DNA of 64,000 bases from an uncultured Acidobacteriota bacterium (GTDB taxonomy: Bacteria; Acidobacteriota; Terriglobia; UBA7540). A model generated the notes under the pieces. That model was not told the origin of the DNA. It did no database searches and worked only from the letters and a program-made list of their open reading frames with translations. Below, one piece after another: positions 1 through 64,000 of the stretch. The position numbers and the translations under genes were made by a program. The stretch spans positions 1,280,001-1,344,000 of the forward strand of contig CAWDSK010000006.1 in assembly GCA_963804995.1 (NCBI GenBank), in the 5' to 3' direction. Each line of letters opens with the position of its first letter. Positions within the stretch are counted from its first letter, which is position 1.

Positions 1-2
1 GC

Positions 3-161
3 GAGATGGCCGTGGCCTACTTCAAGGCGCATTTTCCGGCGGGCTTCTGGCCCATCCAGAACCACGGCGAACTGGCCGTGCTGTACTGCCTCTTCTATCT
101 CTATCTGTCGGTGCGCGGGGCAGGCGCCCTAAGCATTGACGGGATGCGAGGGAAAACATAA
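3..161 (+). CDS. DoxX-family membrane protein, C-terminal part (5' truncated by window edge)
   Basis: Manual translation EMAVAYFKAHFPAGFWPIQNHGELAVLYC...GAGALSID matches the typical DoxX C-terminus; stop TAA 159-161. Confidence 0.8.
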   Translation, partial: EMAVAYFKAHFPAGFWPIQNHGELAVLYCLFYLYLSVRGAGALSIDGMRGKT

Positions 162-164
162 GCA

Positions 165-265
165 ATTTTGGATTTTGGATTTTCGATTTTGGATTGAGGT
201 GCGGGAGCCGACGGAAGCGGGATCGAAGGGGATAATCCAAAATCCAAAATCTAAAATCCAAAATG
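165..265. repeat. Inverted heptamer tandem tract (ATTTTGG)n...(CCAAAAT)n
   Basis: Seen directly; the same family recurs at 5364-5453 and 49990-50032. Confidence 0.9.
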
Positions 266-282
266 AAAAAACGGAGCAATGA

Positions 283-1050
283 ATGCTAACTATCAAGAAT
301 CTACAAGCCAAGGCAGGCGACAAAGACATCCTGCGCGGAATTGATTTCCAGGTGAACGCGGGCGAAGTGCACGCCATCATGGGGCCAAACGGCTCCGGCA
401 AATCCACGCTCGCCCAGGTGCTGGCGGGCCGCGAGCTTTACGAGGTTACAGGCGGCACTGTGACCTTCGAGGGCAAGGATCTGCTCGAGATGTCTCCCGA
501 AGACCGCGCGCGCGAGGGCATATTCCTTGCCTTCCAATACCCGGTGGAAATCCCCGGCGTCTCCAACACCTATTTTCTGCGCGCCGCGCTCAACGCCGTG
601 CGCAAACATCGGGGCCTCGAGGAGTACGACGCCATGGATTTCCTCGCCCTCATCCGCGACAAGGCCAAGTTGCTGGAGATGGATGAGCCCCTGCTCTGCC
701 GCTCCGTCAACGAAGGATTTTCCGGGGGCGAAAAGAAGCGCAATGAGATTTTCCAGATGGCCGTGCTGGAACCGAAGCTGGCCATTCTGGACGAGACCGA
801 CTCCGGCCTCGATATCGACGCCCTGCGCATCGTGGCCAATGGCGTCAACGCCCTGCGCGCGCCCGAACGCGCCATTATTGTGGTGACGCACTATCAACGC
901 CTGCTTGACTACATCGTTCCGGATTTCGTGCACGTGCTCTCCGGCGGCCGCATCGTCAAGTCCGGCGGCAAAGAACTGGCCCTGGAACTCGAAGACAAGG
1001 GGTATGGATGGCTGGAGGAGACGGTACAGTCCGGTGTGGGCCTGCAATGA
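283..1050 (+). CDS. sufC: Fe-S cluster assembly ATPase SufC
   Basis: GPNGSGKST Walker A, FLAFQYPVEIPGV, FSGGEKKRNE, DETDSGLDID. Confidence 0.98.
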   Translation: MLTIKNLQAKAGDKDILRGIDFQVNAGEVHAIMGPNGSGKSTLAQVLAGRELYEVTGGTVTFEGKDLLEMSPEDRAREGIFLAFQYPVEIPGVSNTYFLRAALNAVRKHRGLEEYDAMDFLALIRDKAKLLEMDEPLLCRSVNEGFSGGEKKRNEIFQMAVLEPKLAILDETDSGLDIDALRIVANGVNALRAPERAIIVVTHYQRLLDYIVPDFVHVLSGGRIVKSGGKELALELEDKGYGWLEETVQSGVGLQ

Positions 1051-1231
1051 GGGAAGAACAAGTCAAAAGGCAAAATGCAAAAGGCAAAAGTCAAAGCCAA
1101 CGTTGCAGCGCTCGCCCCTTTGGGGGAGAGGGGCCGGGTGGGGGTCAATCAATCGCGGGCTGGAACTCCCTGACCGGGTCTTAAGAAAAGCCGCGGACCT
1201 ACAAAACAGGTCCGCGCAACAACTGCCCGGT

Positions 1232-1369
1232 TTTGGAGTGCGGCAGCTCGCTGCCGCTTTCCTCCCCGCGAGCTCGCTCGCGGGAATCACCACCTCGGGC
1301 CTTATCCGGCCAAGGCACGGCCAGCAAGCTGGCCTGATTGAAAGCGGCAGCGAGCTGCCGCACTCCAAA
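1232..1369. repeat. REP-like doublet with perfect 30-bp inverted arms (GGAG-headed)
   Basis: TTTGGAGTGCGGCAGCTCGCTGCCGCTTTC at 1232-1261; its exact reverse complement at 1340-1369. Confidence 0.85.
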
Positions 1370-1410
1370 GCGGGCTGTGCCCGCATCAGAGGAAGGAAAA
1401 CAGGAACTTC

Positions 1411-2742
1411 ATGACTGCTGTTAAGGAACAAGAAGGACATTACCTCGAAAGCTTCACCCGCCGGGAGGGTGCTCTCAATGAGCATGGACCGGCGTGGCTT
1501 CCCAAACTCCGCCGCGGCGCCATTGACAGCTTTGCGGAGCTGGGCTTTCCCACCACGCATGACGAGGATTGGTTGTACACCAACATCGCGCCCCTCGCCT
1601 CCCTGCCGCTCCAGCGCCCGCACGCCAAACTGACAGCGGAAATCCGCGAGAAGATTGAGCGCCTGCCGCTGGCCAATCTCGACTGCAGCCGGCTGACTTT
1701 TTTTAATGGCCACTACGTTCCGGAACTCTCGAAACTTCGCGAGATTCCGCAGGGCTTGAAGGCCGGCAGCCTGGCTTCCGCGCTCAAGAATCATGGCCCG
1801 GTGCTGGAGCGTCATCTGGCGCGCTACGCGGAAGCCCGGACGCACGCTTTCGTGGCGCTCAACACCGCGTTCTTTGAAGACGGTGTTTTCATCGAAGTTC
1901 CCAAGGGCGCCGTGGTCCAGAAGCCCCTGCACATCCTTCACGTTTCAGATGGCGGAGGCAGGACTACCGTTTCGCATCCCCGCAACCTGATCCTGGTGGG
2001 CGATACGGCCCAGGCGACCATCATCGAAACCTTCTTCAGCCTGACGGAAGACACCACGTTTACGAATTCGGTGGTTGAAATCGTCGCGGGCGAAGGCGCG
2101 CTGGTGGACTATTGCAAAGTGCAGCAGGAAAGTGACGAGGCATTCCACTACGCGCGGATTCAGGTGCACCAGGCGCGCTCCTCGAGCGTGACCACTCATT
2201 CCATCCAGCTCGGCGCCGCCCTGATGCGCGAAGAGGTCCAAACCGTGCTGGCTGGCGAAGGCGCTGAATCCATGCTGGACGGCCTCTACGTCCTGACCGG
2301 ACGGCAACACGCGGACAACCACACCACCATCGACCACGCCAAGGCGCATTGCGCCAGCCGCGAGGTTTATAAGGGCGTGCTGGAGGGCAAATCGCAGGGC
2401 GTGTTCAACGGCAAGATTATCGTCCGGCCCGACGCGCAGAAAACCGATTCCAAGCAGAGCAACAAAAACCTGCTGCTTTCTGAAGACGCCATCATCAACA
2501 CCAAGCCGCAGCTTGAAATCTTCGCCGACGATGTCCGGTGCACGCACGGCGCCACGGTGGGCCAGACCAATCCCGAGGCGATTTTTTATCTGCGCTCGCG
2601 CGGCATCGCGGCCGACGAGGCGAAGAGCCTGCTGACTTACGCTTTCGCCAACGATGTGATGGAACGGATCAAGTATCAGCCTCTGCGCGAACGGCTCGCA
2701 GACCGGCTGTTTGCAAGGCTGGCCAAGAGAGTTGGGAACTGA
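1411..2742 (+). CDS. sufD: Fe-S cluster assembly protein SufD
   Basis: GFPTTHDEDWLYT, NLLLSEDA..TKPQLEIFADDVRCTHGATVG, FYLRSRGI; lies between sufC and sufS. Confidence 0.97.
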   Translation: MTAVKEQEGHYLESFTRREGALNEHGPAWLPKLRRGAIDSFAELGFPTTHDEDWLYTNIAPLASLPLQRPHAKLTAEIREKIERLPLANLDCSRLTFFNGHYVPELSKLREIPQGLKAGSLASALKNHGPVLERHLARYAEARTHAFVALNTAFFEDGVFIEVPKGAVVQKPLHILHVSDGGGRTTVSHPRNLILVGDTAQATIIETFFSLTEDTTFTNSVVEIVAGEGALVDYCKVQQESDEAFHYARIQVHQARSSSVTTHSIQLGAALMREEVQTVLAGEGAESMLDGLYVLTGRQHADNHTTIDHAKAHCASREVYKGVLEGKSQGVFNGKIIVRPDAQKTDSKQSNKNLLLSEDAIINTKPQLEIFADDVRCTHGATVGQTNPEAIFYLRSRGIAADEAKSLLTYAFANDVMERIKYQPLRERLADRLFARLAKRVGN

Positions 2743-2957
2743 TTATTGGTGATTTGTGATTGAAAGAATTGATCATTGGTGATTTGCGATTGATGAATGG
2801 TGATTGAAAACATTGGCGATTTGTGATTCGTGAATGGTGATTGATGGATTGGGCGATTGGCGATTGAGGGGATTGAAAGGTTGGGCGATGAAAGAAGCTG
2901 ACGATTGGAATTGGTCAATCACCAATCGCAAATCACCAATGCCTTCAATCACCAATG
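2742..2957. repeat. Inverted heptamer tract (ATTGGTG/GATTGGC)n...(CACCAAT)n
   Basis: Seen directly in the sufD-sufS spacer. Confidence 0.9.
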
Positions 2958-2969
2958 TAAGGAGTTGTG

Positions 2970-4241
2970 ATGGCAACCACTCGTAATTTAGTCCAGGCGC
3001 CGCCCCGCGAAACGCCGGCGGCGGGTTTTGATGTTCGCAAAATCCGCGAGGACTTTCCCTTTCTCAAACAGAAGGTTTACGGCAAGCCGCTGGTCTATCT
3101 TGACAACGCCGCCACCAGTCAGAAGCCGCAGGTGGTGCTGGACGCCATGCTGCGCTTCTACACCCAGGATTGCGCTAACGTGCATCGCGGCGTGCACATC
3201 ATCAGCGAGCGCGCTACGCAGTCCTATGAGCACGCCCGCGTCAAAATCCAACGCTTCATCAATGCCGCCGACCCCCGCGAAATCGTCTACGTGCGCGGCT
3301 CGACGGAAGGCATTAACCTGGTGGCGCAGACTTACGGCCGGCAGCACGTCCAGGCGGGCGACGAAATCCTGATCAGCGCGCTCGAACACCACTCCAACAT
3401 CGTGCCGTGGCAGATGTTGTGCGAAGAAAAAGGCGCGCATCTGCGCGTGGCGCCCATCAACGATCGCGGCGAATTGATCCTCGATGAATTCGAGAAGCTC
3501 TTGAGCGACCGCACGCGCCTGGTCGGCATTGCCCACGTTTCAAACGCGCTCGGGACGGTCAATCCCATTAAGCAGATTGTGCAGATGGCCCACGCGCGGA
3601 ACATTCCGGTGCTGGTGGATGGCGCGCAGGCCGCTCCGCACACGAAGCTTGACATGCAGGCGCTGGGGTGCGACTTCTATGTGGTGTCGGGCCACAAGCT
3701 TTTCGGGCCTACGGGGATCGGCGCGCTTTACGGCAAGGCGAGCCTGCTTGAATCCATGCCGCCTTACCAGGGCGGCGGCGACATGATCCTCTCCGTCACT
3801 TTCGAGAAGACGATTTACAATCATCTTCCCTATAAGTTCGAAGCGGGCACTCCCAATATCGCCGGAGCGATTGGACTGGGCGCTGCTATAGACTATGTTA
3901 CGAATGTCGGGATGGAGAATATCTCCTCCTACGAGCACGCCCTGCTCGCTTACGCCACTGAAGCCATCGGGCAGATTCCCGGCGTGCGCCTGATCGGCAC
4001 GGCGCGCGAGAAGGCCGGCGTCCTCTCCTTCGTGCTGGAAGGCGTGCACCCGCACAACGTCGGCACCGTGCTTGACCGCGAGGGCATCGCCGTGCGCACG
4101 GGCCACCATTGCGCGCAGCCCGTTATGGAACGCTTCGGCGTGCCCGCCACGGCCCGCGCCTCCCTGGCGTTTTACAACACCAAGCAGGAGATTAACGCCC
4201 TGGCGGCAGGCCTGGAGCGGGTGAAGACGATGTTTGCTTGA
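2970..4241 (+). CDS. sufS: Cysteine desulfurase SufS
   Basis: YLDNAATSQKP, EHHSNIVPWQ, SGHK (PLP Lys), RTGHHCAQP. Confidence 0.98.
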   Translation: MATTRNLVQAPPRETPAAGFDVRKIREDFPFLKQKVYGKPLVYLDNAATSQKPQVVLDAMLRFYTQDCANVHRGVHIISERATQSYEHARVKIQRFINAADPREIVYVRGSTEGINLVAQTYGRQHVQAGDEILISALEHHSNIVPWQMLCEEKGAHLRVAPINDRGELILDEFEKLLSDRTRLVGIAHVSNALGTVNPIKQIVQMAHARNIPVLVDGAQAAPHTKLDMQALGCDFYVVSGHKLFGPTGIGALYGKASLLESMPPYQGGGDMILSVTFEKTIYNHLPYKFEAGTPNIAGAIGLGAAIDYVTNVGMENISSYEHALLAYATEAIGQIPGVRLIGTAREKAGVLSFVLEGVHPHNVGTVLDREGIAVRTGHHCAQPVMERFGVPATARASLAFYNTKQEINALAAGLERVKTMFA

Positions 4242-4246
4242 AGGAA

Positions 4247-4389
4247 GCTGTCAGCTGTCAGCTCTCAGCTTTCAGCCAAGGCTCCAGCGCCAAGCTGTAG
4301 AAGTGAGCGACGCTTTTTGGAGCGGGGCGGAAGGACGGGGCTTTAGCTGAACGCTGAGAGCTGATAGCTGAAAGCCAATCTCTGAAAGC
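4247..4389. repeat. Inverted heptamer tract (GCTNTCA)n...(TGANAGC)n
   Basis: agctgtcagctgtcagctctcagctttcagc ... gctgagagctgatagctgaaagc. Confidence 0.85.
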
Positions 4390-4398
4390 TTGATTCCT

Positions 4399-4854
4399 AT
4401 GTCTGAACTTGACTCGCTTTACCAGGAAGTCATTCTCGATCACAGCAAGCGGCCGCGGAATTTCAAGGCGCTTCCGGATGCTGACCACCACGCCGAGGGA
4501 TACAATCCTCTGTGCGGCGATAAAGTGACGATTTACCTGCACCTCGTCGACGATCGCATTGCGGATATCAGCTTTCAGGGTTCCGGCTGCGCGATTTCTA
4601 CCGCTTCCGCTTCCATCCTGACGGAAACGCTGAAGGGCAAGACCCGTGCCGAGGCCGAAGCCCTTTTCGAAGTCTTTCACAACCTGGTGACCGGGCAGCC
4701 GGTAAAATCCGCTGGTGCGCCCGCTCTCGGAAAGCTGGCGGTCTTCTCCGGTGTCTCGGAATTCCCCGTGCGCGTCAAGTGCGCTTCGCTTGCCTGGCAC
4801 ACCCTGCATAGCGCGCTCGCGGGAGATAAAGCCGTCACCAGCACCGAGGAATGA
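4399..4854 (+). CDS. sufU: SufU/NifU-family sulfur-transfer protein
   Basis: LYQEVILDH, NPLCGD, GSGCAISTASAS, RVKCASLAWH. Confidence 0.96.
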   Translation: MSELDSLYQEVILDHSKRPRNFKALPDADHHAEGYNPLCGDKVTIYLHLVDDRIADISFQGSGCAISTASASILTETLKGKTRAEAEALFEVFHNLVTGQPVKSAGAPALGKLAVFSGVSEFPVRVKCASLAWHTLHSALAGDKAVTSTEE

Positions 4855-4857
4855 AGG

Positions 4858-4982
4858 CCGAAATTCGAAAATCGAAACTCGAAAATCGCTCGAGTTACGA
4901 GTTCCTGCTTTTGAATTTACGAGTTTCGAATTTCGATTTTCGGTTTTTGATTTTGCGAGTTTCGATTTTCGGCTTTCGATTT
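4858..4982. repeat. Inverted heptamer tract (CGAAAAT)n...(TTTCGAN)n
   Basis: Seen directly; the same family recurs at 6550-6648, 46050-46080, 46350-46400 and 48258-48335. Confidence 0.85.
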
Positions 4983-5003
4983 TGTTCTATAAGGATAAGG
5001 ACT

Positions 5004-5363
5004 ATGGCTGACCAAATCCCACCCCCGGCTTCGCAGCCCACCCTGAATGTGTCCGAGGTCGTGGCGCTCCAGGACAAGATTGTGGAGAAAATGCGCACCG
5101 TCTACGATCCGGAAATCCCCGTAAACATCTACGACCTCGGCTTGATCTACGAAGTGAAGGTGGAACCTACTGGCGACGTTTATGTGAGAATGACCTTGAC
5201 TTCGCCCGGCTGCCCTGCCGCCGGCACGCTTCCCGGCGAGGTGGAAGATAAGATCGTCGTGATCCCGGGAGTTCAGAAAGTCAAAGTCGATGTGGTGTGG
5301 GAACCAACCTGGGATAAAAACATGATGACGGAGGCCGCCAAGCTGCAACTGGGATTCTTCTGA
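5004..5363 (+). CDS. DUF59/SufT-like Fe-S assembly protein
   Basis: VYDPEIPVNIYDLGLIY, MTLTSPGCP, VWEPTW; start set at ATG 5004 after AAGG. Confidence 0.93.
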   Translation: MADQIPPPASQPTLNVSEVVALQDKIVEKMRTVYDPEIPVNIYDLGLIYEVKVEPTGDVYVRMTLTSPGCPAAGTLPGEVEDKIVVIPGVQKVKVDVVWEPTWDKNMMTEAAKLQLGFF

Positions 5364-5452
5364 TTTTGGATTTCGGATTTTAGATTTTGGATTGAAGAAG
5401 GACGGTAGTTACCCGCGTTTCCTAATCCAAAATCCAAAATCTAAAATCCAAA

Positions 5453-6535
5453 ATGGACATGCCCGACACCCTCAAATCTCCTTTAGCCGATTACCATGCA
5501 TCACAGGGCGCTACGCTCGCGGAATATCACGGTGCGATAGTTCCCGCGCGCTTCACGGACCCCGCCGCCGAGCATCGCGCGGTGCGTGACGCCTCCGGAC
5601 TATTCGATTTTTCCTTCCGCGCCAAGTTCCGCATGAAAGGCCGCGACCATGCGCGCTTTCTGCAGCGCCTGGTCTCAAACAACGTCAAGAAGCTGACCCC
5701 GGGCCAGGGCACTTACGCCACGCTCTTGAACGCTCAGGGACACATCCTGGTTGACCTGCGCCTGCATTGCGCCGAAGACAGTTTCCTGGTCGACACCGAC
5801 GCCGACTTGCGCGATAAGGCCATCCAAATTTTCCGGCGTTACATCGTTGCCGATCAAGTCGAGATTGAGCCGCTCAACCTCTTCACCCTGGCGTTTCAGG
5901 GGCCAAGCGCGCTGCACCTGCTCGAGAAGACCCTGCACATCGACCTGCCCGCGATGCAGGAGTTCGACCACTTTGCAGCGAACTACGCGGGCTTCCCCAT
6001 CCGCGTCGTGCGTGCCTCGAGCACCGGCGAAGAAGGCTATGAAGTTTGGGTGGGCGCTCAAGGGATGGAAGCCGTGTGGGGCGCGGCGTGTGGACAGGCG
6101 CCGACCTATGGGACGCTGCCTTGCGGGTGGGAGGCGCTGGAGAGTCTGCGCATCGAGGCCGGCATTCCCCGCTACGGACAGGAGTTGGGCGAGGACGTGA
6201 TTCCGCTCGAAGCCGGGCTGCTGAATGCTCTTAGCTTCAACAAGGGTTGCTACATCGGGCAGGAAATCGTGGAGCGCGCGCGCAGCCGCGGCCACGTGAA
6301 TTGGAAACTAATGGGATTGGTCATGGAATCCGGGCCGCCTCCCCAGCCTGGCGAGAAGGTCGTGGTGGAAGGAAGAGAAGTGGCGGAGATCACCAGTTCC
6401 TGCGTTTCACCTACGCTCGGTAAGGCGATTGCCCTCGCTTACGTGCGCCGCGAAGTATCAGAACCCGGCGCGAAGATTACCTTTGCGTCAGGCGTGGAGG
6501 CGGAAGTCGCCGCGCTGCCCTTCGCTAGGGGCTAG
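5453..6535 (+). CDS. YgfZ/GcvT-family folate-binding protein
   Basis: KGCYIGQEIVER YgfZ signature, TGEEGYE, LRIEAG. Confidence 0.9.
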   Translation: MDMPDTLKSPLADYHASQGATLAEYHGAIVPARFTDPAAEHRAVRDASGLFDFSFRAKFRMKGRDHARFLQRLVSNNVKKLTPGQGTYATLLNAQGHILVDLRLHCAEDSFLVDTDADLRDKAIQIFRRYIVADQVEIEPLNLFTLAFQGPSALHLLEKTLHIDLPAMQEFDHFAANYAGFPIRVVRASSTGEEGYEVWVGAQGMEAVWGAACGQAPTYGTLPCGWEALESLRIEAGIPRYGQELGEDVIPLEAGLLNALSFNKGCYIGQEIVERARSRGHVNWKLMGLVMESGPPPQPGEKVVVEGREVAEITSSCVSPTLGKAIALAYVRREVSEPGAKITFASGVEAEVAALPFARG

Positions 6536-6668
6536 GCCTCTGGAAAGACCGAAAATCGAAACTCGAAAATCGAAACTCGCGAGTTCCCTTACTTCCCGAG
6601 CTGGGGACGAGGGAGTAGTGGCGATTTTCGAATTTCGATTTTCGATTCCCGGCCCTGACGCCTGCAAT

Positions 6669-7604
6669 CTACTGGACTGGTCGCCCCAACTGCAGGGCCA
6701 TCAGCACAAACGATCCGGCGATGATCAGCACGGACAGCACCGCGAGCGCGTTCCACAGGTTCTCGCTGGGGCGCGTGGCGGGCTCACCTTCCGGAATCAG
6801 ATAACCCAGCACCAGCCCGGCAATCAGCCCGCCGAAGTGTGCAGCATTGTCAGCCGCGAAGAAGATTCCAAACACCGCGATGTACATCACCCATCGCCAA
6901 AGTTGGCTGCGGTATTCCTTGCCGAGGTGCCCGTGATGGAAGCTCGCGCCGATCAGGATGCCGATGAGCCCCAGGATGGCGCCCGACGCTCCCACCGAAA
7001 CTCCGAAGGGGGACCACCAAAGGCTCAGCAAAAATCCTGCGACACCTGTCACCAGATAGAACACCGTGAATTTGGTGGCCGAGAAAAGGGATTCCACCGC
7101 CGGGCCCAGGTCCACCAGGCACCACATGTTCATTCCAATGTGGAGCAAGCCCGCGTGCAGGAAAATGGCCGTCACCAGCCGCCACCATTGGCCGGCCCAG
7201 ATGTAAGGGGACTTGGCGCCGAGGCGCATCAGCACTTCGCCGCTGATGCCGCCCATTGCCGGCGCGCCGTACAACTGCGCGGCCTCGGTGTTCTGCGTCA
7301 TGTACCAGGAGACGGCGTAAAGCGCGATGCAGGCCGCGACCATGACGGAGGTCGCCGTGGTGGGAACCGGGATCACGCCCAGAACGCGTCCGGGTGTACT
7401 GCTGCTGCCTCGGGCGCGAACGGGGCCGGTGCGCTCACCGCACAGAGGACACACGGACGCGTCACGGTCAATCAGCGCGCGGCAATGCGGGCACATGCGG
7501 ACGGCGCTGACCGGCGCAGTTTCCTCGGCGCCCCAGGATATTCCCATGGACTTCTTCAAGCGTTGCAACTGAAACCAGATTTTAGGAGGTATTTTCATTC
7601 CCAC
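6669..7604 (-). CDS. Rhomboid intramembrane serine protease with N-terminal zinc ribbon
   Basis: CPHC...CPLC, WWRLVTAIFLH, GASG, AHFGG. Confidence 0.93.
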   Translation of the reverse strand: MGMKIPPKIWFQLQRLKKSMGISWGAEETAPVSAVRMCPHCRALIDRDASVCPLCGERTGPVRARGSSSTPGRVLGVIPVPTTATSVMVAACIALYAVSWYMTQNTEAAQLYGAPAMGGISGEVLMRLGAKSPYIWAGQWWRLVTAIFLHAGLLHIGMNMWCLVDLGPAVESLFSATKFTVFYLVTGVAGFLLSLWWSPFGVSVGASGAILGLIGILIGASFHHGHLGKEYRSQLWRWVMYIAVFGIFFAADNAAHFGGLIAGLVLGYLIPEGEPATRPSENLWNALAVLSVLIIAGSFVLMALQLGRPVQ

Positions 7605-7692
7605 CTTTCACCTGCTCCTACCAACTCAAATTATATCTGACCTGCTGAGCTGCCAGGAACTTGATTTGTCGATCGCGGGGGGCCCTGCTGCT

Positions 7693-7761
7693 GTAGCGGC
7701 GAGTTTACCTCGCCATAGGGCGGCGTCCCGATCAGATCGGGATGAATGCCGCCGTCGCTAC
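7693..7761. repeat. GTAG-headed REP-like doublet; inverted copy at ~36217-36284
   Basis: gtagcggcgagtttacctcgcc...tcccgatcagatcggga...gctac; a near-identical reverse complement ends at 36284. Confidence 0.8.
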
Positions 7762-7849
7762 GTCAGATCGAACCACCACCCCGGCGCGGGACCGCTTCAC
7801 TTTTTTCCGTACCCTGCTAGAATAGCGATTATTGGGGTGGAGCGGGGTT

Positions 7850-8020
7850 ATGACATTTGAGGATGCTGGGCGCGCCGTGGATCGCGAACTTGAAAAATTG
7901 CGGAAGTACCTTGATGAGGAAGTCCGTCCGGAGACCCGTAAGGAGATGGCGGATTTTTTGCGCCGCGCCTCGGACCGTCTGACAAAACTGGCCGAACGGC
8001 TGGAAAAAACGAAGCGCTGA
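7850..8020 (+). CDS. Small helical hypothetical protein
   Basis: 56 aa amphipathic ORF immediately upstream of rlpA; TAGAAT upstream. Confidence 0.7.
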   Translation: MTFEDAGRAVDRELEKLRKYLDEEVRPETRKEMADFLRRASDRLTKLAERLEKTKR

Positions 8021-8024
8021 CCCG

Positions 8025-8813
8025 GTGCTGAGTCGCTCAATGGAAGGATCTAAGAGAAGACCACTTCGCCGCGCTCGCAGGCTCAGCTTGGCGATGGCGC
8101 TATTTCTCTCTGCGACGGGCTGCCTGCACCGGCACAATGCGCCTCCACCCGTGGCGCGCACAACACCGCCACCCGCGCCCTCTCCTACCCCCACCACACC
8201 AACTCCCGAGCCCGCGCCACCGACCACGACTCCGCCGGGCCCGCACCCTGCCCCCGCGCCGGCGCCGATCATCCAGGGCGAAGAGGGCATCGCCTCCTGG
8301 TACGGCCATCCCTACCATGGCCGCGCCACCGCAAGCGGCGAGATCTACAACATGTATGCCATCAGCGCCGCGCATCGGACCCTGCCCTTCGGTACCGAGG
8401 TGCGCGTCCATGACCTCGAGAACGGCCGCGACGTGACCGTGCGCATCAATGACCGCGGCCCGTTCATCGAGGGGCGCATCATCGATCTCTCCTACGCCGC
8501 GGCCCAGGCCATGGGGATGACCGGCATCGCGCGCGTGCGCCTCGAGATTCTAGGCTACGACTCGAGTCCCGAGCCCGGCATCTTCGCGGTCCAGGTCGGG
8601 GCTTTCCGCGAGCGCGCCAACGCCGACCGTTTAAAGGCCCTGATCGAAGCAAGCTATGCACCTGTGGTCATCCAGGGATTCGATCGCGGCGACGGCACCT
8701 TCTATCGCGTGCGAGTGGGAAGTGAGAAAACGGAAGGCGCCGCCCGTGACCTGGCCCAGAAGCTCCGCAGCGCGAATCTGGCCACGGCGACCTTCGTGGT
8801 CAGGATGAACTAA
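8025..8813 (+). CDS. rlpA: Septal ring lytic transglycosylase RlpA lipoprotein with SPOR domain
   Basis: Lipobox-like ATGC, ASWYG, AAHRTLPFGT, VRINDRGPF, VQVGAF; start may be 8040. Confidence 0.95.
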   Translation: MLSRSMEGSKRRPLRRARRLSLAMALFLSATGCLHRHNAPPPVARTTPPPAPSPTPTTPTPEPAPPTTTPPGPHPAPAPAPIIQGEEGIASWYGHPYHGRATASGEIYNMYAISAAHRTLPFGTEVRVHDLENGRDVTVRINDRGPFIEGRIIDLSYAAAQAMGMTGIARVRLEILGYDSSPEPGIFAVQVGAFRERANADRLKALIEASYAPVVIQGFDRGDGTFYRVRVGSEKTEGAARDLAQKLRSANLATATFVVRMN

Positions 8814-9157
8814 TGCCGGATTGCCTCTTCTGCCGCATCATCGAGCGCAAAGCTCCCGCCAAGATCGTTTACGAGGACGAATTCACCATGGCGGTTGAGG
8901 ACATTCATCCGCAGGCCCCGGTCCATCTCCTGGTGCTTCCCCGCAAGCATCTTCCCTCACTCAAGGAGGCTCTGGCTGAAGACGAGTCTCTGCTGGGCCA
9001 TCTATTCCTGGTAGCGGCGCAACTAGCGCGCGAGCGGGGACTGGACTCGAAGGGTTATCGTACGGTCATCAACAACGGCACGTGGGCCGGGCAATCGGTG
9101 TTCCACCTGCATATCCATGTGCTGGGCGGCCGGGTCTTTCATTGGCCTCCAGGATAA
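8813..9157 (+). CDS. HIT-family nucleotide-binding protein
   Basis: CLFCRI, GQSVFHLHIHVLGGR...WPPG. Confidence 0.96.
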   Translation: MPDCLFCRIIERKAPAKIVYEDEFTMAVEDIHPQAPVHLLVLPRKHLPSLKEALAEDESLLGHLFLVAAQLARERGLDSKGYRTVINNGTWAGQSVFHLHIHVLGGRVFHWPPG

Positions 9158-9206
9158 GTTTTAGCTTTCGCATGGAAGGGGGCCGGCGGGGTCTTCCGTG
9201 TTCCGC

Positions 9207-11696
9207 TCAATGCACCACGGCCAGCAGGTTTTCCTCATCGATAGCCACGCGAGAGGGTTTCCGCGTAACGGTGAATTTAAAGCGGCCGCCATTCTGGTTG
9301 ACCGCCACGCTTCCCAGCCTGATCCGTTTGTTCGCATAAACGGCCACGACCGGCACCAGCATCTCAAAATCTTCGGGAGCATCGCTTTGTGCAATCGACC
9401 CTTCGACAACGTATTTGTCGCTAGCGAGGGGACGGACGTCGGACTGGATCCGATAAGTTGGGACCCCAGTTTCATAAACCCACTCCTCAAAGAACCAATC
9501 CAGATTGTGCGCCTTTTCCAGATCGCTCTCAGCCACCATGTATTTCTCAGCATGATGGATGAAGTCTGCGGTGGAGACAGACTGGCCTTGGTACTTGCTA
9601 GTGAAGTCGCGGAGCATCCGGAAAAACCGTTCGTCAGAACCAGTTTTAGGATCAGTCATGATCACTCTTAGCATATGGAGAACCCAGCAGGCCTTCTTGT
9701 AAACGATGCTCGCGTATCCCTGGGGATCCACCGAACTCGAAAGCCTTTGCCCGAGCCACATGGGGCCACCGGATTCAACAGTCTTCCCTTCCGCAGTCTT
9801 GGCCAGAAGATCAGACTTGTAGGAACGCATGAGGTCGCGGAATTGCCGGTCGCCATCCTTTTGTCGAGCCAGGAAAAGCGCCGCCGCGTAGCTGGCGAGC
9901 CCTTCTGAAAGCCATTGGTCGTGATATGTCTGCCATCCCAGGAGGTTCCCCCACCACTGATGAGCCACCTCATGCGCGATAACAACCGGTCCCAAAGGGT
10001 CGCTTCCTCCCTTCTGGGGAACCAACTCGTCACGCTCCGCCTTGGGAAGAAAGGTGAGCGTAGGCAAGTACACAAGCTCCGGCCATCCTTGGCCAAAGTT
10101 CCCCGGGGCTTGCGCCAGGGCCACATGGGGATAAGGAAAAGGACCGAATACCGTGGAAAGGTAACTCACCGCATCAGCAGCGGTTTGCGCCACGTTGCCA
10201 AGAAGTGCTGAGGGTGTGAGGGGCAAGGGAATTTGGGGAACGTCAGAGAGCGTGCCGGTGCTGCCACCGCGTCTTCCGAGAGGGGCCGCCGGTGGAACCT
10301 CCTCCGCTGCTTCCCGCCGTTTTTCGAGCGAAGTTTCGGCTTCGCGCGCGGCATATACCGTCACCTGCGTCTTTCCCGCCTGCCGGGCAACGGAAAAATA
10401 GGGGCCGAGGTTGAATCCCGCCACCCGAAAGATACCGTCGGAGCGCCAGCGGCTCTCCTGCCAACCTTCCGACGATTTCTCCTCAACGCGCGTGCCGGTC
10501 GCCACCAACGTCAGTTTTTCCGGGTAATGAAAGGTGAGATCGTAGAGTGATGAATCGCCCACATCCAGATTGGGGTACCAGCTTCCCCGCGCGCCCACGT
10601 AAAGCACGCCATTACCAACGTCCATTATGACGTTGCCGTGATATTTGAAGTTCAGGCGAAAACGTTCGCCCGCCGGATGGGCCTCAGGCAGAACAATCTC
10701 AACGTGGTTGTAAGCTCGGGCCTCGGGCGGCGGTTCTCCCCCCGCGGGGTTTTCGACAACCAGAATGTTTCGTCCGCGGTCGTCCTCGACCTCTGAGACC
10801 GCAAGCCAGCGTGAGAGCTCAAACGAAAGGACGCGGTCGGTCGAGGAAAGCGACTCGAGTTGAACCTCAGCGCGACCTTCCAGACTGTGATCCGGATGAA
10901 TGCGTATATCCAGCGTATAAGAGACTGGCCTGGCGGGGCCCCGCTCGAGCGTTGCCGCCCTCGCCTGAGAAGTCTGAGTCGGGAAGGAGCACCAGACATC
11001 TGTGAACACATGGGATCCCACCGTTCGATTCGCGATCACACTGAGTGCTTCGGTCTGGCGCTCATCATCCATGACCTCAAACACTCCCAGATTTTCTCCG
11101 TGCACACGCGCGTAGAAGTAAGGGTGGCTGCGATCACCGAGCAAATCCATGAGGATGCGCGCGGAGATTGAGATATCCGTCTGCTTCACGGCAGCGGCCC
11201 ACTGTTCCACAAACTCGTCGGGCTGGTCTGGATCATCCGGGTCAGGCTTGTTCGACGCCGCCAGAAGCTCCCGGGCAGTCTGATCGGTAAAGCTCATGTA
11301 AACAAATTCAAAAGCCTCCTCCAGAATGGAGGCGTGGGTGAATTGCGCGAGGTTCCGCTTCTCCGCCGGGGTGGGCGGTATCAATAAGATTTCTCCCTCC
11401 CCCGAAAAAACCGCCCCCGTAATCTCCCCACCCGTTTTGGTTAGAAAAGCTATGAAACCGCGGTTGAAATAGAGACTCATCCTGTCCCGGGTAATTCGGC
11501 AGTTGCGGATGGCATATACCTGGGTGCGATCGAGGGTGGAACTGTTCAACTGTTTCAGAAGTTCGCGCGGGTCAGGGGGCTGCTGCGCTCGGCTCGGGAG
11601 CGGGCAGAGGGAGCACGCAAGCAGGAGGAACGCGGGAAGTGCGAAGTTCCAATGTTTCCAACGGTGCTGCTGAGATTCTGTTGCCGGATCTTCCAT
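9207..11696 (-). CDS. M1-family zinc aminopeptidase, exported
   Basis: HEVAHQWWG...WLSEGLA, YKKACWVLHMLR; start uncertain (11696 or 11753). Confidence 0.88.
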   Translation of the reverse strand: MEDPATESQQHRWKHWNFALPAFLLLACSLCPLPSRAQQPPDPRELLKQLNSSTLDRTQVYAIRNCRITRDRMSLYFNRGFIAFLTKTGGEITGAVFSGEGEILLIPPTPAEKRNLAQFTHASILEEAFEFVYMSFTDQTARELLAASNKPDPDDPDQPDEFVEQWAAAVKQTDISISARILMDLLGDRSHPYFYARVHGENLGVFEVMDDERQTEALSVIANRTVGSHVFTDVWCSFPTQTSQARAATLERGPARPVSYTLDIRIHPDHSLEGRAEVQLESLSSTDRVLSFELSRWLAVSEVEDDRGRNILVVENPAGGEPPPEARAYNHVEIVLPEAHPAGERFRLNFKYHGNVIMDVGNGVLYVGARGSWYPNLDVGDSSLYDLTFHYPEKLTLVATGTRVEEKSSEGWQESRWRSDGIFRVAGFNLGPYFSVARQAGKTQVTVYAAREAETSLEKRREAAEEVPPAAPLGRRGGSTGTLSDVPQIPLPLTPSALLGNVAQTAADAVSYLSTVFGPFPYPHVALAQAPGNFGQGWPELVYLPTLTFLPKAERDELVPQKGGSDPLGPVVIAHEVAHQWWGNLLGWQTYHDQWLSEGLASYAAALFLARQKDGDRQFRDLMRSYKSDLLAKTAEGKTVESGGPMWLGQRLSSSVDPQGYASIVYKKACWVLHMLRVIMTDPKTGSDERFFRMLRDFTSKYQGQSVSTADFIHHAEKYMVAESDLEKAHNLDWFFEEWVYETGVPTYRIQSDVRPLASDKYVVEGSIAQSDAPEDFEMLVPVVAVYANKRIRLGSVAVNQNGGRFKFTVTRKPSRVAIDEENLLAVVH

Positions 11697-11775
11697 GCTA
11701 CAACCCTCCCAATTCCTTCTCCTACTGTAACGCGGAACTGGAAATCCCCTCAACTCGACGGGGCCCGCAGCACTG

Positions 11776-13281
11776 TTGTATGATGCCAGGAGGATGCCAG
11801 GGCGCCAAACGAATCGAGTTCGCGTCGCCGGCTGTAAGGCGGCCCGGGGGGCATGGATATTCCTGCCCCTTCTGTTCCTCCTTTTCCCTTCCCTCCTCCG
11901 GGCGGATATTATCTATCTAAAGAACGGCCGGAAGATTGTTGCTCGCGTCACCAAAGAAGATGAGAAACAGGTCTTTTACGAGTTGGGCAGCGGGGAATTC
12001 GCGCTGTCGAAAACCCTGGTGGACCACGTCGAAAAATCGGATGTCCCGGCCGCTTCGCTCCAGCAGGATATACCTCGGGCCGGCCGCGATCTGGCGTTGC
12101 CGCTTTCCGCGCTGGCCGACACACCTGTGGAGGAAGGATCGAAGCTCATCCACGACGGCCGCGTCGATGAGGCCTATCTCACGGAACTGGCCGACAACGC
12201 AGGCCGCAACCCCTCACCCGAAAACCTTCACCAGCTCAAGCTAGCGTACCAGCAGACAGCGGTTTTTCTGACCCGCAAAGGTAACCCGGAAGCTGCCATT
12301 CAAAAATATCGTGAGGCGCTCCAGCACTTCCCTCACGACCAGGCCTTGCTGCTCGCCCTGGGCTACCTTTTGACGAAGCAGGACCACGATCTGGAAGCCG
12401 TTGACCTGCTTTTGCCGGAAGCCGACGCGCACCCAAGAGCGCCAGACTTCCATGTGCTGTTGGGCTCCGCCTTCTATGGAATGGAAAACCTTGACCAAGC
12501 CATCGCGGAATGGAACAAGGCTCTCGCATTGGTGAATAATCCCCCCCTGCGCGAAGTCGTCGAGAGGGTTGAACACGAGCGGGAGGTTTCAGGTTCCTAC
12601 TCCGAACTGCGCAGCGAACACTTCCTGCTTCGCTATGAGGGCCAAACCGCCGAAAGGCTGAGCGGCGACATTCTGAACAGCCTGGATGGCTCCTTTCAAA
12701 ACCTGGTGCTTGACCTCGACTATTCTCCTTCGGAAATCATCATCGCCATTCTCTACCCTCGGCAGGCCTTCAGCGACATTACCCGGTCGCCCGCCTGGGT
12801 GGGGGCGTTGAACGATGGCAAGATTCGTATTCCCATCTCCGGCCTCTCCGTGATGACGGCGGACCTCGCCCGCGTCCTGAAACATGAGCTGACCCACTCC
12901 TTCGTTCGCCAGATTACTTTGGGGCATTGTCCGACCTGGTTCAATGAGGGCCTGGCCCAACTCGAGGAAGGCTCCACCACCGCAGCGCTGGGAAGCCAGT
13001 TGGCCCGGGCGATGGCCGCCGGAAAAATCCCTGCCTTCACATCACTCGAAGGGTCCTTTGTGAACCTGCCACCAGACCAGGTGGTCCTGGCTTATGCCAA
13101 ATCTCTTGCCGCGCTCGAATACCTTCGCGACACTTTCGGCATGGGAGAGGTTCGCCGCATGTTAACCCTCATGCCCTCCACGGGCGACTTCAATATCATC
13201 CTGCAAAACGAGATTCGCATGAGTTATCCCGCCTTCGAAGAGGAAGTCGCAAACTACATCGTGAAGAAGTATGGGTCGTAG
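11776..13281 (+). CDS. TPR protein with C-terminal MA-clan metallopeptidase domain
   Basis: Signal peptide, DIIYLKNGR, TPR helices, HELTH...PTWFNEGLAQ. Confidence 0.85.
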   Translation: MYDARRMPGRQTNRVRVAGCKAARGAWIFLPLLFLLFPSLLRADIIYLKNGRKIVARVTKEDEKQVFYELGSGEFALSKTLVDHVEKSDVPAASLQQDIPRAGRDLALPLSALADTPVEEGSKLIHDGRVDEAYLTELADNAGRNPSPENLHQLKLAYQQTAVFLTRKGNPEAAIQKYREALQHFPHDQALLLALGYLLTKQDHDLEAVDLLLPEADAHPRAPDFHVLLGSAFYGMENLDQAIAEWNKALALVNNPPLREVVERVEHEREVSGSYSELRSEHFLLRYEGQTAERLSGDILNSLDGSFQNLVLDLDYSPSEIIIAILYPRQAFSDITRSPAWVGALNDGKIRIPISGLSVMTADLARVLKHELTHSFVRQITLGHCPTWFNEGLAQLEEGSTTAALGSQLARAMAAGKIPAFTSLEGSFVNLPPDQVVLAYAKSLAALEYLRDTFGMGEVRRMLTLMPSTGDFNIILQNEIRMSYPAFEEEVANYIVKKYGS

Positions 13282-13303
13282 GGGAGGCGCGAAGGGTGGA
13301 CGG

Positions 13304-13332
13304 TTGACAACCTCTCAGGCAGGCCCTAGACT
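13304..13332 (+). promoter_or_regulatory. Sigma70 promoter of the TA operon (probably leaderless)
   Basis: TTGACA-17 bp-TAGACT; ATG begins after a 6-nt gap. Confidence 0.75.
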
Positions 13333-13338
13333 TCAACC

Positions 13339-13578
13339 ATGGAAGTACCCCTTAACCCCGCAGTGCAAGCCAAGCTCGCACGCCTAGCTGCTGAGTGCGG
13401 CCGCGACGCCCAAGCGCTGGCAAGAGAAGCCATTGAGCGTTTCGTGGACTACGACGAGTGGTTTGTCAAAGAGGTAGAAAAGGGCTTGGCGCAAATCGCC
13501 CGGGGCGAAGTGCTGACCCATGAGGAAGTGGGAGTGCGCCTCGAAAAGTCGCTGACTGAAAAGCAGTCCCGCGCATGA
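13339..13578 (+). CDS. CopG/RHH antitoxin
   Basis: AREAIERFV..EWFVKEVEKGLAQ..GEVLTHEEV; overlaps the toxin start (ATGA). Confidence 0.88.
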   Translation: MEVPLNPAVQAKLARLAAECGRDAQALAREAIERFVDYDEWFVKEVEKGLAQIARGEVLTHEEVGVRLEKSLTEKQSRA

Positions 13579-13856
13579 AAAGGGAGCTTCGCTGGGCAGA
13601 GGAAGCTGCCGCTGACCTGGAACACATCACTGATTATCTGTTTCAGAACGCGCCGGAACGGGCCGCCGAACTGGTACGTGGAATTTACAATGCGCCCGCT
13701 GAGTTGCTGACGTTCCCCTATCGCGGGCGTGTGGGTAGAAAAGAAGGCACGCGCGAGCTCGTGCTTTCCTCGCTTCCCTATGTGGTAGTCTACCAACTCA
13801 CCCGCGAGGTCGTGCACGTTGTACGCATCCTGCATGGCGCCCAGAAATGGCCTTAA
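13575..13856 (+). CDS. RelE/ParE-family toxin
   Basis: WAEEAAADLEHI, FPYRGRVGR..GTRELV, RILHGAQKWP. Confidence 0.92.
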   Translation: MKRELRWAEEAAADLEHITDYLFQNAPERAAELVRGIYNAPAELLTFPYRGRVGRKEGTRELVLSSLPYVVVYQLTREVVHVVRILHGAQKWP

Positions 13857-14013
13857 GAAACCTGCCGCAGATTAGCGGGTTATTTTGTGGAGCCCCCAAC
13901 CCTCCATCCCGGGGACGCGCGGGAGTCTAGGTGTCATCGACCATCGTCACGGGAAGGTTCAGCAAGGCGAAGGCGACGGTCAGGACTGCGCCAACCGTGG
14001 ATCCCCCCTGAGT

Positions 14014-14764
14014 TCATTCCAGAAGACCCTTCTCCTTCACATCCTGAGCGGCTTGCAGCACATGCTCCGGTCTGCCGAGATCACGCCAATAGTATTCATC
14101 GGCCCGAAAGGCGAGGATTTTCCCTTCGTGGGCTGCAAGCCGCAGATAAGTAGTAATGATCGAGAAGGCGCCTTCTTCAGTCATCATCGCCAGCAGACGC
14201 GGAGAAATAACGTGGATGCCGCCAAAACCCAGAGCTTGCAACTGGGGTGAGGGGCGCACGAGTTCAGGGTTTTCGTCACGCCCGACCCGGCGGCCACAAA
14301 GCTGGAGATGCTCGTCAAAGAGAAGGTATCGCGAAGCCTCCCGGTCTTTCACCGCCAGAGTGGCGAGGGCCTGTTTTTCGGTATGAAATTGCACCATGCG
14401 CCCGAGATCGATCGTGCTGATCACATCGACATTGTGCAGAATGAACGGCTCTGCCACGCGCTTAGAATCCTCGAGGAAAAACCAGGCGGCCTTCTTCAAC
14501 CCGCCGCCGGTGTCGAGCAAGACTTCCTCGCGAGAGACCTCGATGCGCATGCCGAAGTTGTGGTTCGTTTCGAGATATCTCGAGAATCATTCCGGCGAAG
14601 TGATGCACATTGATGATCACCTCGCGAATCCCGAAGTCGCGCAACCGGGAAAGGGTGATCTCCAGCAGCGTGCGGCCGGCGATTTCCACCAGCGCCTTGG
14701 GGCGATCATCGGTAAGTGGCCGCAAGCGCGTCCCCAGGCCGGCGGCCAGAATCATCGCTTTCAT
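14014..14764 (-). CDS. MurU-like sugar-phosphate nucleotidyltransferase, split by one +1 frameshift near 14578
   Basis: MKAMILAAGLGTRLRPLT..PKAL in one frame; DTGGGL, HNVD, WRDLG in the other; removing one base restores MILEYLETNHNFGMRI. Confidence 0.88.
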
Positions 14765-16188
14765 TTGCCCAGGTTCTCCAACTCCAGATGCCGCACCACC
14801 ACCTCTACGCCAGTCCTGCCGCGCAAATGGGCCGCCAATTGCTCAGCCAGATATACTGAGCGATGCTGGCCGCCGGTGCAGCCAAACGACACCATCAGGT
14901 TCTGGAAGCCGCGACGCTGATAACTGCTCACGCTCGAATCCACCAGCGACAGGACGATCGAGAGGAATTGGCGCACGCTCTCTTCCTGGTTGAGGTAATC
15001 GATCACCGGCGCGTCCTTTCCGGTGAGAGGCTTGAAGCGCTCTTCCCGTCCGGGATTGGGAAGGCTACGGGCATCAAAAACAAACCCGCCACCGTGCCCG
15101 GTCCCGTCCTTCGGCAGGTCGTGGTGAAATGAAAAACTGAAAATCCGCACCGTGAGATTTCCTGTTCCGGAGGCCAGACCCTGCAACTTCTCCGAGCCCA
15201 GCATGCTTTGGAAGGCGCCCACGAGCGTCGGCAGCGGGATCGGCAACTGGACGTGGTGCAACAACCAGCGCAGGGATTTCAGCGCGTACGGCACGCTTTC
15301 GAGGAAATGTGCTTTGCGCTCGTAGAAGCCGCGGAATCCATAAGCGCCCAACGCCTGCATGATGCGGACGTAAACGTAGGCATAGTAGTGCTGCATGAAC
15401 ACTTCGCGCTCCAGCTTGATGAAACCGGCAAGCTGGTCAAGATAGTAATCGAGCAATTGCTGGCGCAGTTCCGGAGGCAAGTCGGCCTTGCCGTCATACA
15501 AAAGTGAGGCGATGTCATATTGCAGGGCGCCGCGGCGGCCGCCCTGGTAGTCCACAAAAAAGGGCTGGCCGGTGCGCCACATAACATTGCGGGATTGGAA
15601 ATCGCGGTAGAGAAAATAGTTGCGGTCGGCGCTCAACAAGAACTTTGTCAAATGGCCGAAATCGACTTCCAGAGCTTGTTCGTTGAAGGGAATGCCGGCG
15701 AGCCTGAGAAAGTAGTACTTGAAGTAATTCAGATCCCAAGCGATGGATTGGCGATCGAAGCTCGAACGCGGATAGCACACCTTGTAATTCAAATCGCGGC
15801 CGGCTTCGATTTGAAAGCGTGGCAAGACGGCAACAACCTGGCGATAGGCTTCGACCGCCTCGGGAGCGATATTCTCGCCGGCCCGATGTTTCGAGAGAAA
15901 CTCAAAGAGCGTTGTGTCCCCAAGGTCCTCTTCGAGGTAAGCCCCGTGACTTAAATCTTCAGCATAAATTTCCGGCACGGGCAGGCCGTGGCGGCGAAAA
16001 TGCCGGGAAAACTCGAGGAAGGCAACGTTCTCCTCGCGTACGTTGTACAGAATGCCGATAGCGCTGAAGGTTTCACTGGTCAGGCGGATGATCTTGCGCC
16101 CCGAACCGCCCAGTTGGCCCTGCAGCGACTGCACCCGTTCCACGGGTGTGTGGAAATGCTGCTCAAAAAGTTGGGTGAGAGCGTTCAT
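14761..16188 (-). CDS. AmgK-like aminoglycoside-phosphotransferase-family kinase fused to RapZ C-terminal domain
   Basis: YRDFQSRNVM, DYQGG; C-terminal FVFDARSLPNP and FGCTGGQHRSV. Confidence 0.88.
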   Translation of the reverse strand: MNALTQLFEQHFHTPVERVQSLQGQLGGSGRKIIRLTSETFSAIGILYNVREENVAFLEFSRHFRRHGLPVPEIYAEDLSHGAYLEEDLGDTTLFEFLSKHRAGENIAPEAVEAYRQVVAVLPRFQIEAGRDLNYKVCYPRSSFDRQSIAWDLNYFKYYFLRLAGIPFNEQALEVDFGHLTKFLLSADRNYFLYRDFQSRNVMWRTGQPFFVDYQGGRRGALQYDIASLLYDGKADLPPELRQQLLDYYLDQLAGFIKLEREVFMQHYYAYVYVRIMQALGAYGFRGFYERKAHFLESVPYALKSLRWLLHHVQLPIPLPTLVGAFQSMLGSEKLQGLASGTGNLTVRIFSFSFHHDLPKDGTGHGGGFVFDARSLPNPGREERFKPLTGKDAPVIDYLNQEESVRQFLSIVLSLVDSSVSSYQRRGFQNLMVSFGCTGGQHRSVYLAEQLAAHLRGRTGVEVVVRHLELENLGK

Positions 16189-16266
16189 GAAGATGATTTC
16201 CAGCGATTCAGTTTCCAGCTAGCCAGGGATCGAGAATCCCCAAGGCAAAGTCCGTAATCAACCCTG

Positions 16267-17409
16267 CTAAAGCGTCGCCAACAGCGCGGCCAGCAGGGCG
16301 GCGCGGGGGGGCAACTCGCGAATGATGATGTGCTCGTGGCGGGCGTGGGCCCCGTCTCCGGTTGCTCCCAGGCCGTCGAGGGTGGGGATCCCCAGGGCGG
16401 CGGTAAAGTTGCCATCAGAGCCTCCTCCGGTCGAGGCTTCCTTCAGGTCCAGGCCCATCTGACGCCCCAACTCGCGGGCCTTGCGAAACAGGGCAATCGC
16501 CATCTTCCGTTCCATGGGCGGGCGATTGACGCCGCCCGTGATTTCCAATTTGGCTTCACGGTTGACGGGTCGCAAGGCCCGCATTTGCCTCTCGATCAAT
16601 TCTCGGTCACGCGCCGTGGGCACGCGCACATCAACCCACGCCGTGGCAAGCTCCGGAATCACATTCGAGCGTGTTCCGCCCTCAACCACATCCACATTGA
16701 CGGTCAGCCCGCGTCCGGGGCGCGCCAACTTTTCAATCCGCAAGATCTGCCGGGCCAGTTCCGAAATCGCATTGACCCCGGCCGAGGGATTAATCCCGGC
16801 ATGGGCGGAGCGGCCATGCGCTGTGACCTTGAAATCTCCCACCCCTTTGCGGGCCGTCTTGATTGCACCCTGCGCTGCGGCGGGCTCAAGCACCAGCACG
16901 GCGCGGGCCCGACGAGCTTCAGCGAGCAATTCTTCGCGAAAGGCAAAGCTTGACACTTCCTCATCGGCGTTCAGGAAGAATCGCACCGGGCTTGACGGAG
17001 TTATTCTCAACGCGGTAAGGGCCTGGACCGCCCAGAGGCCTGCGATCATGCCGGCTTTCATGTCGAGGATGCCCGGCCCGTACGCGCGTCCGGCCTTGAC
17101 TCGAAACGGCATTCTAGCCAGCGTGCCGATCTCCCAAACGGTATCGAGGTGGCCGAGCACGAGGATCGGCTTCTGCCCGCGCGCCTGCCCCCAGAACTCC
17201 GCCACCACGGCTGAGCCCGCCGTGGCGTGGTCTAGCAATTTCACTTTCGCGCCGCGCCTTTCGAACTCCTTGGCAAAGAAGTCGGCCATGCGGTCGATGG
17301 CAGCCTTGTTCTGGCTCGGTGATTCAATCTCCACCGCCCGCCGCAAGCACTCCAGAAGCACGTCAGTTTCCGACTTGCAGTACGCAAGCAATCCTTTGGG
17401 GTCGGCCAC
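16267..17409 (-). CDS. M20 metallopeptidase (glutamate carboxypeptidase-like)
   Basis: GHLDTV, DMKAG, DEE, GRSAHAG, GGGSDGNF, GAHA. Confidence 0.93.
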   Translation of the reverse strand: MADPKGLLAYCKSETDVLLECLRRAVEIESPSQNKAAIDRMADFFAKEFERRGAKVKLLDHATAGSAVVAEFWGQARGQKPILVLGHLDTVWEIGTLARMPFRVKAGRAYGPGILDMKAGMIAGLWAVQALTALRITPSSPVRFFLNADEEVSSFAFREELLAEARRARAVLVLEPAAAQGAIKTARKGVGDFKVTAHGRSAHAGINPSAGVNAISELARQILRIEKLARPGRGLTVNVDVVEGGTRSNVIPELATAWVDVRVPTARDRELIERQMRALRPVNREAKLEITGGVNRPPMERKMAIALFRKARELGRQMGLDLKEASTGGGSDGNFTAALGIPTLDGLGATGDGAHARHEHIIIRELPPRAALLAALLATL

Positions 17410-17621
17410 GATTCCTCCCAGGTCAAGCCGCGTTACGAACCCAGCCCTTCCGCGCAGCAGATTCTATCACGCTCTGCCGTGGGCGCGTCTTCAGGCCTCG
17501 CCGTCATGTTCCTGTAACCTTCCGTGGCCCAAAGTGAGCCCTATATGATCGGGATAATATATTTCTCACTAGCAATAACCAAGGTTCCATCTTATTCTAG
17601 GTTCTCCGGAATTTCCCTCAA

Positions 17622-19817
17622 TTGTCAGGAGAGACCGCCAAATTGAGCAAAGTCTCCTTCGCGCTCGTCATTCATTCACATCAGCCGGTAGGAAACTTTG
17701 ACCACGTGATCGAAGACGCCTACCAGAAGGCCTATGCGCCTTTCGTGCGTGCCCTCCTCAAGCACCCACGCATCCGCATGAGCCTGCATTTCTCGGGCAT
17801 TCTGCTGGCGTGGCTGGAAAAGCATCATCCGGAATACTTCCGGCAACTCCGCGAACTCGTGGATCGCAGCCAGATTGAGATGGTGGGCGGCGGCTTCTAC
17901 GAGCCTATCCTGCCCATGATTCCCGACGTGGATAAAGTCGCGCAGCTTCGCAGGCTGGCCAGCTACATCCAAGGTCACTTTGGCGCGGCGCCCTCTGGGG
18001 CGTGGATTGCCGAGCGCGTTTGGGAGCCCACGCTCGCGCGCCCCCTGGCCGAGGCCGGGGTGGAATACGTGGTGCTGGACGACACTCACTTCCTGGCCGC
18101 GGGCTTGCAGCCCTGGCAACTGCGCGGCAGTTACATAACTGAAGAAGATGGTCACCCCTTGCGTTTGGTGCCCAGCCTGAAATCTCTGCGCTACACGATT
18201 CCCTTTCAGGAACCGGCGGAGACGGTGCGCATCCTGCGTGAGGGAGTGGCCCAGGCCGACGCTCTTTTTGCCATGGGCGACGATTGCGAAAAATTCGGCG
18301 TGTGGCCGGGAACCTACGAGCACGTTTACACGCAGGGCTGGCTGGAGCGATTCCTCACGACGATTGAAAGTAGCCAGGATTGGCTTGAGACCACGACGGT
18401 TTCTGATTATCTCCGCTCGCACCCTCCCCTGGGGCGCATCTATCTCCCCACCGCCTCCTATGCGGAGATGATGGAGTGGGCGCTCCCCCCCACGGCTTCG
18501 TCAGATTTCAAAGCCTGCATGGAAGAAGTTGAACACTTGCCCCATGGCGAGCGGTTCCAGCGCTTCCTGCGGGGAGGTTTGTGGCGCAACTTCTTAAGCA
18601 AGTACCCCGAGGCCAATCAGATTCAGAAACAAGTGCTGGGCGTGAGTCATCGCCTGCAAAAGCTGCGGGGGTCCGCGGCCGGTGGGAATGAGAAAGCCGA
18701 TTTGCTGGCGGAGGCCGAGACGCACCTTCTGGCCGCGCAGTGTAATGACCCGTATTGGCACGGCGTATTTGGCGGCCTCTACGCACCCCACCTGCGCAGC
18801 GCGAATCTGCGCCAACTCATCCAGGCCGAGTCCCGGCTCGATCGTGCCGAAGGCCGCGGCGCCGATTCCAAACCTGAGATCGTGACCACGGACTTCGACA
18901 TGGACGGCCAGGATGAGATTCTCATTAATCAGAATCCTGCCGGTATGACTCTGCGCCCGGCGGACGGCGGCACCGTTTCAAGCCTGCGCTTCAAGCCTGC
19001 GGATGTTGAGCTGGTTAATTCCCTGATGCGGCGTCCGGAACCCTACCACGCGCTGGTCAGGAAGCAGGTGGCCTCCAAGGAATCGCCCCGCGAGGGCCCG
19101 GCTTCCATCCATGACCAGGTGCTCAGCAAGGAAGCGCACCTGGATGCCTTGCTTCGCTACGACCGTTACGCGCGGCACAATTTCCGCACCTACCTTTTCC
19201 CCAGCGCCAGGAATTGGAAGGATTTTGAATTCCTTCGCCTGGAGGAGAATGAGAGCCTGGCGCGGGACGCCTGGAACGCGACCACTATCAAATCCTCTGC
19301 GGCCATCATCGAGCTGCGTAACAGCGCTCAAGTCCGCGTAAACGGCTGCGAGATGCGGGTCGAGGCGCTCAAGACCCTGACTTCCAAAACCTCTGGTTCG
19401 ACCTGGCAGCTCGAATGCCGCTCTTCGCTTTCCACCGACCGTTCCTGCCCGGGGGGATTGGCCACGGGGCTGGAGTTGGTCCTGAACCTTCTGGCGCCCG
19501 ATGCCACGGACAGATATTTCCAGGCCAATGAAGTTCGGCGCCCACTGGAATTCCGGGGGGAAATCGATTCTGCCAAACTGCTGCTGGTGGACGAGTGGCA
19601 ACGCGTCCAGATCACCCTGCAAGCGCGGCCCCAAGCCCGCTGGTGGATCGTGCCAATTGAAACCATTTCGCAATCTGAACTGGGATTCGAGCGCGTGTAT
19701 CAGGGTTCGGCGATCCTCGTGGTTTGGAAAATCGATCCTCCCTCCTGGCGTAACATGACTTGTGCGCTGCAAATGGAAATCACGCCCTGGGAGAAGACAA
19801 TCACCGACACGGAGTGA
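17622..19817 (+). CDS. GH57 4-alpha-glucanotransferase/alpha-amylase
   Basis: HSHQPVGN, WIAERVWEP, DDCEKFGVWPGT, QCNDPYWHGVFGGLY, FERVYQGS. Confidence 0.94.
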   Translation: MSGETAKLSKVSFALVIHSHQPVGNFDHVIEDAYQKAYAPFVRALLKHPRIRMSLHFSGILLAWLEKHHPEYFRQLRELVDRSQIEMVGGGFYEPILPMIPDVDKVAQLRRLASYIQGHFGAAPSGAWIAERVWEPTLARPLAEAGVEYVVLDDTHFLAAGLQPWQLRGSYITEEDGHPLRLVPSLKSLRYTIPFQEPAETVRILREGVAQADALFAMGDDCEKFGVWPGTYEHVYTQGWLERFLTTIESSQDWLETTTVSDYLRSHPPLGRIYLPTASYAEMMEWALPPTASSDFKACMEEVEHLPHGERFQRFLRGGLWRNFLSKYPEANQIQKQVLGVSHRLQKLRGSAAGGNEKADLLAEAETHLLAAQCNDPYWHGVFGGLYAPHLRSANLRQLIQAESRLDRAEGRGADSKPEIVTTDFDMDGQDEILINQNPAGMTLRPADGGTVSSLRFKPADVELVNSLMRRPEPYHALVRKQVASKESPREGPASIHDQVLSKEAHLDALLRYDRYARHNFRTYLFPSARNWKDFEFLRLEENESLARDAWNATTIKSSAAIIELRNSAQVRVNGCEMRVEALKTLTSKTSGSTWQLECRSSLSTDRSCPGGLATGLELVLNLLAPDATDRYFQANEVRRPLEFRGEIDSAKLLLVDEWQRVQITLQARPQARWWIVPIETISQSELGFERVYQGSAILVVWKIDPPSWRNMTCALQMEITPWEKTITDTE

Positions 19818-19923
19818 GGTATGAGGCAGCTTGAATTCACTCCAGGCGTTTGCTAGATTCCTGGGATTGGCCCCGATCACCAATTTGAAATGAACGCGCT
19901 ATCGGGGCGAGGGAGGTTTTGGG

Positions 19924-20097
19924 ATGGCGGTATCTCAAGAATTGCTCGATATCCTGGTCTGCCCGGCCTGTAAGGTGGCGGTCAAGCTCACCCCGGATGG
20001 CCAGGGGCTGAAGTGCAGCCAGTGCCGGCGCGTTTACCCTATCAACGACGATATCCCCGTCATGCTCATTGACGAAGCCAAAGTTGAACCGGAGTGA
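19924..20097 (+). CDS. Trm112/YcaR-family protein (below the ORF-track size cutoff)
   Basis: Manual translation MAVSQELLDILVCPACK...CSQCRRVYPINDDIPVMLIDEA; GGAGG upstream. Confidence 0.92.
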   Translation: MAVSQELLDILVCPACKVAVKLTPDGQGLKCSQCRRVYPINDDIPVMLIDEAKVEPE

Positions 20098-20229
20098 GGT
20101 CCAGGATACGGGGTACGGGAAACGGGATACGGGAATCGTGACCCTGGCTTGGCCCCGAAACGTAGCATTTGACAGATGGCGTGCCCCGTATCCCGGACCG
20201 CGAGTGGCTAATTCGGAATCCCTAACCGT

Positions 20230-21318
20230 ATGAACCCGGCTTCCCTCCTTCCCGACCTCCCACCCGGGGCCCGCATCCTCATCATTCGCCTTAGATCCAT
20301 CGGCGACATCGTATTGTTGACGCCGGCGCTGCGTTTGGTGAAGGAGTGGCGTCCTGACTTGCGCCTCTCCGTAGTGGTGGAATCCCGGTTTAATGAGCTC
20401 TTGGAGGGCAATCCTGCAGTGGAGGAAATCCTCACGCCCGGCCAGGGTTCCGGCTGGGGAAAGTTTACCTCGCGATTTGACCTCATCCGATCCCTGCGCC
20501 GGCGCGCTTTTGCAATCTGCGTGAACTTGCACGGCGGCCCCACCAGCCGCCTGCTTACTCGCTGGAGCGGCGCCCGCTGGCGCGTGGGCTTTGCTCATTA
20601 CCGGGGGTCGGGCCTCTACCACGTCCTGGTTCCGGACGCCCGGACGATACTGAATCAGCCTTCGATTCACACGGCCGAACATCAGGCGGCCGCGTTTTTC
20701 TACTTGGGATTGCCTCGGCAGGAAATCCCGCGCGCCCAACTCTTTTCGGGACTGGCCCAGGCTACTTGGTGGGACGCCAAACGCCAGAGTCTGGGAATCG
20801 CTCCTGAAAAACCTTACGCCATCGTTCATCCCACCGCACTTTACAAAACCAAGGAATGGGCTCCCGAAAGATTCGCGCGCCTCGCCGAACACCTGGAAAA
20901 GGATGCGGGCCTGGCATCCGTCTTTACTTGTGGGCCGGGAGAATCTGCTGTCCTTGACGCCGTGGAGAAGGCCGCTGGCGCGCCGATCCAGCGGCTGGAA
21001 GGGATGGGCCTGGCTCAATTCGCAGCCGCTTTGGCCCGAGCGCGTCTGTTCGTGGGAAATGACAGTGGGCCTGCCCACATGGCCGCGGCGCTGGCTCGGC
21101 CCGTGGTGGTTATTTTCGGGTCTTCGAGCTCTCCCATCTGGGGCCCCTGGCCGCGGCAGAGCGCAAGGCCGGCAGCGCGCGTGGTACAGAATCCCTATGA
21201 TTGCAATCCCTGCCCCGGCGATCACTGCTATCGATTCGACAAGCCCGAGTGTATTCTGTCTGTGACCTTCGATCAGGTAAAAGACGCGGTAGACTCCGTA
21301 CTGGCACAAGCTGATTAG
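20230..21318 (+). CDS. GT9 glycosyltransferase (heptosyltransferase-like)
   Basis: IRLRSIGDIVL, KEW, GNDSGPAHMAAAL, C-terminal Cys motif. Confidence 0.93.
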   Translation: MNPASLLPDLPPGARILIIRLRSIGDIVLLTPALRLVKEWRPDLRLSVVVESRFNELLEGNPAVEEILTPGQGSGWGKFTSRFDLIRSLRRRAFAICVNLHGGPTSRLLTRWSGARWRVGFAHYRGSGLYHVLVPDARTILNQPSIHTAEHQAAAFFYLGLPRQEIPRAQLFSGLAQATWWDAKRQSLGIAPEKPYAIVHPTALYKTKEWAPERFARLAEHLEKDAGLASVFTCGPGESAVLDAVEKAAGAPIQRLEGMGLAQFAAALARARLFVGNDSGPAHMAAALARPVVVIFGSSSSPIWGPWPRQSARPAARVVQNPYDCNPCPGDHCYRFDKPECILSVTFDQVKDAVDSVLAQAD

Positions 21319-21323
21319 CGGTT

Positions 21324-21725
21324 TCAAAACGGGGAATAGGCAAGGCCCTTGGTCTTGCGATCGACCAGGAGTTCAAGAGGTGGCTGACGATCGTTGATAG
21401 TAAGCGTGACGATGACCGTCCCCGAACCCTTGGAGCGTGAACCCAGAATCTCAAAGGTGCGAATCTTGCCATAATCACCCTTATCGCCCCAGTCGTGAAG
21501 GAAATCCGGGTAGGAGTAAGACTGGCTGGGCTGCCACAGGCGGTAAGCTTCCTGAAAATTGCTTTGCTCCAGAGTCTTGAGAAACTGTGAGACGGCGCGT
21601 TCCTCCGGAAAGTTGCGGAAGAACATGTAAGCCGCCCCGCTCAGGATGATGATCACCAGGGCAAGGGTAACGTAGCGCCCTATCTTACGCGGCGGTTTGG
21701 GAGGTGTGGCATCCAGTAAAGTCAT
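21324..21725 (-). CDS. Membrane-anchored hypothetical protein
   Basis: Single N-terminal TM, then EERAVSQF...AYRLW...DFLHDWG. Confidence 0.75.
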   Translation of the reverse strand: MTLLDATPPKPPRKIGRYVTLALVIIILSGAAYMFFRNFPEERAVSQFLKTLEQSNFQEAYRLWQPSQSYSYPDFLHDWGDKGDYGKIRTFEILGSRSKGSGTVIVTLTINDRQPPLELLVDRKTKGLAYSPF

Positions 21726-21806
21726 CGGCGATTCTCCGTGGGAGTATAAACGAACCCCCGAGCCCCGTCATTATATTAGATGCGCCGGCAAGTTGTGAGG
21801 AGGGCT

Positions 21807-21882
21807 GTAGCACAGCCACTCCTGGCTGTGTTGTTGGGCTCGAACCTCGCGCCGCAGTCACAGGCAGGAGTGCCTGTGCTAC
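21807..21882. repeat. GTAG-headed REP-like doublet
   Basis: gtagcacagccactcctggctgtg ... cacaggcaggagtgcctgtgctac. Confidence 0.8.
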
Positions 21883-21951
21883 CGTGCGGGGGTGGCGCGC
21901 CGAGCGCCGGGGTGGTGCTGATAGTGGGGTCAAGCCACTCGCGGTAGATTC

Positions 21952-23064
21952 TCAGAGGGAACGCTTGAAAAGGGCGGTTTCAGCAACCACCATCACCACA
22001 GTGAACACCGCCAGAAAAGCCAGGTCTCCGGCAATGGCCATGATTCCCGTGTTTTTAAGCAGCAGCGCTTTGAACGCATGCACGGCGTAGGTAAAGGGAT
22101 CACATTTGGAAATGACTTGCATCCAGGGTGGAAATCCGTAGATGGGATAGACGGCGCCGCTGGGGAAGTAAAGCAGCGTGTTCAGCACACCGAAAGTGGC
22201 GCGGGGCACCAGGGGGTCATTGACGCGGACCATCAGGAAAAACATCATGCTGATCAGCGCCAGGGAGGTCAAGACGATGACCAGCAGAAGTTTCAGCAGG
22301 CGGATGGGTTCAAGCGGATTGGGTATTCCGGCGATGAAGGATCCCACCGTGGTCAGCACGAGCCCGGCCAAAACCGCCTTGGCCGCTCCGGAGAGATTGA
22401 AGCCGAGGATCAGTTCAAGTTTGGTAATCGGCGTGACCAGATAACCTTCATGCAGGCCGCGCGCTTTATCATCGATATAGATAATCCCTCCGCCAATCAT
22501 CGCGGAAACGAAGATCGCCATGACGATCGAGCCCGACAGGAGGTATTGGATATAGGGAACGTAGGGATAGAGTTCCACGACCGAGAGCGTGACCCCAGTG
22601 GGGACGCGCGGCGTGGCGCCACCTTGATTGTAGGTTCCCACAATATCGCTGAACCCAGCCTCGAGCGCGCCGACCGCGAAGTTGTCGGTGTTGTCTTCAA
22701 TCAGCGCCACTTGCGGCGCATCCTTGGCCAGAACCCGGCGTGAGTAATCGGGCGGAAAATTCAGGACCCCATTGACTCGCCCATCCCGCAAGTCCTGCAT
22801 GGCCTTCTGGAGATCGGAGTAGTCAACCGTTTCAAAGGTCCGCGCGTTGGCGGCGATGGCCCCACACATTTCCCGCAGCTTGACGGTGGGCAGGCCATGA
22901 TCCTGATTGACCACCGCGACGCGCAGGTCCCGGATTTTCCCGCCAAAGGCGTATCCCAGGACGACCAATTGCACGATCGGCATCACCATCGACACCAGGA
23001 TCAGCGTGGGGCTGTGTATAAACTTGCGCAGATCGCGTTCGACAAGTGCCAGGATTCGATTCAT
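21952..23064 (-). CDS. ABC-2 type permease
   Basis: Multiple TMs, EGYLVTP, SGAVYP, PFTYAV. Confidence 0.93.
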   Translation of the reverse strand: MNRILALVERDLRKFIHSPTLILVSMVMPIVQLVVLGYAFGGKIRDLRVAVVNQDHGLPTVKLREMCGAIAANARTFETVDYSDLQKAMQDLRDGRVNGVLNFPPDYSRRVLAKDAPQVALIEDNTDNFAVGALEAGFSDIVGTYNQGGATPRVPTGVTLSVVELYPYVPYIQYLLSGSIVMAIFVSAMIGGGIIYIDDKARGLHEGYLVTPITKLELILGFNLSGAAKAVLAGLVLTTVGSFIAGIPNPLEPIRLLKLLLVIVLTSLALISMMFFLMVRVNDPLVPRATFGVLNTLLYFPSGAVYPIYGFPPWMQVISKCDPFTYAVHAFKALLLKNTGIMAIAGDLAFLAVFTVVMVVAETALFKRSL

Positions 23065-23070
23065 GACCTT

Positions 23071-24087
23071 CTACCTTTGCGCCAATCCCGGGAAGAGAGT
23101 GGGAGCCGCATCTTGCAAAGAGTCGCGCAATTGCCGGCCCGTGTAATGCATAAACACATCGTCGAGCGAAGTGCTTTGCACGGAAAGCGAAGTCACCTCA
23201 ATTTGCGCGTCGCGGGCCGCCTCCAGCAGCGCCACCGTGGTCTTGGGACCGTTATCGGAGCCGATGCGGAACACGTGGTCGTCAGACTTCACGTCTTGCA
23301 CGTCCGGGAGGCTTTGCACGGTTTTGAGCCATCCTTCCGGGATGCGCGAAAAACCGACTTCCAGGATATTGTTTCCGGGGATAGAAGCCTTGAGCTTGAG
23401 CGGCGAATCCAGCGCCATCAGCTTCCCATGGTCGACGATGGCAATGCGATCGCAGAGCTTGTCAGCCTCGTCCATATAATGGGTGGTCAGCAGGATGGTT
23501 AATTCCCGTTCATGCTTGAGCCGCATGAGCATTTCCCACACGCCCACGCGGGAAGCCGGGTCAAGTCCGGTGGTGGGCTCGTCCAGAAAAAAGATGCGCG
23601 GCTCATGCACCAGGCCGCGCGCGATCTCCAAACGCCGCCGCATGCCACCGGAGAAATTCTTCACCGGCTTATCCGCCCAAGCCAGCAGATCGACCGCTTC
23701 CAGGAGTTCTTTGGCGATCTTGATGCGGCGCTCCCGCGGAACCCCGTAAAGCTTGGCAAAGATCTGCATGTTCTCCATGGCGGTCAAATCCAGGTCGGAG
23801 GTCATGGCTTGGGGAATAACCCCGATGCATTTGCGGACCTGGTCGGCATAACGAACCACGTCGAAACCCAGAATGCGCGCCACGCCGGAAGTGGGGGGGA
23901 GAAGTGTGGTCAGCACGCGGATCAGGGTGGATTTCCCCGCCCCGTTCGGTCCCAGCAAGCCGAACACTTCGCCGTACGCCACCGTAAAATTCAAATCATC
24001 GACGGCGCAAAAGGTGCCGAAACATTTGCGCAGGTGCTCGACTTCCACCGCGATGATCGTTTTGGGCTGCGTCGGCAATGTTTCCAT
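23071..24087 (-). CDS. ABC exporter ATP-binding protein (DrrA-like)
   Basis: GPNGAGKST, FSGGMRRRL, LDEPTTGLDP, THYMDEA. Confidence 0.95.
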   Translation of the reverse strand: METLPTQPKTIIAVEVEHLRKCFGTFCAVDDLNFTVAYGEVFGLLGPNGAGKSTLIRVLTTLLPPTSGVARILGFDVVRYADQVRKCIGVIPQAMTSDLDLTAMENMQIFAKLYGVPRERRIKIAKELLEAVDLLAWADKPVKNFSGGMRRRLEIARGLVHEPRIFFLDEPTTGLDPASRVGVWEMLMRLKHERELTILLTTHYMDEADKLCDRIAIVDHGKLMALDSPLKLKASIPGNNILEVGFSRIPEGWLKTVQSLPDVQDVKSDDHVFRIGSDNGPKTTVALLEAARDAQIEVTSLSVQSTSLDDVFMHYTGRQLRDSLQDAAPTLFPGLAQR

Positions 24088-24116
24088 AGTTAGGATCCCG
24101 GCCACCCGGAGGGGGT

Positions 24117-25172
24117 TTAGAGGCCGTCTTGCGCGGGCAACGTCACGAAAGCGGTCAGGCCGGGCCACAACCGGCGGTCCTGGTTGTCAACGCGCAAACG
24201 GAGTTCGAAGGTCTTGATGTCCCGCTTGCTTTGGCTCACATCGCGCTGGGTGGCATAGTCAGCGTCGACACCACGATAGAAAACCGATCCCTCGCGCTCC
24301 ATCCCATCGGGAAATCGGACGTGCATGCGGTCGCCCAGGCGGATGCGATCCAGGAACGTTTCCGGCACGTCCGCGCGCACCCAAAGGTCATCCGGATTAA
24401 TAATGGAGACAATCGGTTGGCCGATGTTCACCACTTCACCCTGGCGGGCAGCCAGCACGGAGATGATGCCGGAAATGGGCGCGTGAATCTCCGTGTAGTC
24501 CAGGCGGACTTGCGCCTTGGAGCTTTGCGCGCCGGCGGCGGCCAGTTGCCCCTGCATGGCTAGAAGTTGACTCCGCCGCACCGCAATCTGATCCTGGTTC
24601 GATTGGGCGAGGGCGACCGCGGCGCGCTGGGCATCCACCTGCTTGCGGAGAGATTCCACGTGCGCCTGCTGCGCCTCAAAAGTGGCGCGCGCCTGATCCA
24701 GCGCTTGCTGCGATTCAATCTTCTGGTCGTAAAGGCCCTTGGTGCGCTGATAGGTCAAGCGGTCAAGTTCCAGGTTCGCTTTGGCTTCATTTTCCTGGGC
24801 CACGGCCGCGGCCAGCCCTGCCTCAGCCTGGTTGATCTGGTCACGCGTCTGGGCTTCCTGGAATTTCAGCGCCGCCTCGGCTTCTGTCACCTGCGCGGCC
24901 GTTCCCCGCTGGGTGTGAAGGTAAAAGGACTCGTCCGCCCGCAGCTCCTGGGGTTCGATGACCGCCAGCAACTGCCCGGGCTTTACCACATCACCTTCCT
25001 TCACCAGTACCTGGGCAAGCTGACCCTGGATTTGTGAGCTCGCAATCACATCGTTGGTCGTGACGATGCCGGTCAGGATAATGGGTTGTGGTCTGGTGAC
25101 GGCCTTATAATAAACCACTCCACCCCCCAGGAGGACCAACGCCAGGATGGGTATAATAATCTTGCGCTTCAT
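24117..25172 (-). CDS. HlyD-family periplasmic adaptor
   Basis: N-terminal TM, VKEGDVVKPGQLL, coiled coil, IHAPISG. Confidence 0.93.
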   Translation of the reverse strand: MKRKIIIPILALVLLGGGVVYYKAVTRPQPIILTGIVTTNDVIASSQIQGQLAQVLVKEGDVVKPGQLLAVIEPQELRADESFYLHTQRGTAAQVTEAEAALKFQEAQTRDQINQAEAGLAAAVAQENEAKANLELDRLTYQRTKGLYDQKIESQQALDQARATFEAQQAHVESLRKQVDAQRAAVALAQSNQDQIAVRRSQLLAMQGQLAAAGAQSSKAQVRLDYTEIHAPISGIISVLAARQGEVVNIGQPIVSIINPDDLWVRADVPETFLDRIRLGDRMHVRFPDGMEREGSVFYRGVDADYATQRDVSQSKRDIKTFELRLRVDNQDRRLWPGLTAFVTLPAQDGL

Positions 25173-25837
25173 GGTTCCCGAGCCTCCGGATTTCGAAAAA
25201 GAGCGTAGCGGATGAACTTCAGTACCTCCGCTTTCCTCGTGGCTAAGTTCGACTTGCTGTAGGGGTCTTGCCCCGTGATCATCCGAAACGCCGGAGCGAT
25301 ATTGAAATAATGCGCCGTCATGCCGGCAATCGAAACGATCGTGTGCCCCTTGTCCAGGCGCCGGAATTCCCCGGCTTTCATTCCCCGCTCGAGCAAGGCC
25401 ACCAACAGCTTCTTGAGGGGAATCGAATACTCGCGCACCATCCGCTCCAAGGTGCGATCACCTTCCATCATCATGCGCTGGAAGATGCGCGGGTAATGCG
25501 GATGAGTTCCGATGAAGTCAAAATGATAACTCACATAACGGAGGAGAGTTGGACCCGCAGACCCCGGGGCCGAAAGTATCTCCTCCGCTTTCCGCTGGAA
25601 TTCCCGAACTTGCGAGCCCACCACCGCCTGGTAAAGGCCTTCCTTGCTCTTGAAGTAGTAATATAACAAGGCCTTGTTCACACCGGCGCTCGCGGCGATG
25701 GCCTCCGTGCGCGCGCCCGCCAAGCCGCCTTCCGCATAGATGCGCTCGGCGGCCCTCAGGATGGCGGCGCGGGTCTCCACACTGTCGTGGTGCCGCGCGT
25801 GATTTGGAATTGCTTTCTTTTTGCTCGCCCTTGCCAT
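25169..25837 (-). CDS. TetR-family regulator
   Basis: IAASAGVNKALLYYYFKSKEGLY HTH. Confidence 0.95.
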   Translation of the reverse strand: MARASKKKAIPNHARHHDSVETRAAILRAAERIYAEGGLAGARTEAIAASAGVNKALLYYYFKSKEGLYQAVVGSQVREFQRKAEEILSAPGSAGPTLLRYVSYHFDFIGTHPHYPRIFQRMMMEGDRTLERMVREYSIPLKKLLVALLERGMKAGEFRRLDKGHTIVSIAGMTAHYFNIAPAFRMITGQDPYSKSNLATRKAEVLKFIRYALFRNPEAREP

Positions 25838-25859
25838 TTAACTAACCAGATAGTTAAAT
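25836..25859. promoter_or_regulatory. Probable TetR operator
   Basis: Perfect palindrome ATTTAACTA-N6-TAGTTAAAT overlapping the tetR start; TTGACG on the minus strand at 25879-25884. Confidence 0.75.
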
Positions 25860-26034
25860 ACCATATTTCGCATGGCGGCGTCAAGCACTCCCGCGCGCGT
25901 TGCTCTGCGCCACTAAAGGTCAACATGTTTGCGGCTCGCCCAGATTTTCCAGGTCTGTTTGGTTGCCGCTCGGCCGCGCTGTGATCTCAGCGTTAAAGAT
26001 CGAGAGGCACAACGCGGCAGAGCCGCGACGAGAA

Positions 26035-26108
26035 TGTGCCACGGCCGACTTGCCCCGATGCATCGGGGTCCTGGCCGTGCCGGTCACGGGCGGGACACCC
26101 GTGGCACA
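26035..26108. repeat. REP-like palindrome; an interrupted inverted copy lies at 35661-35865
   Basis: tgtgccacggcc...ccccgatgcatcgggg...cccgtggcaca. Confidence 0.8.
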
Positions 26109-26197
26109 GAGGACATGGCGAGTTTCGTTTTGGTGGCGGCTCAACGGCGCGGCGCTACTCGCTTGCTCAACCACGAAGGATAAGAACTGAAATCATA

Positions 26198-26267
26198 GCC
26201 CTCTCCGAGGGGAGAGGGTGGACCGCCGCCGGCGTTTTCATCAGCCGGGGCGGGATGGGTGAGGGGT
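26198..26267. repeat. CCCTC/GAGGG hairpin repeat; copies at 52241-52315 and, partially, 1110-1146
   Basis: Shared ggagagggtggaccgc..ccggcgttttcatcagccggggcggga.gggtgagggg. Confidence 0.85.
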
Positions 26268-26667
26268 TACTTTACCACCCGGCGAGCGGACCCGTCCCCA
26301 ACTATGGAACTGTTAGTGCCTCTTCTAGTTTGGCTGCATATCGTTTGCGTCGCATTGCTTCGAGACGCGGCACTTATCATCGCGAGATTTGGGGTGTGAG
26401 ATGGAGGTGGGAAATCTACACATACGGGCGGGCGAATGGCGAAAAGATCGGGCTCAGTGTCCCGCGCTGGCCTACTTTACGGTTGCAGGCCGGCGAATAT
26501 TTGTCATGTGGGACATGTCCCAGTTGTTGCTCTCCGCGCGCCATAGCGCGCGAGGTCCCACCAACTTTCCCAACTTCATGACGTTTTTTCCCCCTGACTT
26601 TTTAGTTGCAGTTCGGCTGCTCTGCGCCGCTCACTTTACAGCGGCACCAGAAGCCCTCGAGTTCCGC

Positions 26668-27408
26668 TTACGGACCTTTTCCCGTGGTGGGTGGAAATGG
26701 CCGGACGGGAAACGTGTAATAGAATCGCTTCCCTTCCGGCAGGGTAATAAGAACGGTGACGGTATCTTCCGCCTGAGCGTCAGCGGGCACTTGCACGTCG
26801 AACCCGCGGCCGTCCGCCGTCGGTTTGACGACGCCCCGGCCGTCTTGCACGGTGACGGTGCAATTGGCGGTGGTCAGGTTCAGGTCCAGGAAGCGGAGGG
26901 GCATCACGCCACCCGGACGCACGTCGAGCTTGGCGGCAATGAACATGTTTGAGAACTTGCAGGGCAGGAAAGACTGCGATGCGAGGGTGGGAGTAGTGAC
27001 AACACCTCCGTCTTTCAACCAGTCGTCAATGATCGCCACATCTTTCTCGTCAATTTCACCGTTCAAGCTGAGGTCCGCAGCGGCCGGGCACGGGGCTGAG
27101 TCAGTGATAGCCGGCTTGGTGCGAAATTGCGCCAACATCCTGATCAATGCCCGGTCGGCCTCGTCTACACGCCCGTCCTCGTTCACGTCCCCCACGATGT
27201 AGAGCGGTACCACGCTGACTTCAAGGTGCTGAAGCACGGCCACCCGTTGATCGTGGTTGGTAGGCCGATTGGGAGGAGCGGGCGCCTGGCCGTGCGCCAG
27301 CCGCACGTCAAGTCCGGTGGCTAGGAGAATCACGAGTGAGGCAACACGCGCCCAGTATTGGAGGCATCGAAATACATCGCCATGGTAGCCGCAACCTTTT
27401 TGCCGCAT
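26668..27408 (-). CDS. Exported protein with dockerin-type duplicated Ca-binding loops
   Basis: GDVNEDGRVDEADRALI and ADLSLNGEIDEKDVAII; signal-like N-terminus. Confidence 0.75.
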   Translation of the reverse strand: MRQKGCGYHGDVFRCLQYWARVASLVILLATGLDVRLAHGQAPAPPNRPTNHDQRVAVLQHLEVSVVPLYIVGDVNEDGRVDEADRALIRMLAQFRTKPAITDSAPCPAAADLSLNGEIDEKDVAIIDDWLKDGGVVTTPTLASQSFLPCKFSNMFIAAKLDVRPGGVMPLRFLDLNLTTANCTVTVQDGRGVVKPTADGRGFDVQVPADAQAEDTVTVLITLPEGKRFYYTFPVRPFPPTTGKGP

Positions 27409-27422
27409 GTGGTCCTCCCTCG

Positions 27423-29522
27423 TTAGTAACCTGTCCGCGTGTGGGCCGGTGGGTTGTCCTTGGCGTAGCCGTGGTCGGAATATCCGCCTTTACACTGGTC
27501 CGCATTCTTGAGCAGTTTCCCCGCCAGTCGTTGATAGTTGATCGAGCCCCACCAGAAGTTCTCCCGGACCCAGGTACTGACTTCCTCGCTCAGAACGCTC
27601 TCGATATAGGAGGCGTTATCTGAGGCATCGCCATTTGTGGAGCGTGCGTCGGCGGTGGAGTCCGTAAGCGCCATATCCGCTTCCCACCCGGCGTGAAGAG
27701 GGCAGTCGATCGTGGAGGACATCGAGCAGGTTGCGGTGGCGCGGTTCTCCAGTTCGTCAATCGCCTTGGCAGTCAGACCCGCATAACAGCTAAAATCCAC
27801 CACCACCCAGTCACACACATTCTTATTGGCGGCCTTGTAGTTGTTCTGGTGGAAGTCGCAGCGGTCGATGTAATCACCGGAATCATGGTGTGTCGCCAGG
27901 ATGCCGCAGGCATGGAATCGGTCGTCCTCATAGGCGCATTTGTTTGACTCCACGTCGGAGCACGAACCGTGTCCTCTGAACATCTCGATGCCGAGTTCCA
28001 AACCGCCGCGCAGTTTCGCCCGATGCTCACCTATAGCTTTCCATACTTTCGCCCACTCCGAGCGGTTGTGATCCCGGGCAGCCTTGACTTCATCTTTGTC
28101 AGGGTAAACCTTCTTCCCGATTTCCTTGCCCAGCACAGTCACACCAATCAAATACGCTTCAGGGACCACCTTGAAATCCGGCGTGACGTAATCCACATCA
28201 CACTGCAACTGGCGGAGTTTCCGGCTGATGGCTTGAAAATCCGGTTCGTACCAAACCGCTTTGCTGAAATCAAGAATAAGGGCCGCACAGGGTTTGTCGC
28301 GCTGGGGGCAGTCCGACACCTCCGTCGTGTGCGTGGGCATAGGATTGGAGGGCGGCGTGACAGGTGGAGTGACCGGAGGGGGATTCTCCGGGGGCGTTAC
28401 CGGTGTCGGATTCTCGGGCGGCTTCGTGACCGTGGTGGGCGGCGTCACAGGCGGCGACACGGTGGTCGGCGTCTGGGGTATGGGAGTTACCGGCGTGGGA
28501 TTCTCCACCGGAGGAGTCGTCGGAGTCTCGGGCAGCGGAGGGTTCGCGGGGATTGTGCCAGGAGGCAGAACCGGGTGCCCCAAGAGATGTCCCGCTGCTT
28601 CCTCACGCCGGCGCGCGTTGGCTTCATCCCATTTGGCCTCATCTTCCCACGTTTTCCTGGTCTTCGGGTCGGTCGCTTCCCGCGCGTACCGACGCGCCTT
28701 CTCGGCTTCCTCGTGCCAGAAGCGGGCGCTGTCGATCAGGTCTTGAGCCAACTTCCGGTCGGCTTCGGTCGGCCCCGGCGGCGACACGGGAGCAACTACC
28801 GGCCCCGCTGGCACTGATTCCTTGAAACCCTCCAAATCCTTCGCCGCTTGATCGCAGGCCTCCGCTTGTTGCTGACGCTGCCGGGCAGTCTCCTCCCACA
28901 TTAGCCGGTTGGTAGGATCGGAGGTATTCTTGGCGGTCTCCAGAGCTTCCCGAGCCAGCCTGCGAAACTCCTCGGCGTTCTTTCGCATTGCCTGGGCATG
29001 GCCACTAATTTCCTCCGACTCTCGCGGTCCCACCTGTGGCGCCGGAGGGCTTGGGGGAGTTGGTGCGGCAGGCGTAACCGTAGTCTCCGGGGGCGCAAAA
29101 ATCGTCAGGTGAACCGGCAGGACGGATCGGTCCTGGTGGCAAGTAGGCTCCTTGCGGCAAGTTTCGCATTTCACCAGGACTGTCCCTTGGTATTGGCCAA
29201 GGGCCATTCCGGTGGTGTCAAAACGGACCGGCAAGGCTTGACTGCTGTGGCCGGGAACGGTGGCTTGCGGTTTCGCCAACAACTGAAGAAAAGGAACATC
29301 CACTGGCGTGATGTTGAAGGTGTGCGTACGCTTGCACTCGTTGTGGATGTCGAGGTTGCTGGTTGCCTGGAAGTCAGGTTTCAGGGTCACATTCCAGGCT
29401 GCCTTCTCTTCAGACCCCTGCTGAGCCCGCAACGGGGCGCACAGGGTACACACTCCCAGCCATCCTGAGAGCAATAGAAAAACAATGCGCGCGCGCTGGT
29501 CCATGTCGACGTGTTCCCCCAT
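27423..29522 (-). CDS. Exported multidomain protein: beta-rich N-domain, helical repeats, Pro/Thr linker, possible caspase-fold C-domain
   Basis: Signal peptide; PPVT/PENP linker; FRGHGS and DFSCYAG motifs. Confidence 0.7.
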   Translation of the reverse strand: MGEHVDMDQRARIVFLLLSGWLGVCTLCAPLRAQQGSEEKAAWNVTLKPDFQATSNLDIHNECKRTHTFNITPVDVPFLQLLAKPQATVPGHSSQALPVRFDTTGMALGQYQGTVLVKCETCRKEPTCHQDRSVLPVHLTIFAPPETTVTPAAPTPPSPPAPQVGPRESEEISGHAQAMRKNAEEFRRLAREALETAKNTSDPTNRLMWEETARQRQQQAEACDQAAKDLEGFKESVPAGPVVAPVSPPGPTEADRKLAQDLIDSARFWHEEAEKARRYAREATDPKTRKTWEDEAKWDEANARRREEAAGHLLGHPVLPPGTIPANPPLPETPTTPPVENPTPVTPIPQTPTTVSPPVTPPTTVTKPPENPTPVTPPENPPPVTPPVTPPSNPMPTHTTEVSDCPQRDKPCAALILDFSKAVWYEPDFQAISRKLRQLQCDVDYVTPDFKVVPEAYLIGVTVLGKEIGKKVYPDKDEVKAARDHNRSEWAKVWKAIGEHRAKLRGGLELGIEMFRGHGSCSDVESNKCAYEDDRFHACGILATHHDSGDYIDRCDFHQNNYKAANKNVCDWVVVDFSCYAGLTAKAIDELENRATATCSMSSTIDCPLHAGWEADMALTDSTADARSTNGDASDNASYIESVLSEEVSTWVRENFWWGSINYQRLAGKLLKNADQCKGGYSDHGYAKDNPPAHTRTGY

Positions 29523-29681
29523 TCGCCGTGACGCGGTTTCTCGAACTCAATTACCGGGTTTACCCTTTGGATTACGGATACCGTTAAGTATACACCAGAT
29601 TTTTTCCGAAGGAGTGTCCCAATAACTCCGACGCAAGGGTGGATAGGTGCGGTGAGTTGTGAACGACTGGGTAACAGGAAT

Positions 29682-30791
29682 CTACACTTTCGGCGAGTAG
29701 GTAAATCGCGTGCGGGATTTTTCCTGGTGGCGCTCCAGGGCCAGCGCGACCAGGCGGTCCAGTAGCTCGGAGTAAGGAACGCCGCTCGCTTCCCAAAGCT
29801 TGGGATACATGCTGATGGAAGTGAAACCCGGGATGGTATTGATCTCGTTCAAGTAGACCCTTCCGGTCTTGCGGTCAAGGAGAAAGTCCACGCGTCCCAT
29901 GCCGGCCCCGTCGATGGCTTGAAAGGCGCGCACGGCAACATCCTGAACGCGTTTAGTCTGCTGAGGTGTAAGAGAGGCTGGAATGATAAGGTCAGAGCCC
30001 TCCTTGATATACTTCGCCTCGTAATCATAGAACTCATTGACAGGGACAACTTCCCCCGGCACGGAGGCTTGCGGAGCGTCGTTACCGAGCACCGAGCACT
30101 CGATCTCGCGAGCGTCGATTCCCTTTTCGACCAGTATCTTGCGGTCATACTGCGCGGCCAGATCCATCGCGGCGGGGAGTTCGCGCCGCGTGTGGACCTT
30201 GCTGATTCCCACCGATGAGCCAAGATTCACGGGTTTGACGAAGAGCGGATAGCGCAGCTTCTTTTCGATGCGCTTGCGCACGGTATCGGGATTCTTCTCC
30301 CAATCGGCGCGCAGCACCAGTTCCCAGGGCACGACGGGCAGACCCGCGTCGCGAAACAGGCGCTTCATCACATCCTTATCCATCCCCGCCGCGGACGCAA
30401 GCACGCCCGCCCCCACATACGGGATGTCAGCCAGCTCCAGCAATCCCTGCACAGTGCCATCCTCGCCGAAAGTCCCGTGCAGGACGGGAAAGATGACATC
30501 GACCTCCGGGCGCAGTTTTGTGGCGGAGACTGAGCCCGCCAGGGGCAGGAGTTTGGGCCCGGTGGGATCCACCGAAGGCGTTACAGGGTCGCCACTTTCA
30601 AGAACTTCGGGGAGAAGCGCGATGGCCCCGGAGCCCACCCGCCAGTGTCCCTCGCGCGTAATGCCGATGGGCACAATTTCATACTTGGACGGATCGAGCG
30701 CCTTCAGGATGGAGGCCGCGGAAATGAGCGAAACGTCGTGCTCGCCCGAGCGTCCGCCAAATAGAATCCCCAAGCGGATTTTCTTGGTCAC
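29682..30791 (-). CDS. ddl: D-alanine--D-alanine ligase
   Basis: [34 protein letters not shown]. Confidence 0.98.
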
Positions 30792-31696
30792 AGAATTTGT
30801 TTCCCCAGTGCGGAGGCAGCAAGTCCCACGCCGAGAATTGCGGTTTTGTTCATAACGTCGACAATCGGATTGATCTCCACCAATTCAAAAGCGATCATCT
30901 TCTGACTGTCGGCGACCATTTCCATCGCCAGATGAGCTTCCCGGAACGTGATGCCTCCGCGGACAGGTGTGCCCACGCCCGGCGCTTCCTCAGGATCGAC
31001 AACGTCCATATCGAAGGATACCACGAACCCTGCGGTGCCTTGCGTGGCGAGCGCGATGGATTTGTCCATCACCGTGCGCATCCCCTGTTCGTCGATTTCA
31101 CGCATGGTGAAGACGTTGACGCCCAACGTCTTGACGATCCCACGCTCGCGAATGTCGAGGTCGCGGGCCCCCACCAGCACGCAATTCTCCGGCAGCATCT
31201 TGGGCGCGAACCCATAGATATGAGTCAGCGATTCCGGTCCATGACCCAGAGTGGCAGCGAATGGCATGCCATGCACGTTGCCGCTGGGGCTCAACTCCGG
31301 TGTGTTCATATCGGCGTGGGCGTCAATCCAAAGGCATCCCACGGATTGTTGGCGGTCACGAAAGAACTTGGCGACTCCGGCTTGGGTGCCGATCGCCACG
31401 GAGTGATCGCCCCCCAGCGAAAGGGGGAAGCAACCTGCCTCCAGCGTCTGGTAAATGTGGTGCGCGACTTCCTGACAGGTCTCGGCAATCTCCTTGAGGT
31501 ACTTGGCGCGCTGGTCACCGAAGTGTTGCTCCTCTGGCAGCCGGACGTGAATGTTGCCAGCGTCCTCCACCTGGTGCCCCAAACTTTTCAAGGCCTGATT
31601 CAGGCCCGCCGCGCGCACGGCGGAGGGGCCCATGTCCACGCCACGCCGCGCTTGGCCGAGGTCCAACGGGACACCGAGGATTCTGATTTTCAGCAT
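30788..31696 (-). CDS. rocF: Arginase
   Basis: [31 protein letters not shown]. Confidence 0.96.
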
Positions 31697-31704
31697 GCTG
31701 CCCT

Positions 31705-33009
31705 CTACGGCGTCAAGCGATACAACATGCGCGGGAAAGGAATAGTCTCGCGAACGTGTTCGAGCCCGCAAATCCAGGCCACCACGCGCTCGATGCCCAT
31801 GCCGAAGCCAGAATGGGGGACGGTGCCGTAGCGGCGCAGGTCGAGATACCATTCGAAAGCCTGTCGCGGCAGGTTGTGTTCCTTGAGGCGTTGCTCAAGC
31901 AGCGCGAGGTCGGCCAACCGCTCACCGCCGCCGATGATTTCGCCGTAGCCTTCGGGGGCGAGCATGTCGACGCACAGCGCCACTTCCGGGCGCGCAGGAT
32001 CGGGGGCCATGTAAAAGGCCTTGACCTTGCTGGGATAGCGGTGCACGAGGAGGGGTTTCTCAGCGGCCGTGGAGAGCAGCGTTTCATCCGTGCCGCCGAA
32101 GTCGCCGCCCCACTGGATTTCACTTCCCTTCGCTTGCAGATCCTTCACAGCGTCGTCGTAGCTGAGGCGCGGGAATGGGAGTTTGATTCTTTCCAGATTC
32201 TCGATCTTCCGTTCCAGCGTGGTAAGTTCCGGCCGGCGCTTTTCCAGAACACGCTCCACGACCGATGCCACCAATTGCTCCGCAAGCTCCATGGTGTCTT
32301 CGAGGTGGGCAAAGGCAACTTCCGGCTCAACCATCCAAAATTCCGTCAGGTGGCGGCGGGTTTTGGATTTCTCGGCGCGAAAGGTTGGCCCAAAGCAATA
32401 GGTTTTGCCCACTGCCATGGCAGCCGCTTCGTTATAGAGTTGCCCGGATTGGGTAAGATATGCCTTCTCCTCGAAATAGTTAACTTCGAAAAGCGTGGTT
32501 GTACCCTCGCAGGCGGCGGGCGTAAAGATAGGCGTATCAACCAAGGTGAAGCCGCGGTCGTCGAAGAAATCCCGCACTGCCTTGATGATCTCGTGACGGA
32601 CGCCCAGAATGGCCCGTTGACGCGTGGAACGCAGCCAGAGGTGGCGGTGGTCCATCAGGAATTCCACCCCATGCTCCTTGGGGGTGATGGGATAGGGCGT
32701 GTCTGTGGGAATGTGCTGCACGACCTCCACATTCGAGACATCCATTTCGAAGCCGCCGGGCGCCCGCTTGTCCGCCCGCACCTTGCCGGTGACGCGGAGT
32801 GAAGATTCCTGCGTCAGGCCGCGCAAGTTTTCAAATACCTCGGGCGGCACAGCGCTCTTCACCACCACGCCCTGGATGATTCCCGTGCCATCGCGGAAAA
32901 GCGGGAACAGTAACTTGCCGCTTTCGCGCAAGTTGTAGAGCCAGCCCTGTAGCGTTACTTCCTGGCCAGCGTGTTCTGCGACTCGGCGAATCTCAACGAC
33001 GGGTGGCAA
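31705..33009 (-). CDS. asnS: Asparagine--tRNA ligase
   Basis: [37 protein letters not shown]. Confidence 0.97.
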
Positions 33010-33013
33010 GGGT

Positions 33014-33844
33014 TCATTCCTCCTTAGGAAGGCTTTCCATGCGCTCCATGACTTCCGCCAGGCGCGGCAGGCCCGAAACCTCCGCCCCGTAATCGCGCAC
33101 TTCGAAAAGGACGGGGAATTGGCCCTCCCCGCTGCGGAGGTCGCGGACTGTCTGGGTCCAATCGATCTCGCCGTCGAAGGGCATCAAATGGTCATCCTTC
33201 TCGCGGCGATTGTCGTGCACATGGGTGGAAGCGATGTGCGTGCGAAGGGTCTCAAACGCGGGGTGCACGCCACCCGCCATATGAGCGTGGCCGGTATCAA
33301 AACAGATCTTCACGTTCAGGCGGCTGTACTGAAGGAACTCGACCAGCCGCTCAGGGGTCCCGAGTTCATTGGGCACATTCTCGAGCAGCAATTGCACACC
33401 GCGGTCCTTGGCCGCCACTTTCAGGTGCTCGAGGGAAGTCAGGACGGCGTCGAACTTACTCAAGTCGTAATCCTCCTCCGGCAATCCCATGTGTACGATG
33501 AGATAGCGGAAAGGCAGGAGGTCAGCGATGTTGAGGGAACGCTTGATTTCGTCCATGGAATCGACGCGCAGGCGGCGCTCGAGGTAAGCGAGGGAAACAG
33601 CCAGCCCACCCAGGCGTCCCCAGTCCGTGTCGCCGTAAAGCGGTGCGTGGACGGAATGCAGGCTCACCTCATGATCTTTGAACCACTGAGCCACGTCGCG
33701 CACGTGGTTGCGGTCCGTGTAGTCCAGGTGCTGGCGGGCCGCGAAAAGTTCCAGGGTTCGAATGCCCGTTCCCAGAATCTTATCCAGGATGTGTGAACTC
33801 AACCGCTCGTTGACATAAAGGTATGTGGAAAGTCCGTATTCCAT
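33014..33844 (-). CDS. Sugar phosphate isomerase/AP endonuclease 2-family TIM barrel
   Basis: LENV, FDTGHAH, HVHDN..DDHL. Confidence 0.9.
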
Positions 33845-35574
33845 CAGTAGCCGACCGCCTTTCCATCCGCACGGGGATCGGAAGCGCCCCATCGCCATCC
33901 GGACTCAGGATCAATCTCGATGGCCTCACAGTCGCCAATACTGTCGCGAAAACTGAGCGGATAGCCCGCCTGCTGCAGCTTTTCGAGCGTGTCAGAGGAA
34001 AAGCCTACGCGCTCCAGTGTCAAGCGGTCCGGCAGCCATTGATCGTGAAAGCGCGGCGAGGTCACAGCTTGAAGGATATCCATTTTATAGACAAGAACGT
34101 CGAGCAATACCTGCAAAACGGTATTGGTTATAGTACCACCGCCCGGCGAACCGAGCACCAGCCGCAACTTGCCGTCACGTGTCACGATGGTCGGGGTCAT
34201 GGAGGAGAGCGGACGTTTATGCGGGGCAATGGCATTGGCTTCGCCTTGCACCAGCCCGAAGGTGTTGGGCTGGCCGGGCTTGGCCGCAAAGTTGTCCATC
34301 TCGTTGTTCAGCAGGAAGCCCGCGTCCTCCACCGTCACCCCAGAGCCAAACCATCCGTTGAGCGTATAGGTGTTCGAGACGGCATTCCCCTCCGCGTCCA
34401 CTACGGAGAAATGCGTTGTCGCGCCGGATTCAAAGGCCTGGGGCTCACCGGGACGCACCGGCGCATCCGGACTCGACTGGAGAATCTCGTCACGCAGCTT
34501 AGCCGCATAGCGAGGCGAGGTAAGACCGGCGACCGGCACGGAGACGAAATCCGCGTCGCCAAAGTAGGTGGCACGGTCGGCATAACCACGGCGCATGGCT
34601 TCGACGATCAGGTGCATCGAGGCGTAGGAATTCGGTGTGCCCAGGTCAAGGGGATCGAGCACGTTAAGCATCTCGATGAGTATCGCCCCGCCGGCGCTGG
34701 GTGGCGGCACGCTCAGGATATCAAATCCCCGAAAGTGACCGACCAAAGGCGTACGCAATTTGGCTTCGTATTGCTCGAGGTCTTTACGCGAGATCAGGCC
34801 ATGCTCTTTCTCCATGGTGGCCAGAATCGCCTCAGCCACCGGGCCGCGGTAAAAACCCTGGGGACCGTGGGCAGCAATCTCCGCCAGCGTGCGCGCCAGC
34901 TCAGGCTGCGTGAAGGTTGCCCCCGGCTCGTAGAGATGACCGTTGTTAAGGAAGATGCGGCGCGATCCGTCGAACTTTTCGAGCAACCCACGCTCTGAGC
35001 GGAGCGCTTGCGCAAGTGAATAGCTGACCGGGAAACCTTCCTTCGCGAGACGCAGTGCCGGTTCGAGGACTCGCTGGAGACCCAGCTTGCCATAGGTCTT
35101 CTCGGCTAGTGCCAGGCCCATCACCGTTCCGGGGATACCTGCGGCGTGCGCACCCACGGTACTCAAGGCAGGAATGGGATTCCCCTCCGAGTCCTGGTAC
35201 ATGGTGCGTGAGGCCACTGCGGGCGCCCATTCACGGTAATCCACCACCCTGGCATGGCCGTCTGCCAGGCGGACCAGCATGAAGCCGCCGCCGCCCAGGT
35301 TCCCCGCCTGCGGGTAGGTCACAGCGAGGACAAACCCCACCGCCACAGCAGCATCCACGGCGTTCCCGCCTGCCTGCAGGATTTCCACCCCGGCCTGGGA
35401 AGCCAAGGGTTCGCTGGACGCAACCATGCCTTGTCGTGCGGCCACAGGACTGAGGGCGTAAGCCGGCATCCCCGCCAGCAGCAAAGCCCCCAAGAGCACA
35501 GACACAGATCGTGAGAGTTTAAGGGACACCAGTATCACCTGCTCGCGATGTGAAACTCCACCGCAGCGAGACAA
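33844..35574 (-). CDS. ggt: Gamma-glutamyltransferase
   Basis: GGNAVDAAVA, TTHFSVVD, NNEMDNF, PLSSMTP, GSPGG; start uncertain. Confidence 0.97.
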   Translation of the reverse strand: MSRCGGVSHREQVILVSLKLSRSVSVLLGALLLAGMPAYALSPVAARQGMVASSEPLASQAGVEILQAGGNAVDAAVAVGFVLAVTYPQAGNLGGGGFMLVRLADGHARVVDYREWAPAVASRTMYQDSEGNPIPALSTVGAHAAGIPGTVMGLALAEKTYGKLGLQRVLEPALRLAKEGFPVSYSLAQALRSERGLLEKFDGSRRIFLNNGHLYEPGATFTQPELARTLAEIAAHGPQGFYRGPVAEAILATMEKEHGLISRKDLEQYEAKLRTPLVGHFRGFDILSVPPPSAGGAILIEMLNVLDPLDLGTPNSYASMHLIVEAMRRGYADRATYFGDADFVSVPVAGLTSPRYAAKLRDEILQSSPDAPVRPGEPQAFESGATTHFSVVDAEGNAVSNTYTLNGWFGSGVTVEDAGFLLNNEMDNFAAKPGQPNTFGLVQGEANAIAPHKRPLSSMTPTIVTRDGKLRLVLGSPGGGTITNTVLQVLLDVLVYKMDILQAVTSPRFHDQWLPDRLTLERVGFSSDTLEKLQQAGYPLSFRDSIGDCEAIEIDPESGWRWGASDPRADGKAVGY

Positions 35575-35675
35575 GAAAACGGGTTAACCAAAGAAGCACT
35601 GTAGGGGAAAAGGCAGAGGGCGTCAAGGCGGCCGGAAGCCGGGTAGTGACGCATGTTGAGGTGCCACGGGCGTCC

Positions 35676-35804
35676 GAAGGTGTGAAGAAATAGTATTTTT
35701 ACCGCGGAGGCGCTGAGGCGCAGAGAAAAGGACCTTTATTTTCATTCCTCTGCGCCTCAGCGTCTCTGCGGTAAGAAGGTTTTAGACGATTTTTTCACAG
35801 CTTC
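35676..35804. mobile_element. 129-bp MITE inserted into a REP-like repeat
   Basis: Terminal IRs 14/16 (GAAGGTGTGAAGAAAT), TCC duplicated on both sides, host repeat intact at 26035-26108. Confidence 0.8.
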
Positions 35805-35950
35805 TCCCGCCCGTGTCCGGTCACGGCCAAGACCCCGATGGATCGGGGCAGGTAGGCCGTGGCACCTCAAAATGCACCACTACCGGAAGCCGGGGGCTTG
35901 GGTGAGGGGCCTCGGCAGGTTGCACCGCAGGGTCGTGCTAGAATGGGCGC

Positions 35951-36169
35951 GTGAAGACCTACACCCTTCCCGTCGTCATCGAACGGGAAGGGCGCAATTA
36001 CTACGCCTACTCGGACGACTATCCCACCGTGTACGGAATGGGCAGGTCGATACAAGAGGCTAAGGCTAGCTTGGTTTGGGCCCTGCAAATTCACCTCCGC
36101 CGGCATCGGGCCAAGCCTGAGCCCGGCCCCGGCGACGAGGACACCGTCACGGATGGGAATCCCGAATGA
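35951..36169 (+). CDS. HicB-like antitoxin (orphan)
   Basis: VVIEREGRNYYAYSDDYPTVYGMGRSIQEA; TG-n-TAGAAT ends 6 nt before the GTG. Confidence 0.75.
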   Translation: MKTYTLPVVIEREGRNYYAYSDDYPTVYGMGRSIQEAKASLVWALQIHLRRHRAKPEPGPGDEDTVTDGNPE

Positions 36170-36362
36170 AGGTCTACTTTGGCTTCACGAATAGGGGGTA
36201 GTGGGAAATTTTGAGATAGAGGCGGCGGCATTCATCCCGATCTGATCGGGACGCCACCAAATGGCGAGGTAAACTCGCCGCTACAACATCAAACCGTACC
36301 ACTACGCATTAGGGGGATCACTCGCCTCGAGACATCGAGACCTTCCGCACCACGAGTCTCCG

Positions 36363-36959
36363 ATGAGGACACTGATGGACTGGGAATTTCTTGAGCCACT
36401 CCGCGAAGATTGGTCACCGGTCTCGAAGCCCGTGCGTCTGGGCTGGCTGGCATTTTACGCCCTCTTTCTTCTCTACGCGCTCAAGGACCGCAGCGGGTAC
36501 CTGCTGATTGATTACGTTTTCGTGCCCATCCATGAGGGCGGGCACCTGCTCTTCAGTTACTTTGGCCATACCCTGATGGTGGCCGGTGGAACGATCCTGC
36601 AGCTTGGTGTGCCGGTGCTCCTGGCCGTTTATTTTGCGTTTCAGCGCCAGCTTACCGGCGTAGCTTTCTCCTCCTTCTTCTTTTTTGAGAACTTCCTGAA
36701 CGTCGCCACCTACATGGCAGATTCGCGCCGGATGGAATTGCAATACGTTACAGTCGGCGATCCGGATTTCGCCGAACACGATTGGTTGACGATGTTTTCG
36801 CAATGGGGCGTGTTGCAATACGACACCAAGATCGCCGCCTTTGTCCGGGCGCTGGGCTGGCTGGGCATGGTAGGAGTGCCCGTCTGGCTTTGGTGGATGA
36901 CGAGAGCCCCGGCTCGCCCTGCGGGTCCTCACTCCCTTCGACCCTATTCGCGAGTCTGA
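36363..36959 (+). CDS. Membrane protein with HEXXH (M50-like)
   Basis: IHEGGHLLF, AGGT, HDW and several TMs. Confidence 0.75.
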   Translation: MRTLMDWEFLEPLREDWSPVSKPVRLGWLAFYALFLLYALKDRSGYLLIDYVFVPIHEGGHLLFSYFGHTLMVAGGTILQLGVPVLLAVYFAFQRQLTGVAFSSFFFFENFLNVATYMADSRRMELQYVTVGDPDFAEHDWLTMFSQWGVLQYDTKIAAFVRALGWLGMVGVPVWLWWMTRAPARPAGPHSLRPYSRV

Positions 36960-37058
36960 AGGGCCACTGGATTCGCCGCCCGCGAAGGCTGTAGCGCGTG
37001 GCCCCCACAACGGGTTATCATGCCGGCTTGACACACTCAGCTTCGGGAGTCGTTCATT

Positions 37059-37754
37059 ATGAGACCTGCCGTTGTGGCATTTGACGCCTATGGCACACTC
37101 TTCGACGTGCATTCCCCCGTCCGAAATTACCTCTCGAAGTTGGGGCGCACTTCGGCGGGCTTTTCGCAACTGTGGCGGACCAAGCAGTTGGAGTACACGT
37201 GGTTGCGCAGTCTGATGCAGACCCACGCGGATTTCTGGCAGGTGACCCGCGAGGCCTTGGAATATGCCTGCGACGTGTTCGAGGTACGGGACTCGAAGCT
37301 ACAACAGGCTCTGCTGGATGCGTATCTGCATCTGGAATGCTATGCGGATGTCAAAGTCACGCTGGCGGCTCTTCGCCAGAGAAGAATCCGGTGTGTCATT
37401 CTTTCCAATGGAACTCCGGAAATGCTGGCGGCTGCGGTGGAGAGTGCAGGATTGGCCGGAGACATTGAAAGAGTGATATCGGTGGAAGATGTGCAGACCT
37501 TCAAGCCTGTCCCTGCCGTATATCAGTTGATCGAAGAACACCTGGGAGTTGAGCGCGAGAAGATTTGCTTCGTCTCCTCGAATTCGTTTGACGTGATCGG
37601 GGCGGGGCGATTTGGCTTGCGAGTCGTTTGGGTGAATCGGACTCGGCAAAAACGCGAGCGTTTGCCCTATGATGTGGAGCATGAAATTAGGACCTTGGCA
37701 GAACTGCCGGGTTTCCTGGATATGGGCGGCGCTTATAAACCGGGACGGGACTAG
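37059..37754 (+). CDS. Haloacid dehalogenase type II
   Basis: FDAYGTLFD, WRTKQLEY, LSNG, FKP, VSSN. Confidence 0.93.
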   Translation: MRPAVVAFDAYGTLFDVHSPVRNYLSKLGRTSAGFSQLWRTKQLEYTWLRSLMQTHADFWQVTREALEYACDVFEVRDSKLQQALLDAYLHLECYADVKVTLAALRQRRIRCVILSNGTPEMLAAAVESAGLAGDIERVISVEDVQTFKPVPAVYQLIEEHLGVEREKICFVSSNSFDVIGAGRFGLRVVWVNRTRQKRERLPYDVEHEIRTLAELPGFLDMGGAYKPGRD

Positions 37755-38142
37755 CGCTGCTCACGTGTATCGCGGGAATGCTGTCCCCCTCACCCGGCCG
37801 GCAGTTTCAGATCGAAATCATGCTGGTTTCCTTTTCCCCTTCGTCCGCCCAACCGACTGTTGAGCACCAGGGGGAACGGCCCCCGGTAGCCACAGCAAAA
37901 TGTTCACTAAAAGAACAGGAAACTACAACCTTGTAATGCAGGGCCCGCGGTCGTGGTTCCGCCAATCGTGATAGAGGTCGGCGCTACTCAGGCTGGGGTC
38001 CCGGAACCCCGAAACCAATCGCTCCAAAACTCACGTTGTGTGTTGTATACTACTGTCATCAGAAGTGTAAAAAAGGAAATCCCCGGATGAACTGCGTAGG
38101 CAGCATCCCACTGGGGTCGCAACCAGCTATGGGGGGTGTAAC

Positions 38143-38499
38143 GTGGGTTTAATGGAATCAAGGTTGTTCCGACTTCATCGCAAGTGCAAAACCATTGAAG
38201 AGATGAACGAGCAGGTTGACGATCTGCGCTACATCTTGAGGAGCGCTGTGCAGGACATTGCCGTGTTGATCAGCGCCATGCAGGAGAAGGGCGTGATGGA
38301 CAACGCGACTTACAAGCGGCTCCGGGTCGCCCAGATGCTCCGCGATCACTCCAGCTCAGGAACCTCACCGTGGAGATATCACTCGCTCTACCCCTACACC
38401 TTGGACGAGCAAAATTTTCTGCGTCAACGCTTCGGAGCAGGTGAAGCCGAGGTAAGAGAGTTCTCAGAGCGTGCCAAACGTTCCGAAACCATGCTTTGA
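38143..38499 (+). CDS. Hypothetical protein
   Basis: 118 aa ORF with protein-like composition in an otherwise empty interval. Confidence 0.5.
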   Translation: MGLMESRLFRLHRKCKTIEEMNEQVDDLRYILRSAVQDIAVLISAMQEKGVMDNATYKRLRVAQMLRDHSSSGTSPWRYHSLYPYTLDEQNFLRQRFGAGEAEVREFSERAKRSETML

Positions 38500-39030
38500 C
38501 GCGCGCCCCATCATTCCCAACGGGGGGCGCGGCACTCGGCGCGTGTCATTCCCTGCCCTTCAATTCGAGAAGGGTGATTTCTAACGATCAACATTAATAA
38601 TTGGCTGGCGCAGAGCGAGACCAGCTCTGCGATTCACGTCTCTACTCATGCCCGCCGATATTCCTATGATCCCGATCTATGGAACATGGTTCCGAATTTT
38701 TTGTCTGAACGATTCGTCCGTCTTGACCATGGACCGGTTGACTTGATCCGCACTAAATCGCAGAACTGAGCTCTTTCTGCGCCAGCCCGCCAGGGACGGA
38801 GGAGTGTCTGACAAAAGCGGATGGGAAGGCCGCAGTCAGCAGTTTCGGGACTCGCGATGGGGTAGACAGGGGCCTCTCCCGAGCCCCTGGATCCCGCCAA
38901 AGAAGAATAGTGCGCTGGAACCCCTCGAAGGGGTGTATAGTGCGGGGCTATTGGGAGTTAAAAGGGAAATTCCCGGTGAAATCAGCTTCGTACCTTCCTC
39001 TCCCTAATCTAGGCACCATTGGAGGACGAT

Positions 39031-41286
39031 ATGAAACCACGATGGAGCATCCCGCAGGAGGCACATAAGCAAGCCTATTCAGTTGCTCGCCTCCATTTGG
39101 CACGCTTTCGGAACAGGCCCAATTTCACGGGCGTAAGTATTCGTAATATTTATCCACTTTTAGATCATAAGGGAGAACAAGGAACATTCTTCGAAGTCGT
39201 TTTTTGTTCAGAAGGCCATAATAATCACGGATTTGCAATTATATCTATTTCTCGTGACTATCCACCCATCGGCGTTTTTTCTTTTGAAGGCATCGCACCT
39301 CGAGACTACTTCACCTCTCGGCTTGGCCACCGGAAATTCGATGTCGCGCTCTACGGGACGTTCTATCTAGTCGCAGAGGATGACAACGGCCGGCCCATCG
39401 CGACACTCGGCGATCGCCCTCCCGTTCTGTGCACCAAAGAACATATAAATTCAGAGCATCTGAAAGGCCTGAGCCCACACCAGATCTTCAAGAAATGCTA
39501 CGGCGTACATCACCGCGCCTTCCTCGAGCGAACAAAAGGGACTTTTGACGGCGCATGGAAGTTGGCGGATAGGGCGCGTCAAGGAGGCGAAAGTTCCGGG
39601 GAGCCGAGTGACTATCCTTCAACAGAAACGGACCTCCCACCGCACAACTATCAAGAAATCCTCGCAAAGCACTGGGAATCGATGCCTCACTACAGGCAGC
39701 TTGCCCCGAATGAAGGCGCCAATCGAGATCACGATTTTAGCTCCGGTTGCGGCGCGACGGCATGGATGAACCTAATCGGGTACTACGACAACACTATCAC
39801 CCCAGACTTCCTGCGAGGCAACTACGATGGCCTCTCAGGTGACGTGACCGGAGGCGCATCGGCCTACCAAGATAATGTACTGGTAGCCCTAAGTGAATAC
39901 ATTGGCGTTCACGCGGATGGGGATGAGGGTAAAGAAGACTGGGACGATATGGGCAAGGGCTTCGATTTCATCAAGACACGACTCCACCATGACTGTGAGG
40001 CGAATTTCAGTGGACCGGGTTTAAGCAAGGAGCAAATTCTCGAAACTGTTTACAGTTACCTGTGTTTGCCAGGGGTTCCTTCCATCGTGGCGCTTCCGGA
40101 CCACTACGTCGTTGCCTACGGGGTGATGATGAACCAAGACGATGCAAGTGACGGCGAGCTCTCAACCTCGGATCATTACCTCAGGGTTAACTGGGGAGCG
40201 GGTTCTTCCTCCCTCGGCGATGTTTTCATCCCCTACGATTTGGCGGACAAAGGGGTCTGGACTCTGAGCCGAATCGACACCTCATCAGAGATAACCGTTG
40301 AAGGAGAATTCTCACGGGTCCCTACTTTTGTGGACCTGGGGCATTCCCTGATGATGGGTTCGCGAAGCCAGCGTTACATCAACTTCCATCAGAGTCAGGA
40401 CGGTCGCTTCTTCAACTATAGATTCTGCATTGAATCTATCGGTACAAGTAATCCCTCGTTTGCGGTTGAACCAAGCAGGAAATACCTGTATGTGGCATGG
40501 TCGGACGGTGACGGATCACTGGGACTGGCAAAGATGGACATCCACGGTGCCTCGGCGGGTTCCTTGAAAATGCTGCAGGCACCGCCTGACCAAAGCGCAC
40601 ATAGTGGACCAGCCATCGCAGTTCAAAAAGGGAGGCTCTACTACGTCTGGGGTGGAAATATCGCCTCGATTCCGCTGGATTGGCTTGATCGGTATGCCGG
40701 CAATATTTGGCCGTCGGGTCCGGGCGAGACCCATGAAACAGAAGGTGGGCAGAGCGAATGGCGAATCTGGGACATCTACGGAAGTATCGGCTCTCCTGGG
40801 TCGTTTGACCAGCCGACGTTGGTAAGTCATTTCGACCGCCTGTATTTAGGCACATCTGGGGTTCTGGACAACCAGTTTGTAAGCATGGTGAGTCTCTTGG
40901 ACGATCACGGAAACGTGATGCTCAACAACTCTGGAATACCGGTAGAAACCAAGTGTGGTCATCATCTCTGCTCGTTTGGGGGGTCACTCTATGGCAGCAA
41001 TGATTCAACCGTTTTTGCGATTCAGTCTTACCCTGTGCCCAGGTTGGGACCACCCCCGAACCCATGGTTAAAATCAAATGCGTTTCTCTGGCCCTATGAC
41101 ATCCATGCAAAGAGTGTCATGCTTGGCAGCTTCGGAACAGTGAAGCTCCATGAAGTGCAACACGAGATGGTCAACATGGGTCCATGTCTATTTTCGAGTT
41201 GGCTGGACTCTAATCGAGTGGTCCACATTAGATATCACAGCGTAAACACTTGGCCCGCACTGGACATGACTGGTTGGATCTTGTAA
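39031..41286 (+). CDS. Papain-fold (C10 streptopain-like) cysteine protease with C-terminal beta-rich domain
   Basis: SGCGATAW, HYVVAYG, YLRVNWG; GGAGG RBS; lower GC. Confidence 0.7.
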   Translation: MKPRWSIPQEAHKQAYSVARLHLARFRNRPNFTGVSIRNIYPLLDHKGEQGTFFEVVFCSEGHNNHGFAIISISRDYPPIGVFSFEGIAPRDYFTSRLGHRKFDVALYGTFYLVAEDDNGRPIATLGDRPPVLCTKEHINSEHLKGLSPHQIFKKCYGVHHRAFLERTKGTFDGAWKLADRARQGGESSGEPSDYPSTETDLPPHNYQEILAKHWESMPHYRQLAPNEGANRDHDFSSGCGATAWMNLIGYYDNTITPDFLRGNYDGLSGDVTGGASAYQDNVLVALSEYIGVHADGDEGKEDWDDMGKGFDFIKTRLHHDCEANFSGPGLSKEQILETVYSYLCLPGVPSIVALPDHYVVAYGVMMNQDDASDGELSTSDHYLRVNWGAGSSSLGDVFIPYDLADKGVWTLSRIDTSSEITVEGEFSRVPTFVDLGHSLMMGSRSQRYINFHQSQDGRFFNYRFCIESIGTSNPSFAVEPSRKYLYVAWSDGDGSLGLAKMDIHGASAGSLKMLQAPPDQSAHSGPAIAVQKGRLYYVWGGNIASIPLDWLDRYAGNIWPSGPGETHETEGGQSEWRIWDIYGSIGSPGSFDQPTLVSHFDRLYLGTSGVLDNQFVSMVSLLDDHGNVMLNNSGIPVETKCGHHLCSFGGSLYGSNDSTVFAIQSYPVPRLGPPPNPWLKSNAFLWPYDIHAKSVMLGSFGTVKLHEVQHEMVNMGPCLFSSWLDSNRVVHIRYHSVNTWPALDMTGWIL

Positions 41287-41573
41287 GAGCGAGAGCAGTC
41301 CCATTTGGAGCCTTCTGAATTGGCTCTGATCTCGTCATCACCTGCTCCGTGCCTCATGCCTAACGTTCCCGCAGTTCCTCCTGCGGCAATTTCTGCATTC
41401 CCATCTACACCCTTCGGGGAAATTCCCTCTTACTACCTTTGAAGGCCGCATACATCCCGACCAAGAGCGCGGGACGTATGCGCCACCCGCGTATTCTATT
41501 GTCTGAACGATTTGTCCGTCTTGACCATGACCGGTAGTTCCTGGAACCATCGCGTGTGCCCCCACCGGCCGTT

Positions 41574-41637
41574 GTAGCGCGGGTGTCCCCACCCGCGTAT
41601 GCGCAAGAACCATCGCGGGTGGGGACACCCGCGCTAC
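41574..41637. repeat. GTAG-headed REP-like doublet
   Basis: gtagcgcgggtgtccccacccgcg ... cgcgggtggggacacccgcgctac. Confidence 0.85.
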
Positions 41638-41776
41638 AAAAGCCCTGCGCCAGCCGGCCGTCGGCGAGCAGGTTTATGTTGCAGACTTTCCTCGCCCCTG
41701 ATACAAAATGCCGGGCAGGTCAGGGTCATTTCCGTTCGCGGACACAAGCCACATCCACGTTGACGAAAGGAGTTCT

Positions 41777-43381
41777 ATGCTGACGAAAATAAGCCTCGCG
41801 ATTCTCACGCTTGCTGCCGGCCGTGGTGTAGCCGCGCCAGGGAACGCGCGCCCGCTGGCACTGGAAGATTACTACCGTCTCGTCGCCGTCATGTCACCGG
41901 CGATGTCGCCGGACGGGCGCTGGGTCGCTTTCATCAAATCGACCATTGTCGTGGCTGAGAACCGCCGCCAAAATGAATTGTGGCTGGTGGCAAGTGACGG
42001 GAGCACGCCACCCCGCCGCTTGTCCGATCCCTCGCTCAACGTCGCAAGTCCGCGTTGGAGCCCGAACGGAAAACTGCTCGCCTTTGCCGGCAGGCCCCGC
42101 TTTCGGCCGGCTTCAGGTGACGAGGGCGCTGCCATCTGGTTCTTGCGCATGGACCAGCCGGAGGCTGTGCCGTTCCACGTGCGGGGGGTTGGCGGCGTGC
42201 CGATCTTCAGCCCGGACAATCGCTGGATCGCCTTCACGCGCCGCGCCGCCCAACCCAAACCGCCGCAATACGCAAATGACCGGGAGCGCGTCATCCGCGA
42301 GCGTTTCCAGGGGCACGCCTATGATTGGATGAATGCCCGAGCGGACCAAATCGGCTATCTTCCCGACCCGCGCGATCCTGAGGCTTCGCCCGCCGAGGAG
42401 CTGTTCATCGTCTCGAGCGAAGGTGGCGAGCCGCGGCAACTGACGCATCTCGATGTCAACGTGCGGGGCGTAGCGTGGCGGCCTGACTCCGGAGCGCTCG
42501 CTTTCAGCGCCGACACCCACCAGCGCGATGAGTACAGCTATGAGCGCGCCGATCTGTTTGTAGTCGCGCTCGATGGCAAGGTCGAGCGGCTGACGGACGA
42601 TGGTTACAACAACGAGTCACCCGCCTGGTGGCCCGATGGGCGAACCCTCTGCTTCCGCCGCCAACTGGGATTGAGTGCCGTGATTGCCGCAAAGCAAAAC
42701 CACGGGGCGCCGGTGGATATCTACACAATCCCCGCAAATGGCGGGACAATGCAGAACCTTACGGCCGATTGGGATCTCCTGCCCGGCCCGCCGAACTTGA
42801 GTCCTGACGGCAGCTTCGTTTATTTCAGCGGGGGGATCGAAGGGAATGAGCATCTGTTTCGAGTGCCGTCCGGCAGATAACCCACGGTGACCGGCGGCTT
42901 ACGGGGTTCAGCCCTTCCGGGAATTACGGGACGATGGCCTTTGTCGCGACGGACAGCGCGCATTCGGATGAGCTGTTCGTGTCGGCGCTGGATGGCGGCA
43001 ACGAAAAGCAAGTCACGACGTTCAACCGGGCGCTGATGCAGGAGGTCCAACTCGCTTCCGCCGAGCGCATTCTCTTCCCGAGTAAGGATGGCACGCAGAT
43101 TGAAGGATGGGTACTCAAGCCTCGCGGGTACGATCCGGCGCGAAGTTGGCCACTGATCGTGACCATTCATGGCGGGCCGCACGGCGCCTTCGGTAACGAC
43201 TTCTCCTTTGAGCATCAGTTGTTGGCCGCGCACGGTTACCTGGTGGTCTACACGAATCCGCGCGGCTCGGCGACTTACGGAGAGAAGTTCCTTTGGGCCA
43301 CGTGGGGCGACTGGGGAAATCTCGACTATGCAGTGGTTCCACCGTTATCTGGAAAGTGCGGCGAGCGGAACGACGCAGTGA
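41777..43381 (+). pseudogene. S9 (prolyl oligopeptidase/DPP) pseudogene
   Basis: PD40 repeats and IHGGP present; frameshift near 42873; catalytic GxSxG/D/H missing; the native-like end QWFHRYL follows directly out of frame. Confidence 0.85.
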
Positions 43382-43716
43382 AGGGTTGGACAGAGAAATT
43401 CGCATCATGACGATTTAGGGGGTGACCCTCGGGTTTTAGTGGGACGTCGCGCGCTATACCGCGCGGAGCGCAACTTCTGGGACACGGCGCGCCTGGAAGC
43501 TCCTGCGCAGCAGAGGGACAAAATGTCGCAGCCAGGCGTCTCGGAGGTTCAGGGGAGTATCTCTGCCCATCACGCCTCATCTCGCCTCATGAACCCCCAC
43601 ACCTATCTTGTAAAGCGCACGTCATGAGGCTAACGGCAGAGGCCAAACGCCGGGTGCCACTCAACACCACCTTCTGCTACAATGCCGCCGAGCTTCCTGA
43701 CTGCTTCGCTGGCCGG

Positions 43717-43743
43717 GGAATTACGCCGCGCCGGCGACTCGTG
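43717..43743 (+). promoter_or_regulatory. Possible ECF autoregulatory promoter
   Basis: GGAATT-17 bp-CGTG just upstream of the ECF sigma gene. Confidence 0.4.
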
Positions 43744-43751
43744 ACAATCGG

Positions 43752-44330
43752 TTGAGGTGCGGCTTAGTGGAACAAGACTTAGAGCTGCTCAAGCGCTGCC
43801 TGGCCGGCGAAAACTCAGCCTGGGAAGCACTGCTCAGAGTTTACACACGAAAAATTTATAATGTCTGCTACCGCTTTACGGGCAGAAGCGAAGAAGCCGA
43901 AGACCTGACTCAAGAGGTCTTCATCAAGGTCTTCCAGACGCTCGCGAGTTACGATGCCGCGCAGGGATCGTTTTCCACGTGGCTGCACCGTGTGGCGCGC
44001 AATCATCTGGTGGACCATTACCGGCGCACCAAGAAGGATCGCGTCACCTCCTCCATCGAAGACGATCTCGGAACCATTGAACAGAAGCCTGGTCCGGGAG
44101 TGGGGCCGGCCGCGCACGTAGAGGCTCGGGAGCGTAAAGAGCTGCTTCAGGGGGCGCTCGAAAAGTTGTCGCCTGACATGCGGGAGGCGGTCATTCTCCG
44201 CGACCTGCACGACCTTGACTACGATGAGATTGCCCAGGTCCTGGGGGTTCCGGCGGGCACGGTAAAATCTCGAATTAATCGGGGAAGATTGGAACTTGCG
44301 CGGGTCCTAAAGCGTATGGAAGGGTTGTAG
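43752..44330 (+). CDS. ECF RNA polymerase sigma factor
   Basis: AEDLTQEVF, FSTWL, YDEIAQVLGVPAGTVKSRINRGR; start may be GTG 43767. Confidence 0.96.
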   Translation: MRCGLVEQDLELLKRCLAGENSAWEALLRVYTRKIYNVCYRFTGRSEEAEDLTQEVFIKVFQTLASYDAAQGSFSTWLHRVARNHLVDHYRRTKKDRVTSSIEDDLGTIEQKPGPGVGPAAHVEARERKELLQGALEKLSPDMREAVILRDLHDLDYDEIAQVLGVPAGTVKSRINRGRLELARVLKRMEGL

Positions 44331-44384
44331 GGCCGGACAGGTTCCGGCCTTAATGCAAGGCCCCGCAAGAACGGGACGTGAGCC

Positions 44385-45068
44385 ATGACGCACCTGGAAA
44401 TTGAAAACCTCGCGAGCGAATACCTGGAAGGGCTCCTGGACCCAGCCAGCCGGACAGCCGTCGAGGCGCATTTGGCGCAATGTGCGGCCTGCCGGGAGCT
44501 GGTGGCGGACGTCCAGCACGTCGTGGAGTTGTGCCGGGTGGCCGAGCAATTGGAGCCCGCGCCCTGGCTGGTTTCGAAAATCCTGCTGGCCACGGTGGGG
44601 ACGCGGAAGCCCACCTGGCGCGAGCAGATCGCCGCCTTGTTCCGGCCGGTGCTTCTACCCCGGGTTGCGTATCCCGTGGCCATGACGGTTTTCGCGTTTT
44701 CGGTGATCGTCAACGCGGCCGGAATCAATCTGCGAAACCTGCAAATGGAAGACCTGAATCCCCGCACCTGGGTTTTCCGGGCCGATCGCACCCGGCACCT
44801 GATGACTGCGCATGTAGAGAAATTCATAGCCGACCTGCGGGTGGTCATAGAAGTTGAGTCGCGCTTCCGCCAGTTGCGCGACCAAACCCAGGGCCAGCAG
44901 GAGGAAGCAACCCCCAAGCCGGAGTCGCCTGCGGGTGGATCTTCCGAAGGTGCGCCCTCCGGTCAGAATCAAGTAGCGTCGGTGGATGGACTGCGGGTCG
45001 ATCCAGTCTCCCGGACAATCGGGAACCAAGCGGGATTCGTCGGGCCCGGAAGGAGAGTAATGCCATGA
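44385..45068 (+). CDS. Zinc-finger (HxxxCxxC) membrane anti-sigma factor
   Basis: EAHLAQCAAC plus one TM; follows the ECF gene. Confidence 0.9.
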   Translation: MTHLEIENLASEYLEGLLDPASRTAVEAHLAQCAACRELVADVQHVVELCRVAEQLEPAPWLVSKILLATVGTRKPTWREQIAALFRPVLLPRVAYPVAMTVFAFSVIVNAAGINLRNLQMEDLNPRTWVFRADRTRHLMTAHVEKFIADLRVVIEVESRFRQLRDQTQGQQEEATPKPESPAGGSSEGAPSGQNQVASVDGLRVDPVSRTIGNQAGFVGPGRRVMP

Positions 45069-45763
45069 AATGCGCCAATCACCCTCTCAACGATGCTTCA
45101 GCTTACTGCGGACAATGCGGGCGCTCGCTGTGCACCGATTGCAAACGCGAAGTCGGCGGAATGATCTATTGCGAGAGTTGCATTGCCGCGCGCTTGCAGT
45201 CTGGATACTCAGCGCCGTGGGGGCCCGGTACGGGTCCTAGCCCCGGTGTGGCGCTGGGCCTGGGATTCATTCCCGGCGTGGGCGCTATTTACAACGGTCA
45301 GGTTCTGAAGGGCATGGTGCAGGTCCTGATCTTCGGATCACTGATTGCCCTGAATGACCGCGTCCATGGCCCCCTGGATACCATCTTCGGGCTGGGCGCT
45401 GCGGCTTTTTACTTCTACATGGTGATTGACTCTTTCCATACCGCCAAGGCCATGCGTCTCGGCAAGCCCACGCCGGAGTGGTTTGGGCTGGGCGACCTGA
45501 AGATGAACGCGCCGATCGGCGCTGCCTTGCTGATTGGCCTCGGCGCGATGTTCCTGCTCGATAATCTCGGTATCCCGGTTTTCAGGGAGATCGGCAAGTT
45601 CTGGCCGGTGCTTCTGATCCTGGCAGGGGTTCTACTTTTGCAGCGGCGGCTCGGTGGGCCTAAGCCGGAAGCACCCGCCGCTCCAGTCAGTACAGTTGCT
45701 CTGGCCGCTCCTGAGAAGCCCTCTGATGGGCCCAGCAATATTCCAGGGCCGACGGGGATGTGA
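45065..45763 (+). CDS. B-box zinc finger membrane protein with LiaF/DUF5668-like TM module
   Basis: CANH..CGQC..CTDC..CESC; IPGVGAIYNGQ; LIGLGAMFLL..WPVLLI. Confidence 0.85.
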   Translation: MKCANHPLNDASAYCGQCGRSLCTDCKREVGGMIYCESCIAARLQSGYSAPWGPGTGPSPGVALGLGFIPGVGAIYNGQVLKGMVQVLIFGSLIALNDRVHGPLDTIFGLGAAAFYFYMVIDSFHTAKAMRLGKPTPEWFGLGDLKMNAPIGAALLIGLGAMFLLDNLGIPVFREIGKFWPVLLILAGVLLLQRRLGGPKPEAPAAPVSTVALAAPEKPSDGPSNIPGPTGM

Positions 45764-45772
45764 GGAGCAGAA

Positions 45773-45990
45773 GGCAGCGAGCGCTTGGCACGAGTCCCGA
45801 CAGAGTCGGGATAGGCAGCGAGCGCTGTGTGCGAGTCCCGACGGAGTCGGGATAGGCAGCGAGCGCTTGGCACGAGTCCCGACGGAGTCGGGAAAGGCAG
45901 AAGGCAGCGAGCGCTTGGCACGAGTCCCGACGGAGTCGGGAAAGGCAGAAGGCAGCGAGCGCTTGGCACGAGTCCCGACAGAGTCGGGAT
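45773..45990. repeat. Five tandem ~40-47 bp hairpin units; two more at 47993-48088
   Basis: GGCAGCGAGCGCTTGGCACGAGTCCCGACRGAGTCGGGA repeated. Confidence 0.92.
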
Positions 45991-46145
45991 TGGCAGCCGG
46001 CAAGGGGTCCGTTACCCGGGTCGAAACACGATACTTGACGAACAATTTGCGAGTTTCGAATTTCGAGTTTCGAATTTCGGCCCTTACAGGCTGTGGGAGA
46101 ACGCTCCACCGCGGACAAGCACCCGGCGCCCAGGGCGCTACCGTA

Positions 46146-46251
46146 ACCACCCCGGCGCTCGGAGCGCCACCCCTCCTGAATCAGGAGGGGAGCTTTTACG
46201 GAACTCCCCTCCTCAGATGAGGAGGGGTGGCGCGCTGAGCGACGGGGTGGT
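46146..46251. repeat. CCCCTCC/GGAGGGG hairpin doublet; copy at 48110-48215
   Basis: accacccc...gccacccctcct...ggaggggtggcgcgctgagcgacggggtggt. Confidence 0.85.
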
Positions 46252-46432
46252 GCTGAAAAGTTGAAAGGAGTGGTGCTGAAGAGTTTGAAGGCTGGTGCCG
46301 GCAAGGGTCTGCTAGCCGGGTCGAAACACGATACTTGACGCACACTTTGCAAGTTTCGAATTTCGAGTTTCGAGTTTCGGTTTTCGATATTCGAATTTCG
46401 GCCTTTACCGGCAGCCGGCAAGGAGAACCACC

Positions 46433-46684
46433 ATGTTAGGAATCGGCATTCTAATCGGTCTCATCGGCGCGGCCATGGGCGCCGCAATCGGCCTCCTGGG
46501 AGGGCTGTTCGGCCTCGGCATGGGACTGGTGGGTGCAGCCCTCGGCTTCATATTTCATCCTATCCGTTTGCTCCTGCTGGTAGCTGGAATCATCTGGATT
46601 TTGGCGGGAAGAAGCCGGGGGAATGTGCCGGCGGCGAAAACTTATCGTGACAACGCGGCCCACTTACCCCGCGGCTCCCATTGA
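46433..46684 (+). CDS. Small Gly-rich membrane protein (LiaI-like)
   Basis: AGGAG RBS; hydrophobic GxxxG-rich helices. Confidence 0.75.
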   Translation: MLGIGILIGLIGAAMGAAIGLLGGLFGLGMGLVGAALGFIFHPIRLLLLVAGIIWILAGRSRGNVPAAKTYRDNAAHLPRGSH

Positions 46685-46761
46685 GGATTCGGCTGGTGTT
46701 GCGCTGGGAAGATGCATTTAGCTGTAGCGTGCCGATGTGTCGTGACACATGCCAGGCTTAA

Positions 46762-46902
46762 CAAGCTGCGGAAAAACTCCGCAAACTGTCATCCTGAGGA
46801 GGCGAAGCCAACGAAGGACCTCTGTATTTGCTTGAAAGTTCAAATACCGGGGTCCTTCGCTGCGCTCAGGATGACAGCATTGGAGCGTTTTTCCGCAGCC
46901 TG
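46762..46902. mobile_element. 141-bp MITE with TTAA target duplication
   Basis: Terminal IRs 15/16 (CAAGCTGCGGAAAAAC), TTAA at 46758-46761 and 46903-46906. Confidence 0.82.
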
Positions 46903-46936
46903 TTAAGCCCGGTGCTACGAAGGCTGGAGGAAAATC

Positions 46937-47152
46937 ATGCACCTTGGTCCATTTATTGTCCCCCTGGGGCTTTTTGCGATGATCGTAATCATCGTGGCCA
47001 TCGCTTCGATGCGAAAGATGCGCGAGAAGGAGTTGGAAGCTCATCAAACGCTCCGCATGCAGGAGATGGAACACGAACGTAAGTTGAAAGAAATGGATAT
47101 CGAGAAGACCAAGCTGGAGCTGGAAAAGGCACGCATCGCCAAGCCCAGCTAA
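46937..47152 (+). CDS. TM-coiled-coil microprotein, paralog 1
   Basis: GGAGG RBS; REKELEAHQTLRMQEMEH. Confidence 0.85.
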   Translation: MHLGPFIVPLGLFAMIVIIVAIASMRKMREKELEAHQTLRMQEMEHERKLKEMDIEKTKLELEKARIAKPS

Positions 47153-47209
47153 AGATGGCGCAAGGCGCTGTCCGGAGTCTGGGTTGGCAACCTTAGGAGG
47201 TTTGGCAAC

Positions 47210-47434
47210 ATGGACGTCAATCCCCTATTAATTCCCCTCGTGGGAACAATCGCCAGCGCGGCGATGATCGTGGCCATCGTGGGAATCGTTTTTTGGTTCA
47301 AGGCGCGCGCGAAGGAGCTGCAATTCCATCAGGACCTGCGCATCCGCGAGATGGAACACCAGGTCAAGATGAAGCAGCTCGAAATCGAGCTCGAGAAAGC
47401 CAAGGGCGGCGGCGCTGGAACTAAGGCCGCGTGA
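47210..47434 (+). CDS. TM-coiled-coil microprotein, paralog 2
   Basis: AGGAGG RBS; RAKELQFHQDLRIREMEH. Confidence 0.85.
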   Translation: MDVNPLLIPLVGTIASAAMIVAIVGIVFWFKARAKELQFHQDLRIREMEHQVKMKQLEIELEKAKGGGAGTKAA

Positions 47435-47478
47435 CGGCGAAACCTTTGTGGTCAAGCTTGCACGGGAGGTGACTCCGC

Positions 47479-47667
47479 ATGTCTCCGTTCATGATTCCAC
47501 TGGCCGTCTTCGCGATGGTCGTGCTGATCGTGGCCATCGTCCAGGTTGCCAGGATTCGCGACCGGGAACTGGAAGTCCATCAAAAGCTCCACGGCCTGGA
47601 GATGGAGCACCAACGCCAGATGCGGGAACTGGAGCTGGAGTTTGAGCGTATCAAGCATCAGAAGTAA
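47479..47667 (+). CDS. TM-coiled-coil microprotein, paralog 3
   Basis: GGAGG RBS; RDRELEVHQKLHGLEMEH. Confidence 0.85.
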   Translation: MSPFMIPLAVFAMVVLIVAIVQVARIRDRELEVHQKLHGLEMEHQRQMRELELEFERIKHQK

Positions 47668-47718
47668 GATCGCTCGCGGAGCAAGGGCGGGGGGGCCAGA
47701 AGCCCCGGGGAAGAGACG

Positions 47719-47931
47719 ATGGGAGCGACACCACAACCGCCGATCCACCGCCACGGAGGACAAATGTTTCCCGTCCTCCTCATCATCCTGGGGGTCATGT
47801 TCTTGCTGGACCAGTTCGTACCCGGTTGGGGAATCGGCAAGACATGGCCAGTGCTGTTGATTGTAATTGGCGTCTTTAAGTTGTTGGACACAGGCCGGCC
47901 ACCGCGTCCGCCGGAAGGGCCGAGGGTCTAA
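47719..47931 (+). CDS. Small LiaF/DUF5668-like membrane protein
   Basis: LIILGVMFLLDQ...TWPVLLIVIG. Confidence 0.8.
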   Translation: MGATPQPPIHRHGGQMFPVLLIILGVMFLLDQFVPGWGIGKTWPVLLIVIGVFKLLDTGRPPRPPEGPRV

Positions 47932-48359
47932 GTACAGGGAACAGGGAATAGGGAACAAGCGGCAGGGAACAGGGAACAGGTGGAAAGCGGAAGGCAGCGA
48001 GCGCTTTGTGCGAGTCCCGACAGAGTCGGGAAAGGCAGAAAGCAGAAGGCAGCGAGCGCTTGGCGCGAGTCCCGACAGAGTCGGGATAGGCGGAAGGTAG
48101 AAGACGGTAACCACCCCGTCGCTCGGCGCGCCACCCCTCCTAAATTAGGAGGGGAGTGGTTACAGAACTCCCCTCCTCAGATGAGGAGGGGTGGCGCGCT
48201 GAGCGACGGGGTGGTGCTGAACCGGAAAAGTGCTGAACCCGTACGGCGCTGACGAGTCAAAACTCGAAACCTGTTGCAGAAGCGGCGAGTTTCGAGTTTC
48301 GAGTTTCGGATTTCGCTTTTCGAGTTTCGATTTTCCGTAATTCCTGGCAAGAGGCTAAC

Positions 48360-50018
48360 ATGAGCGTCTATACCTACCGTCGCGGTTCAATCTTCTGGGC
48401 GCTGACTTTGATCGCCGTGGGCACGATCTTCCTTTGGCAGAATTTCAATCCCGCCATTCATCCCTGGCAGATCATCGCCAAGTTCTGGCCCCTGCTTATC
48501 ATCTTCTGGGGCGCCTCCAAGCTGATCGATTTCCTACGGGCGCAGGCCCACCCGGAGGCCGCTCCGGCGCCGCTTTTCTCAGGCAGCGAAGTGGTTCTAC
48601 TCATTCTGATTCTGGCGCTGGGCACGCTGGTTTCCAAGATCGTGTTGCGCTCCTCGCACCCGTGGGGATGGAACATCGATAACGATGAAATTGCCGGACT
48701 CTTCATGAATTCCTATACCTTCGACCAGACGTTTTCGCAGCCCGTCAAGAGCGGGTCGCGCCTGGTGTTGGATGACCAGCGTGGCGATGTGGAGATACGC
48801 GGCGCTGACCAGGCCGCCCTCGACGTGATAGCCAAGAAGAACATCCGCGCCGAAAATGGGGACGATGCCAAGAAACTGTCGGACCGCCTGAAATTCGAAG
48901 TCGTGGAGGAGGCCGGGCACTACGTGCTGCGCTCGAACCGCCACTCGCTCGAAGGAGTTTTGCCCCCTCTTGAAAACGGCCGGCTGGTTTCGACTGACTT
49001 CGACCTGCGCGCTCCCAAGGCCCTGAGCAGCGAAGTCACTTCGGAGCGTGGCGACGTCCAGGTGGATGGCTTGAAAGGGGACCAGACCCTGTCCACCCAA
49101 CACGGAGACGTGCGCGCCACCAACATCGAAGGTCTGGTAAAGATCCACAAGTCCGGGGGCTTGACGGAAGCCCGTGACGTGAAAGGCAGCGTGGAACTGG
49201 AGGGCCGCGGTGACAACGTGGAGATCGCCAACGTCTCCGGCACGGTCAGCGTCAACGGCGAATTCAGCGGTGACCTGGAGTTTCGCAATGTGGCGCAAAC
49301 CCTGCGTTACCATTCCAACCGCACCGATATGACCGCGCAAAAACTCACTGGCCGCCTGTATATGGAGGCGGGGTCGCTGGAGGTGAACGGCATCGACGGG
49401 CCTCTGGATGTGTCGACCAAGCAGAAGGACATCACAGTCGATGACTTCAAACACAGCCTGCGGATTGTCGACAGCAATGGCCAGGTTTCGCTCCAAACTT
49501 TCGTGCCGCCTGCGCACGACATTCAGGTGGATTCGAAAAACGGCGCCATCGAGCTGCGGCTCCCGGCAGGATCGAATTTTCAAATTGAGGCCAACTCGCG
49601 CCATGGCGAGGTGGAAAGCGACTTTGAGGGGCCCGGCTTGAAAGTAGTCAAGGAAGGGGAGGCAGCGTCCATCTCCGGAACTTACGGCAAGGGCGGACCC
49701 ATGATCCGCTTGAACACCGAATACGGCGCGATCCGCTTGCTCCATGCGGGCCCCCACCCGCCGGCGCCTCCGGCCCCACCGGCGCCGCCGAAGCCACCAA
49801 CCCCGCCCACGCCACCCACGCCTCCGGCGCGCCCCACTAAGACCGTAGCCACGTGGCGGCTGGATTCCCCCCTCCACCCTGCGCCCGCCGTCCATGGCCT
49901 GCGAGCGGTTTGCCCCATGGCTGAGGCCCGCGTGGCGCGAATTGCCGAGTTCGTTCAACACCTGGAAACACACCTCGAGAAATTTCGAGTTTCGGATTTT
50001 AGATTTCAGGTATTTTAG
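48360..50018 (+). CDS. DUF5668 TM module plus DUF4097 beta-strand repeat protein
   Basis: GSIFWALTLIAVG..FWPLLII; repeated S..GDV strands; Pro-rich tail. Confidence 0.88.
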   Translation: MSVYTYRRGSIFWALTLIAVGTIFLWQNFNPAIHPWQIIAKFWPLLIIFWGASKLIDFLRAQAHPEAAPAPLFSGSEVVLLILILALGTLVSKIVLRSSHPWGWNIDNDEIAGLFMNSYTFDQTFSQPVKSGSRLVLDDQRGDVEIRGADQAALDVIAKKNIRAENGDDAKKLSDRLKFEVVEEAGHYVLRSNRHSLEGVLPPLENGRLVSTDFDLRAPKALSSEVTSERGDVQVDGLKGDQTLSTQHGDVRATNIEGLVKIHKSGGLTEARDVKGSVELEGRGDNVEIANVSGTVSVNGEFSGDLEFRNVAQTLRYHSNRTDMTAQKLTGRLYMEAGSLEVNGIDGPLDVSTKQKDITVDDFKHSLRIVDSNGQVSLQTFVPPAHDIQVDSKNGAIELRLPAGSNFQIEANSRHGEVESDFEGPGLKVVKEGEAASISGTYGKGGPMIRLNTEYGAIRLLHAGPHPPAPPAPPAPPKPPTPPTPPTPPARPTKTVATWRLDSPLHPAPAVHGLRAVCPMAEARVARIAEFVQHLETHLEKFRVSDFRFQVF

Positions 50019-50083
50019 GTTTTGGATTTTGGCAGTCGGTGCGGGGTCGCTATTTGTTCCTCAACTCTGAAGTGGCTCACCAT

Positions 50084-50130
50084 GGTAGCCACGGTGTCGC
50101 CGCGGCGACTTTTTCTGACCGTGGGCTTTT
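50084..50130. repeat. REP-like palindrome carrying an empty IS target GGTAGCCACGGT
   Basis: Related to the repeat split by the IS at 59524-59531 / 61244-61280 (shared tgaccgtgggctttt). Confidence 0.7.
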
Positions 50131-50281
50131 CTCTAGCGAAACACCCCAGCAGAATTGGCCCATCCCGCTAACTCCTCAAGTTTGATTTCTTATTCAAACG
50201 CAAAGTCGTATATAAATACGGGGACACCATCTGTGTATTCTTTTGAGCAGTGAATCACAGGAGACAGGAAGCATCGGTGTT

Positions 50282-50770
50282 ATGGCCGAACGTCCGCCAC
50301 TCAAATTGCTAATTTCAGACCTCGCCAAGCTACTGGACTGGTTTGAAAAGAATTTGTGCAATCCGTGCCTTAAAGACCCGCGTGGGCATCAGGTCAAGTT
50401 TGATTGCAGTCGCTTCGCCTACATGATCAAGCTGGTAAGCTCCACTGGAGGCAAGGTTGCCAAGCCTTTAAAGATAGCGGACAAAATCAGAGCCGGGAAA
50501 AGGAGCAATGCAGATTTTGGGGGGTTCGATGCGGAACGGGCGCAGACGCTTTCTTGGATACCTTCGATAATCCTCCGTCCGACGATCATTGCGCGAAATA
50601 AGTCCTTGTTGGTCCCAGGCGACGAGCTTTATGTAAAAGAATTTGACAAGGCAGGCTACAAATACAAGGTTCTTTATTGTAAGAGAATGTCGCCGAACCT
50701 ACTTATTCCAATTTCGTCGTTCCCAAGGGAAAAGTTAGGAGCCCTTAACTCAGACATTATATGGCCATGA
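50282..50770 (+). CDS. PBECR-like (barnase/EndoU/colicin/RelE fold) putative RNase
   Basis: DPRG..V.F, ERAQTLSWIPSIILRPTII, YVKEF, ISSF, IIWP pattern; AT-rich; start 50282 or 50243. Confidence 0.65.
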   Translation: MAERPPLKLLISDLAKLLDWFEKNLCNPCLKDPRGHQVKFDCSRFAYMIKLVSSTGGKVAKPLKIADKIRAGKRSNADFGGFDAERAQTLSWIPSIILRPTIIARNKSLLVPGDELYVKEFDKAGYKYKVLYCKRMSPNLLIPISSFPREKLGALNSDIIWP

Positions 50771-50805
50771 AAACAAAAAGGTTGCCGACTTTTGATCGAC
50801 AACCT
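50771..50805 (-). terminator. Intrinsic terminator on the minus strand
   Basis: AGGTTGTCGA/TCGGCAACCT stem (G-U pair only on minus) followed by TTTTGTTT. Confidence 0.75.
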
Positions 50806-50882
50806 CTTTGGTTCCTTATTATACCCAGGAACAACGGGGGAAGCCGAGTGCGACTCGGCAAGATCTTTCAATCGGCACTTAC
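50771..50882 (-). ncRNA. Putative ~110-nt structured small RNA convergent with the nuclease gene
   Basis: Minus-strand promoter, two hairpins and an intrinsic terminator; no convincing ORF. Confidence 0.6.
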
Positions 50883-50888
50883 ATAACT

Positions 50889-50918
50889 ATCTTAAGACTA
50901 AGCCGGTTGGTTTGTCAA
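50889..50918 (-). promoter_or_regulatory. Sigma70 promoter for the small RNA
   Basis: TTGACA-18 bp-TAAGAT on the minus strand. Confidence 0.65.
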
Positions 50919-51065
50919 CAATACTCCTGACAATTAAACTTGGTTAGTCATATGCACCAAATTCGCGGCGCGGGGGAACTAGCACCTTGATCGGGTCAAC
51001 GCTCGGGTAAATCCTTTTGAGACCGATGCCAGAATGCCCCAAGTTTCTTTTGCTTGAGGATTTAG

Positions 51066-52198
51066 GTGAAAATGGCCAAAACTTTTCTATCTGCCGCCGC
51101 AATCGTATGCCTGCTTCTGACGGCGCTGTGCGATGCGCCGGTCTTCCCTGCTCGCCTTCCCGGCTCCGGCGCTGGCGTGGACGCTGCCGCCGACGCCGCG
51201 GCCCTGATCCATGCCGGCCACTGGAAGCGAGCGCGGGCGGCTCTCGAACCTGAAGTCCAAGCCCATCCCCAGGACGCTCCACGCTTGTACTTGCTCGCGC
51301 AAGTGAAAATGGCGTTCCAGCAGTTCGACGCGGCCCTGCCGCTTGCGCAGCATGCCGTCGAGCTCGAACGGCAAGGATTCCAACTACCACCTGAAATTGG
51401 GCCAGGTCTACGGGCAAATGGCGGCGCGGGCCAACATCTTCGCGGCCGGACCGCTGGCGGTGAAATTCCGCAAAGAGGTGGAAATTGCGCTCGAGCTCGA
51501 ACCCGCAAAACCTGGAAGCACTGGACTCCATGATGCAGTTCAAGTTTCAGGCCCCCGGCTTGATGGGCGGAGACAAGAATCAGGCGCGCGCGCTCGCCGA
51601 TACGATTACGCGTCTCAATCCCAGTGAGGGCTATCTCTCCCGAGCGAAATTGGCGGAACTTGAAAAAAACCCGGCAGAGGTCGAAGGCGATTATCTAAAG
51701 GCAGTCGAAGCCGGCCCCAGGAACTACGGCGCGCTCACCGCGCTCGCGAAGTTTTACAGTCACGCTCCCCCTGCCAAGTATGAATTGGCGGTGAAGAACG
51801 CCCAGCAGGCCGTGGAGATTGATCCCCTGCGCGTCGAAGCGTACTGGATTCTGGCGCGCTTGTTTGCCTTGCAGGAACGCTGGAACGATCTCGATTCGTT
51901 GCTCGGCGCGGCTGAAGAAAAGGTTCCGGATGACCTGCGACCCTACTACGAAGCTGCGAACGCCCAGCTTGAAACCGGCAAGGATCTTCCCCGGGCGGAG
52001 AAATACGCGAAGAAATATCTTGCCCAGGAGTCGGAGGGCGATGGGCCCGGCGCCGCCGATGCGCACCGCCTGCTGGGACTGGTTTCCGAGAAGCAGGGCC
52101 GCGTGGCCGAGGCCCGCGCCGAACTGGAAACTGCGCTGCGACTCAGGCCAAACTTCAAAGCTGCCAAGGAAGATTTGGCGAGGATCAACAAAAGGTAG
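51066..52198 (+). CDS. Exported TPR protein, split by two +1 frameshifts (~51368, ~51501)
   Basis: Three overlapping ORFs join into continuous TPRs (ELDGKDSNYH, ELDPQNLEA). Confidence 0.85.
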
Positions 52199-52381
52199 GC
52201 CGGACAACTCACCATGCCGGAACGCGGATTTGAATTTACAGCCCTCGCCCCTTTGGGGGAGAGGGTGGACCGCAACCGGCGTTTTCATCAGCCGGGGCGG
52301 GACGGGTGAGGGGGTCATTCAGGAACGAATTAAGAACCGGAACCTCAAAAATGAACACTATCTGGGCTCGTCAGGCAAGCC

Positions 52382-52993
52382 TCAACCCGTTTTCTTCCGC
52401 CGCAACAGTTGGACCAGCAGCACGCCCACCACGACTACCGCAACGATCACCAGCGTAATCCGATTGATTCGCACCAGGAATCTGACTAATCGCTCCCAGC
52501 TACTGCCGAATATATAGCCGGCGCAACCGATGGCCAGGGCCCACGCCACCGCTCCGGTGAAAGTAAAAAAGAGGAAGCGCCGGTAGGGCATCTGCAACAC
52601 TCCGGCCAGGATTCCCGCAAACACGCGCAGGCCGGTGATGAAACGCGCCGTGAAGACGGCCCACGCACCATACTTCAGGAATTGCTGTTGGGCCTGGTCA
52701 TACCGTTTCTCCACCCAATGCAAGCGCCTCAGGGTGCGATTGACGAAGGCAGCGCCGCCGTAACGGCCGAGCCAGAAACCGAGACTGCTGCCAATCGTGC
52801 CCCCGGCAATCGCGGTGAGGATGGCCGGCGCCAACTCCATCTTGCCGTCGTAGGCCAGAAACCCGGCAAACAGCAGGACCGTCTCACCCGGGATGGGCAG
52901 ACCAATGTTTTCCAGCATCACGCCGAAGAAGACCACCCCGTACCCGTAACGGGCAAAGAACTCAGACAAGAGTTGGAAGATGGTATTGGCCAC
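52382..52993 (-). CDS. DedA-family membrane protein
   Basis: ENIGLPIPGETVL, ARFITGLR. Confidence 0.95.
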   Translation of the reverse strand: MANTIFQLLSEFFARYGYGVVFFGVMLENIGLPIPGETVLLFAGFLAYDGKMELAPAILTAIAGGTIGSSLGFWLGRYGGAAFVNRTLRRLHWVEKRYDQAQQQFLKYGAWAVFTARFITGLRVFAGILAGVLQMPYRRFLFFTFTGAVAWALAIGCAGYIFGSSWERLVRFLVRINRITLVIVAVVVVGVLLVQLLRRKKTG

Positions 52994-53064
52994 GACTTCC
53001 GCGATTATGCACGAAGTCGGGTTCGCGGCCGAGAGGATTCTGGGTATGCTAAACTAGTCAAGAG

Positions 53065-54935
53065 ATGCGTGAACCTTTTCTGGACAGGATCGAGAAGCAG
53101 GCGCTGGTCTGTGACGGGGCCATGGGGACGATGCTCTATTCGCGGGGCATCTCACTCAACCGTTGCTACGACGAGCTGAATTTGACCCTGCCTCAGGCGG
53201 TTAAAGAGGTTCACTTGGCCTACGTCAAGGCCGGGGCGGAAGTCATTGAGACCAACACCTTCGGAGCCAGCCGGATACGCCTCGAAAAGTTCGACCTGGG
53301 CGAAAAGGTTCGGGAAATCAACCTGGCGGGCGCCCGCCTGGCTAGAGAAGTAGCGGGCGAAGACCTCTACGTGGCAGGAGCCGTGGGCCCGCTGGGTGTG
53401 CGCTTGGAGCCCCTGGGCCCCACCTCTCTGGCAGAGGCGCGCGCGGCCTTTCGCGAACAGATTGCCGCGCTCGTGGAAGGCGGCGTCGACCTGATCATCA
53501 TCGAGACCATGATGGATTTGGGCGAAGCCCAGCAGGCGTTACTCGCCCTGCGCGAAGTGGGCCGGGTTCCGGTCATCGTGCAAATGACCGTGCAAGACGA
53601 CGGCAGCACGCCTACGGGAACCCTGCCGGAGGACTTTGCGCGCGCGCTCGAACGCAGGGGGGGCGGACCTCATCGGCGTCAATTGCAGCGTGGGTCCCGC
53701 CGCCGTCGAGGAGACACTCGAAAGAATTGCGGCGGTCACGGCGAAGAAACTTTCGGCGCAACCCAACGCCGGAATGCCGCGCACCGTGGAAGGCCGCAAC
53801 CTCTATCTGTGCTCACCCGAATATATGGCGGGCTATGCCACGCAATTCATCCAGACCGGGGCGCGCCTGGTGGGGGGATGTTGCGGTACGACTCCCGAAC
53901 ACATCAAAGCCATCAAAGCTGCGGTGCGTTCCCTGCGCCCCCAGCGCTCGCGCGCGGCCGTGGAGGTGGCGGCGCGGCCCGGCCGTACGCTTGAACCGGT
54001 TCCCGTCGCCACGCGCTCACGCCTGGCGGAGAAGCTGGCGCAACGGGAATTTCCTGTCCTGGTGGAGGTGGTGCCGCCCAAGGGATGCGACGCGAATAAG
54101 GAAGTCGAAGGCGCGCATTACCTGCTCGAGCAAGGCATTGATGCGGTTAATATCCCCGATGGGTCCGGCTCGAACCGCCCGCATGAGCGCGCTGACCGTT
54201 GCGGCCCTGCTCGAGCAGCGCGCGGGCATCGAGGTCCTGCTGCACTACAGCTCGCGCGATCGCAACGTGTTGACCATCCAGTCCGACCTGCTGGGGGCCC
54301 ACGCCCTGGGCTTGCGCAACGTTCTGGCCCTGACGCGCGATACCGCGCAATATTCAACGGTACTGGAAACGGCCGTTTCGGAAGTGGATGCTATCGGACT
54401 TGTTAATATCCTGAACAACCTGAATCGCGGCCTCAACATGGGCGGCAACCCGCTGGGCGCGCAGACGGCCTTCCTGGTCGGCGTCAGCGTCAACCCCTAT
54501 GCCCTGAACCTGGAGGAGGAACTTCGCCGCTTCCAGTTCAAGACCCAGGCAGGAGCGGACTTCGCCGTCACCCAACCCGTCTTCGATGCCGGGCAACTGG
54601 CGAAGTTTCTGGAGCGGGCGCGCAGTTTCGCACCGCACTTACCCGTGATCGCCGGAATCTGGCCGCTGACCAGTTTCCGGAATGCGGAATTCATGAATAA
54701 CGAAGTTCCTGGAATCTCCGTTCCGCCTGCGGTGATGGAGCGCATGCGCAAGGCCGATGCGGGCGAACGGGCTCGCCAGGAAGGCCTGAAAATCGCCCAG
54801 GAGACCTTGCTGGAAATCCGTTCGCTGGTCCAGGGCGTGCAGATTGCCGCGCCCTTCGGCCGTTACGCCATGGCTGTCGAGGTCGCCCAAGCTCTGGGCG
54901 TGCGCCGGGCGCAGCCGTCCGTCAGCCGCCCGTGA
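53065..54935 (+). CDS. yitJ: Bifunctional homocysteine S-methyltransferase/methylenetetrahydrofolate reductase, two +1 frameshifts (~53652, ~54174)
   Basis: DGAMGT, ETNTFGA, GVNC, QPNAG, GGCCGTTP, RDRN, TQPVFD, NEVPG spread over three frames. Confidence 0.9.
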
Positions 54936-55061
54936 TACAATTCTTGTAATCGGCCCCACCGGGAAAGGCTGTATGGCTAAGCCTGGGAAGGGACGAATTT
55001 GCGCCCGCATTCGGAAAGCGCCAAACGGCAGGAGATTGTAGGATCGAGAAAGGACGCTGCC

Positions 55062-55322
55062 ATGTCTCAATCCGCGAAAAGCGACAAGCCAGAGCCTTTC
55101 GAAAAGAACCTGGCACGCCTGGATGCCATTGTGCAGGAGTTGGAAGACGTGGAACTTTCCCTCAACAAGGCCCTGCTGCTCTACGAGGAAGGGATGAAAC
55201 TTTCCGAAACCTGCCACCAACAATTGCAGGAAGCCGAAGGGCGCGTCGAGATTCTGACCAAGAAAGCCGGCGGGAAGATCGTGGCGGAACCCTTTGAATC
55301 GGAGGGGACGGAATCAAGTTAG
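55062..55322 (+). CDS. xseB: Exodeoxyribonuclease VII small subunit
   Basis: FEKNLARLDAIV..LE..LSL..YEEG; xseB-ispA-dxs order. Confidence 0.95.
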   Translation: MSQSAKSDKPEPFEKNLARLDAIVQELEDVELSLNKALLLYEEGMKLSETCHQQLQEAEGRVEILTKKAGGKIVAEPFESEGTESS

Positions 55323-55337
55323 GCCATTTGATAGACG

Positions 55338-56249
55338 ATGAAAACTGCGAACCCGCTATCGACGGAGGTAATTCGCCAGCATCTGGAACAGTCCCGCACC
55401 TTGGTCGATGCGGAACTTGACCGGCTGCTCCCACCCGCAGAGGAGTTTCCACCGAACATCCATAAGGCCATGCGCTACTCGGTTTTTGCGGGCGGAAAAC
55501 GTCTGCGGCCCACCCTGTGCCTGGAAGCGGGGCGCTTGTTCGGCGGTGACGAGAAGAGTCTGCTTCGAGTGGGAAGCGCGCTGGAGCTGATTCACACCTA
55601 TTCACTGATTCACGACGATCTGCCGGCGCTGGACAACGACAACCTGCGGCGCGGCAAGCCCACTTCCCACGTGGTTTTTGGCGAGGCCACGGCCATCCTT
55701 GCCGGCGACGCTCTGCTGACCCTGGCCTTTGAAGTCATCTCCGGCGCGGACGGGGCAGCGGCGCCTGCGAAGCTACGCATCATCCACGAATTGGCTCATG
55801 CCATCGGCACGCAATGCGGTATGGTGGGCGGCCAGGTCATCGATTTGGAGACGACTGACCGGACCTGCGAAGCGCGCACTCTTGAGTACATCCATTCGGC
55901 CAAAACCGGCGCCTTTATTCGCGCCGCGGTGCGCTCCGGCGTGCTACTGACGACGGCAGGCGCAGACGACCTGGCGCGCCTCGCGGCGTACGGTGAAAAG
56001 GTGGGGCTGGCCTTTCAGATCGCGGATGATTTGCTTGATGTGCTGGGCTCCGAGGCGGAACTGGGCAAGACCATCGGCAAGGATGAACAACAGCACAAGG
56101 CGACGTACCCCGCGCTCCACGGGATCGAGATGTCGAAGCAGATTGCCTCCCGGCTGGTTGAGGAGGCCTGCGCGACGCTCGAACCCTACGGCCAGCGCGC
56201 CCACGTTCTCCAAGGCATCGCGCACTACCTTATTGTGAGGACCTCCTGA
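55338..56249 (+). CDS. ispA: Farnesyl diphosphate synthase
   Basis: GGKRLRP, HDDLPALD, RRG, FQIADD. Confidence 0.96.
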   Translation: MKTANPLSTEVIRQHLEQSRTLVDAELDRLLPPAEEFPPNIHKAMRYSVFAGGKRLRPTLCLEAGRLFGGDEKSLLRVGSALELIHTYSLIHDDLPALDNDNLRRGKPTSHVVFGEATAILAGDALLTLAFEVISGADGAAAPAKLRIIHELAHAIGTQCGMVGGQVIDLETTDRTCEARTLEYIHSAKTGAFIRAAVRSGVLLTTAGADDLARLAAYGEKVGLAFQIADDLLDVLGSEAELGKTIGKDEQQHKATYPALHGIEMSKQIASRLVEEACATLEPYGQRAHVLQGIAHYLIVRTS

Positions 56250-58171
56250 TGGAATATCAGTACCTGACACAGATCGAATCTCCGGCCGACTTGAAGAAAG
56301 TACCGCGCCAGGATTTGCCCATCGTCGCTGATGAGTTGCGGGATTATATGGTCTCAGTTATTGCCAAGATCGGGGGCCATCTGGCGTCGAGTCTGGGAGC
56401 CGTGGAGCTCACTATCGCGCTGCACTACCTTTTTGACACGCCGCGCGACAAGATCGTTTGGGATGTCGGGCATCAGGCTTATGGCCACAAGATTCTGACC
56501 GGCCGCCGCGACCGCTTCCCCACCATCCGGCAGTACGGCGGAATCTCCGGCTTCCCGGTGCGCGACGAAAGTCCTTACGACACGTTTAACGTGGCACACG
56601 CCGGGACCGCGATTTCCGGGGCGCTGGGTATGGCGGTGGCGCGGGATCTCAAAGGCGAGAACTTTCATGTGGTGGCGGTGGTGGGCGACGCAGGACTGAC
56701 CTCCGGCGTGGAACTGGAAGGCATCAACAACCTGGGGACACTGAAGAAAAAGGTGCTGGTTATCCTGAACGACAACAAGATGTCGATTTCACCGAACGTC
56801 GGCGCCTTCGCGGGGTATCTGAACCGCATCGTGCACGGGCAGGCGTATCACCGACTGCGGGAAGAAGTGGAGAAGTTGATTCTGACCGTACCGCGCCTGG
56901 GCCCGCGCCTGGTCAAGCTTTCCAAGGACCTGGTGGAATCCGCCAAAAGCGTGCTGATTCCGGGGTTGGTATTCGAGGAGTTGGGGTTTGAATACCTCGG
57001 GCCCATTAACGGCCACAATCTGGAAGAACTGCTCGGCGTGCTGGCCAAGGCCAAAGAGCGGCCGGGACCGGTGCTGGTCCACATCGTCACCCAGAAGGGC
57101 AAGGGTTACCCGCAAGCCGAATTGCTGCCCGTGAAATATCACGGTGTGACCCAATTCGATGTTTCGACCGGGGCTTTTCACAAAACGCCCGCCCAGGCTC
57201 CGAGTTACACCGCCGTGTTCGGCAAAGCCATCTGCGAGGTGGCGGAAAAGGATCCGCGCGTGGTGGCGATTACTGCCGCCATGAGTGAAGGCACCGGCCT
57301 CGACGAATTCTCCAAGCGCTTTCCCGACCGATTTTTCGACGTGGGAATCGCTGAACAGCATGCCGTCACATTCGCCACAGGACTTGCCTGCGAAGGCATG
57401 CGGCCCGTGGTGGCGATATATTCCACCTTCCTGCAACGCGCCTTCGACGAGGTGATGCATGACACGTGCCTGATGCGCGCCCCAGTTGCTTTCGTCCTCG
57501 ACCGCGGCGGCCTGGTGGGCGCCGACGGGCCTACGCACCACGGGCTGTACGACCTGGTTTATCTTTCCGCGCTGCCAGGGATCGTGGTGATGGCGCCCAA
57601 GGACGAGAATGAATTGCGCCGCATGCTTTACACCGCGATCAATGCGAACTGCCCCGCCGCCTTGCGCTATCCACGCGGCAATGGCGTGGGTGTCCCTATG
57701 GACGCGGAATTCAAAGCTCTGGAGATTGGCAAGGGTGAGATTCTGCGCGAAGGCTCCGATATCGGCATCCTGGCCCTGGGGACCATGGTGAATCCGTGTC
57801 TCGAAGCGGCAACGCGGCTCGAGGCTCTGGGCATTCACTCAACGGTCATCAATGCGCGCTTCATGAAACCTCTGGACGAGGAGTTGATCTGCTGCCTGGC
57901 GGCTGAAAAACATTTCCTGGTTACTGCAGAGGAAGGCACGGAAGCCGGCGGGTTTGGCGCCCAGGTCGCGACTTTATTGCAGGATCGGAAAATCCCCGCC
58001 AGCGTATTGCGCATCGCCGTCCCTGACCGCATTATTCCCCACGGCGCGCCGAATCTGTTGCACGCCAAGTACGGCCTGGACGCCGACGGAATCTTCGAAA
58101 AGATCCAGAAGTTCGCCCACGAATTCCCTGTGCGGTCGGAACTCCGTTATCGCTCGCTGCTAAGATCGTAG
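56249..58171 (+). CDS. dxs: 1-deoxy-D-xylulose-5-phosphate synthase
   Basis: WDVGHQAY, LNDNKMSI, GIAEQHAV, YSTFLQR, DGPTHHG. Confidence 0.98.
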   Translation: MEYQYLTQIESPADLKKVPRQDLPIVADELRDYMVSVIAKIGGHLASSLGAVELTIALHYLFDTPRDKIVWDVGHQAYGHKILTGRRDRFPTIRQYGGISGFPVRDESPYDTFNVAHAGTAISGALGMAVARDLKGENFHVVAVVGDAGLTSGVELEGINNLGTLKKKVLVILNDNKMSISPNVGAFAGYLNRIVHGQAYHRLREEVEKLILTVPRLGPRLVKLSKDLVESAKSVLIPGLVFEELGFEYLGPINGHNLEELLGVLAKAKERPGPVLVHIVTQKGKGYPQAELLPVKYHGVTQFDVSTGAFHKTPAQAPSYTAVFGKAICEVAEKDPRVVAITAAMSEGTGLDEFSKRFPDRFFDVGIAEQHAVTFATGLACEGMRPVVAIYSTFLQRAFDEVMHDTCLMRAPVAFVLDRGGLVGADGPTHHGLYDLVYLSALPGIVVMAPKDENELRRMLYTAINANCPAALRYPRGNGVGVPMDAEFKALEIGKGEILREGSDIGILALGTMVNPCLEAATRLEALGIHSTVINARFMKPLDEELICCLAAEKHFLVTAEEGTEAGGFGAQVATLLQDRKIPASVLRIAVPDRIIPHGAPNLLHAKYGLDADGIFEKIQKFAHEFPVRSELRYRSLLRS

Positions 58172-58264
58172 GGGCGAGCCCACACACGTCGAAGAAAACC
58201 AACTCCCCATTCATTCACCGTGGTAGTCTCTCCCAGAAATCCGAGCAGTAGGGGGGTATGAGTC

Positions 58265-59521
58265 ATGAAATCCCGAGAGCGCGTGGGGCGAGCCGTCAAT
58301 TTCCAGGAAGCCGATCGCGTGCCGATTGACTTGGGGGGGCTCAAGGCCTCCGGTATTTCGGTCGAAACCTATGACCGACTGACGCGCCAACTTGGCCTCC
58401 AGGTCACGCCGCGCGTGGCCGATTCGCCGGGCATGATTGCGGTAGTGGAAGAGGCGGTGCGGAAGCGCTTCAGCGTTGACGTGGCGTCGGTGGATTTATC
58501 CATGGTGTCCAGCCTCATGACCCCTCGCGACCAATGGGTACCTCGCCGATTATTCTCCGGCACCGATGTGCTATTTTCCCCCCACACACGCATCCAGGAA
58601 GAGCCGGACGGAAGCTGGGTGCTGCTGGATGCCAACGGCGCGCCCACCTCCTTCCGCATGCCCAAGGACGGCTACTACTTCGACGATGTCTCGATCAATC
58701 GCGGCAAGGGGATTGACCCCGCCAAGTTCCACCCCGTGGATGACATCGCAGACGAAGTCCTAAAACAGATGGAGGAATACTCCGCCCAGCTTTATAACGG
58801 CACGGACTACGCGCTGCTGGGATGGGGTGGCGGCGTCTGCTTCCTGGGGCTCAGCGTGATCACGGACCCGCGCTCAAACGTCACCATGGGCATGCCGGAC
58901 CAGTGGATGATGATGCTCCTGACGGAGAAGGAGACCTGCCACGAAATGATGAACCGGTCGGTGGAAGCGAGCATCAAGTGCATGACGCTTCTGCATCAGG
59001 CGGTGGGCGACCGCTGCTTTGCCTGGGGCATTGCCTCGGATGACAGCGGCACTCAGCGCGGCGAGTTCATCAACCCCAAGCTTTGGGCGGAAATGATGAA
59101 ACCCCACTACCAGAAACTCTGCGACTGGGTCCACCGCAACACACGCTGGAAGACGTTCCTGCATTGTTGCGGTTCGATCTACAACCTTATCCCGCATTTC
59201 ATTGCGGCCGGCATCGATATTCTGAATCCCGTGCAGACTTCAGCAGCCAACATGGACCCCGCCCGGTTGAAGAAAGAGTTCGGCCGCAAGATCGTATTCT
59301 GGGGCGGCGGCTGCGATACCCAGAGCGTCCTGGGCGGGGCGACGCCCGCTGAGGTCCGCGAGCATGTCCGGGAGCGCCTCGGAATCTTTGCCCCCGGCGG
59401 TGGCTACGTGTTCAACCAGGTGCACAACATCCAGCGCAACGTGCCCACTGAAAACGTCATCGCCATGCTCAACGCCGCACTGGAGTTTGGGGGGTACGAA
59501 GAGAGAGGGAATAGGGAATAG
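58265..59521 (+). CDS. Uroporphyrinogen decarboxylase/MtaA-family methyltransferase-like protein
   Basis: DRVPIDLG, DDSGTQ, LHCCG, NPVQ, WGGGCDTQ, HNIQ. Confidence 0.9.
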   Translation: MKSRERVGRAVNFQEADRVPIDLGGLKASGISVETYDRLTRQLGLQVTPRVADSPGMIAVVEEAVRKRFSVDVASVDLSMVSSLMTPRDQWVPRRLFSGTDVLFSPHTRIQEEPDGSWVLLDANGAPTSFRMPKDGYYFDDVSINRGKGIDPAKFHPVDDIADEVLKQMEEYSAQLYNGTDYALLGWGGGVCFLGLSVITDPRSNVTMGMPDQWMMMLLTEKETCHEMMNRSVEASIKCMTLLHQAVGDRCFAWGIASDDSGTQRGEFINPKLWAEMMKPHYQKLCDWVHRNTRWKTFLHCCGSIYNLIPHFIAAGIDILNPVQTSAANMDPARLKKEFGRKIVFWGGGCDTQSVLGGATPAEVREHVRERLGIFAPGGGYVFNQVHNIQRNVPTENVIAMLNAALEFGGYEERGNRE

Positions 59522-59979
59522 CTGGTAGCCATCTCTGAAACCGCGATGCCGTGTCAAGCGGATTTTAGGTGCCGATTGACAGAAGTCTGCACCTAGTTTC
59601 AGAATGGCAGTCAGCCGGCGAAGCGGAAGCGGGCTCTGCTGGCGAGCAACCCGCCGAGGAATAGCCGGTGGGAGGCTCATCGTAACGACGAGCAGGGGGG
59701 CGATGGGATGATCGCTCCTCCTCCTGGTGGTTACGATAGCTTCCCCATGCCTGAGAAAACGCCCGGCCGATTACGATCCTCGCCGAGTTCGCCACTCCGA
59801 AACTTGCACGGCTAAGTTAAAACACCTCCCTGGGGTAGGGCCAGGTTCTCACCCTGGCCTGCCGGTGGTGCGGTGGCCCAAGAGAAATCCCCAGGCCACG
59901 CACCCCCGACCGCGGCCGAGGAGAAGAATTCTCGCTCGGCCCTTTCTGAAACTCGGAGCCCAGGACGTGGGCGCTTGTC

Positions 59980-60125
59980 GCTTGCCACGATGTCGCCGGC
60001 GGATGCGCCGATTCCAGTCATCTCTACAGGATCACTGCGGGGGTCTCCCGCAGGCCTCAGTCTGTTGTTCGAGGGGCAGTTCCTCATCACGGTTCGGGTT
60101 TGGTTTCCCCATGGCTACCTCAGGC
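59980..60125 (-). ncRNA. Putative bridge/seek RNA of the IS
   Basis: Contains GGTAGCCA and ACCGTG (target arms) and AGAGATGA and GACATC (donor arms); boundaries approximate. Confidence 0.8.
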
Positions 60126-61166
60126 TTACTGCCCCAGCTTGCCGGCTCTCCGGCCCCAACGTTCGGCCTGGAAAGGTGCTCCGTGTTTCAAAACTCCGTA
60201 AACGCAGCGGGCGACCGAACCCGCCACCGCCGTCTTGGCCACATTGGGGTGCTTGTGGCAGCGCCGCAGGTGCCAGTAACGCTGGCCGAGCGGGCTCTTG
60301 CTGCGCGTCAGGGCGTTGGCGGCGGTGATCAAGGCCCAGCGCAACCAGACCGGACCTTGGCGGGTGATCGGACCATGAATCGAAACCTCGCCACTATCGT
60401 AGGAACTGGGCACCAAGCCGGTATAGTTCAACAGCGCGTCGGCGGAGTCGAAACGCGCCAGGTCTCCGATCTCGCTCCAGATGACCGCCGCCAGCATGTG
60501 CCCGAGGCCGGGGATGGTCTGCAGGAGCGCCACCTGGGGGAAAGCCGCGGCGGCCGCCAGCAGTTCCGCCTCGCTGGTTTCGCGCTCGGCGCTGAGAAAA
60601 TCGTACAGGCGAAACATCCGCTCGAAACACAACTGCGCCGCCGACGAGAGCGCTTGCTGCTGGATCCAGGCTCGCCCCTTGGCGGTGAAGACGCACCGCT
60701 GCGGTCGCAGCCCGTGCATCTCCAGCAGGCTATTGACGCGGTTCTTCGTCTGGGCCCGCAGCCGCGCCAGGCCGCACCGCTGCCGCGCCAGCAGGCGTAA
60801 TTCCCGGATGGAAGGGGGCGGAAACCAAGCCTCCGGTAGCGGCTCCACGTCGTGCACCGCCAGTTTCTTCACCAAGCGCCGAGTGTCCAGCCGGTCCGAC
60901 TTCTGCTTGCGCAAGCTGTCGATCCCCGCCGTGTGCACCCAGTGCGCCCGATCCCGCCACCCCGCCTCTTCCAGCACACTCATCACAAAATAACCGCTGG
61001 TGGAAACTTCCAGAGCGATCTCCGCATCCGGCGGCAGCTCCGCCAAGCGCTGCCGCCACGCTTCCCGCGTGCACTCGATCGGCTCCAGCATTTTTACGTC
61101 TTCCCCGGGCGGAATCATCGCCATCCAACAACGTCCCTTGTGAACGTCCGACGCAACCGGTATCAT
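60126..61166 (-). CDS. IS110-family transposase (bridge recombinase)
   Basis: DVHK, ALEVST, KSDRLD (DEDD); TIPGLG; GLVPSSYDSG catalytic Ser region. Confidence 0.95.
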   Translation of the reverse strand: MIPVASDVHKGRCWMAMIPPGEDVKMLEPIECTREAWRQRLAELPPDAEIALEVSTSGYFVMSVLEEAGWRDRAHWVHTAGIDSLRKQKSDRLDTRRLVKKLAVHDVEPLPEAWFPPPSIRELRLLARQRCGLARLRAQTKNRVNSLLEMHGLRPQRCVFTAKGRAWIQQQALSSAAQLCFERMFRLYDFLSAERETSEAELLAAAAAFPQVALLQTIPGLGHMLAAVIWSEIGDLARFDSADALLNYTGLVPSSYDSGEVSIHGPITRQGPVWLRWALITAANALTRSKSPLGQRYWHLRRCHKHPNVAKTAVAGSVARCVYGVLKHGAPFQAERWGRRAGKLGQ

Positions 61167-61623
61167 CGTCTTGCCTCCTCGTTGAATTTCTTTCCCAGGT
61201 CCAGTCTACCTGGACCCGAGGAGGCATCGCCGTTTCATAACATCACGGTCAGCGTTCTTTTGACCGTGGGCTTTTCCCGCGTTGCCATACCCCCAGCGCG
61301 TAGCCCAGAGGTTTTCGGCTCCGAGACGAATTTCTCTGCGGCACTTTCTCATGGCCTGGCAATGAACCGGTCGGGTTCGGGATTTAAAGTGCCGCAGAGG
61401 AAAGCCAACTGCGCTTACCTCTGCGCTACCCCGCTTTGGAGGTCAAATCATTTACCATATCCTGCACATCCTGTGAGCACTTGCTGTTTATATCCTGGGC
61501 ATGGTTCTGTGTCAGTTCAGTAACGCTCAGGTGTTTGGTTACAGTTGCTCAAGCAGATTACATACCCAATCCTCTTCCCAATTAACAACAAGCGTGGCGC
61601 CATTGCCGCGAAAAGGAGGTCCT

Positions 61624-61743
61624 GTGTTCGTTGAACTCATGCCGCTTCTCGCTGGCCGCACTGTGCTCATCACGGTGGCCAGGGTGGATGACAAGACGCT
61701 TCGTGTCAATGTTATGTTTCGAGCAATGGACCAGGCTCCTTGA
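61624..61743 (+). pseudogene. Fragment resembling the N-terminus of PRTRC system protein E
   Basis: AGGAGG RBS, then (M)FVELMPLLAGRTVLITVARVDDKTLRVNV and an abrupt stop. Confidence 0.55.
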
Positions 61744-61957
61744 TGCCGGGGAGGACCTACGAGCTTTCCTGGAAGCAAACAAGAGCCGCCTGAAGCTCAA
61801 GGCATGAGACTTGAAGCTGTCGATCTTGCTTGTTAAGAGTTTTTCTGGCTGAAATGGCATAGGGCGAGCCACACCTCTGAAGAAGAGGTCCTCACCGCTG
61901 GCTCGCCTGCTGGTTCGCGTAGTCGACTGGCTCTCCCGGGTGTGCTGGATAAAATCA

Positions 61958-62662
61958 TTAGAACAGGTTGAGTGTAAGGCGGAAGCCGGGATGCCTCACG
62001 TTGAACAAATAATAGACGCCATCAATGTATTCGACATAAAAGTCGTCGTTGTAATCCCAGCCCATTGGCCACCCTTCAGTGTACCCGAACGAGTAGCCGC
62101 CGTATTGGAAGCGGTTATACCCGCCGATCATCCGGGGACGCCCCATGTGGAACGAGTGGTCATGACCGAAATGGGCACGGTAATTGGTGTCAGAAATGCG
62201 GCCATAATGGCCGGCGTTGCCGCCACGGTTGTTAGCAACGGCCTGTGGCTGCTGCCCTCTGGACTGCTGAGCGCGTTGTGGCTGTGCTTTCTCGGCACGT
62301 TGTGGCTGCGCTTTCTCGGCACGTTGTGGCTGTGCTTTCTCGGCACGTTGTGGCTGTGCTTTCTCGGCACGTTGTGGCTGTGCTTTCTCGGCACGTTGTG
62401 GCTGTGCTTTCTCGGCACGTTGTGGCTGTGCTTTCTCGGCACGCTGTGGCTGTGCTTTCTCGGCACGCTGTGGCTGTGCTTTCTCGGCACGCTGTGGCTG
62501 CGCTTTCTGTGCGTGCTGAGGTTGTTGCTCGTGTTGCGGCGCCGCCTGAGGTTTTCCTCCGCCTCCGCCCTTTTCCTCCTCGCCTTTTTGTGCGAATGCA
62601 GGAAGGGTGGTTCCGAGAAGTAAAAGCAGAACTGCTGTACTGATAACTCGCTTGTGGTTCAT
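61958..62662 (-). CDS. Exported protein with QPQRAEKA tandem repeats and an aromatic-rich C-terminal domain
   Basis: Signal peptide ending AFA; nine exact octapeptide repeats; HFGHDHSF, YVEYIDGVYYL. Confidence 0.85.
   Translation of the reverse strand: MNHKRVISTAVLLLLLGTTLPAFAQKGEEEKGGGGGKPQAAPQHEQQPQHAQKAQPQRAEKAQPQRAEKAQPQRAEKAQPQRAEKAQPQRAEKAQPQRAEKAQPQRAEKAQPQRAEKAQPQRAEKAQPQRAQQSRGQQPQAVANNRGGNAGHYGRISDTNYRAHFGHDHSFHMGRPRMIGGYNRFQYGGYSFGYTEGWPMGWDYNDDFYVEYIDGVYYLFNVRHPGFRLTLNLF
62275..62525. repeat. 24-bp coding tandem repeat (VNTR)
   Basis: tgtggctgtgctttctcggcacgt, about 10 copies. Confidence 0.95.
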
Positions 62663-63139
62663 AGGTGTTGCCTCCAACTCAATTCACATCTGGCTTTCAT
62701 CCTAATACTCAAGTTACACCTCTTATACCGTTTGCGCGCATGGGTGTCAGTTCAATACGGCTCGCCCATTAGGTCAAAAATGCTCATCCCAGTTCATGGG
62801 GGCTACAGTTTGGAGCCGGTGGGGAACGGTATTGAGCTTGATGCCTATCGCGCTGAGCAAGCCAAGCAGCGGATTCCCACAATGCCGCAACTGAGCAAAT
62901 CTATACACGAGACTGTTCCTAAGTGGGCAGCCAACTGTCTTCGGCTTCTGTCATGCTGCGTAGCGGGGAAGTGAGTCCGGAGGAGGGAACTCTTGCGCTG
63001 GGCACATTCTCCTCCCGGCGGCACCTGCAACCCAGCAGAAAGCGCAGTTATAGGCGGTGGTTTAATGTAAGGCTGAAAAGCGTGATAGGCGTTTATCGGG
63101 ACAGGTTATTTGTGAAAAAGAGGTACGGAGGTAACGACC

Positions 63140-63946
63140 ATGACTCGGAACGAGCATCAATTGTCCCAGGACGCACAAGAACCACTTCATGAGAAAATCG
63201 CTCTCCGTGCACACCGTCTCTGGGAGGAACGTGGGTCCCCCATCGGATCATCGGAAGAAGATTGGTTCCGTGCCGAACGGGAAATGCGCACTGTGAAGAG
63301 CGACATGCAATTGCAAAGAGACGTTTCAGAGGAACTCAAGTGGGACCCAGCTGTCAACGCCGTGCAGATTCGGGTCGAAGTGACGGACGGCATGGTGACG
63401 CTCGCCGGCCGTGTCGAATACCTCGCCGAGAAGTGGGCTGCCGAATGGGCCGCCAAGCGAGTGTCTGGCGTCAAGGAGTTGGCTGTTGAGATAGAAGTCA
63501 AACCTATTCGCTCCCGCGAGCTGAGAGACGCGGATATTGCGCGGGCGGCAGCGAACGCACTCAAATGGCATGCCTTCGTGCCGCAAGACCGCATCAAGGT
63601 GACCGTAAAAGATGGGTGGATCACTCTGGAAGGAGAGGTTGAGAAGCAATTCGAGAAGGAGACCGCCCGCCAAGTCGTGCTCTACTTAACGGGGGTCAAA
63701 GGTGTCAGCAACCAGATCGTCCTCAAGCCGAAGGTGGAGCCAACCGAGGTCAAGGATAAGATCGAAGCAGCTTTCAAACGCAGCGCGATTCTTGACTTGG
63801 CGAGGATCGCGGTGAAGACCGACGGCGGTCAGGTCATTCTGACTGGGATTGTTCGCTCTTGGACGGAGTATGTGGACGCCGAGCGGGCTGCCTGGGCCGC
63901 GCCGGGTGTGCACGAAATCAAGAATCTCCTGAAAATTGTGGATTGA
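63140..63946 (+). CDS. Triple-BON (OsmY-like) protein with N-terminal DUF2934-like domain
   Basis: IALRAHRLWEERG..G...EDWFRAE, then three BON repeats (V.V.DG.VTL.G.V). Confidence 0.9.
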   Translation: MTRNEHQLSQDAQEPLHEKIALRAHRLWEERGSPIGSSEEDWFRAEREMRTVKSDMQLQRDVSEELKWDPAVNAVQIRVEVTDGMVTLAGRVEYLAEKWAAEWAAKRVSGVKELAVEIEVKPIRSRELRDADIARAAANALKWHAFVPQDRIKVTVKDGWITLEGEVEKQFEKETARQVVLYLTGVKGVSNQIVLKPKVEPTEVKDKIEAAFKRSAILDLARIAVKTDGGQVILTGIVRSWTEYVDAERAAWAAPGVHEIKNLLKIVD

Positions 63947-64000
63947 AGATGGGTAATTGCAGTTGCTTCTCGGGGGCCGGTCCACCTCGGAAGCGGAGGT

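Follow-up and report, generated by a model that had tools for sequence, protein, structure and literature searches.

What is the role of a short structured RNA that is encoded tail-to-tail with the gene of a small putative RNase? The question is raised by a cassette in the 64,000-nucleotide stretch of an uncultured Acidobacteriota genome that we analyzed (hereafter, the window). An earlier note, made from the sequence alone, had described a basic ORF in an AT-rich patch that faces a dedicated small RNA, and had proposed that the protein is a PBECR2-like nuclease and the RNA its ligand or inhibitor. To our knowledge, RNA antitoxins that act by binding a protein have been described for just two RNase folds. 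If the proposal were true, the combination of a colicin D-like fold with a 60-nt hairpin-pseudoknot core would widen the class of RNA antitoxins.

RESULTS

A solo PBECR2-related protein

The ORF at 50282-50770 of the plus strand encodes a protein of 162 aa. As described in the earlier note, the product is basic (pI 9.7; 28 Lys and Arg residues compared with 16 Asp and Glu residues) and the surrounding patch is AT-rich, with a GC content of 46% at 50160-50940 compared with 59% in the window and 58% in the genome. The start Met is shared by the homologs. Values of dN/dS were 0.06-0.18 in six pairs and a seventh pair was saturated, which indicates that the gene is under purifying selection. Several nearby genes of the window are split across frames, so the assembly may carry indel errors; the sequence of the cassette itself agrees with those of the homologous loci L001 and L052.

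Relatives of the window protein numbered 26 by word-based search and 60 by exhaustive search. The window protein has no Pfam match and lies below the curated cut-off of PF18810 (PBECR2). Among its relatives, 12 of the 53 that were aligned match PF18810 at E≤0.01 and 2 of the 46 that were scanned pass the curated cut-off, while the top ESM Atlas cluster for the window protein (score 0.92) is 54% PBECR2. The proposed resemblance to PBECR2 is thus borne out, and by these sequence comparisons the window protein is PBECR2-related. In PADLOC, the window protein had no convincing match; for PDC-M04B, it was unmatched and 5 of the 53 relatives weakly matched one model (best E 2e-6), and no paper was found on the PDC-M04 candidate.

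The AlphaFold model of the protein (pLDDT 93.8) displays a pre-alpha helix, an alpha helix and a four-stranded sheet, in that order. When it was compared with 48,161 chains, the top 16 were, by title, all toxin RNases or toxin-antitoxin complexes, with weak scores (Z≤4.5). They included BrnT (Z 4.5), colicin D (Z 4.3) and CdiA-CT (Z 4.3), as well as RelE, YoeB, HigB and YafQ, also at weak Z, and no MazF/Kid-like chain was among the fold matches listed, all of which had Z≤4.5. Foldseek against the PDB gave no match at E≤0.001 (best E 0.24), and a search of the PDB by sequence with a 53-row profile gave none under E 0.2. The best viral structure match in BFVD had an E of 6.6e-4 and a TM of 0.54, and many of the named BFVD rows were phage polyvalent or MuF proteins. 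The earlier note had suggested HHpred or Foldseek as a check of the fold; this check returned BECR matches of the colicin D and BrnT kind, and the matches are weak. We describe the protein as a putative RNase with a predicted colicin D-like BECR fold.

The residues expected at the active site were placed by alignment and secondary structure, not by residue-level superposition, which applies to both the His and the Thr position. Position 47, in the helix spanning residues 42-48, is His in 51 of the 92 aligned proteins, Tyr in 21 and Lys in 17. The window protein carries Tyr47, in agreement with the earlier suggestion that the His had been replaced. Position 145, in the last core strand (residues 140-149), is Thr in 76 of the 92 and Ser in 5, and the window protein has Ser145. 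Arg86 is invariant across all 92. Because Tyr stands at the presumed catalytic His in the window protein and in 11 other distinct loci with the RNA type termed A below, the proteins of this clade may have reduced activity or none. For Mu gp30, an inactive PBECR that acts via RNA binding has been proposed (PMC5512222).

A predicted minus-strand RNA that faces the gene

A promoter, two stems and a terminator had been assigned to the minus strand directly after the gene, and all four were found there. The -35 box TTGACA (50913-50918) and the -10 box TAAGAT (50889-50894), with an 18-nt spacer, would place the start site near 50882, which gives a predicted non-coding RNA of ~113 nt (50770-50882, minus strand) with a variable 5′ leader, a hairpin (P1), a pseudoknot and a terminator. 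P1, GCCGAGU-CGC-ACUCGGC (50843-50859), has 7 bp and a CGC loop. Within the pseudoknot, stem P2 (50824-50838) pairs the CCC at 50836-50838 with the GGG at 50824-50826, and stem P3 (50811-50832) pairs GUUCCU (50827-50832) with AGGAAC (50811-50816) across N10; an A-rich loop, L3 (50817-50823), lies within the P3 region. The intrinsic terminator (50770-50810, with the hairpin and U-tract at 50774-50810) has a folding z of -6.0 and ends at the stop codon of the protein, and its G-U pair and U-tract exist on the minus strand only.

The assignment of the strand was backed by counts over 42 loci. A promoter score of at least 8/12 was reached on the RNA strand in 34 of the 42 loci compared with 7 on the other strand, with 3 of 26 for controls further away and 3.4 expected from shuffles. 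A U-rich tail was present on the RNA strand in 28 loci and on the gene strand in 4, counts that derive from automatic stem picking and are wrong in a few loci. In the window, too, no clear plus-strand terminator follows the stop of the gene, so the 3′ UTR of its mRNA may overlap the RNA.

Compared with shuffled sequences, the folding z was -4.7 for the whole RNA and -1.0 without the terminator. Since single-sequence folding without the terminator matches that of shuffles, the case for the RNA rests on comparison between loci. Rfam gave no relevant match for the window, 14 loci or 8 distant loci (E≤5 or 10) and no match at gathering score in 20 homolog loci. No conserved small ORF was found inside the RNA among 15 loci inspected.

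Conservation of the RNA beside homologs

The earlier note had proposed to collect the 3′ flanks of homologs and to build a covariance model from them. We fetched 51 metagenome and 7 genome loci, and all seven named ones are from Acidobacteriota. With the window, this gave 59 loci, among which L011, L019, L048, L049 and L051 have too little 3′ flank; the remaining 54 collapse to 39 distinct 3′ flanks, with L018 and L040 anchored by hand. The RNA core could be parsed in all 39, always with the same order on the minus strand: leader, P1, a short U-rich linker, CCC, a stem strand, GGG, a loop, the partner strand and the terminator. A strict descriptor found the RNA in 36 of the 39 flanks, from which it was itself derived (a circular comparison), and at 5 places, among them the true one, when both strands of the whole genome (7.55 Mb) were scanned, a background that is about a million-fold lower.

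The RNAs fall into types, which we counted apart, and a joint MAFFT alignment of types A and B misplaced the pseudoknot. In type A (19 sequences, the window included), covariation was 0.253 compared with 0.149 +/- 0.013 in shuffles, and none of 500 shuffles reached it; in type B (19 distinct sequences), the values were 0.269 and 0.154, again with 0 of 500. Such shuffles can be beaten by related sequences, and slid controls were also far lower. Compensatory changes occur in P1 of both types. P3 of type A has changes on both sides in 4 of its 6 pairs, with 98% of cells paired, while in type B both sides have changed in 4 of 8 P1 pairs and 1 of 5 P3 pairs. On the minus strand, G-U pairs numbered 28 compared with 5 A-C pairs. 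A model of type A weakly found 9 of 20 type B RNAs, in the right place. The claim of a dedicated and conserved convergent RNA therefore stands, on the shared core and on the covariation in types A and B.

The CCC/GGG pairing (P2), which the earlier note considered possible but weak, is the most conserved part of the RNA. All 19 type A and all 19 distinct type B sequences carry it unchanged, and since the stem is invariant it cannot display covariation. A fourth G-C pair extends P2 in 2 of 19 type A and 8 of 19 type B RNAs. In these alignments, support for the pseudoknot comes from the invariance of this stem and from a fitting geometry, with a P2 of 3-4 bp only that does not covary. The U..CCC, the GGG and the loop adenines are likewise invariant. 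The P1 loop of type A reads U-CGC in 14 of 19 RNAs, and some type A P1 hairpins, with a 5-bp stem and a 7-nt loop, resemble an anticodon arm.

The RNA has also been kept together with the protein. L001 differs from the window at 48% of synonymous sites, and its RNA is nearly unchanged. Over 561 pairs, which are non-independent, RNA-core identity followed protein identity with a rho of 0.76, compared with 0.06 and 0.15 for flanks. On the protein tree, the distribution of RNA types requires 4 changes, with a minimum of 3 and a shuffled mean of 14.9. A type B RNA is also found with L085, whose protein lies far outside the type B clade. We conclude that this is a real, uncatalogued family of structured RNA with a fixed protein partner in Acidobacteria.

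RNA model searches and other PBECR2 genes

In genome G000, only this locus matches both the gene and the RNA model. Across 151 genomes of the class, the type A model gave two strong matches, both at training loci; five weak matches (E 2.6e-4 to 9.9e-4) were rejected as chance, with no homolog nearby. The type B model alone gave 2 matches in the 151 genomes. One (L080/L085) faces, in the same orientation, a distant gene that is over the PBECR2 cut-off and outside the training set. The other (L084) is a decayed copy behind a HEPN_AbiV gene, with no visible promoter and part of P3 lost, and from its sequence it looks like an orphan. HEPN_AbiV was rejected as a general second partner, as the RNA was found at 1 of 14 AbiV loci, in the form of this decayed copy. 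In the Lys47 clade, L086 faces a third form of the RNA (type C) in which the element order is kept; an RNA match at L086:8469-8588 was rejected because it lies within an IS1-like transposase region.

In an independent search with Pfam, 12 of 351 genomes contained PBECR2; we examined 11 of these and set aside the twelfth, which comes from an unpublished genome. Six are solo PBECR2 genes of 166-195 aa, each of which faces a convergent RNA. The RNA of L080 is of type B, and at L103, L106, L107, L109 and L110 a convergent promoter is followed by a conserved RNA of shorter length (type D) and a terminator. Across the five type D sequences, both partners have changed in 3 of the 5 pairs of a 5-bp stem. 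The RNA models R1 and R2 fail to recognize types C and D. Three relatives of ~108 aa have no convergent promoter and instead have an overlapping downstream protein gene; in the single case tested, this gene is DUF2283. Two fusions of MuF with PBECR2, of which L104 was confirmed by Pfam, are followed by a convergent promoter-like site (7/12 and 10/12) and a shared motif; the putative RNA behind them folds no better than shuffles, and on this sequence evidence it is a lead only. When the profile of the window family was compared with a PBECR2 domain fused to MuF, no significant similarity emerged (probability 5.5%). No fused longer form (407-2000 aa) was found in the close family, which is weak evidence.

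Among intact genes with a readable flank, none was without the RNA. The converse is seen in L040, where the gene has a nonsense codon and the RNA and promoter are intact, in a single metagenome contig in which a sequencing error is possible.

Distribution and genomic context

The family, which belongs to soil Acidobacteria, is rare and patchy, being found in 4 of 401 genomes of the phylum and in one copy in G000. The same-genus genome G065 has no DNA match to the cassette and carries a type D locus (L107) elsewhere. L052, the closest relative with 86% protein identity, has a neighborhood that differs from that of the window, and similarity between the two is confined to 50226-50921, from 56 nt before the start codon to just past the -35 box. 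Since the similarity spans only this interval amid different neighbors, gene and RNA appear to move together, and the moving unit, as judged from this comparison, is the gene with its RNA, a compact fragment of 0.7 kb.

Among 102 neighbors scanned, we found IS1595 transposases (in a cluster of 5 loci), IS1-like transposases, integrases (L028 and L031) and a coupling protein (L035), and no DUF3800 gene. Many loci, the window included, have housekeeping neighbors only; neither mobile-element nor defence genes adjoin the window locus, and no flanking direct or inverted repeats of at least 10 nt were listed for it. A tRNA with a UAU anticodon lies just upstream in 6 of 58 loci (ARAGORN), with 8/4 allo-tRNA folds, and is absent at the window. 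Mukai et al. observed allo-tRNAs close to transposons and toxin-antitoxin systems in Acidobacteria (PMC5389517). Viral contigs contained no homolog, and searches of them with RNA patterns gave either no match or two matches that lie within a phage coding region and were attributed to chance. Plasmid and phage collections gave no match.

DISCUSSION

A candidate RNA antitoxin for a putative BECR RNase

After weighing these data, we put the chances at about even that the RNA binds and inhibits the RNase, in the way that type III antitoxins do. The mechanism that we infer, from transcription, RNase activity and toxicity to binding, trigger and target, would be the following. The gene would encode a small basic endoribonuclease of BECR fold, related to PBECR2, and on the opposite strand a separate sigma-70 promoter would drive synthesis of one short RNA with a hairpin and an H-type pseudoknot. 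The RNA would bind the protein and hold the RNase off, as ToxI, CptI or AbiF RNA do with unrelated RNases. If the supply of RNA stopped, through loss of the cassette or phage shut-off of host transcription, the RNase would be freed and would cut host RNA, probably tRNA, like colicin D-like enzymes.

We favored an RNA antitoxin because the pairing of gene and RNA is strict, both in the homolog flanks and in the reciprocal find with the type B model, and because the RNA conserves structure and unpaired bases that a cis-antisense RNA would not need. The identity of the RNA core tracks that of the protein and RNA types cluster on the tree, which further supports it, as does the either-or arrangement, in which solo PBECR2 genes face an RNA and the ~108-aa relatives have a protein gene. 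Additional reasons are the asymmetry of broken copies (the intact RNA of L040, the orphan L084 and the constant presence of the RNA beside intact genes), the mobile contexts of some loci and the precedents, namely, the pseudoknot antitoxins (PMC5086642) and the AbiF RNA (bioRxiv 10.1101/2025.04.15.648962), as reported in passages of these sources. The same reading is weakened by Tyr47, the weak fold similarity, the 3-bp P2 without covariation, the absence of mobile or defence neighbors at the window locus and the lack of a convincing PADLOC match. Co-evolution is also imperfect, since a type B RNA occurs with L085 and the RNAs of distant clades are unrecognized by both models.

Alternative explanations

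Tyr47 under purifying selection would fit a cassette that encodes a ribonucleoprotein. Its RNA would serve as a cofactor, sensor, substrate or decoy, and its protein would be non-toxic alone, at least in the Tyr47 clade. The association of one protein family with unrelated RNA folds (types A, B, C and D) fits a ribonucleoprotein as well, being similar to that of the 11 DUF3800 motifs described in part of PMC5737381, and so does the frequent U-CGC loop of type A with its occasional likeness to an anticodon arm. However, this anticodon-like loop is absent from type B and D RNAs, His-type and Tyr-type proteins share the same type A RNA, and both the either-or relation with a protein partner and the asymmetry of L040 and L084 are more simply accounted for by an antitoxin. 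We therefore regard a ribonucleoprotein as rather unlikely. Antisense control of the type I kind, in which the mRNA would read into the RNA gene and RNase III would destroy the duplex formed over a ~110-nt 3′ UTR, seems to us decidedly unlikely. The earlier note had discounted antisense action since the RNA ends at the stop of the gene, which is correct for the coding region; the dismissal was too quick with regard to the 3′ UTR, which may overlap as in the type I systems of Bacillus subtilis. The absence of a terminator of the gene's own, in the window and in the U-rich tail counts, keeps antisense control in consideration together with the tail-to-tail layout, and there are precedents in txpA/RatA, bsrG/SR4 and bsrE/SR5, with 3′ overlaps of 114-123 nt (passages of PMC8464778). 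Complementarity in cis is automatic, however, and leaves the invariant unpaired bases, the pseudoknot and the fixed linker lengths unexplained, and the toxins of these precedents are small membrane peptides (PMC8464778, same passages). Nor is there extra complementarity to the coding region or the 5′ leader, as the longest match averaged 7.4 nt compared with 7.3 nt in shuffles over 33 loci; by the same figures, trans-antisense action on mRNA is unsupported. Antisense pairing could also act on top of protein binding.

Two further explanations appear highly improbable. In one, the roles are inverted, with the RNA as the toxin and the nuclease as the antidote. In the orphan L084, neither the promoter nor a complete P3 remains, as if an unopposed RNA needed silencing, but L040 retains RNA and promoter despite its in-frame stop (with the reservation of one contig and a possible sequencing error), and the RNA lacks a conserved small ORF in the 15 loci inspected. 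The other, with an equally slim chance, holds that there is no separate RNA and that the conserved segment is a DNA element, such as a recombination site or transposon end, or a plus-strand 3′ signal for readthrough or stability. Such an element would suit the unrelated neighborhoods, the lack of a transposase in the window and the sharp limits of similarity to L052. It is contradicted by the excess of G-U over A-C pairs on the minus strand, by the conservation of promoter and terminator on that strand, by stop codons that vary among TGA, TAA and TAG, and by the lack of listed flanking repeats in the window.

Implications

An extension of the antitoxin reading, which we find somewhat doubtful, is that BECR and PBECR nucleases have broadly recruited convergent structured RNAs in place of protein immunity, and that unrelated folds (types A-D, and possibly the one behind the MuF-PBECR2 fusions of Mu-like prophages) inhibit them by direct binding. 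If this is true, RNA antitoxins would have arisen independently for a third time, in addition to those of MazF-fold ToxN and HEPN AbiF, and PBECR domains would have their first known control; the literature passages searched name no inhibitor of these domains. Even if the antitoxin reading fails, the uncatalogued RNA family and its fixed partner will stand.

Comparison with known systems

The earlier note did not recognize the arrangement as one already described, and no description was found in the literature searched. In this literature, which was mostly without subscription papers and preprint supplements and covers parts of 10.64898/2026.08.28.747851, 10.64898/2026.09.22.753630 (Minerva), PMC11109978 and PMC5576092 (MuF), no BECR or PBECR protein is paired with an RNA. 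The pairing of gene and RNA is thus apparently undescribed.

On the protein side, PBECR domains were predicted in 2017 to be RNases in phage conflict proteins (Iyer et al., in part of PMC5512222). By alignment, the His and Thr positions of the family lie on the pre-alpha helix and the last strand, where the colicin-like BECR group is described to have them, and characterized colicin-like BECR members mostly cut tRNA (both in passages of bioRxiv 10.64898/2026.08.28.747851). PBECR2 (PF18810) has been described either within phage polyvalent and MuF proteins or as a stand-alone gene of phages (passages of PMC5512222 and 10.64898/2026.08.28.747851), whereas the window protein is chromosomal, lies under the Pfam threshold and has Tyr for His.

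The txpA/RatA, bsrG/SR4 and bsrE/SR5 pairs of B. subtilis are similar to the cassette in their tail-to-tail layout and in a possible 3′ overlap of ~110 nt. Their toxins are short membrane peptides and their RNAs act by base pairing (PMC8464778, in part), whereas here the gene encodes a 162-aa nuclease-like domain and the RNA has a pseudoknot and invariant unpaired bases. The DUF3800-I to -XI, drum, skipping-rope and FuFi-1 motifs are also structured RNAs that end in a terminator; they accompany one protein family in either orientation, comprise several unrelated folds and have a function that is unexplained (passages of PMC5737381). Their protein family differs from that of the present cassette, and no Rfam match to any of these motifs was found here.

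In AbiF systems (HEPN), such as RCd22 of Clostridioides difficile, an RNase is likewise neutralized by a directly bound structured RNA (bioRxiv 10.1101/2025.04.15.648962, in part). Protein family and RNA both differ from those of the present cassette; the 53 family members gave no Abi_2 or AbiD/F Pfam match, and there was no Rfam match. The AbiF RNA lies upstream of its gene.

A further parallel is with ToxIN, CptIN and TenpIN, which combine a small endoribonuclease-like protein with a short RNA that has an A-rich loop and an H-type pseudoknot, as predicted here, and which share the intrinsic terminator and a mobile, patchy distribution (passages of PMC5086642). Their toxins have the MazF/Kid/CcdB fold, in contrast to the BECR-like fold predicted here at weak Z, and their antitoxins are encoded as upstream tandem repeats in one operon, separated from the toxin gene by a terminator (PMC5086642, same passages). 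Upstream regions of the present gene are not conserved among homologs, so the upstream repeats of type III systems have no counterpart. The cassette may work like a type III system, yet it is not a member of the ToxIN, CptIN or TenpIN families, and its RNA is single-copy, located downstream on the opposite strand, provided with its own predicted promoter and equipped with an extra hairpin.

Convergent RNAs at related loci

Among type A RNAs, the form that faces the putative RNase gene of the window, 14 of 19 carry U-CGC within the loop of the 5′ hairpin P1 (50843-50859 in the window). At five homolog loci (L012, L014, L022, L057 and L058), P1 can be represented as a stem of 5 bp that closes an anticodon-like loop of 7 nt. 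This feature is absent from type B RNAs. A decayed type B copy lies on the minus strand behind a HEPN_AbiV gene of approximately 520 aa (L084:7576-7638), where no promoter was visible; this was the one locus among 14 AbiV loci with a type B RNA in that position.

A type C RNA (L086:6480-6605, plus strand) faces a Lys47-clade gene, with lysine at the presumed catalytic histidine position, within an IS1-like element; at this one available locus of the clade, the element order is unchanged but the sequence differs. Type D RNAs, provided with a promoter and a terminator, face distant solo PBECR2 genes from the 3′ flanks of L103, L106, L107, L109 and L110. They share a conserved, short stem-loop, in which three changes among the five sequences are compensatory, and an Rfam search returned no match. 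Behind two MuF-PBECR2 fusion genes of Mu-like prophages, a convergent promoter-like site and a motif common to both (L104:1849-1945 and L105:1397-1505) occupy the expected place of an immunity gene; folding of these regions did not exceed that of shuffled sequences. Shorter PBECR2-like genes of approximately 108 aa (L111, L113 and L114) are each overlapped by a downstream gene, DUF2283 in L113, an arrangement that appears to be a type II-like pair built on a related domain.

Genomic surroundings of the cassette

One homolog is interrupted by an in-frame stop at codon 100 (L040:903-1379), and its RNA and promoter are intact. At several family loci (L008:1650-2318, L003, L010, L013, L056:4515-4958 and L086:7173-7937), an ORF of 150-250 aa lies upstream in the same orientation; its product has a coiled coil at the N-terminus, and Pfam gave no confident match for it. 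L020 has DUF5343. Neither occurs in the window. In the window, a TPR gene and two others, presumably homocysteine methyltransferase-like and S9 peptidase-like as judged by eye, are broken across reading frames (51066-52198, 53065-54935 and 41708-43410), which suggests assembly indels or pseudogenes. A plus-strand promoter-like site (TTGTCA-17-TAAACT, 50912-50940), back to back with the promoter of the RNA, possibly serves the TPR gene. The repeat of approximately 100-140 nt at 52228-52370, matched by about 45 copies in the same-genus genome G065, is abundant between genes and bears no relation to the cassette.

Upstream of His-type family members, we found genes that resemble 8/4 allo-tRNAs and carry the anticodon UAU (L018:335-425, L019:2531-2621, L022:2879-2965, L055:4849-4933, L056:4348-4439 and L058:4855-4940), with variants at about L020:1980-2066, L049:2330-2416 and L103:1347-1434; an IS1595 transposase is frequently close by. 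A connection to a tRNA-cutting toxin is possible. Mukai et al. (PMC5389517) describe allo-tRNA(UAU) adjoining toxin-antitoxin systems, and the genes upstream of the family agree with the allo-tRNA(UAU) described there.

Follow-up and report, generated by a model that had tools for sequence, protein, structure and literature searches.

Several insertion sequences of the IS1111 group are described as carrying a seekRNA 3' of the transposase gene, among them ISEc11, ISPa11 (which targets REP sequences), ISKpn4 and ISPst6 (Siddiquee et al. 2024, PMC11187229; this and the two papers cited below were available as extracts). According to the same extract, the RNA of these elements starts at the stop codon, the match to the top strand of the target lies 5' of the match to the bottom strand, and ISEc11 and ISXne4 form a naturally retargeted pair (PMC11187229). 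ISPpu9 of Pseudomonas putida is accompanied by a small-RNA module, ssr9, which is described in the extracted text as dispensable and as occurring also apart from ISPpu9 (Pares-Guillen et al. 2025, PMC12288879).

An element of this kind lies on the minus strand of the window, a stretch of 64,000 nt from an uncultured Acidobacteriota bacterium of the Terriglobia (GenBank assembly GCA_963804995.1, contig CAWDSK010000006.1, positions 1,280,001 to 1,344,000). The anatomy of the element, its copies with their common target, an RNA scaffold (by covariation) and the covariation of guides with targets were observed here, and it is very probably intact, belongs to the IS1111 group of the IS110 family, and is guided by an RNA that it encodes itself (seekRNA or bridge RNA). 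With the IS1111 seekRNA elements, as far as the extracts describe them, it shares a DEDD enzyme of about 340 aa with the motif GL-P----SG, a long downstream non-coding region, subterminal repeats, an RNA that is predicted to begin at the stop codon and has the top-strand match in the 5' position, matches that overlap at the insertion point, a repeat hairpin as target, insertion without duplication, a junction promoter (putative here) with its -35 box in the right end, and natural retargeting by changed loop strands on a conserved stem. Unlike the known seekRNA elements, it resides in an uncultured-type soil or peat acidobacterium. Like the bridge RNA of IS621, as covered in the extract of Durrant et al. 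2024 (PMC11208160; 8wt6-8wt9), its RNA would read the target with both sides of an internal loop and cover the 2-nt core; extra bases match the product junctions, as handshake positions would, and a separate part would read the donor. Unlike IS621 as described in that extract, it has the RNA downstream and not upstream of the gene, the reversed order of strand matches, donor segments in a multi-loop around a hairpin and not in a second simple internal loop, and long subterminal repeats. The coordinates of all features are collected in the table below.

Features of the element and of its target, in window coordinates
Feature	Position	Strand	Remarks
Whole element	59532-61243	minus	1712 bp; left end 61243, right end 59532
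Left junction, read on the plus strand	59524-59529, 59530-59531, 59532-59541	plus	GGTAGC, CA, TCTCTGAAAC
Right junction, read on the plus strand	61232-61243, 61244-61245, 61246-61249	plus	GTTTCATAACAT, CA, CGGT
Core dinucleotide TG (plus-strand CA), left junction	61244-61245	minus	second copy 59530-59531
Target REP hairpin CACGGTCAG..TGACCGTG	61244-61268	plus	right of insertion; other arm GGTAGC 59524-59529
Left subterminal inverted repeat TGAAACGGCGATGCC	61223-61237	minus	element positions 7-21; partner 59536-59550
5' UTR stem-loop pairing GCCUCCUCG with CGAGGAGGC	61173-61225	minus	predicted fold
Transposase/recombinase gene	60126-61166	minus	346 aa; Pfam DEDD_Tnp_IS110 and Transposase_20
Guide RNA target-binding domain	60073-60135	minus	RNAalifold on 59 relatives
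P1	60135-60128 with 60080-60073	minus	overlaps stop codon
P2	60124-60122 with 60084-60082	minus	
P3, distal hairpin	60109-60107 with 60098-60096	minus	
Guide 1, GGTAGCCA(U)	60111-60119	minus	complement of TG-GCTACC (core and right flank, element top strand); GGTAGCCA 60119-60112
Guide 2, ACCGUG(AU)	60086-60093	minus	equals left flank ACCG, core TG and first two left-end bases; ACCGTG 60093-60088
Candidate left-end donor guide GAACAAC(A)	60063-60070	minus	conserved, single-stranded, 5' of P4
Hairpin P4	60028-60057	minus	separates the two donor-side segments
Probable right-end donor guide AGAGAUGA	60018-60025	minus	equals last 5 nt of right end, TG and first left-end nt (circle junction); AGAGATGA 60025-60018
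GACATC, second donor arm of the original prediction	59989-59994	minus	unsupported
Terminator-like hairpin and T-run	59820-59845	minus	pattern scan; between guide RNA region and 3' cassette
Conserved structured cassette	59608-59764	minus	157 nt
Outward TTGACA, putative -35 box of junction promoter	59552-59557	minus	TTGACA 59557-59552

The genome holds four full-length copies of the element, three of them identical and one with a single substitution, all in one orientation and between the same flanks (..ACCG-TG on the left, TG-GCTACC on the right). TG borders both ends in all four copies and in nearly all relatives, and empty target sites carry one TG, so the TG/CA originally proposed as shared core was confirmed as such; the core of IS621 is CT. 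Every run of letters quoted in the original prediction was found in its place on re-reading the sequence, and its junctions are correct, but the span it gave (59524..61249) takes in 8 + 6 flanking bases beyond the element proper. The target that it reconstituted as GGTAGC-CA-CGGT (GACCGTGGCTACC) is a genome repeat with a single TG, and occurs 164 times at no more than one mismatch (67 times exactly) against 6 times for the reversed control. Aligned with their flanks, all four copies stand at the same site of this repeat and none in unrelated sequence. A REP hairpin as in the window lies beside three of the four copies, and the flank of L004 has a different stem. Site specificity, one constant orientation and the lack of any target duplication other than the shared core, as seen in the four copies and the empty sites, are traits of the IS1111 group. 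The subterminal repeat, TGAAAC.GCGATGCC, begins 6 nt inside the left end and 4 nt inside the right one (core excluded), agrees in 14 of 15 positions with the right end read as reverse complement at an offset of 2, and at 15 nt is within the IS1111-group range of 7-17 bp. The left end ATGTTATGAA is common to nearly all relatives and the right-end terminus AGAGA is invariant among them. The non-coding DNA of the element is divided into 594 nt downstream of the transposase gene and 77 nt upstream.

The transposase scores 34.7 bits against PF01548 (cut-off 29), 79.2 bits against PF02371 (cut-off 21.3) and 177.7 bits against NCBIfam NF033542 (cut-off 140). Residues D7, E53, D91, D94 and S258-G259 are invariant in an alignment with two siblings, and D91, D94 and the SG motif align with positions of IS621 chain 8wt6_A that we take to be catalytic residues. 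The motif GLVPSSYDSG (residues 250-259) fits the IS1111-group pattern GL-P----S(t)G, as does the length of the protein the usual ~330-350 aa. The solved relatives IS621 and ISCro4 match in the C-terminal domain alone (E 9.4e-13 for IS621). With an open reading frame and with its DEDD residues and SG motif conserved, the recombinase looks intact, in agreement with the original prediction, and judging by these features would be active. The region 61160-61243 upstream folds at -32.8 kcal/mol (z -4.52), and none of 200 shuffles was as stable; GCCUCCUCG is predicted to pair with CGAGGAGGC, and the ribosome-binding site of the transposase gene would therefore be buried. Words of this stem-loop are also found in relatives.

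A guide RNA directly after the transposase stop codon of an IS1111-group element was the core of the original prediction, and this reading holds. In the target-binding domain, 96.3% of the cells are paired among the 59 relatives and 10 of the 17 pairs have changed on both sides; none of 500 shuffles scored as high, and controls slid along the alignment were 31-58% paired. The single-sequence fold of the guide region gives the same target domain, yet is no better than shuffles (z -0.93), and the structure consequently rests on covariation. Both RNAalifold and the single-sequence fold leave guide 1 unpaired in the 5' strand of the internal loop; guide 2 lies unpaired in its 3' strand. Both target arms were correctly predicted. 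GGTAGCCA stands 5' and ACCGTG 3', with an overlap at TG. Since guide 2 is identical to the left flank, the core and the start of the left end, it would pair with the bottom strand; the last U of guide 1 is able to pair with the final A of the right end. The predicted extension of the arms into donor sequence amounts to 1 nt and 2 nt. All 59 relatives have UGAU after guide 2, and the U after guide 1 is nearly invariant. When the first 150 nt behind the stop codon were shuffled 20,000 times by mononucleotide, GGTAGCCA was found in 0.33% of the shuffles, ACCGTG in 4.3%, the two in combination in 0.005%, AGAGATGA in 0.2% and GACATC in 3.4% (the last before wobble or shifted registers are allowed), which places the first three words, and not GACATC, well beyond chance. 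Rfam 15 scans of 59000-62000 and of 59532-59800 gave no match near gathering score, only chance-level microRNA and viral matches.

Across relatives, guides and flanks change together. The counts are based on 85 parsed elements, which reduce to 71 unique guide/flank combinations; nine metagenome loci are left out of the 59-row alignment, and those with a recognizable loop were parsed by pattern for the counts. Loci without a parsable loop or on short contigs enter no count (e.g., L043, L058, L060, L062, L065, L068, L074, L082, L094, and L115). Guide 1 shows at least 7 contiguous complementary nt to its own right flank in 48 of 51 unique combinations. For guide 2, the match to its own left flank extends over 6 nt or more in 40 of 67, over 5 nt or more in 50, and over 4 nt or fewer in 17. 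At least seven classes for guide 1 and at least ten for guide 2 match their own flanks; in class-level permutations, with classes chosen by hand from the table and the commonest flank taken per class, the observed score was reached in 3 of 40,320 for guide 1 and in 0 of 200,000 for guide 2. Changes of a single base are exemplified by L097 (GGTAGGCA with TGCCTACC, and ATTGTG with ATTGTG). Poor fits are L091, with the left flank of another class, and L114 and L111, weak on both sides. In several classes guide 1 has no partner for the core T, namely those ending in GCGC and the variants GGTAGCCC and GGTAGCCT.

The genome also contains a sister element (B), which has retained the scaffold and the ends of the element in the window (A) and carries the guides GCTGGCGC and GCGCTCTGAT; its site, GCGCTC-TG on one side and TG-CGCCAGC on the other, belongs to a second repeat with 49 copies. 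Element F combines a backbone of B type with guides and a left flank of A type. Where the backbone is of B type, the transposase frame runs through the target loop and stops at a TGA composed of the core and the next base, unlike in the known seekRNA elements. Retargeting here forms a series of at least seven classes, unlike the single ISEc11/ISXne4 pair of the extracted account. Natural retargeting on one scaffold amounts to programmability in evolution, and in this sense the guides are reprogrammable, as originally proposed.

That the target-like words in the tail are a captured REP fragment or a coincidence, the site being chosen by a protein that recognizes the hairpin, is scarcely credible. 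REP target words are common in the genome because the repeat is palindromic and present in 164 copies, but a conserved hairpin stands between the two words in the tail and no REP sequence follows on from them, their positions are constant within a scaffold that shows compensatory changes, in at least seven classes they differ along with the target (even where most of its positions are different), and they occur together in 0.005% of shuffles. It is also very unlikely that the element is a recent relic of correct anatomy that is no longer mobile. One copy of sister element B (L005) is frameshifted, as such a relic might be; against this, the four copies of element A show at most one difference, the frame is open with its catalytic residues conserved, the guides fit the target without a mismatch and there are many sites still empty. 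An element guided by its own RNA and still intact is the preferred reading, and the alternatives that bear on it next concern the way in which the donor ends would be read.

For the right end, the original prediction matched AGAGATGA to the predicted circle junction, and this match holds. In the RNA segment, A-AGAUGA is invariant and the remaining position at least 90% conserved among the 59 relatives. As judged from its sequence, AGAGAUGA is probably the right-end donor guide. For the left end, a four-guide arrangement had been proposed in which GACAUC (59994-59989) pairs with GATGTT through one G-T wobble. GACATC is present and is kept in the closest relatives (92-95% protein identity; L040, L042, L044, and L047), to which, in the 59-sequence alignment, GCGACAT is confined; in other families the aligned position reads GCAAACTC, GAAAACTC or other letters despite the near-universal left end. 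The fold of minimum free energy pairs GACAUC with GAUG of AGAGAUGA, and the 6-mer is at chance level. An RNA of 82 nt is reported in the extract to be sufficient for ISEc11 (PMC11187229), and 82 nt from P1 here would stop far upstream of GACAUC. This part of the prediction is accordingly very unlikely to be right. Tentatively, and with rather more doubt than confidence, GAACAAC(A) (60070-60063) may instead read the left end, (T)GTT.T, and form a donor-binding multi-loop with AGAGAUGA. It is conserved, unpaired, and the mirror of AGAGAUGA across P4, in which the outer pairs are A-U (33) or G-C (23) and G-C (52) or C-G (5) and the distal stem is family-specific. Its A72, A74, A75, and C76 (numbering of the first row of the alignment) are invariant or nearly so and could pair with left-end T7, T5, T4, and G3, respectively. 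ACAACA is the perfect complement of TGTTGT in the variant left-end class L076/L077, CCAACA matches 5 nt in L113, and donor binding by a multi-loop is noted for IS1111 orthologues in the extract of Durrant et al. 2024 (PMC11208160). However, the middle base in the main class is mostly C (a mismatch to left-end A6), in a minority U and sometimes A or G, and L092, with a variant left end, has G there; since this base varies, the pairing rests on 4-5 invariant bases with no clean covariation. The segment is also not contiguous with the core, and the ends might be recognized by protein through the subterminal repeats.

By analogy with ISEc11 and IS621, the guided element would pass through circle formation, transcription from a junction promoter, RNA processing and strand exchange as follows. 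The DEDD/Ser recombinase would cut the element out in circular form, closed at the TG core, and at the circle junction the outward TTGACA would come to stand 18 nt away from a -10 box, GATGAT. This promoter would drive the transposase mRNA and the RNA just behind it, which would fold into the helix scaffold with both guides held in the internal loop. The 5' strand of the loop, GGUAGCCA, would pair with the top strand of TG-GCTACC and the 3' strand, ACCGUG, with the bottom strand of ACCG-TG, and the two guides together would define one position in the REP-like hairpin repeat. In a second region, a multi-loop, AGAGAUGA would read the right end together with the core and the first base of the left end. 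Strand exchange at TG by the recombinase would follow, giving insertion without duplication.

The outward TTGACA of the original prediction is conserved in place: of 53 unique right ends, 52 have a TTGACA or TTGACG that stops 19-20 nt short of the end of the element. The putative -10 box, GATGAT (4/6 matches, 18-nt spacer), would be assembled from right end, core and left end, and in the integrated state the same position reads GATGGC (2/6). The terminator-like hairpin is only a lead, since such sites are no commoner in the region than in shuffles. Among public sequencing runs, none contained more than 0.18 of the sampled words of the element. Two peat DNA runs and two metatranscriptome runs were compared at 88% likeness and gave contigs of relatives only, in which no back-joint was found at the element ends; they are uninformative on the circle junction. 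Contigs from the RNA libraries cover 59900-60455 and the 3' cassette, but do not show transcription, because they come without starts, ends or strand and may derive from library DNA. A contig joint between 59669 and 61184 hints that a derivative lacking the transposase is present in the sampled material; with one contig per run and 28 nt on the shorter side, it is a lead only.

The 594-nt tail is far longer than that of ISEc11 (~200-270 nt in the extract) because it carries an extra conserved cassette. In the cassette, a long helix surrounds a hairpin that varies, and next to it comes a second hairpin whose symmetric internal loop is almost invariant. Elements A and B have the cassette in conserved form, 23 of 41 related genomes contain it, and it occurs also downstream of IS3-family transposases, directly after their stop codon. 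In the alignment, 95.2% of cells are paired and 7 of 19 pairs are compensatory, with none of 500 shuffles as high (fold z -2.83); no Rfam match was obtained for it. A role as a second guide loop was considered and rejected, the loop strands being the same in IS110-type and IS3-type hosts with different ends. Strand signals are mixed: wobble pairs in some rows fit the sense strand, A-C mismatches elsewhere correspond to antisense wobbles, and an antisense promoter-like site stands beside the cassette in IS110-type hosts only. ISPpu9 with ssr9, as described in the extract (PMC12288879), is similar in its REP insertion and its extra module downstream of the transposase gene; unlike the element here, it belongs to the IS110 group with the bridge RNA upstream, and ssr9 is flanked by duplicated end boxes and moves modularly, no such boxes having been found at the present element. 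The cassette, unlike ssr9, is shared with IS3-family elements; the two are compared here by description. Quite possibly, though at somewhat less than an even chance, the cassette is an undescribed structured RNA, a passenger of unrelated insertion-sequence families in Terriglobia whose loop strands bind a host or element factor. If so, factor binding might control transposase translation or the fate of the transcript, and the tail would hold two different functional RNAs, one of them the guide. The IS3-shared cassette is the only part of the element that might lead to something new.

The element is of the known RNA-guided IS110/IS1111 kind, a well-supported further example of a mechanism that is not new. 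It provides a natural series of retargeted guides on one scaffold, with at least seven target classes and with two sister elements of one genome directed to separate repeat families. The variable positions of the loop can be told from the constant ones in this series: UGAU is fixed, the U after guide 1 is nearly so, and pairing to the first core base is optional. It leaves the known mechanism unchanged and is of use for the engineering of IS1111-type recombinases.

Element A, the IS1111-type element of the window, lies 3 nt behind the stop codon of a URO-D-like gene, and each of its ends is abutted by TG (CA on the plus strand). When the sequence was read directly, all words quoted in the original prediction were recovered in place. 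The product of its sole gene carries both Pfam domains of IS110-family transposases and scores 177.7 bits against NCBIfam NF033542 ("IS110 family RNA-guided transposase"; cut-off 140). Residues D7, E53, D91, D94 and S258-G259 are unchanged in an alignment with two siblings (58% and 62% identity), and the IS621 chain 8wt6_A aligns at D91, D94 and the SG motif. The non-coding parts measure 594 nt downstream and 77 nt upstream of the gene, and a subterminal inverted repeat of 15 nt at the element ends matches at 14 positions. According to PMC11187229 and PMC11208160 the IS1111 group is defined by a long downstream non-coding part and subterminal inverted repeats, and the layout and repeat of element A fit this group. 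All defining features of the group that sequence can address are present; element A is a member with a putative seekRNA or bridge RNA of the kind described in 2024. The coordinates of the features are listed in the table, which includes an ORF with a signal-like start and about ten tandem 8-residue units (AQPQRAEK).

Features of element A and of the neighboring sequence, in window coordinates
Feature	Position	Strand	Size or remark
Element A proper	61243 (left end) to 59532 (right end)	minus	1712 bp
5' UTR stem-loop	61173-61225	minus	predicted fold
Transposase gene	61166-60126	minus	346 aa; sole gene
Guide 1	60111-60119	minus	predicted target-reading arm
Guide 2	60086-60093	minus	predicted target-reading arm
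GAACAAC(A)	60070-60063		conserved, single-stranded
P4	60028-60057		hairpin
Terminator-like hairpin	59845-59829	minus	behind guide region
Cassette	59608-59764	minus	157 nt; behind guide region; strand as for element A
Promoter-like site	59576-59605	plus	TTGACA, 18 nt, CAGAAT
ORF with tandem units	61958-62677	minus	239 aa

Two short segments behind the gene had been proposed to read the two sides of the target, and across relatives both track the flanks of their own element. Relatives were taken from species genomes and 80 metagenome loci; 85 loops were parsed and gave 71 unique guide/flank combinations. In 48 of the 51 combinations having a right flank, that flank and the element's guide 1 are complementary over 7 or more contiguous nt, the exceptions being L076 (5 nt), L111 (6 nt) and L079, where a further right-end-like sequence directly adjoins the right end. 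Identity between guide 2 and its own left flank, TG included, extends over 6 nt or more in 40 of the 67 combinations and over 5 nt or more in 50; the match is 4 nt or shorter in 17. Guide 1 classes fitting their own flank are GGTAGCCA with TGGCTACC, GGTAGGCA with TGCCTACC, GCTGGCGC with GCGCCAGC, GGTAGCGC with GCGCTACC, CGTAGCGC with GCGCTACG, GCCTGTCA with TGACAGG, and ACATGTCA with TGACATG. The corresponding guide 2 classes, each before TG, are ACCG, ACTG, ATTG, GCCG, GCTC, GGTC, AGTC, TGTC, AGAA and GGAA. With classes hand-picked from the table and the commonest flank used for each, shuffling the class assignments gave a score at least as high as the real one in 3 of 40,320 permutations for guide 1 and in 0 of 200,000 for guide 2. 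Guide 1 offers no partner to the first core base, T, in the classes ending GCGC and in the variants GGTAGCCC and GGTAGCCT. The fit is poor in L114 and L111. In L091 the guides and the right flank are of the type of sister element B and the left flank is A-type, and this locus is perhaps a mosaic formed by recombination between two elements. A subfamily (L076, L077, L092, L113) has deviating ends (left ATGTTGTAGAAC, right ..GTTCTAGAGA or ..TTTTAGAGA); its targets also deviate (..GAA-TG|TG-ACA..) and its subterminal repeats change jointly.

The genome (7.55 Mb, 9 contigs) contains four full-length copies of element A, three identical and one with a single substitution. In element orientation, all four are inserted between ..ACCG-TG (left) and TG-GCTACC.. 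(right), in agreement with the target first read from the junctions of one copy. The same palindromic hairpin flanks three of the four, and a different stem is found at the L004 flank. The reconstituted site GACCGTGGCTACC, which contains one TG, occurs 164 times in the genome at no more than one mismatch (67 exact; reversed control, 6). The abundance of this site and its single TG identify the target as a REP-like repeat and TG, found at both ends of the element, as the shared core. Element B is present in the same genome in four copies (L005, L006/L012, L007, L008), with 65-67% nucleotide identity to A across the gene and nearly the same ends. Of the B copies, two are intact, at 1734 bp and 366 aa, and a third carries a frameshift of 1 nt in its transposase gene; in the fourth, the distance between the gene and right-end matches exceeds expectation by about 1.1 kb, which points to an insertion. 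B is inserted at GCGCTC-TG|TG-CGCCAGC, a repeat other than that of A, with 49 copies at no more than one mismatch and 2 in the control. Two abundant repeat families (164 and 49 copies at this threshold) are the landing sites of the sister elements A and B.

An alignment of A with B downstream of the gene shows a retained scaffold in which both arms differ. Guide 1 is GGTAGCCA in A and GCTGGCGC in B, the latter being the complement of G-CGCCAGC; guide 2 is ACCGTGAT in A and GCGCTCTGAT in B, where it equals the left flank, TG and AT. Element F (L021), another relative, combines a B-type backbone with A-type arms and left flank. In the B-type backbone (L007:2446-2510 and relatives) the transposase frame crosses the whole target-binding loop and ends at a TGA composed of the core TG and the following guide 2 base, so that retargeting alters the last residues of the protein.

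The scaffold predicted by RNAalifold from 59 relatives consists of a basal helix overlapping the stop codon, a 3-bp inner helix, an internal loop with guides 1 and 2 on opposite sides, and a distal hairpin. In the scaffold helices and the base of P4, 96.3% of cells are paired and both sides change in 10 of 17 pairs; these values were reached by 0 of 500 shuffles, and slid controls paired at 31-58%. The guide region thus has a scaffold with compensatory changes. Folded alone, element A gives the same domain, but with an energy no better than that of shuffles (z -0.93). In the 59 relatives the UGAU following guide 2 is invariant, and the U following guide 1 has a conservation of at least 90%. 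The match of guide 2 thus runs on into the first two left-end bases, and that of guide 1 takes in the final base of the right end, in line with the handshake-like bases suggested earlier. In IS1111 seekRNAs, as described in PMC11187229, the top-strand match lies 5' of the bottom-strand match and the RNA starts at the stop codon; element A shares both the order and, by prediction, the start.

The donor side of the original prediction stood in part. AGAGAUGA reproduces the terminal five bases of the right end, TG and the first left-end base, as expected of a match to the predicted circle junction, and the word was found in 0.2% of shuffles. A-AGAUGA is invariant in the 59 relatives and the remaining position at least 90% conserved; since the right-end terminus never varies, AGAGAUGA is beyond the reach of the covariation test. 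GACAUC, proposed as the fourth (left-end donor) arm, is rejected on three counts: elements with an identical left end show GCAAACTC, GAAAACTC or other letters there, the word is present in 3.4% of shuffles, and it is paired with GAUG in the minimum-energy fold. GAACAAC(A) may tentatively be considered a better left-end guide candidate than GACAUC. It mirrors AGAGAUGA across P4, its invariant bases are able to pair with left-end G3, T4, T5 and T7, and in the class whose left end is ATGTTGTAGAAC (L076, L077) ACAACA offers full complementarity, although its middle base does not track the left end outside this class. Durrant et al. (PMC11208160) remark that donor binding in many IS1111 orthologues seems to take place in a multi-loop, and the arrangement of GAACAAC(A), P4 and AGAGAUGA fits such a layout.

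The outward TTGACA reported earlier is kept in place: TTGAC[AG] is present in 52 of the 53 unique right ends, with 19-20 nt between it and the element terminus. In the predicted TG-joined circle, TTGACA would lie 18 nt from GATGAT (4/6 to the -10 consensus), a hexamer to which the right end, the core and the left end all contribute; the integrated element has GATGGC (2/6) at this place. A junction promoter of the known kind is plausible in the circle. In the strong 5' UTR stem-loop (z -4.52) GCCUCCUCG pairs with CGAGGAGGC, burying the ribosome-binding site of the transposase; relatives keep both words.

The cassette is conserved between elements A and B. A blastn search of 41 related genomes gave matches in 23, among them 18 of the 24 genomes of the genus; two relatives, the shorter D-type element (1480 bp) and element E, lack the cassette. 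IS3-family transposase genes (rve and HTH_21 domains) are directly followed by the same cassette; two genomes of other families carry it between metabolic genes, and there the neighboring 1.5 kb showed no transposase. Its predicted structure begins with a long helix that encloses a variable hairpin; a second hairpin follows, whose symmetric internal loop is nearly invariant. Among 40 sequences, 95.2% of cells are paired and 7 of 19 pairs show compensatory changes; the covariation score was reached by 0 of 500 shuffles, and the fold has z -2.83. An Rfam scan returned no family like the cassette. A promoter-like site with 10/12 matches faces inward into the cassette, antisense to the transposase gene; relatives have a similar site in 20 of their 53 unique right ends. 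In contigs from peat DNA and RNA libraries no other bin comes close to the coverage of the cassette core, which is attributed mostly to the conservation of the cassette among many elements. In the public runs X1 and X2, one contig each joins 59669 to 61184, with a shorter side of only 28 nt, so that the outermost ~60 nt at the left end are connected with the final ~140 nt of the element. This joint hints that peat metagenomes contain miniature derivatives lacking the transposase. If the cassette is an additional small-RNA passenger, a loose precedent is ISPpu9, which is described in PMC12288879 as carrying the extra small-RNA module ssr9. The finding of element A as a guided IS1111 member is sound but ordinary, and its added value lies in the retargeting series and the corrected donor arm.
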